DNA of 64,000 nt, from positions 248,001 to 312,000 of the forward strand of contig NW_027271468.1 in NCBI RefSeq assembly GCF_040938485.1. Reading direction: 5' to 3'. Positions 1 to 64,000 of this stretch are shown here, piece after piece. Position 1 is the stretch's first letter. Each line of letters starts with the position of its first letter. The notes beneath the pieces were generated by a model. The model did not search any database. It saw only the letters and a list, made by a program, of their open reading frames with translations, and was not told the origin of the DNA. Position numbers and translations under genes: made by a program. The stretch comes from Diadema antillarum. Taxonomy: Eukaryota.

Positions 1-13345: not shown

Positions 13346-16300
13346 GTCAGGAAATCTCACTCCACGTTCAAGTTCACCTTACAGAACTACTCCAGACAAG
13401 TTTTAAGTTTTCTGGGTAAAAGAAGAAGAGGAAGAAGAATAAATTTCACAAACATAGGATTGAAAGCTAAACAAAAATGGATAAAAATTAGAGCAGAATG
13501 TATTAGATTGTGAAATTTTCTAATACTTTAACTAAACAATTCTTCAGCAGTCAAAATGAATATAAAATAATAATAATGATAACAACAGTAACAATAATAA
13601 TAATAGTAATGGTGGTAGTAGTAGCAGTAGTAGTATTAATAATAATAATAATAATAATTTAATAACAGCGACGATAATAATGTTAATGCTGGTAGTAGTA
13701 GAAGTAGCAGTAGTTTTAATAATAATAATAACGATATAATAATAATAATAGAGGTATTGGTCATGCCATTTATCAGTCAGTCTGAGTGCTCAAAGGGCAT
13801 GAAAAAATTTCTTTCTTTCACAGCATTAAAGGGGATGGCTAGTAACTGATCAGTGGGAATCATTGGGAATGCTGGGGGTGATTGTTCCAATCCTTGTACA
13901 TTCATTTAAGAGTACAGAGCACTCCCGTTACAACGAACACGGTTATATGAAATTTCGTTATAAGGAAGTAAAACTTCTGGTCCCAAAATTATCGCCATTA
14001 AAGTCTATGGTACAAAATTCGCTTATAACGAACACGGTCATAGCGAAATTTTCGTTATAACGAAGTCTTTTCCGAGCGCAACTGACAAAGAAAAACAAAA
14101 GAAATGTGCTCCGTTATAACGAGCTGAGGATCGCTTTCGAAAATACGTAGCGGAACAAGCATTTATAGCGTCTCTGCATGGGCGACCGCGTCACATCACT
14201 GTGTGTTCGCTTGGTGTGTCACGCAGTTTCCGAGGGGAACTTGCGTTATTGTAATACAATAATCTGAAATTGAATAACTATTTGTTTTATTGTTCACATA
14301 GATTTCCAGTGTATGACGAGTATTCAACAAACAGAATATGATATATGCGTGGCTTCCTTGTTTTCGTTATATATTGTATTTGTTCGGTTATAACGAAATT
14401 TCGTTATAACGAAAGAAAATTGCCGGTCTCGAGCATTTCGTTATAACGGGAGTGCACTGATATCTATTGTTGTGTGAAAGTCATTTGCTTCAGAATGGTC
14501 TCATATTCAAGTAATGTGCAGTTTAATGTTTCCAGGTTAGCATGCCTGTACAGTGACGGGGCGATCGTTAACGGGCCGTTAGAGAGAAAGAAATAGAGGA
14601 AATAATTCGAATGAATTCGAGATTAAGAATTTTAATGACACCCTTCACATCAAAACGTGCGAGTATAGGAAACTATATAACCATACGGCAATGCTGACCT
14701 TGTATGTCATGGAAGAGGGGTTAGTGCTCATTATTGACCTACAGAATAATTTTTATGCTATTTTTTCTTTTATGTAAAGAACGATGGGAGAGATTGTGCG
14801 ATGCTGACGTCGTGCGTGAGACACTTCTAGTATGCATTGTGATTTTGACTTATATAGGCGCGGTCAGACTGGCAAAAAATCGAATGGTTTAAGATCGCAA
14901 AGTCTTCGCGATCTTTTGTCGTCCAGTCACATTGGCAAAAGATCGAGAATTTTGGTGGGGGTGGCATAGGGGGAAATAACCCTATAGTTGCAGTGGGAAG
15001 TTTCGCGAGAAGTTTCGCGGAAGTTTTGCGGGAAGTTTGCTTCGAGAACTTTTAAAGGTGCGGTCAGACTGGCAAAAGATCGAGAAGTTTAAGATCGCGA
15101 TCTTTAAGATCTCGAAGTTTTGCCAGAGTGACCGCAAACTTCCCGCGAAACTTCTCGATCTGTTTGCGGGCGGTGTCTCCGAAGCGCGAGGCCATTGTCA
15201 TGTACAGATGTGCATTGTTACGTCACAATCACTAGCCATCGGACGGCGCACTCTTTCTTGCGCGCGTACCAATGGCCCAAACTTCGGAATCTTAAACTTC
15301 TCCATCTTTTGCCAGTCTCGTATGCATATCAAATTCTAATTATTAAAGAGTCGTTCTGTTTGTTTAGATTCAACTTCAATATAGAATGGGGGAATCCCTT
15401 GGAATCCATCAGTAATTTTGTAGATTCCAGAGTGGTTTCTATGCGTTTGGTTTCGTTTCATTCCGTTTTCAAAGTTATTCGTATTAATCATCATGCACCC
15501 GACTACTAGCATACTGTCGATTAATGGTAACATTTTTAGAGACGTGATGAATTCTAATGTACCCTTCCGTGAGATTGGTAACTTACTCTACCTTACAATG
15601 GAAAAGGTCTGGATTTGGCTTTTCACTCAATGTGCCACAGAACTTGTGTATGATTCATCCTCCCGTGATATAAATATGTCAAGGTTGGAAATTCAAATAT
15701 TTATATCTAGGGAGGAGTATGTAAGTATTAAGATAACGATGAATATCATTAATGTTGGCAATTATCATTATCACATGGTATTGATTTTATCTTTGGAATT
15801 CATAAGCATTGTCATGGTTGCCATTTTTTATCATGTTAAAGGGATGATACAGGCTCGGTTGAAATGGTGCTTCAAGATTCCAACGTTTGTTTGTTTGTTT
15901 GTTTGTTTTTTGACGATGATTTTTGAGAAAATGAAACTCTTTTAAGAAATATGAAAGAGCATATAATTCTAAATGGAATTCAAAGTATATTTGATGAAAA
16001 TTGGTTTTGAAATGGCTGAGATATCCAGAATAAAGAGATGCTAATAAAAGGTGCGACCAGACCTTTTATTCATATTTGATTGCTTTGTTGTACGGTACTT
16101 TATTATTTTTTATTATATCTCAGCCATTTCAAGAAAGATTTTTATCAACTAAATTTTGAGTTCCTGTGAGAATTGTGTGCACTTCGAATTACATAGATTG
16201 GTTTCTAAGTATTTTACAAAAAGTTAAAAACTGAATCCTCATTCACCTTGAGCAACCAATAAAACATCCCTTTAACGCATTTCTTTTGTCTGTTTTTTTT

Positions 16301-19300
16301 TTCGTACTCTATCCGTTTAATTACTCGGAAAAAAGAAAATATTGCAAGCCTGATTATAGTTGGCTTTTCTAACTGATTAATTCATAAATGACATGGTATG
16401 TAATATAGAATTTAAAAGGGGATAATTATGAGCAGGGGTGCAACTGTACTGTTTGTCGACTTTTTCTTTTCTTTTAAACTGATATCAGGTGTAATCCAAA
16501 GAGGAGTGAGGTGTGTTGGCTGTGACGCTTCAGACATAGCTGGTAGCTACTGGATATGCACAATGTGCCCGAGGTGCAAACTATGCACAGACTGCTACAT
16601 GCAAGATACACATGCAGCCACTCACGAGTTCTGCAGGAAGGACGAGCCGTATGATACTGGGTAAGAAACTGGTTTCAGAGAAGTACAGTGATGATGATAA
16701 TGATAATAATAATAGCAATAATGATAATGATGATCATAATAATGATAGTAATGATATCAATAGTAATGAAAATAGTGCTACACAATGAAATTATGAAAAT
16801 CTGATATCAAATGCAATAAGCATTTCGATGACGATACGATGTAAAAGTAAAAGAATGAATCTAAGGTGTTTGATATTGATAATAACCGTGACGTTAATGA
16901 TGATAATGCTTTGATAGCAAGTGATGCGAGAAATGTCCAAATAGTCATACACATACACTTGTAAGATACGCAAATTAGTTTAAAACATATTAATGTGCGA
17001 CAGTGATCAATCTTGTCAGTTTCATCTTGCAACTCGTGTATCACAGGGTGCTTGTTGGCACGAGAGAAGACACAAGGACAGTGAAAGCTCGTGGTTTACT
17101 TCCTGGGGCAAAGGTCAAGAGGGGGTCAGACTGGAACTACGAAGACGAGGATGGTAAGTTACATAAAGTTCGAAGTGTTTGCGTCACGTACAAATATGAT
17201 TCATACTTGAAATGTGTGTATAGATAAAACAATATCCTGACCGAAGAGCCTGCGCACACTATTGTCTTTAGGGATATGATAATTATTCCCCCTTCGCTAG
17301 CGCACACGTGTTTGTGAGTTGATTCAGTGTGCACTTTGTGTGTGCGTGTGTGAATGTGTATGTGTGTGTGTGTGTGTGTGTGTGTTTATTTTCTCTTTTT
17401 TTTTCTGTTTCCGACTCATGTCTCATGTACTATGGTATCAAGATTATTATGTAAATGAGGTATCGGGGGCCTGACAAAAACTCTGAGATAAACAGAGGTT
17501 GATTCGTGCTTCTTCATTCAAGGCGGAAAGAAACAATGGGGAAACGTGAAGGACGTCTGCGATTGGTCGGATTCATCGCGCGCGAGCGGTGTCATCGTCC
17601 AATGGAGCAACGGCCTGACTAAGAAATACCGTGCGGGGCACGATGGGAAGGTAGACGTCAAGGCGATGGGAAGGTAGACGTCAAGGCAACGGAAGGAGCT
17701 GATGGTGAATGTTTCTACATACATCACCTCGCGAGTGTCGGTGAGTACTCAACCCTCCCTTCGTTTAAGTTTTGCCTGGTATTTGAAATTCGTGTTTGTT
17801 ATCACTACTTATATCGATTGTAAATAAAAAAGAGAAGACAATGGACACATTCCACAAGTGCACAATGATTTGTGAAAATAATAACCTTGCATTTCTTGAA
17901 GGAGAATAAATCTCTTCAACTTAAAGGTCACAAGAAAAAGCCAGTTGTAGTCTAAACTGATGATTCGTTGGCTTTCAACACGTTATTAAAGTGAGTCATT
18001 TCCCTTTCTTCTGTTTTGAAAGTAATGAATTTCTGTGACGCTTTAATATTGTAGTGTGTGTTAGTGTGTGATGTGTGGCTATGTGTGTGTGATTTCATGC
18101 ATAATTATTATCATCAATCGGGATTTTTTTTTGTCTGTATTTATCGTATATACTATCCATGTTATATTTGTCGTTCATTACTCTCTTGCTTAATCTCTCT
18201 GTTTGCTTCAGAATGGTTGCCTTTTGGCAAAAGATTTTATGAAAAGAAACTGAATGAAAAATAACTTGAAACCAGTAAAGTTCTTACTGACCTCTTTGAA
18301 ATTGATTTTAAATGGGTAAAATACCATATCTAAAATTGTTCGTTTACAGGCGGGCGAAAATTTATCTTCTCTTGTATGTGGAGTTCGAGTTCATTTTTTT
18401 ATTCTCTCTCTCCAGGCGAGCGAAATTCACCTATCATAGGAGACAAGTTAATGATTGTCATGGATATGGAAAGTTTGAACTTTTATCAAAAATGTCTGGG
18501 ACAAAATTACCCCGACGGCCTATCAGAGGTAAGTGCATTTTCATTCTTTGTTTTTCGCTTCCGCTAAGTACATTTACTCTCTAGAACTTTAGAATTAAAA
18601 ATATATATATATAAAAGATATACCAAGTAGCTCATTCCGAGCAATACAGCACACACATACAAGCTTAACAATAAGTACACACCTGCGCGTATAATCTTTG
18701 GACACATTTTTTTTTTTTTTCACGAATACAATCAAACCACGTCATTACCGGTGTACTGTAATGGTATACGCTTTCTCACCATATCACTAGTTTTGTTATT
18801 TCCCACTCTTTTTTTTAAATACATGTACCAATAGGGAAGTTTTAATTGCATTTTGATTTTAGGCACTTTGCAGTCAAAATCACAGATGTTTGTCTTCCCT
18901 TGGAATTGCAATTTATTATGTTTATGTACTGTACCATGCTAAATGCAGACGCACTCAATCATTCATAACTTCTTCTTTTTTTTTTGACAAACGCAAACTG
19001 CGTGTAAAAAGTCTCTCTCTTACTTTTTCACACACCTTGGCTCGTAAGAGAAACGAGAAATGAAGAGACAAAATGTTAAAAACACAATTATGTATTATCA
19101 TGCATATATAAAGTCAAGGCAGATATCTTAAGTTTCATATGTATCATGTAATATATAAACATTTTATTGTTATCGTGCTTGTTATGTCAACTAGGCCTTA
19201 TTTTTATAATATAAGCTACATAATTATGTAAAGTCAAGGCAAATCTTAAAGTTTTGTATATGTATAGTACATTATACACCGTCATAGAATCCCAATATCA

Positions 19301-22300
19301 TTCGCCAGTTTTATTTAGAATGGAGAAGGGTTTTAAAGGATGCTGTTTTTGTTTCCTCTTCTCAATGCTAAGAAACTTGGAGTTGCGGGGTTTATGGCAA
19401 ACTGGAATGACCGAGGTTGGATCGGGCTGCGCTACGACGACGGAGTCACGCTGGAGGTTCCCTCCTTCCTCCTGAAGAAAGTACGACCCTGCTTGGGTCG
19501 GGGGCAATTACCCCCTGGGAAATTACCACAGACCCATCCCTTGACCGTAACCCTAATTCTTATCCTGAACCTGATCATACACCTAGCCCAAACTCTATAC
19601 CTAACTCTAACCCTAATCTTTACTAAAACCTTATCACTTATAATAGTAACCAAGATTAGCCGGGGGGGGGGGGGGGGGGAGCGTTGTGGACATGTGGTGG
19701 AAATCCGCCTGGTATTGCTCCTCTCTCACTGCTCATCATATACTTATAATCTTTAACTGGAAGTGGGGGATAGTTACAGTCTCCTGTCACTGTGTTAAAA
19801 GAGAGCGAGTGTGTTAGCGCTGTGATTGCCACATTCATGACATTGGGGAACAAAGAAATATTATAATGTATAAACGCATTCTTTGAAATGTCATGAATAT
19901 TGCAGTGGTGTAAGATCTTAAACCTTCGTAGAGCACGATGTGACTCCGTTTTCAAAATATGTGATTGTTGTTTCATTCCGTCGTCAGTAGCGAATTGTAT
20001 CAAAACAAGAGCATGAACGACTGGAAATCAGTATTTTTGCAATCGTAGTCAGGATTGCCGAGAGCAACTGTAGAACAAACCTTTATACCTGGGAGACATA
20101 TTCGTGAGACAGCAGATGTTAGTATGGTGCTTGGAAATATAACTTGTTTCAAAGATAGTGATGAAAAATCGCACTATACATCTCCATGAAGAGACGCTTA
20201 TTACATGGCAGAATGTGACTTTCCTCTTGCAGTGCGTCGAATTTCATACCGGCGACCGGGTAAGAATCAGCAGCAACATCGACTTAATAAAGAGGCTACA
20301 AGTTGGCCATGGCGACTGGACAGACACAATGAAGTTGGTGAGACAAATATTTTTTTTTTCAATTAAAATCATATAAGAATAAATACTAGAACAGCGAAAA
20401 TGGCAACACACAATGTGCTTCCATTCAAAAAGAAAGAAAGGGAAAAAAATTCTTGGCGCGCATTGTCTGCAGTCCAACATTTTCAAAGACGGGCAAATCC
20501 CCGCAGAAATCCCCGGATGTCCGTCTTGCCATATATTGATGCAATGTTGCGCCTCAATATTCTGTCGGGTTGATGTTTGCGGCTTTCCTTTAGGAAAGCA
20601 TTACGTTCATAGCTCAACAAACGTTTCTCTCTTTACTTTCTTCCCATGAACCGAAAAAGTCATTCTCGCTTAGCATTCGTTTTCGATAAGGTGGTTCAGT
20701 TGTTGGCTTCAGTTGATCTTAGTAATGGCGACTCCGATATTCCAAGGCGTCGCATTGATTTTGGTGAAGTCCACTTTCATGAGTAATCATCTATCAATAT
20801 TACTATCATGTTTTATAACCGATTAATTGTGTTTGAGACTCCAATCTAAATTTCTTTTTTCGTCTTTCTCTCTGTTCTTCCAAAGACCGTCGGACAGTGT
20901 GGCACGGTGGTGAAGGTATTTGACGATAGTGACCTAATAGTCGAGGTCAAAGGTGTTGAACTGATCTATCACCCCGCGTTGATCACCATCATGGAAGACG
21001 GAGAGGTTGATGACGCTGATGATGAGGACTATGATGACATCGGCGTGACGGCCGCGGCAATCGACAAATCTATAATCAACAAGGGCGAGACAAAGGGTTG
21101 GTAAAGTACTTCTTGATTATATGGCAGTGCTTTTTTTTTTTTGGGGGGGGGGGGGGTTGGAATCAAGTCATATTTAAGAGAGACAACATCCTTGAGAAGA
21201 CACAAAATCATCATCCTATATGTGTGCAACGATAGCATTGCCACAAATCACGTTCTCATCCAAAATGCCTCTTTATTAAAGTAATCAATTAGTCAGAGCT
21301 CACGGATCGTTTTCCCTATACGGATCTTGTGAAGAACGGTAGAATTTAATTGTTTGTTTCTGACACCAAACAGCATCTCAGTGATCATGATTTATAGCTT
21401 ACTGGCACCAGTCGTTGTTATGCTCGACAATTCTCAGTCAAGAGTCCTGGTTGTCAGCATGACATTTCTTAAATATCCGTGAATAAAGTGGTCTATGCAA
21501 CTGGATAATACCACTGATGACAGGGAGAAATGATACAAACTTAAACGGTGCAAACATAACTATGAAAGTCATTAAGCTGCATTTCATTTGTTTTTTTTAC
21601 TCCTCTGATCGGTATAGATTGTACGTTATAATACTTTACCTTTTAAGCCGTTTGTAAAGCCAATAGCGGTTTATTGACATTCTCGTTGGCTCCGGTTCTT
21701 AAACCTTCTGTGCTTATGAGTCTAATGCGCCCAAATTTCACACACAAGCACAAAAGAAGTCGTATAAGGGAAATGATAATTGGCCTGAAATACTTTATAA
21801 CAAGTTCTCGGACTTAGTAAATGGATAAAATATGATAAATGATAAGCTTTACAAACTGCTTAAAGGGTAAAGTATTATAACGTACAATCTATACCGATCA
21901 GAAGAGTAAAAAAACAACAACAAACAAATGAAATGCAGCTTAATGACTTTCATCGTTATGTTTGCACCATTTAGGTTTGTATCATTTCTCCCTGTCATCA
22001 GTGGTATTATCCTGTTGCATAGACCACTTTATTCACGGATATTTTAAGAAATGTGATGCTGACTTCACTGAGGACAACCACTAATGCGAGTAAACTATAG
22101 ATAGATACATTATTGAGACGCATGGTGTCCGAAATAAACAAATAAATTAAACCATTCTTCACAAGATCCGTTCACGAAAACGATCCATGAGCTCTGACTA
22201 ATTCGTTAATTAAGGATGCATTTTCGATGAGAACGTGACTTGTGGCAATGCTATCGTTAACCCGATCATCTGTGGCGTTCTTCCAAAGGTTCATTTTTTT

Positions 22301-23671
22301 TCGAAGGTTCGTAATTCCGAGAAAGAAGTAAGTTTCGTCATTCCGAAGGTTCGTTAATCCGAAAAATTTTAGTTCGCTAATCCGAAGATGTGAAAACGGT
22401 GCGTACAAACGAACCTTCATATTATGAACCTTTTTTGTTTTTGGATTGACGAACATTCTGCACACTATAACGACCCTTATTTCATTTCGGATTAAAGAAT
22501 CTTCGGAATAACGAACTGAAATGGCAACACACAGAGACATGAACAACACTGATGCAGTTGGTAGGAGCAGCGGTCTACAATCTGGTAGTCTCGGGTTCGA
22601 ATTCCGATGGAGTCCCATTTTCTTTTCCTTACTGTACAATATAGATTATATTTCTGGTCAGTTTTCATTGCTTGCATTTATTTCATTAAATAGTCAAAAA
22701 GCTACATAGCTTCCATGATCCCTCGCGTTTATCCCCCAAAATGATTTCAATCCCTCTGGTTTATGTCGAGTTTATGTATAAAGCATCTGACCGCACGATC
22801 GTTCGGAAATAAGGTGTCTCTGAATAGGACGAATACTATACTTGGGTTTCCCATAGCTCCGTCGGTAAAACTCCGGTCAAGCAATTTGGTGAACTCGGGT
22901 TGGAATCATGATGGTATCCCATTTTCTTTGCTCATTTTTCATTAACAAAATAATGTTTTCAGATAATTCATTTTTTTTTTTTTTTTTGCAGACACTGACG
23001 AGGACGAGCAAATGCTTCGAAACATCCTCGTCGACAGGTTTGTTTGTTTGTTTGTTTGTTTTATTTTGTTTAATCACGGGATAAAATGCCCTCGATCAGC
23101 CAGAAAAGTTTTTTGTTTTTTGTTTTTTGTTGTTGTGTTTTTTAGAGGCCGTGAATACAGTGTTACAACAACAACAAAAAACAGCACACACTTAACAAAT
23201 CAATCAAAGCAAATTAATAACAAAAACAAGCATAACATAATAAAATACATTACAACATGAATAGCAGAAACTATATATCAAGAAAAAACAAAACAGAAAA
23301 GGAATATAGACATAACCACCAAACACAAACGCTACAAAAGAGGGTGACACAAACAGGTTCACGGAAATTCAGACAAATTAGCTCAAGCATAATTATGAAA
23401 TCCACCTAACACTCATACTCTAATATTCTTTCAAAATCTGTCAAATTACTTATTATTCTTACATTTTCGGGGAGTTTATTGCATATCTTAACACTGGAAT
23501 AAATATAATACATCAAAATTTCAGGTAAGTGCTCACAAATTGCTATACGGAGTGATTACCTGCAGTTTTCTTTCATTATATCGAAATGTATTCATAGTTG
23601 TATAGATGGCAATTTTGGGACGAAATTACGATAATATGTATAATTATGTTATATAAATATATGTATATATG

Positions 23672-23710
<39 letters not shown>

Positions 23711-24692
23711 AGTTAATCATAGAGTTTCCATGGGCAAGTTAAAGCAAAATCATCTATGTACGCTTTTAATCTTTATTGTCCGTCTGTAAAATCATTTTTG
23801 TTTCAGTTTCTATGCACATATAAACGCATAAAGCATTAAGCAAAATTCAATCACAAGAGGGTTGATCTAACTCCCGCCACCGTATTTCGCTCCTGTCCGC
23901 CAGTGAATTTTTAAACACAAGCCAAAACGAAGTTGCAGAAAACACACATAGTTGTCTAGTTTTGATTACAGTACCAGTCAGTATCGCTGAATACATCTTC
24001 TTATGAATCCTTTTGAAAGAAAATATATCAATAATCAAACCGTGACATCTCCACCAAACACATTTTTCAGAAAAAACTCGTATTGAAACAGACAAATATA
24101 GCTTCGATTTTCAAACATCGAACTAAAAACAGAACCAATGACAGTACAATGGCATAATAGTTTTTCGTCTCGAAACCATAACACAGTGTCATATAGACTT
24201 GATCTCAGAACAAAACAAAACAAAAAACAACAACAACTAAGTAACATATACCTTCTCGATCTTAGTGACATCTCTGTTCACGTAATTTGATAAAGGAATA
24301 TTTTGTTTTTGCTTTGTCATGTTTGTAGCTTTAGAGCTTTTGGAAGGATATTATGTGATGTCACATAACGATATGAGGAAAATAACTGAAAATGCCAAGA
24401 AACTTTTTTTTTTAAAGTTAAGAGCATACTCCCTTTACTTTTTACGTACATAATATTGCAGGTAATATGACTGAAAATACATGGCATAATCTTAATTCTT
24501 TCTTTATATAATTTCACTGCTGTGACAACTTTATTTTCTGTAGTTTTCTCATTCAGGATTGACAGCTGCTGTACTCGACAAAACTCCCAAAACCTTTGAA
24601 CGGACTGTCCGATTTTTCGCAAGCTTTACACTGATGTGTCCTATACCACTATACTGAATCCATCCAACATATCTAGGGCAAATTTTGCTATG

Positions 24693-24745
<53 letters not shown>

Positions 24746-27231
24746 CATACATCGCGGTTTGTAGCAGGTTGGTGGACAAGATGAAGCAAGTGGGACTAAA
24801 GGACGGATCGAAGGCGGAGGGCAAAGCATTCGTCCGGAGCGCTGCTGAAGGCAAGGTAGACAAGGTCAGAGAGCTGCTACGCCAGCGCCCAGAGCTCGTA
24901 AGTCGGAGTTCCTTCCAGTACAGTTGCTAATTCTTCTCCAGCAAAGTTGTGATTACTTTGCAGAGAACATTCTTAAAAATCTTACTTGCCAATATAATAC
25001 CAGCAATCGCAATGTTATTACCACAAAACGTTCCACTAAATGTTGCCCTTTAACGTATCGCCTTTGCAATGTGTTCTCGAGCCGAATGCCTGGCGGCTGG
25101 TAAACAATTGCGAATACGAGTACGAATGAAATGTCACACAGTAATTATAACCTCCTTATGTCAGATTAACAAGATAACAAGTAGCCGAGACGTAGAGTGA
25201 CAGGCATGACAGGCATTTTCAAGTTCTCGTGTATAGAAGGTGAATACTCATATTTCTGGGAGTAGATTGTTTATCCAACGTATAGCTGTGACATTATTTC
25301 ACAAATAGTGTATACTACATTGTATTTGTGAAATGTCTTCACAAAAAAGGACGTTATTTTCAGTGTGATGTACCATGAAGTGTCATACGTGCCAACATTC
25401 TGAAATGGTCGAAAATATATGGGTGCACGTCACGAGACCGACACCCACGAGTCATACAGCCCACAAGTCATACAGCTCACGAGTCATACAGCCCATGAGT
25501 TATGCAGCTCACGAGTCATACAACCCATGAGTTATACAGTTCACGAGTCATACAACTCATGAGTTCGACACTGAGCTAACGAGGCCCTAGAGACCGACAC
25601 ATTAACCCCCGTGTTGTATTTGTCGAACTCGTGGGCTGTTTTCACCTAGTGTCAAACTCACGGGCTTTATTTGCCTGGTGTCGAACTCGTGGGCCGTATG
25701 ACTCGTGGGTGTCGGTCTTGTGGGATGATCTCGAAAATACACATCACATGAAGGTCGTTCAGGCAATCGCTTATAAAGGATTATTTTACTTAAATCCCAA
25801 TATGATATTACTCATAAAGGTGAAGGCCAAGCATAGCAGTCGGACGGCGCTGCATGTGGCAAGCCATGAGGGTTACCTACCGGTGGTGCAGCTCCTAGTC
25901 GAAGCGAACGCACCCCTTGAGGAAAAGGACGACGATGGCGACACAGCCCTAGCATACGCCGTCATTGGGTGAGTCAACGTCCCCTTCGTTGCCGAAGCAC
26001 CTCGATGCGTGTTTGCAATATCCTCTCACGTCCCCATTTAATAATTTTTAGCTAAAACAGTCAGGGAGTGAACATCTGAGATATTTGAACGACTTTGTTT
26101 TGGTGGATTGATAGGCCAGTGAACACTTAACCATTTCTGTGCCGGGGCCTTGGGACGGTGTACATGTACACAATGTCATGGGGTTTTCTATGTCAATCAG
26201 CATTCAACGCACACAACGGGATGGACGGGAAATCCTTGGTTTAATCATGCCCTGAACTGTCTTGGACACGATATTATATTATTCCGTTTGTTTTTAATTG
26301 TCTCTCTTGGCATAGCTAGGGGTATGAGTTGGTGTTTGGGTGTGCTAGGGTTATTAAAAATGTCAGGAACTTATATGAGAGCAATGTTGACACTTCAGAG
26401 GCTGCTGTGGGTTACAGCAATATGATTGTGATTGTGTTGTGATTGTACTTGTGATTGTGATTATGATTGTGATTGTTATTGTGATTATGATTGTTATTGT
26501 GATTGTGGTTGTGATAATGATTATGATTATGATTATGATTATTAGAACTTTTACTCTTGACATGCAGCTTACAGATGCTGCAAAGCGATGAACAGAGGTG
26601 AATTCATTTTGAATACTTTCCAATCACCTTCATGATATGAATACGTTCATTTTCTCTCATCAATATGACATGTCTGCGAGGGAATGAGAAATATTAGGTT
26701 AATTTTATCAGGAGTTATTACAATGAAACTAATTAGTGTAACATTCTCTTCAGCAACAACCCGTCCATCGTGGAATATCTTATCAAGAGAGGCGCCTACG
26801 CTAATGCGACCAACAAACACAGGCTGACTCCCCTTCACCTCAGTGCAGCCAAAGGTCACCAAGCATGCGCAATGAAGCTCCTGCGCCGAGGCGGAAGTGT
26901 GAATGTGCAGGTCAGGGATAATTTGTGTTAAGCAATTTGTAAAATCTTTGAAAACTCTTTTGTGACATTGTCTGATGCGAAGACGGAAGTTATGTAAAGC
27001 ACACAGAGATTCCTTTTGCACTATATAGGGTGCCTAAAGGCAGGCAAATCATTATTATTATTATCAAGAGCTCTTTATATAAAGCTTCAAAAGGCCCAAA
27101 AGCATCATTCTCGAGTGTTCTGTTCTGTTCTGATGTTGTGGTATAAGGACACTTTATGACATCTTTATAATCCGCACATCTCAAAGTTTAATGTGGCTCT
27201 TTGAGAAAACACATTTATGAGAAATATGTTC

Positions 27232-27285
<54 letters not shown>

Positions 27286-28291
27286 TATTATATTCAAATA
27301 TATTATCTCTGTGTGTATATTCAATTTCCCCACTCTTCCCACAGCTGGAGAGTTAAGACAGCAGACGACACTTGTAAATAGCAGTTACTTTTGTTGTGTC
27401 TATAAGTTTAAGACAAGAGAATAATTAGCACTTTGATATAACCATCCAAAGAAACAAACAAACAAACAAACAAACAAACAAACGAACCAGAGCTAAACAC
27501 TCTTGGGCTTTCCACTGTACGTTTACAAATTGTTAACTCGCTACAATGTCAATTTATTTTCTTATGTTTTGAAAATATTTCTTATTCATGTTCCGAATTA
27601 ATATGTTCAATACTTTGTATTTTGTATATGATTTTGCTGTTTTAAAAATAAAGTCAATCAAACAAACAAACAAACAAACAAACAAGTATGTTATTTGTCA
27701 TGCTCACAGGATAATGTTCGTAATTTACCGGTCCACCTTGCCATCAAGCGTAACTCGGATTCCCTCCTCGAACCGCTCATCAACAACCCACAGGCCGACT
27801 TGCGTCTACGGAACGCCAAAGGTTTCACGCCACTCCACTACGCAGTGCGCAATAAACTTCCAGAGTCAGTGCGCCTTCCGTCATTACTTCAGTCACTGTT
27901 ATACCGTCCTATTATTTTCTGCTTGTTCTTTTCTTTCCTTACTTTACTTTCTCTAAGTTCACCTAATCCTCTGCTTTGCCTTATCTTTCTTCTCCTCTTT
28001 TTCCTACTCTTTAATCTTCTTTAATCGTCTCTGTCATGTTAATTTTGACAATCTTGTACTCTTCTTGTCTTGATCGGTAATTTTGCCATTGTATGTCTCA
28101 TAAATTTCAGAAGGCGTTGGGCTACGATTCCCTTTACCATGAATTATTCTATGATTTATGATTTTCCTACTGTTAAATTACGCTCGTTCGTGGACGATTA
28201 TCCATTCAACACTCAGCGCAGTTGTCATAACTAAGTAATGTAACACAATCACATATCATGTATTCAATCAAGTATTTCAAGGATTGTAATG

Positions 28292-28326
<35 letters not shown>

Positions 28327-39669: not shown

Positions 39670-42129
39670 TATATAATATATATTTGTGTCGCATGAAGCA
39701 ATGGTGAATTGCAGAAGAAATCCAAGAAGTTGTATCCTTTGAATCGATTTACTCCTGAATTGTTTAAAGCGATGATTTTGTAGGAAAACAATAAATCATT
39801 TTGTGTGTGGTGTATGAAGCGATTCCTGAAAAAGGATATAAGGGTACACCTTGATCATCAACCATAATACGATTACAGTACGTAATTTTTACAATTTTGT
39901 TATAAACTAATGAAAGAGTAATTAGATGCTGACCTCGTCGTGCCTTCTTAAATCGCACAATGGATGTGATTGCGACGTAAATCCATGTTTCATGAAAACG
40001 TTCTAACGAAAATTTTCGTATTAATGTCCAGTTTTGCTGAAAATTACGCCGGTCTGTTGGTGTGCGTTTACGCTATGTTATATTCAAGTAGTTTCAAGAC
40101 GTATTCCATTCGTGCACTCTAATTCTGTAAGTTTTTCTTAGAGGAGAAAAAAAAATTAATTGATTGTGAAAGAGAAACACACACACACCTATATCTCAAC
40201 ATTGTTATCTTTCTTGGTTATTATTCGTTGAATGTATCCGATATGTATCATTGCAATTCGAATTGCAATCGATTAATTTTTCGATAAGTATATGTTTTTG
40301 TTCTTTTGTTTAACTTCCAACAAATTAAAGTTCCACTGTAATTGAAATACGAATGAACATGCTGGTTTAGGAAAAGACTTAACAAAGTTTATTTTAATAT
40401 GAAGTGACTCCCAGGTCTTCATACGGTTTGTTGGACGTGATTTTTTTAGTAAGATCAGTGCGCATATAAACAAACAAGTAGTTCAGGATTTATTTTTCAA
40501 ATCGAAGAATAAAAGACACAACTTGTCAATGATTATTTACTTCTGATATAGATACTCTGTAGATGTGACCACAACCTTTCTTTTCACATTTGATATAATA
40601 ACGTGAATAGTTTGATTTTGTCGCCTGTCTTATATGTGTGAAAAACTCTATTTTTCTACCGTTTTTTTTTCATACTTTGGCTTTATATTGCCCAATTTAG
40701 GCCTGTGAGACAAAATACAGAAAAAGGATATTATTTGATCAAATTGAGTCACGGTTACTGTATAACGGATCCTATAAATCGATGAACATTTGTCTTTGTC
40801 GCCGTGAGACCGATGCGATAATATCGATTTGCTGATGTATATGATATATTTATCGAATTGTTTATTTTCTTTCTAGGACAAAAATTATATTTATAGAGGC
40901 ATCAAAATGTAAAATCGGGTTTGTATTTCTTTTTATGAACGTTATATTTAAGCAAGCGGGTACATAGTACAGTACATGGACTGACTGTAGTTACTGCAGT
41001 AGACGGCTTTTTGATATTTATGATGATCTGGTTTTGCCTATACACTGTACTTGTATTACCCTTTTGAAGCTCAAGAATATGTCGACAGGCTGAGATGGAT
41101 TGAAAGCATATTGCAAACTTATCTTTCAAGTTGAACAAGAATTATAATTGATATCATAGAGTTACAAACATTTTATTCGCGACCACGCATCAAGCAGTCA
41201 CCGGAATATCTTCCATGGACTTCTGCGTGTGAAAGACTCGTACAATATGTTTTTCTTATAGTTATTAACACCGTTCATTTCTATTATTACGGATTTCTTC
41301 CGTATTTATGTTTTTCTTATTGAGAAATATAATACCAGTGTAACTAATAAAAACAAAATAAAATGACAATATTTCGCATCAATGTCGTTGTGTATACAAT
41401 GTTGCTGAACCTATTTTGGACAGTATAATAATTAGCATTGCCTTTGGCACGTTGGTGTTCTACTACACTTAACCAACAGGAAATGCAGAAATCGGTTGAA
41501 AAGAAATGACTTGCATGTTATGATATCTCATAATTATGAATGCATTTATACATTCATAAATATTCAGTCGTCTTTAAGCAGGGTAGCTCTTTCAGTTTGC
41601 CAACTGTTCTACCAAGGGCCCTGCGTACATACAACATCCAGAGTGTGTCATATTACAAAGATACAAACTGTAAAAACAGTACATGAAAAAAAAATGCATG
41701 AGAACGGAGAACACTATAATATGATGCAATATTAATCAAGAGTGAAAAACGTTCATTGAGTAAAATGACACATTGTATAGATCAAACATTGTACACACCG
41801 AAAACATGTAAAGCACACATTATTTGCATAAAATTCCAAGTGAAGAATTTAAAAAGCCAATAAAATAAGATGAGTTAAAGGGAATAATAGGGCAGCCGTT
41901 TTGTCTGTCAGTTTCAATAAAACAACTCGACACAAGAATTCCTTAATTTGAATAAATAGGCAGTTCCCGCTGCTATAGATATAGGGCTAAGAACCTGGCA
42001 GTACTGCCTGGGTCCGTTTCATGATAGTCTTGAAACGTACATGTCGCATCTATCTTGAGGGAAATTTGTAAAACAAGAATATCTTTCTGCAATTTCATGT
42101 GAATTATATGTATGTGCATGAGCCTTTTT

Positions 42130-42385
42130 GTGACACGTGTTTGTGTGTGTGTGCTTGTGTTGCATCTGTCCTATGTAAATATGTTACTATTATACTTCTT
42201 GTTAATATGTTTAAACTTTAGTATGTTTTGCTTTGTTTTATATGTTTATCCGGGACCCCTTTTTTACAAGCTCTGCTTCTTTTGGGGTCCCAAACCATTC
42301 ATTATTCTTAATGCTGTATCCTTTTGTAAAATGTCAAATGTTTAATGAATTGGTTAAATAAACTTGAAACTTGAAACTTGAACTT
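42130..42385 (+). mobile_element. Probable CR1-type LINE 3' tail
   Basis: GGGACCCC..TACAAGCT..GGGGTCCC hairpin, AATAAA and (ACTTGAA)n terminal repeat. Confidence 0.45.
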
Positions 42386-44006
42386 CTCGTTCATAAGACA
42401 CTGCACTATGAGAGACTTCTTGAAATGAATTTGATTCTCTTTGAAAATCTCTTATAAATACATACAGTGTACCTACGAGCAACTGAGATTTATGTAAAGA
42501 CTTTTATGTGGTGACTTCATGATACGGACCCAAGGGGTACCATAAAGTACCATTCAAAGAGAGTGGAAAAGCACAATGCAAACTTTGATGTTTTTGTAGA
42601 AAAGAAATATATCTTTACCCAACGCTAACTTTTGTATCTTTTTTTTCTGTTTTCTTTCTTCTCCTTCATAACAGTTTATGAATAGAATAATGGAAAAGCT
42701 TTGGTTTACGTTTTAATGTCTTCCCGTTGTCACGGGAAAGCTCGCCAATTAATGTTACAATGATATACATATACCACGTGATAGAAACCCTGTATACTTA
42801 CTCGTGTGTTCGAATGAATAATGTCAGGAAGCCTGGAGGAAGAGGTAGCTGTGAGGTTTCATACAATAACTCATTTTTTTTTTTTTTTTTTTGTATGGGC
42901 AACTCGGATTTTTCTCTGGATCGAGCTTACTATAGATACTGTAGAGTCGATCCCTCCATCTCTGTCCATAGGTCGGCCTTCCTTGGAACGCTCTCTCTCA
43001 ATTCAGCGGCATGTCAATCGGTCAAAGTCCATGGTCTATAAAAAGCGTACTAACTTCTGTTAAGGCTTGTTTTTGATTTGTTTTGTTGATTCCTTTTTGT
43101 TTTATATTACGTCTTAGATAAGCTATTTTAGTCTTGGTATTCAGCAAAGTGCTCTGAAATGAAAGAATAAGTTTTCAATGATTACACTTGTTTTGATGTA
43201 AGACCTACATGTATACAATGTACCATATATACATATACATGCCCATCATTGATTTCTGTATTGATTACAACAACAACAACTTACAAGAGATATGCACAGT
43301 ATTGTGTGTCCACGGTATTATCCCTACCTTGGGCCCTGCTTTAGAGTATACCACACCAGAACCTTCTAATTCTTTTGGATGACATTAGTACCTTTACACG
43401 TTGCGTCCACATACATGTATAGGTCCTACGTTGTACAAAGATTATAAAGTTAAGGACCCAATGTGGCATAACCTGGTATAGGAGAATGTTCAATGTTTTC
43501 TGGTGTTATGAGTCCTTGTTTGCAACCAAACGTGAACAGACATAAGATTTGTTAAGTCGAATTTTTACATCACATTAAACCTATGAATTCGGATGCCAAG
43601 TGTTTTAAAACTCAATTAGCATGACTAGTGTTTATACTGTCCCTGAGGAAATGATGGGCTTTCATATTATCCATTGGTATCATATAGGCATCTACTGAGA
43701 ACTGTATTCTTTGTGTACATTGCTAGACTCATCGCAGTCGCTCGCGTGCAAAATATTTCACCAAAGTGAGTGAGGAGTGTCAATAGGCGTAAAGTATGGC
43801 GTCATATAGGGCCTATACAGAAGCACTGTCGGAAGAATCCTGGAAACGAAGTATACGAGTATATGATAAAGCATCTCAGAAACATGATTACAGACAAGAT
43901 ACATTTTGTACATCCGAAATATGGAACAAAATAAAGGACATTGCTAGACAATACTCTTGCGCACACTCCTCGCTCCATACATAATGACGCAATCTGCAGG
44001 TTAAGC

Positions 44007-44030
44007 GGGGAATCCCCACCAGAAATTCCC
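44007..44030. promoter_or_regulatory. Two adjacent NF-kB-like motifs between the paralogs
   Basis: GGGGAATCCCC (44007-44017) and AGAAATTCCC (44021-44030); sequence match only. Confidence 0.25.
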
Positions 44031-44066
44031 TGTTCGCTGTTATACAAATGATGCACAGGATAGAGT

Positions 44067-44188
44067 GCGTTAGTGTAGGCGTAGTGCACTCGAGGGTATT
44101 TACAATTGTGAAACATGCACGAGGCGAAGCCGAGTGCATGTTGCACTACATTGTAAATACCCGAGAGTGAGCTACGCCTACACTAACG
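44067..44188. repeat. Imperfect ~55-bp-arm hairpin with GAGGCGAAGCCGAG core (non-autonomous element)
   Basis: GCGTTAGTGTAGGCGTAG..GCATGCAC-like left arm mirrored by GTGCATG..CTACGCCTACACTAACGC. Confidence 0.55.
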
Positions 44189-45451
44189 CCACGAAATAAT
44201 CCTGTGCATCATTTGTTTTATAAAATGGGTCGAAAATTCGAAAACTAACATCATTTTTCAGCGTTTTTCACGTACCTTTGTGGGTCAAGACGTCCGAAGA
44301 TGTTCGTCCCAAACTTTTACGCACGTCGCACTCGCGGAAGTCCCGCACATACAGTATAACTTGTATAATGGGGGGTTGGGTTTCCGGACACCCGCATGAA
44401 AACTTACTTATTTTACATAGAATATGCACCCTTTACCTTAAAGACTTGATATAGACTCCTCATATAGGCCTACTAGACAACATACTCTGAAAACGGCGTG
44501 AGAATTAACCTGCTAAATCGTTGGATTTGCTCTTCAAAGTGACTCCATGTACGCGTCCGGTCCCATAACGCTTGGTCTACTGTACTGTACAAAGTGTATA
44601 CAATCACAGTATACGTACGTACGCCACATTATGTTATGCACAAGGCCAGGGAAGACAGGCCGGCCGGCCGGCAGCCCGAACTAGAAGTTGTTTACAGGAT
44701 TGACAGCGCGTACGCGTATGCATGCAATTCATCAAAGGAGCCGCCGCGCGCACAGACGATCGGCAATCTACCATAGGATTACAGGCAGTGCAGTTGTACT
44801 GAAGTAAAGGAAGGAGGTGTGTCTCATTTCAGCGCTTCCTATTGGCTACATTCTTGAACCCATTTTATAAATACCAAACATCGCATTCTGCATTGGAAGG
44901 CGTTGCGTTGCGTTGTATTTACTTGGGTCGTAAGGCGTATTTAGAGTTTGTTGTGCACCTGATCTGGGGACGATTGTCTACTACCTTTGTACTTGCATTT
45001 TCATTGCTTGCAGGAAACTGAAAGGTAATGTGAAAATATTATACCTGTCTTGTATGGACACTGATAACGTATTGTGATAGAGCTGGTGTACGGTGTATCA
45101 TTTTTGCAACTTTGCACACTGTTATGATGCACTGCGGGTGAAATCATTGTTCTATACACAGTTCTAGTGCTGTGGTAAGCTAATACAGAGATCATGGTAC
45201 TTATTCATCGTTTCCTTTGATTTGCTATTATGTACCTTCGGTATGGAGTGTTTGTATCTTTGCATTCATTATTGCAATGAGAAGAGTGCCCAAGAACAAG
45301 AGGTCTTTATTTAGACTTTGTTTATTGTTTTGTTTTGGGGATTGTTTGTTAGATTTGTTTGTGGGTGTATGTGTGTGTGTATGTGTGTTTGATGTGTGTA
45401 GGTGAGCGCGCTCGCGAGTGTGTGTATGTGCTTGTTATATATTATATATAA

Positions 45452-45489
<38 letters not shown>

Positions 45490-45741
45490 CAAGGAAGAGT
45501 GAGACCAAGCAAGATGTAATAAAAGTGGAAAAATGGCTGATGTCTAAAAAATTAGATCCTATCAGTACACCAAGGAATCAAACAGTTTGATGCCATTTTC
45601 TCTTTTTTTTTGCACATGGATCACGCGTAGACACAGCACTCGTGGGAAGGGACAAGTTGAATATTAAGGACATGTTGCATGCTAACGATCGACTTTGGCA
45701 CAAGATTTATGTTGTGCTTGGATGGCTGAGGATCCTATATA

Positions 45742-46193
45742 CATGGCTCGACACTAACTTTTTTGTTTGGTGGCCCGATGGGGCCACCAAAATTCCTAAA
45801 TTTCAAATTTTTGGTGGCCCGAGAGAAAAATTTGGTGTCCCGAAAAAAAAAATAAAAAAACATTAAAAGTCCTTTTTTTTTAATGAGTCAAATACTCAAG
45901 ATTTATGATAGTAAGAATTAGAAGTTGGACATATCTATGCCTACTCATAAATAAACTTCAACAAACTTGCAACACTCACTCTCAGGCATTCATTCAGTTC
46001 TTTTCATCCATCCTTTGAACAAATTTAACTGCTAATTTCCGGCGCAAAAAGTTACGAATTTATTGACTTACTTTTCAAAAAATTTTGGTGGCCCGAGGCG
46101 GGCCACCAAATTTGCCCTTTTTTGAAATTTGGTGGCCCGACTTTCATTTTTGGTGGCCCCGGGCCACCGGGCCACCGTTAGTGTCGAGCCCTG
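45742..46193. mobile_element. hAT-like MITE
   Basis: TIR CATGGCTCGACACTAAC / GTTAGTGTCGAGCCCTG; CTATATA duplicated on both flanks; internal GGTGGCCCG/GGGCCACC sub-repeats. Confidence 0.75.
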
Positions 46194-46599
46194 CTATATA
46201 AAACGGTACGTATGCATAATCCATGTCTACATATTTCATCTGTTCTGCGCAGGAATGTGAATTGCATTGCAGTACCATACGTGTAAGCATGCAGGAACAA
46301 TAGTGACGTTATGGAAAGATATATACAGTATACATGTAATTGTTAGGTGCTGAGCATGCACAATTAGTGCGCTGTCGGCCGATATGTGGTACAACAATCA
46401 TGTCAGTTTAGCACTGTTTTCAGAAAACTATGGATGACAGTTCATATTTATGCTGTGTAAAGTGGTGCCCTCGTCCCTTGCACTGTAGCTTGGCGTTTTC
46501 ATGTGTAGGCCTAAAACACTTCATTCATGAAACCGGAATTGCCTTGCCCGATGACTTTATTCGAGCCTCTGCTCGCTTGGTACAGCAAGAACTGCGAGG

Positions 46600-46990
46600 T
46601 TAAATGCATGCATGGCTGATCACCTGAATCACCTGAAGGGTTTCTGTCGAGTGACCAGCATAGAATAGAATGGTCAGGAATTGAACCTAACACAGGAATA
46701 GAATGCTTGTCAATTAACTTTGCAACAAGCAGAACATAAAAATTGGAGTACAGGTTTAAATCATGGTAGGGTACGATACAGTAGTCCAAAACTGAACTTC
46801 CTTTATAGGATACACAAGTAAAATTATCATTTGTATATCTACCATTTAGGCAGCACAAATTTGATTGGCGAAACACAAAAATCCATAAATAATCTTCCTT
46901 GACAGTTTGTTTCAAAGTCAATAGTCTTTCTTTGTCTAATACAATCTATGCCTTCGATAATATCTGATAAATCTCCAGTTCTCCATGTTA
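46600..46990 (-). mobile_element. Non-LTR retrotransposon AP-endonuclease fragment (frameshifted)
   Basis: RKTIDFETNCQGRLFMDF / LCCLNGRYTNDNFTCVSYKGSSVLDYCIV..IPDHSIL resembles the APE C-terminal motifs. Confidence 0.75.
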
Positions 46991-48153
46991 TTTTGATTTC
47001 ATCTTCATTCTCCAATCAATGTTCAAGTTCCAAGATTCATAAATATAGGACAGAAATATGAAAGTCATGGAATTGCGAAGTTCCGCGTGTTTAAATTGAA
47101 TTGAAACTTTATTTTCACTTTTTCAACAGAATGTAGGCCTAGGCCTACAGAAAACTCTGTGAAATATATGCATGTTATACACAGGCGTCAAAGAATAATA
47201 ACGTGTTCATATGTCTCTAGTTAGTACCAGAAGAGACACATTCAGTTATTATATACAAACATATTAATTATACATTCTGCGAAGAAAAAAAAATGGAGGT
47301 ATACCCACTCAAAAGACTGTATACTGTGGTACCTACGTGGGTACCTCTTTATTACGAAACCTACATTGATCGCAATCGCATAGACTAGATGATTGATATT
47401 GTCATTGCCATACAAATAACCACTGGTTTTGGTGTAAATAATTTACAAACTCATCCTTTCGCGTGAATGAAATAAATAAAATCTCCCCTCATCCGTATAT
47501 ACAATACTATCACTGATGATAATTCTTATAGTTGTAAAACAATTCGAGTTACAAAGGGTAAGTCTTTGAATTACTGTGATAAGGGAAGTGGACTGATGGT
47601 GCTCGTTGTATAGTTGTTTGTTTGTTCGTTTGTCTGTTTTTGATGATCACGGGATAAAATGCCCTCGATTCCCCTCGTCATAATGGAATGTGCGTAATAA
47701 GCCGAAAGTTAGGCATTTTGATTTCAGACTAAACCATAAGCAACTGAACAAAGAAAAAGTCTGCAATTCACTGCTAAGTGTGTTTAGAATCACACTACAG
47801 GTACAAAAATATTTCGACACTAAACGTACAAACGACATTCCATGTCCCATCTATGTTCTCTATGTACTCTAGAGCAGAGTACCATTGTATGAAGTATACA
47901 AATCCACCGTCTATTGTATACGCAACTGACATCAGGATATGTGTTGGAGGACGTGAAGGCTGTGGTTTCCTCCGCCTCCTCAAACTTTTCATGGACTCAT
48001 CTCAAACGGATAGAAACCAAATTCGATTGGACCTCCAGCTTACGGACCTCCAAATGTCGGAAATGATCGCGAGTTTGGTCTGCTTTCTGACAGCATTATA
48101 AACTGCATTCCTATAATACGCATCAACATGAAACCTGTTTATATAGAAACATG

Positions 48154-48201
<48 letters not shown>

Positions 48202-49134
48202 TCAGGCGTTTCCAAACGGGTTATTATCCCAGACCTAAGATGAAATGAAAGCTGTTTTGTTTGTGACGGAAGCGGACTTTTCACCGATAAATCACGTCAT
48301 TAGGATCCAATAAGTCAATAATCTATTATTCTTTAACTGCAATTCCAGACGATTTATGTAATTTCACATCATGTAGTGGTCTATACATAACTCTGGTGTA
48401 TACACGTCACGAGTTATACTGCCCACAAGTCTCCCCTAAATACTCCACTTGAGGCTGATGTTAAATAGATTTTGGTGTGTTCCATAGCATGTTCGTTCAA
48501 ATGGTATTTTTTCACTGTTTTTGTTTCGTAGAGACGTCGATTTAGGGCAGTGATAAAGAAGGACTGACTTTTCTTTTACCTCTATACCAGCCACTGAATC
48601 GGCTTGTTACCACTCGCAACAATGAGCATGGAACAAAAGTGAATGACGAGATGGGTTCAAAGTGCAGGATGGTCTAAGTCTACAGGAGCTGGTCTAAGAG
48701 GAAATGAACCGCATTCAAATCCACGGGAGACATTATTATACATACACTCATTGCGAATGTACAATGTGCCACAATGCCACATTATGCCACTGATGCCATA
48801 CACTCAGCTTTCTGCGAATTTTTTGTTTTGTTTGTACGGTTTTATAGTTGGTCTTCACATGTACTTTAAACTTCCCCTAACATACTCACGGGACCTGCGG
48901 CTGTACAAGCTAATGCTTTTACGCAGGCCCCATCATATTTTTTTTTCGCATTATGACCACAGTGTAATTCGCATGCATACAGACCTCGTGTTTATACCAA
49001 ATCAAACTTCTGTACATTCTGATGAAGTCTCATCTGAATTATGTTTTGTATAATTTTCGTATTTATATACTTTATTGTGATATATGTGAGAAATATGAAA
49101 ATAAATTGAAATGAAATTATAAATATATTATGTA

Positions 49135-49822
49135 CAGTGTGTCTCTAAAAAAGTAAACCCAACTTCAACGGCAAATTTTCAGAAAACTACAAAATATTTA
49201 CACATTATTTTTTCATGGTTAGATAGTCCAATAAGTCTTCTGTCCAATGATACCACGTAGGTTATGTAACTCTCATGCATGACTGAGCATGATTCAACTT
49301 AGTGAATGGGTGTGAAATCATCACTGTGGCAAGTTCCGTGATCAGCATATACTTTCTCACATTGTACCAGATAGCTCTTTTTGTTGGAGGCTGCCTGTCG
49401 GGGAACTGCACCCGAAAAGCCTCTTGAACTTCCAAGAAACTTCTTGTTTCCTGGTATCGAGTTACCAGGAATACTCTCTGCTCAATTGTCAACTGTACCA
49501 TGTGTGGAAAGCATGTGAAGTGTGAATGTGTCAGGAACAACCTTTGCTGAAGTTGTTATGTGATCATAGGCCTAACATGTGACAAAAATTTAACTTCAAA
49601 TATGCCCTGAATGCATGACAATAGCAAGAAATAACTTGCCACAGTGATGATTTCACACCCATTCACTAAGTTGAATCATGCTCAGTCATGCATGAGAGTT
49701 ACATAACCTACATGGTATCATTGGATAGAGGACTTATTGGACTATCTAACCATGAACAAATAATGTGCAAATATTTTATAGTTTTCTGAAAATTTGCTGT
49801 TGAAGTTGGGTTTACTTTTTTA
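49135..49822 (-). mobile_element. Internally deleted Tc1/mariner-superfamily element with ~190-200-bp TIRs and the transposase N-terminal HTH (DUF4817-like)
   Basis: TA|CAGTGTG left end; 49135-49335 mirrored at 49633-49822; ORF 49501-49262 MVQLTIEQRVFLVTRYQETRSFLEVQEAFRVQFPDRQPPTKRAIWYNVRKY. Confidence 0.82.
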
Positions 49823-51019
49823 TGGTGTGTTCCATAGCATGTTCGTTCAATTTGTTTTGTATGAATTTGTATCGATTACAAACATGTGTTATTGGAAATC
49901 AAATTTCTTTTGATTTGAAAACAAAAAGAAAAGAACCCTGATAGGTATATACCGCGATAGGTAATTCATAATTCCAGGAGAGAAAAGTGTACAGCAGTAA
50001 AGTTAGGTAGACTGTCAGTCATCTAAGTTCAAAAATAATTGCCAAAAGTAGCTGGTAACCAACAAAAGCATTTCAACATTTTAAACTTTATTTTCGATAT
50101 CTAATTTCGAACAGAGCAAATAGTGTGAGAATGTTTCAGTCACGTGAAGAAAGCCAGGGAATTTCGTTTACTTTATTAGTTGATTAATGTCATTTAGTGC
50201 CCTCTTCTCCACTGCAACATACTGGGCAACATCATTATCTTCACTATCATCACAGTCATCGCCATCAATACCAATGTCATTATCTTCATTATCATCATCC
50301 TCTTGAATATTTTCACTATCATCATGATAATTATCATAAGCATGACTATCATTGTCATCATAGTTATCATCACCAATATCACCTTCGTCATCATCAACAT
50401 CAATCTTTCTACCCTTTGAAATACTAAAACCATTTCGATTACTTTGATTGCTTAAAAGTCAATTGAAATGACATCTATGACGAATCACGACTAGCTGTGA
50501 AAGTGGAATTCGTTAAACAGATGATAAAGCATTTCAACTTTGACCGTTGTCCAGGACCATTGCCTGGGTGCTAACCACACACTCAACATCAATCTTTCTA
50601 CCCTTTGAAACAACAAAATTGAACACTATTCAGCTATTGCCAACATCAATGTCAGTGTTATCTGATGTATAGTTTTTGAACTATTAAGGATCAAGTGGGA
50701 AATATATATGTTTTTGTAACTCGAGCAGTTTCATTTTAATTGCATTTTAGATAACACGGCTAACATAAACTGGCTAATTAAGGTGAACTCCTCAGTGCAC
50801 ATGTTCTAAAGCTTTAAGTCAATTAAACATGTTCGAATTAAGAATTGATATAATCCATTGATAACATCTGATATATTAGCCATGATGTTTCCTAAAGCGA
50901 GATTACGACAATCGTAGGGCTACATGTGCTATATCAGTGATGATGATGATAATAATATAATAATAATGATAATAATAATAATGATATTAATAATAATAAT
51001 AATATTAATAATAACAATA

Positions 51020-51085
51020 ATAATAATGTCTTATTTATCCAGGAAAGCTTCTTCAGTGTTGCCACTGCTCTACCAGAGGGCCCTG
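51020..51085 (-). mobile_element. L2/Crack-like LINE 3' end remnant
   Basis: Minus strand CAGGGCCCTCTGGTAGAGCAG..CTGAAGAAGCTTTCCTGGATAAATAA followed by (ATT)n. Confidence 0.45.
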
Positions 51086-52112
51086 CCACATGACGAATTT
51101 AGTCATCAACTACTGCACATTTTTGTTTTGTTTGCTTGCTTGTGTGGCGTGTGTGATGTGGTTTTGACGAGGCACATCAGTCACCATGGTTAGCACTCGT
51201 ACAAAACAAAATACAATACAAAATTGAATCAATTCATCAACGCCCTGTTTTAACTCCGAGAACGGTTTCACGTCCGATCCTGGACGCTTCATCAGCTTGT
51301 CTGATTTGGCAATGTTTGGTGGCGGGAAGGCGTCTCGATCGTTGCCAATAGGGGCAGACGCACTACCAATGTTATTGTTCTGAGTTAGTCGTCGAGGATT
51401 ATTCCAACACAAAAGTTGCTATAGTGCGATGACAATTTCTTGTTTATGTGTATAGGTAACTAAGTGTTGGAGTGTATGATTTAAGTATGTTAAACGGAAT
51501 CGAAATATCAGTGATAAAGATAATATGTTATGTCAGTACGTATGTGCATCGTGGCAGTTCAAAATGTTGAAAGGTCTCATTATGCATTTGTGTGTATATA
51601 ATGCGTAGCGACCTGGGATGCGACAACTGTGATAGTTTTCCTTTTATGATCAGTGAAGAGCGTGCATATATATATATATATATATATATAATCTCCATCA
51701 CCATTATATGCATTTATATACATGTGTTATAGATTAAGATTAAAGTAAGAGAGAAGAAAAGTAGCCATTGCTTGAGTTAATTAGGTAAGGGGTGGGTTCA
51801 GTATAATGTCATTGATTTCGGGGCTATCTTTTTTTTTGTATGTCGATCAGCGAATTGACGGAATATCGGAATCTACCTTAAAAAATATGCGTTGTGGACA
51901 TAATGGGGAGAAAACGGTGTATACTCATACGTGTATATACCTCTTTGCATAATTAATGTGTATGTTGAAGGTTCAAAAGGAAGAATGTCTCCGTAGATTA
52001 CCATGACAATGCGGAAAAACCAACGTTTTGGGGGTCATAACAGTAAATTTGTCTGCTTGATTATCTAACTCTTGTCAGAATCTGTCAGCAAGACTGTGTG
52101 TAAAAGGAGAAA

Positions 52113-52356
52113 ATGGCGACGCTGCAAATAGGTCAGCGGGTCGTGCGCAGTGACATGTGGACCTGGCCGGACCAAGATGGTGGAAGTGGTCACGTGGGTA
52201 CCGTAGTGTCACTTCCAGGACGTTCCATCCTTGAGGTGCTAGGGTCCGTTCCCCATGGATGGGTCAGAGTTCGATGGGACGTAGGTAACGGCAACAACTA
52301 TCGCGCTGGCGGTTCCGAGAAATATGATCTGCTCCTTCTCGACAATGCTCCAGCTG
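52113..52356 (+). CDS. Gene 2 exon 1: MIB/HERC2 domain
   Basis: IGQRVVRSDMWTWPDQDGGSGHVGTV..VRWDVGNGNNYRAG..YDLLLLDNAPAG; G|gtgagt donor. Confidence 0.93.

Positions 52357-64000: not shown

What the first reader, a model, noticed from the sequence alone, without database searches (positions are those of the whole stretch)
17641..17687. 23-bp exonic tandem duplication that breaks the frame yet forms a perfect GT..AG unit
Seen: CGATGGGAAGGTAGACGTCAAGG occurs twice (17641-17663 and 17664-17686), giving TAG at 17675-17677 after 226 codons. Because the unit contains AAG|GTA, bases 17651-17673 read GTAGAC...GGGAAG, and excising them restores the consensus MIB/HERC2 frame exactly. Known: duplication of an AG|GT proto-splice site is a proposed intron-gain mechanism, but 23 nt is below the usual metazoan minimum intron size. 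Inference: a nascent micro-intron, a null allele, or an assembly artefact.
Basis: partly seen in the sequence, partly recalled or inferred. Interest (0 to 1): 0.72.

Follow-up and report, generated by a model that had tools for sequence, protein, structure and literature searches.

The report
Frameshifting 23-bp duplication on one haplotype
One of the two retained parental copies of a sea-urchin mind-bomb-like kinase gene carries an exact 23-base tandem duplication that breaks its reading frame; it is most likely an ordinary heterozygous null allele (less likely an assembly error), and nothing supports a new tiny intron.

Summary
CGATGGGAAGGTAGACGTCAAGG occurs twice, exactly and head to tail, at 17641-17686. 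It lies in an RNA-confirmed exon (17523-17740) that encodes the end of the second MIB/HERC2 domain, and it gives TAG at 17675-17677 after 226 codons.

The window belongs to the 1.75-Gb Diadema antillarum assembly, whose authors say it retains both parental haplotypes. The window's contig C580 (437 kb) runs parallel, at all four places sampled from its first base to 406 kb, to part of contig C316. C316 has the same exon with one copy of the 23-mer. About 1020 other codons are open in both copies (dN/dS 0.21), so the duplication is a young, single lesion.

In all three public runs that cover the site (two DNA, one spliced RNA from another animal), every contig has one copy. None shows the duplication. 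These are collapsed contigs, so they cannot prove it absent.

GT..AG follows automatically from a duplicated unit that contains AGGT. The 23-nt unit is far below the working intron length of ordinary animals, has a weak donor and has no pyrimidine tract.

Verdict: a heterozygous frameshift allele on an unpurged haplotig (about 0.7), or an assembly artefact (about 0.2). A micro-intron is very unlikely. Low interest.

The parts
17641..17663 (+). First copy of the 23-bp unit CGATGGGAAGGTAGACGTCAAGG
   Evidence: It is an exact copy. The allelic contig C316 has only one unit here.
17664..17686 (+). Second copy of the 23-bp unit. The base after it (C, 17687) repeats the first base of the unit, which is 1 nt of junction microhomology.
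   Evidence: (TRF array 17641-17687).
17675..17677 (+). Premature TAG stop created by the frameshift. It is codon 227 and lies 63 nt upstream of the exon 4 donor.
17651..17673 (+). There is no evidence that it is spliced.
17523..17740 (+). Exon 4 (218 nt with the duplication, 195 nt without; phase 1 at both ends). It encodes the C-terminal two thirds of the second MIB/HERC2 domain.
   Evidence: Spliced contigs of run X3 give the joints 17153|17523 and 17740|18416. Pfam PF06701 matches at E 4.8e-12.
17047..17153 (+). Exon 3, the start of the second MIB/HERC2 domain.
   Evidence: Spliced contig joints. Pfam match.
16489..16660 (+). Exon 2, the ZZ zinc finger.
13099..13345 (+). Exon 1, with the start codon and the first MIB/HERC2 domain.
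   Evidence: Pfam E 3.5e-22. Sequence. The loose end of the X3 contig matches the end of this exon.
18416..18528 (+). Exon 5. Both allelic forms are seen as spliced RNA contigs in run X3.
   Evidence: records 19 and 20.
13099..38765 (+). The whole gene: MIB/HERC2, ZZ, MIB/HERC2, mind-bomb SH3 repeats, ankyrin repeats, protein kinase. Apart from the duplication, all examined exons are open.

Best explanation
The duplication is a real, young, heterozygous 23-bp tandem duplication, of the kind replication slippage produces. It sits in exon 4 of one parental copy of a mind-bomb-like ankyrin-kinase gene in the sequenced Diadema antillarum male. The assembly kept both parental haplotypes as separate contigs. 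The window's contig C580 carries the duplicated allele, and contig C316 carries the intact allele. The extra 23 nt shift the frame and give a TAG after 226 codons. The predicted product keeps the first MIB/HERC2 domain, the ZZ finger and a second MIB/HERC2 domain with an altered end, and it lacks the SH3 repeats, ankyrin repeats and kinase. The stop lies 63 nt before the exon 4 junction and many junctions follow, so the mRNA is a likely target of nonsense-mediated decay. In short, this is a loss-of-function allele of one member of a tandemly duplicated, highly polymorphic family. Shown here: the duplication in the assembly, the frame and stop, the allelic single-copy contig, the exon structure, and the integrity of the other exons. 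Inferred: that the duplication exists in the animal's DNA, that it arose by slippage, and that the mRNA is degraded.
For: The repeat is exact and the stop follows it. The base count of G000, 1,754,659,819, equals that printed for GCA_040938485.1 in PMC13511894. That paper concludes the assembly retains both haplotypes (BUSCO 84.4% duplicated; haploid size about 0.7-0.9 Gb). C580 (436,658 bp) matches C316 in the same order and orientation at four sampled places, from its first base to 406 kb. The same exon on C316 has one unit and an open frame. Nineteen exon segments (about 1020 codons) have no stop or indel in either copy, with dS 0.087 and dN/dS 0.21, so the lesion is single and recent. A comparable exact 22-bp two-copy duplication sits in intron 1 of C316 and is absent from the window, so such duplications occur on both haplotypes. 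It is the only long, complex, exact tandem duplication among 85 indels of 8 bp or more between the two contigs, so there is no sign of a systematic artefact. Homologues read through this point with one copy of the motif.
Against: No public contig shows the duplication. At 17641, every contig laid from runs X1, X2 and X3 lacks the 23 nt and carries the C316-type neighbouring SNPs. These are Logan contigs. X1 holds 850 Mb against a 1.75-Gb two-haplotype assembly, so roughly half of haplotype-specific sequence is dropped. The window-type haplotype is missing from X1 across the whole of 16948-17820, not only at the repeat. The test is therefore inconclusive rather than negative. The assembly was built at only about 11x HiFi per haplotype and was polished with Racon using low-coverage short reads, which leaves some room for error.
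Confidence: 0.7

Rival explanations
1. The duplication is an assembly or polishing artefact. The animal's second haplotype has one copy of the 23-mer, and the extra copy was introduced during hifiasm consensus building, cross-individual RagTag patching, or Racon polishing with low-coverage short reads.
For: No contig from any of the four runs laid shows the duplication. The assembly pipeline used about 11x HiFi per haplotype, ONT patches from other animals and Racon short-read polishing. Both copies are identical, as a fresh artefact would be.
Against: HiFi and hifiasm errors are typically homopolymer or low-complexity indels, not exact 23-bp duplications in complex sequence (my own knowledge). 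It is the only such case among 85 larger indels in 64 kb, and the window shows no periodic pattern of such duplications. The authors state that patching added no scaffold-level sequence. A matching natural-looking 22-bp duplication exists on the other haplotype. The reads test could not see this haplotype at all in 16948-17820, so it does not count against the duplication specifically.
Confidence: 0.2
2. The 23-nt unit is a nascent micro-intron. The GT..AG unit at 17651-17673 is removed by the spliceosome at least in part, so the allele still makes full-length protein. This would be intron gain by tandem duplication of an AGGT site.
For: The unit contains AAG|GTA, so the duplication creates GT..AG, and its removal restores the frame exactly. 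The mechanism has been shown experimentally for longer duplications (PMC3265369).
Against: The length is 23 nt, against about 60 nt given as the minimal functional intron and about 30 bp as the lower limit in animals other than myxobolids and a dicyemid. This gene's real introns are 369-3143 nt. The donor lacks G at +5, and only 5 of the 18 bases before the AG are pyrimidines, against 11-17 of 18. I did not look for a branch-site motif. The spliced RNA contigs come from single-copy alleles, so they say nothing in favour.
Confidence: 0.02
3. C580 and C316 are not alleles but two loci of a recent segmental duplication of at least 437 kb, and the C580 copy is a young pseudogene present in every animal.
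For: Exons 5-8 differ by 8-12% in nucleotides and dS is 0.087, well above the genome-wide heterozygosity of 2.52%. The earlier preprint read the redundancy as past duplication.
Against: C580 matches C316 in the same order wherever it was sampled, from its first base to 406 kb, which is the classic haplotig pattern. The authors' later paper attributes the redundancy to retained alleles. In X1 the two types each have about 8x against 16-25x for shared sequence, matching the published 11x and 23x k-mer peaks. X2 switches from window-type letters (16912-17158) to C316-type letters (from 17158), and in X3 one shared single-copy exon 2-4 contig feeds two forms of exon 5. Both patterns are as expected of recombining alleles.
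Confidence: 0.06

Closest known systems
Heterozygous small tandem-duplication frameshift (loss-of-function) alleles seen between the haplotigs of highly heterozygous marine invertebrates
   Same: It is an exact short tandem duplication with 1 nt of junction microhomology. It is present on one of two retained haplotypes. It creates a premature stop well upstream of the last exon junction. The rest of the gene is intact.
   Different: Raw-read support for the variant could not be obtained here, so its reality in the animal is inferred.
Intron gain by tandem duplication of an AGGT site (Rogers' model; ATP2A1 re-enactment by Hellsten et al. 2011, PMC3265369; potato RdRp case, PMC4974935)
   Same: An exonic tandem duplication whose unit contains AG|GT creates a GT..AG segment, and removing that segment restores the original coding sequence.
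   Different: The separation is 23 nt, against the required minimum of about 60 nt. There is no pyrimidine tract, the donor is weak, and there is no transcript evidence. The defining step, actual splicing, is neither shown nor expected.
Ultra-short spliceosomal introns (myxobolid myxozoans at 22-27 bp median, Dicyema, ciliates; PMC13644364)
   Same: The length class, about 23 nt with GT..AG ends.
   Different: Those lineages have genome-wide intron shortening with reduced splice-site motifs. This sea-urchin gene has ordinary introns of 369-3143 nt with normal signals.
Mind bomb (MIB1/MIB2) N-terminal module
   Same: The order MIB/HERC2, ZZ, MIB/HERC2, then mind-bomb SH3 repeats and ankyrin repeats (Pfam).
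   Different: The C-terminus is a protein kinase domain rather than RING fingers. The same architecture occurs in database proteins P0013 and P0014. This is the host gene, not the finding.

Membership tests
Intron gained by tandem duplication of an AGGT site | An exact or near-exact tandem duplication inside a coding exon whose unit contains AGGT | tested here: met
   The unit is CGATGGGAAG|GTAGACGTCAAGG, present twice.
Intron gained by tandem duplication of an AGGT site | Removal of the GT..AG segment restores the ancestral reading frame | tested here: met
   This is automatic for any such duplication.
Intron gained by tandem duplication of an AGGT site | GT and AG are separated by at least the minimal functional intron length, given as about 60 nt in PMC3265369 and about 30 bp as the lower limit in ordinary animals in PMC13644364 | tested here: not met
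   The separation is 23 nt.
Intron gained by tandem duplication of an AGGT site | Usable splice signals: donor consensus and a pyrimidine tract | tested here: not met
   The donor is AAG|GTAGAC. Only 5 of 18 bases before the AG are pyrimidines, against 11-17 of 18 in four real introns of the gene. The branch site was not examined.
Intron gained by tandem duplication of an AGGT site | Transcripts of the duplication-bearing allele lack the segment | not testable with these tools
   No run held the duplication. The only spliced contigs (X3) come from single-copy alleles of another animal.
Heterozygous loss-of-function allele on a retained haplotig | The contig is an alternative haplotype of another contig of the same assembly | tested here: met
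   Searches show the same order and orientation at four sampled places along C580. PMC13511894 states that this assembly retains both haplotypes.
Heterozygous loss-of-function allele on a retained haplotig | A frameshift with a premature stop on one haplotype and an open frame on the other | tested here: met
Heterozygous loss-of-function allele on a retained haplotig | The variant is present in raw reads of the sequenced animal at about half depth | tested here: inconclusive
   Only collapsed contigs were available. The whole window-type haplotype is missing from X1 between 16948 and 17820.
Assembly artefact | Raw reads of the source animal on this haplotype show one copy | tested here: inconclusive
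   The single-copy contigs all carry the other haplotype's SNPs (17594C, 17632C, 17715T).
MIB/HERC2 domain (PF06701) protein | A match above the Pfam gathering score | tested here: met
   Exon 1 scores 78.5 bits and exon 4 scores 46 bits, against a cut-off of 33.5.

The most novel reading that the evidence does not exclude
The duplication is a real segregating allele, and the sea-urchin spliceosome removes the 23-nt GT..AG unit from a fraction of transcripts. That would be a just-born intron, far below the accepted animal size limit, caught while still polymorphic.
Probability: 0.015. Interest if true: 0.85.

Novelty: already known. Interest (0 to 1): 0.12.

Why it matters
It matters little for biology. 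It is one probable null allele of one member of a tandemly duplicated gene family in one wild sea urchin. Its practical value is as a caution. This reference assembly holds both haplotypes, so allele-specific lesions look like broken genes, and gene counts and pseudogene calls from it need to be checked against the partner contig. The intron-birth idea would matter only if raw reads confirmed the allele and RNA from a carrier showed excision of the 23 nt.

Tried and rejected
The one reads search and the one read-laying run (21, 22) gave only Logan contigs. They show the single-copy form but cannot show that the duplicated form is absent. A look-up of the opposite-strand ORF that spans the duplication found no record. 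Earlier-findings searches near the site and for haplotype words gave nothing.

I considered rescue by the new GT sites paired with the normal acceptor at 18415. Ending exon 4 at 17650 or 17673 leaves the frame broken by my own arithmetic (128 or 151 nt against 195), so I rejected it. I considered Racon window-edge or patch-junction artefacts. The duplication lies inside the haplotype-specific block, with further window-type differences at 17715, 17745 and 17755, and not at its edge. No other such duplications recur in the window. This makes such artefacts less likely but does not exclude them.

I rejected a long-decayed pseudogene because there are no other lesions and dN/dS is 0.21. I did not use the large word-indexed protein search, structure prediction or complex prediction, because the claim does not rest on them. 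Exons were searched and compared one by one by reference. The codon count joined four exons inside a script only. The dN/dS totals were summed exon by exon.

Full report
**Observation.** The 23-mer CGATGGGAAGGTAGACGTCAAGG stands at 17641-17663 and again at 17664-17686 with no mismatch. No dinucleotide shuffle of the window gave two matches, even with three mismatches allowed.

**Gene and frame.** Pfam finds the following along the + strand:
- MIB/HERC2 at 13099-13350.
- A ZZ finger at 16428-16661.
- A second MIB/HERC2 domain, split between 17045-17155 and 17525-17674.
- A mind-bomb SH3 repeat at 20158-20340.
- Ankyrin repeats from 25631.
- A protein kinase at 33674-38762.

Database proteins P0014 and P0013 (about 1090 residues) have the same full architecture. 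They place the exons on both contigs.

Spliced contigs of run X3 confirm three introns, all GT..AG: 16661-17046, 17154-17522 and 17741-18415. Their upstream loose end matches the end of exon 1. Exons 13099-13345, 16489-16660, 17047-17153 and 17523 onward give 226 sense codons and then TAG at 17675-17677. That stop is 63 nt before the exon 4 donor. Exon 4 is 218 nt with the duplication and 195 nt without it.

**Where the window comes from.** The window is C580:248001-312000 of an assembly of 1,754,659,819 bases. PMC13511894 prints exactly that number for Diadema antillarum GCA_040938485.1. According to that paper and its preprint:
- The assembly was made with hifiasm from HiFi reads of the sperm of one male, at about 11x per haplotype.
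- It was patched with ONT assemblies from two other animals.
- It was polished with Racon using MiSeq reads of the same male.
- It is 84.4% BUSCO-duplicated, because both parental haplotypes were retained. The haploid size is about 0.7-0.9 Gb.

**The partner haplotype.** A search of the whole assembly with exon 4 finds two places: the window, and C316:1963489-1963684, which is 23 nt shorter. The alignment shows one copy of the unit on C316, flanked by scattered SNPs and small indels in both exon and intron. The 64-kb window runs parallel to C316:1.947-2.009 Mb at 80-100% identity. Three further 6-kb samples of C580, taken at its first base, at 120 kb and at 400 kb, lie in the same order on C316 at 1.661, 1.829 and 2.166 Mb. 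A 437-kb contig that matches the interior of a 3.5-Mb contig wherever it was sampled, from its first base to 406 kb, is the signature of a haplotig. The two forms are therefore most likely the two alleles of one male.

**State of the rest of the gene.** Nineteen in-frame exon segments, about 1020 codons, align without gaps between the two contigs and hold no stop in either. Summed exon by exon, dS is 0.087 and dN/dS is 0.21. Both lineages have therefore been under purifying selection. The duplication is the only lesion found, and it is either young or not real. Homologues read straight through the site with one copy of the GHDGKVDLK motif, so the single copy is the ancestral state.

**Is this kind of change usual here?** Between the two contigs there are 500 indels, 85 of them 8 bp or longer. 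This is the only long, complex, exact tandem duplication among them. TRF finds a few other exact two-copy repeats. One is a 22-bp unit in intron 1 of C316 (1962324-1962367), where the window has a single diverged copy. Young duplications of about 20 bp therefore occur on both haplotypes, and the window shows no periodic or frequent pattern that would point to a systematic artefact.

**Reads.** All listed runs are kept as Logan contigs. Four were laid on 16300-18700.
- At 17641, every contig that covers the site lacks the 23 nt: X1 at 12.7 of 12.7 depth, X2 at 4.35 of 4.35, and X3 at 21.6 of 21.6.
- These contigs carry the C316-type letters at 17594, 17632 and 17715. They therefore report the other haplotype, not a corrected version of this one.
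- X1 shows both haplotypes in the flanks, at about 8x for the window type and 8-13x for the other. Between 16948 and 17820 it shows only the C316 type.
- X1 holds 850 Mb of contigs against a 1.75-Gb two-haplotype assembly, so about half of haplotype-specific sequence has been collapsed away. By my own estimate, the depths of the retained contigs (12.7-14.9) fit a mixture of haplotype-specific and shared words better than a homozygous stretch.
- The reads test is therefore inconclusive on whether the duplication exists in the animal.

It does show that the single-copy form is present in two DNA samples and, in a third sample, in spliced RNA. X3 is labelled as possibly DNA, but its contigs skip the three introns exactly. 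In X3, one single-copy exon 2-4 contig (depth 21.6) feeds two allelic exon 4-5 contigs. One matches the window exactly (depth 10) and one is C316-type (depth 13.9). So the window-type downstream haplotype exists elsewhere in the population without the duplication. If the duplication is real, it is not fixed on that background.

**The micro-intron idea.** GT..AG is a necessary consequence of duplicating a unit that contains AGGT. The model is known and has been re-enacted experimentally. [quoted passage not shown] A 2026 survey of 51 animal genomes reports introns under 30 bp only in myxobolid myxozoans and a dicyemid, both lineages with genome-wide intron shrinkage and reduced splice motifs (PMC13644364).

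This gene's four checked introns are 369-3143 nt, with donors GTCAGG, GTAAGA, GTAAGT and GTGAGT and 11-17 pyrimidines in the 18 bases before the AG. The candidate has GTAGAC and 5 of 18. Using either new GT with the normal acceptor does not restore the frame. Skipping exon 4 would, because the normal exon is 195 nt with phase 1 at both ends. That is only a possibility, not an observation. No RNA from a carrier exists among the runs found.

**Conclusion.** The duplication is most likely a heterozygous frameshift allele. It predicts a 226-residue truncated product and probably nonsense-mediated decay, and it lies on an unpurged haplotig (about 0.7). An assembly or polishing error remains possible (about 0.2). 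A true paralogous pseudogene (about 0.06) and a spliced micro-intron (about 0.02) are unlikely.

Exons were handled one by one by reference.

Noticed in passing
whole window; C580:1-436658 versus C316:1,661,094 to about 2,172,868: The window's contig matches the interior of a 3.5-Mb contig in the same order at all four places sampled, at 80-100% identity. It is an unpurged haplotig. C316 is about 25% longer over the same span, because of many indels.
   Followed up: yes
L002 / C316:1962324-1962367 (equivalent to window about 16388): There is an exact 22-bp two-copy tandem duplication (TAAATGGCATAATATGTAATAT) in intron 1 of the other haplotype. The window has one diverged copy there.
   Followed up: partly
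window 52119-53471 and beyond; C316:1999920-2022175: A second gene of the same MIB/HERC2-ZZ-ankyrin-kinase family starts about 13 kb downstream, so the locus is a tandem array.
   Followed up: partly
window 18416-21050 (exons 5-8): The two haplotypes differ by 8-12% in nucleotides, with many amino-acid changes, in the exons for the SH3-repeat region. Exon 1 and one kinase exon are identical. This is a very uneven pattern of allelic divergence.
   Followed up: partly
run X3 laid on window 16486-18528: This run is recorded as possibly DNA, but its contigs skip three introns exactly at GT..AG. It is RNA and shows that the gene is expressed in another animal.
   Followed up: yes
window 17523-17740: The normal exon 4 is 195 nt with phase 1 at both ends, so skipping it would keep the frame while removing most of the second MIB/HERC2 domain.
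   Followed up: no
window 12431-13027 (- strand): A 198-residue ORF directly upstream of exon 1 looks to me like the tail of a retrotransposon reverse-transcriptase ORF. I ran no family search on it. Low-complexity runs flank it.
   Followed up: no
window 19583-19616: There is a short telomere-like CTAACC repeat inside an intron, next to an 18-base G run at 19662-19679.
   Followed up: no
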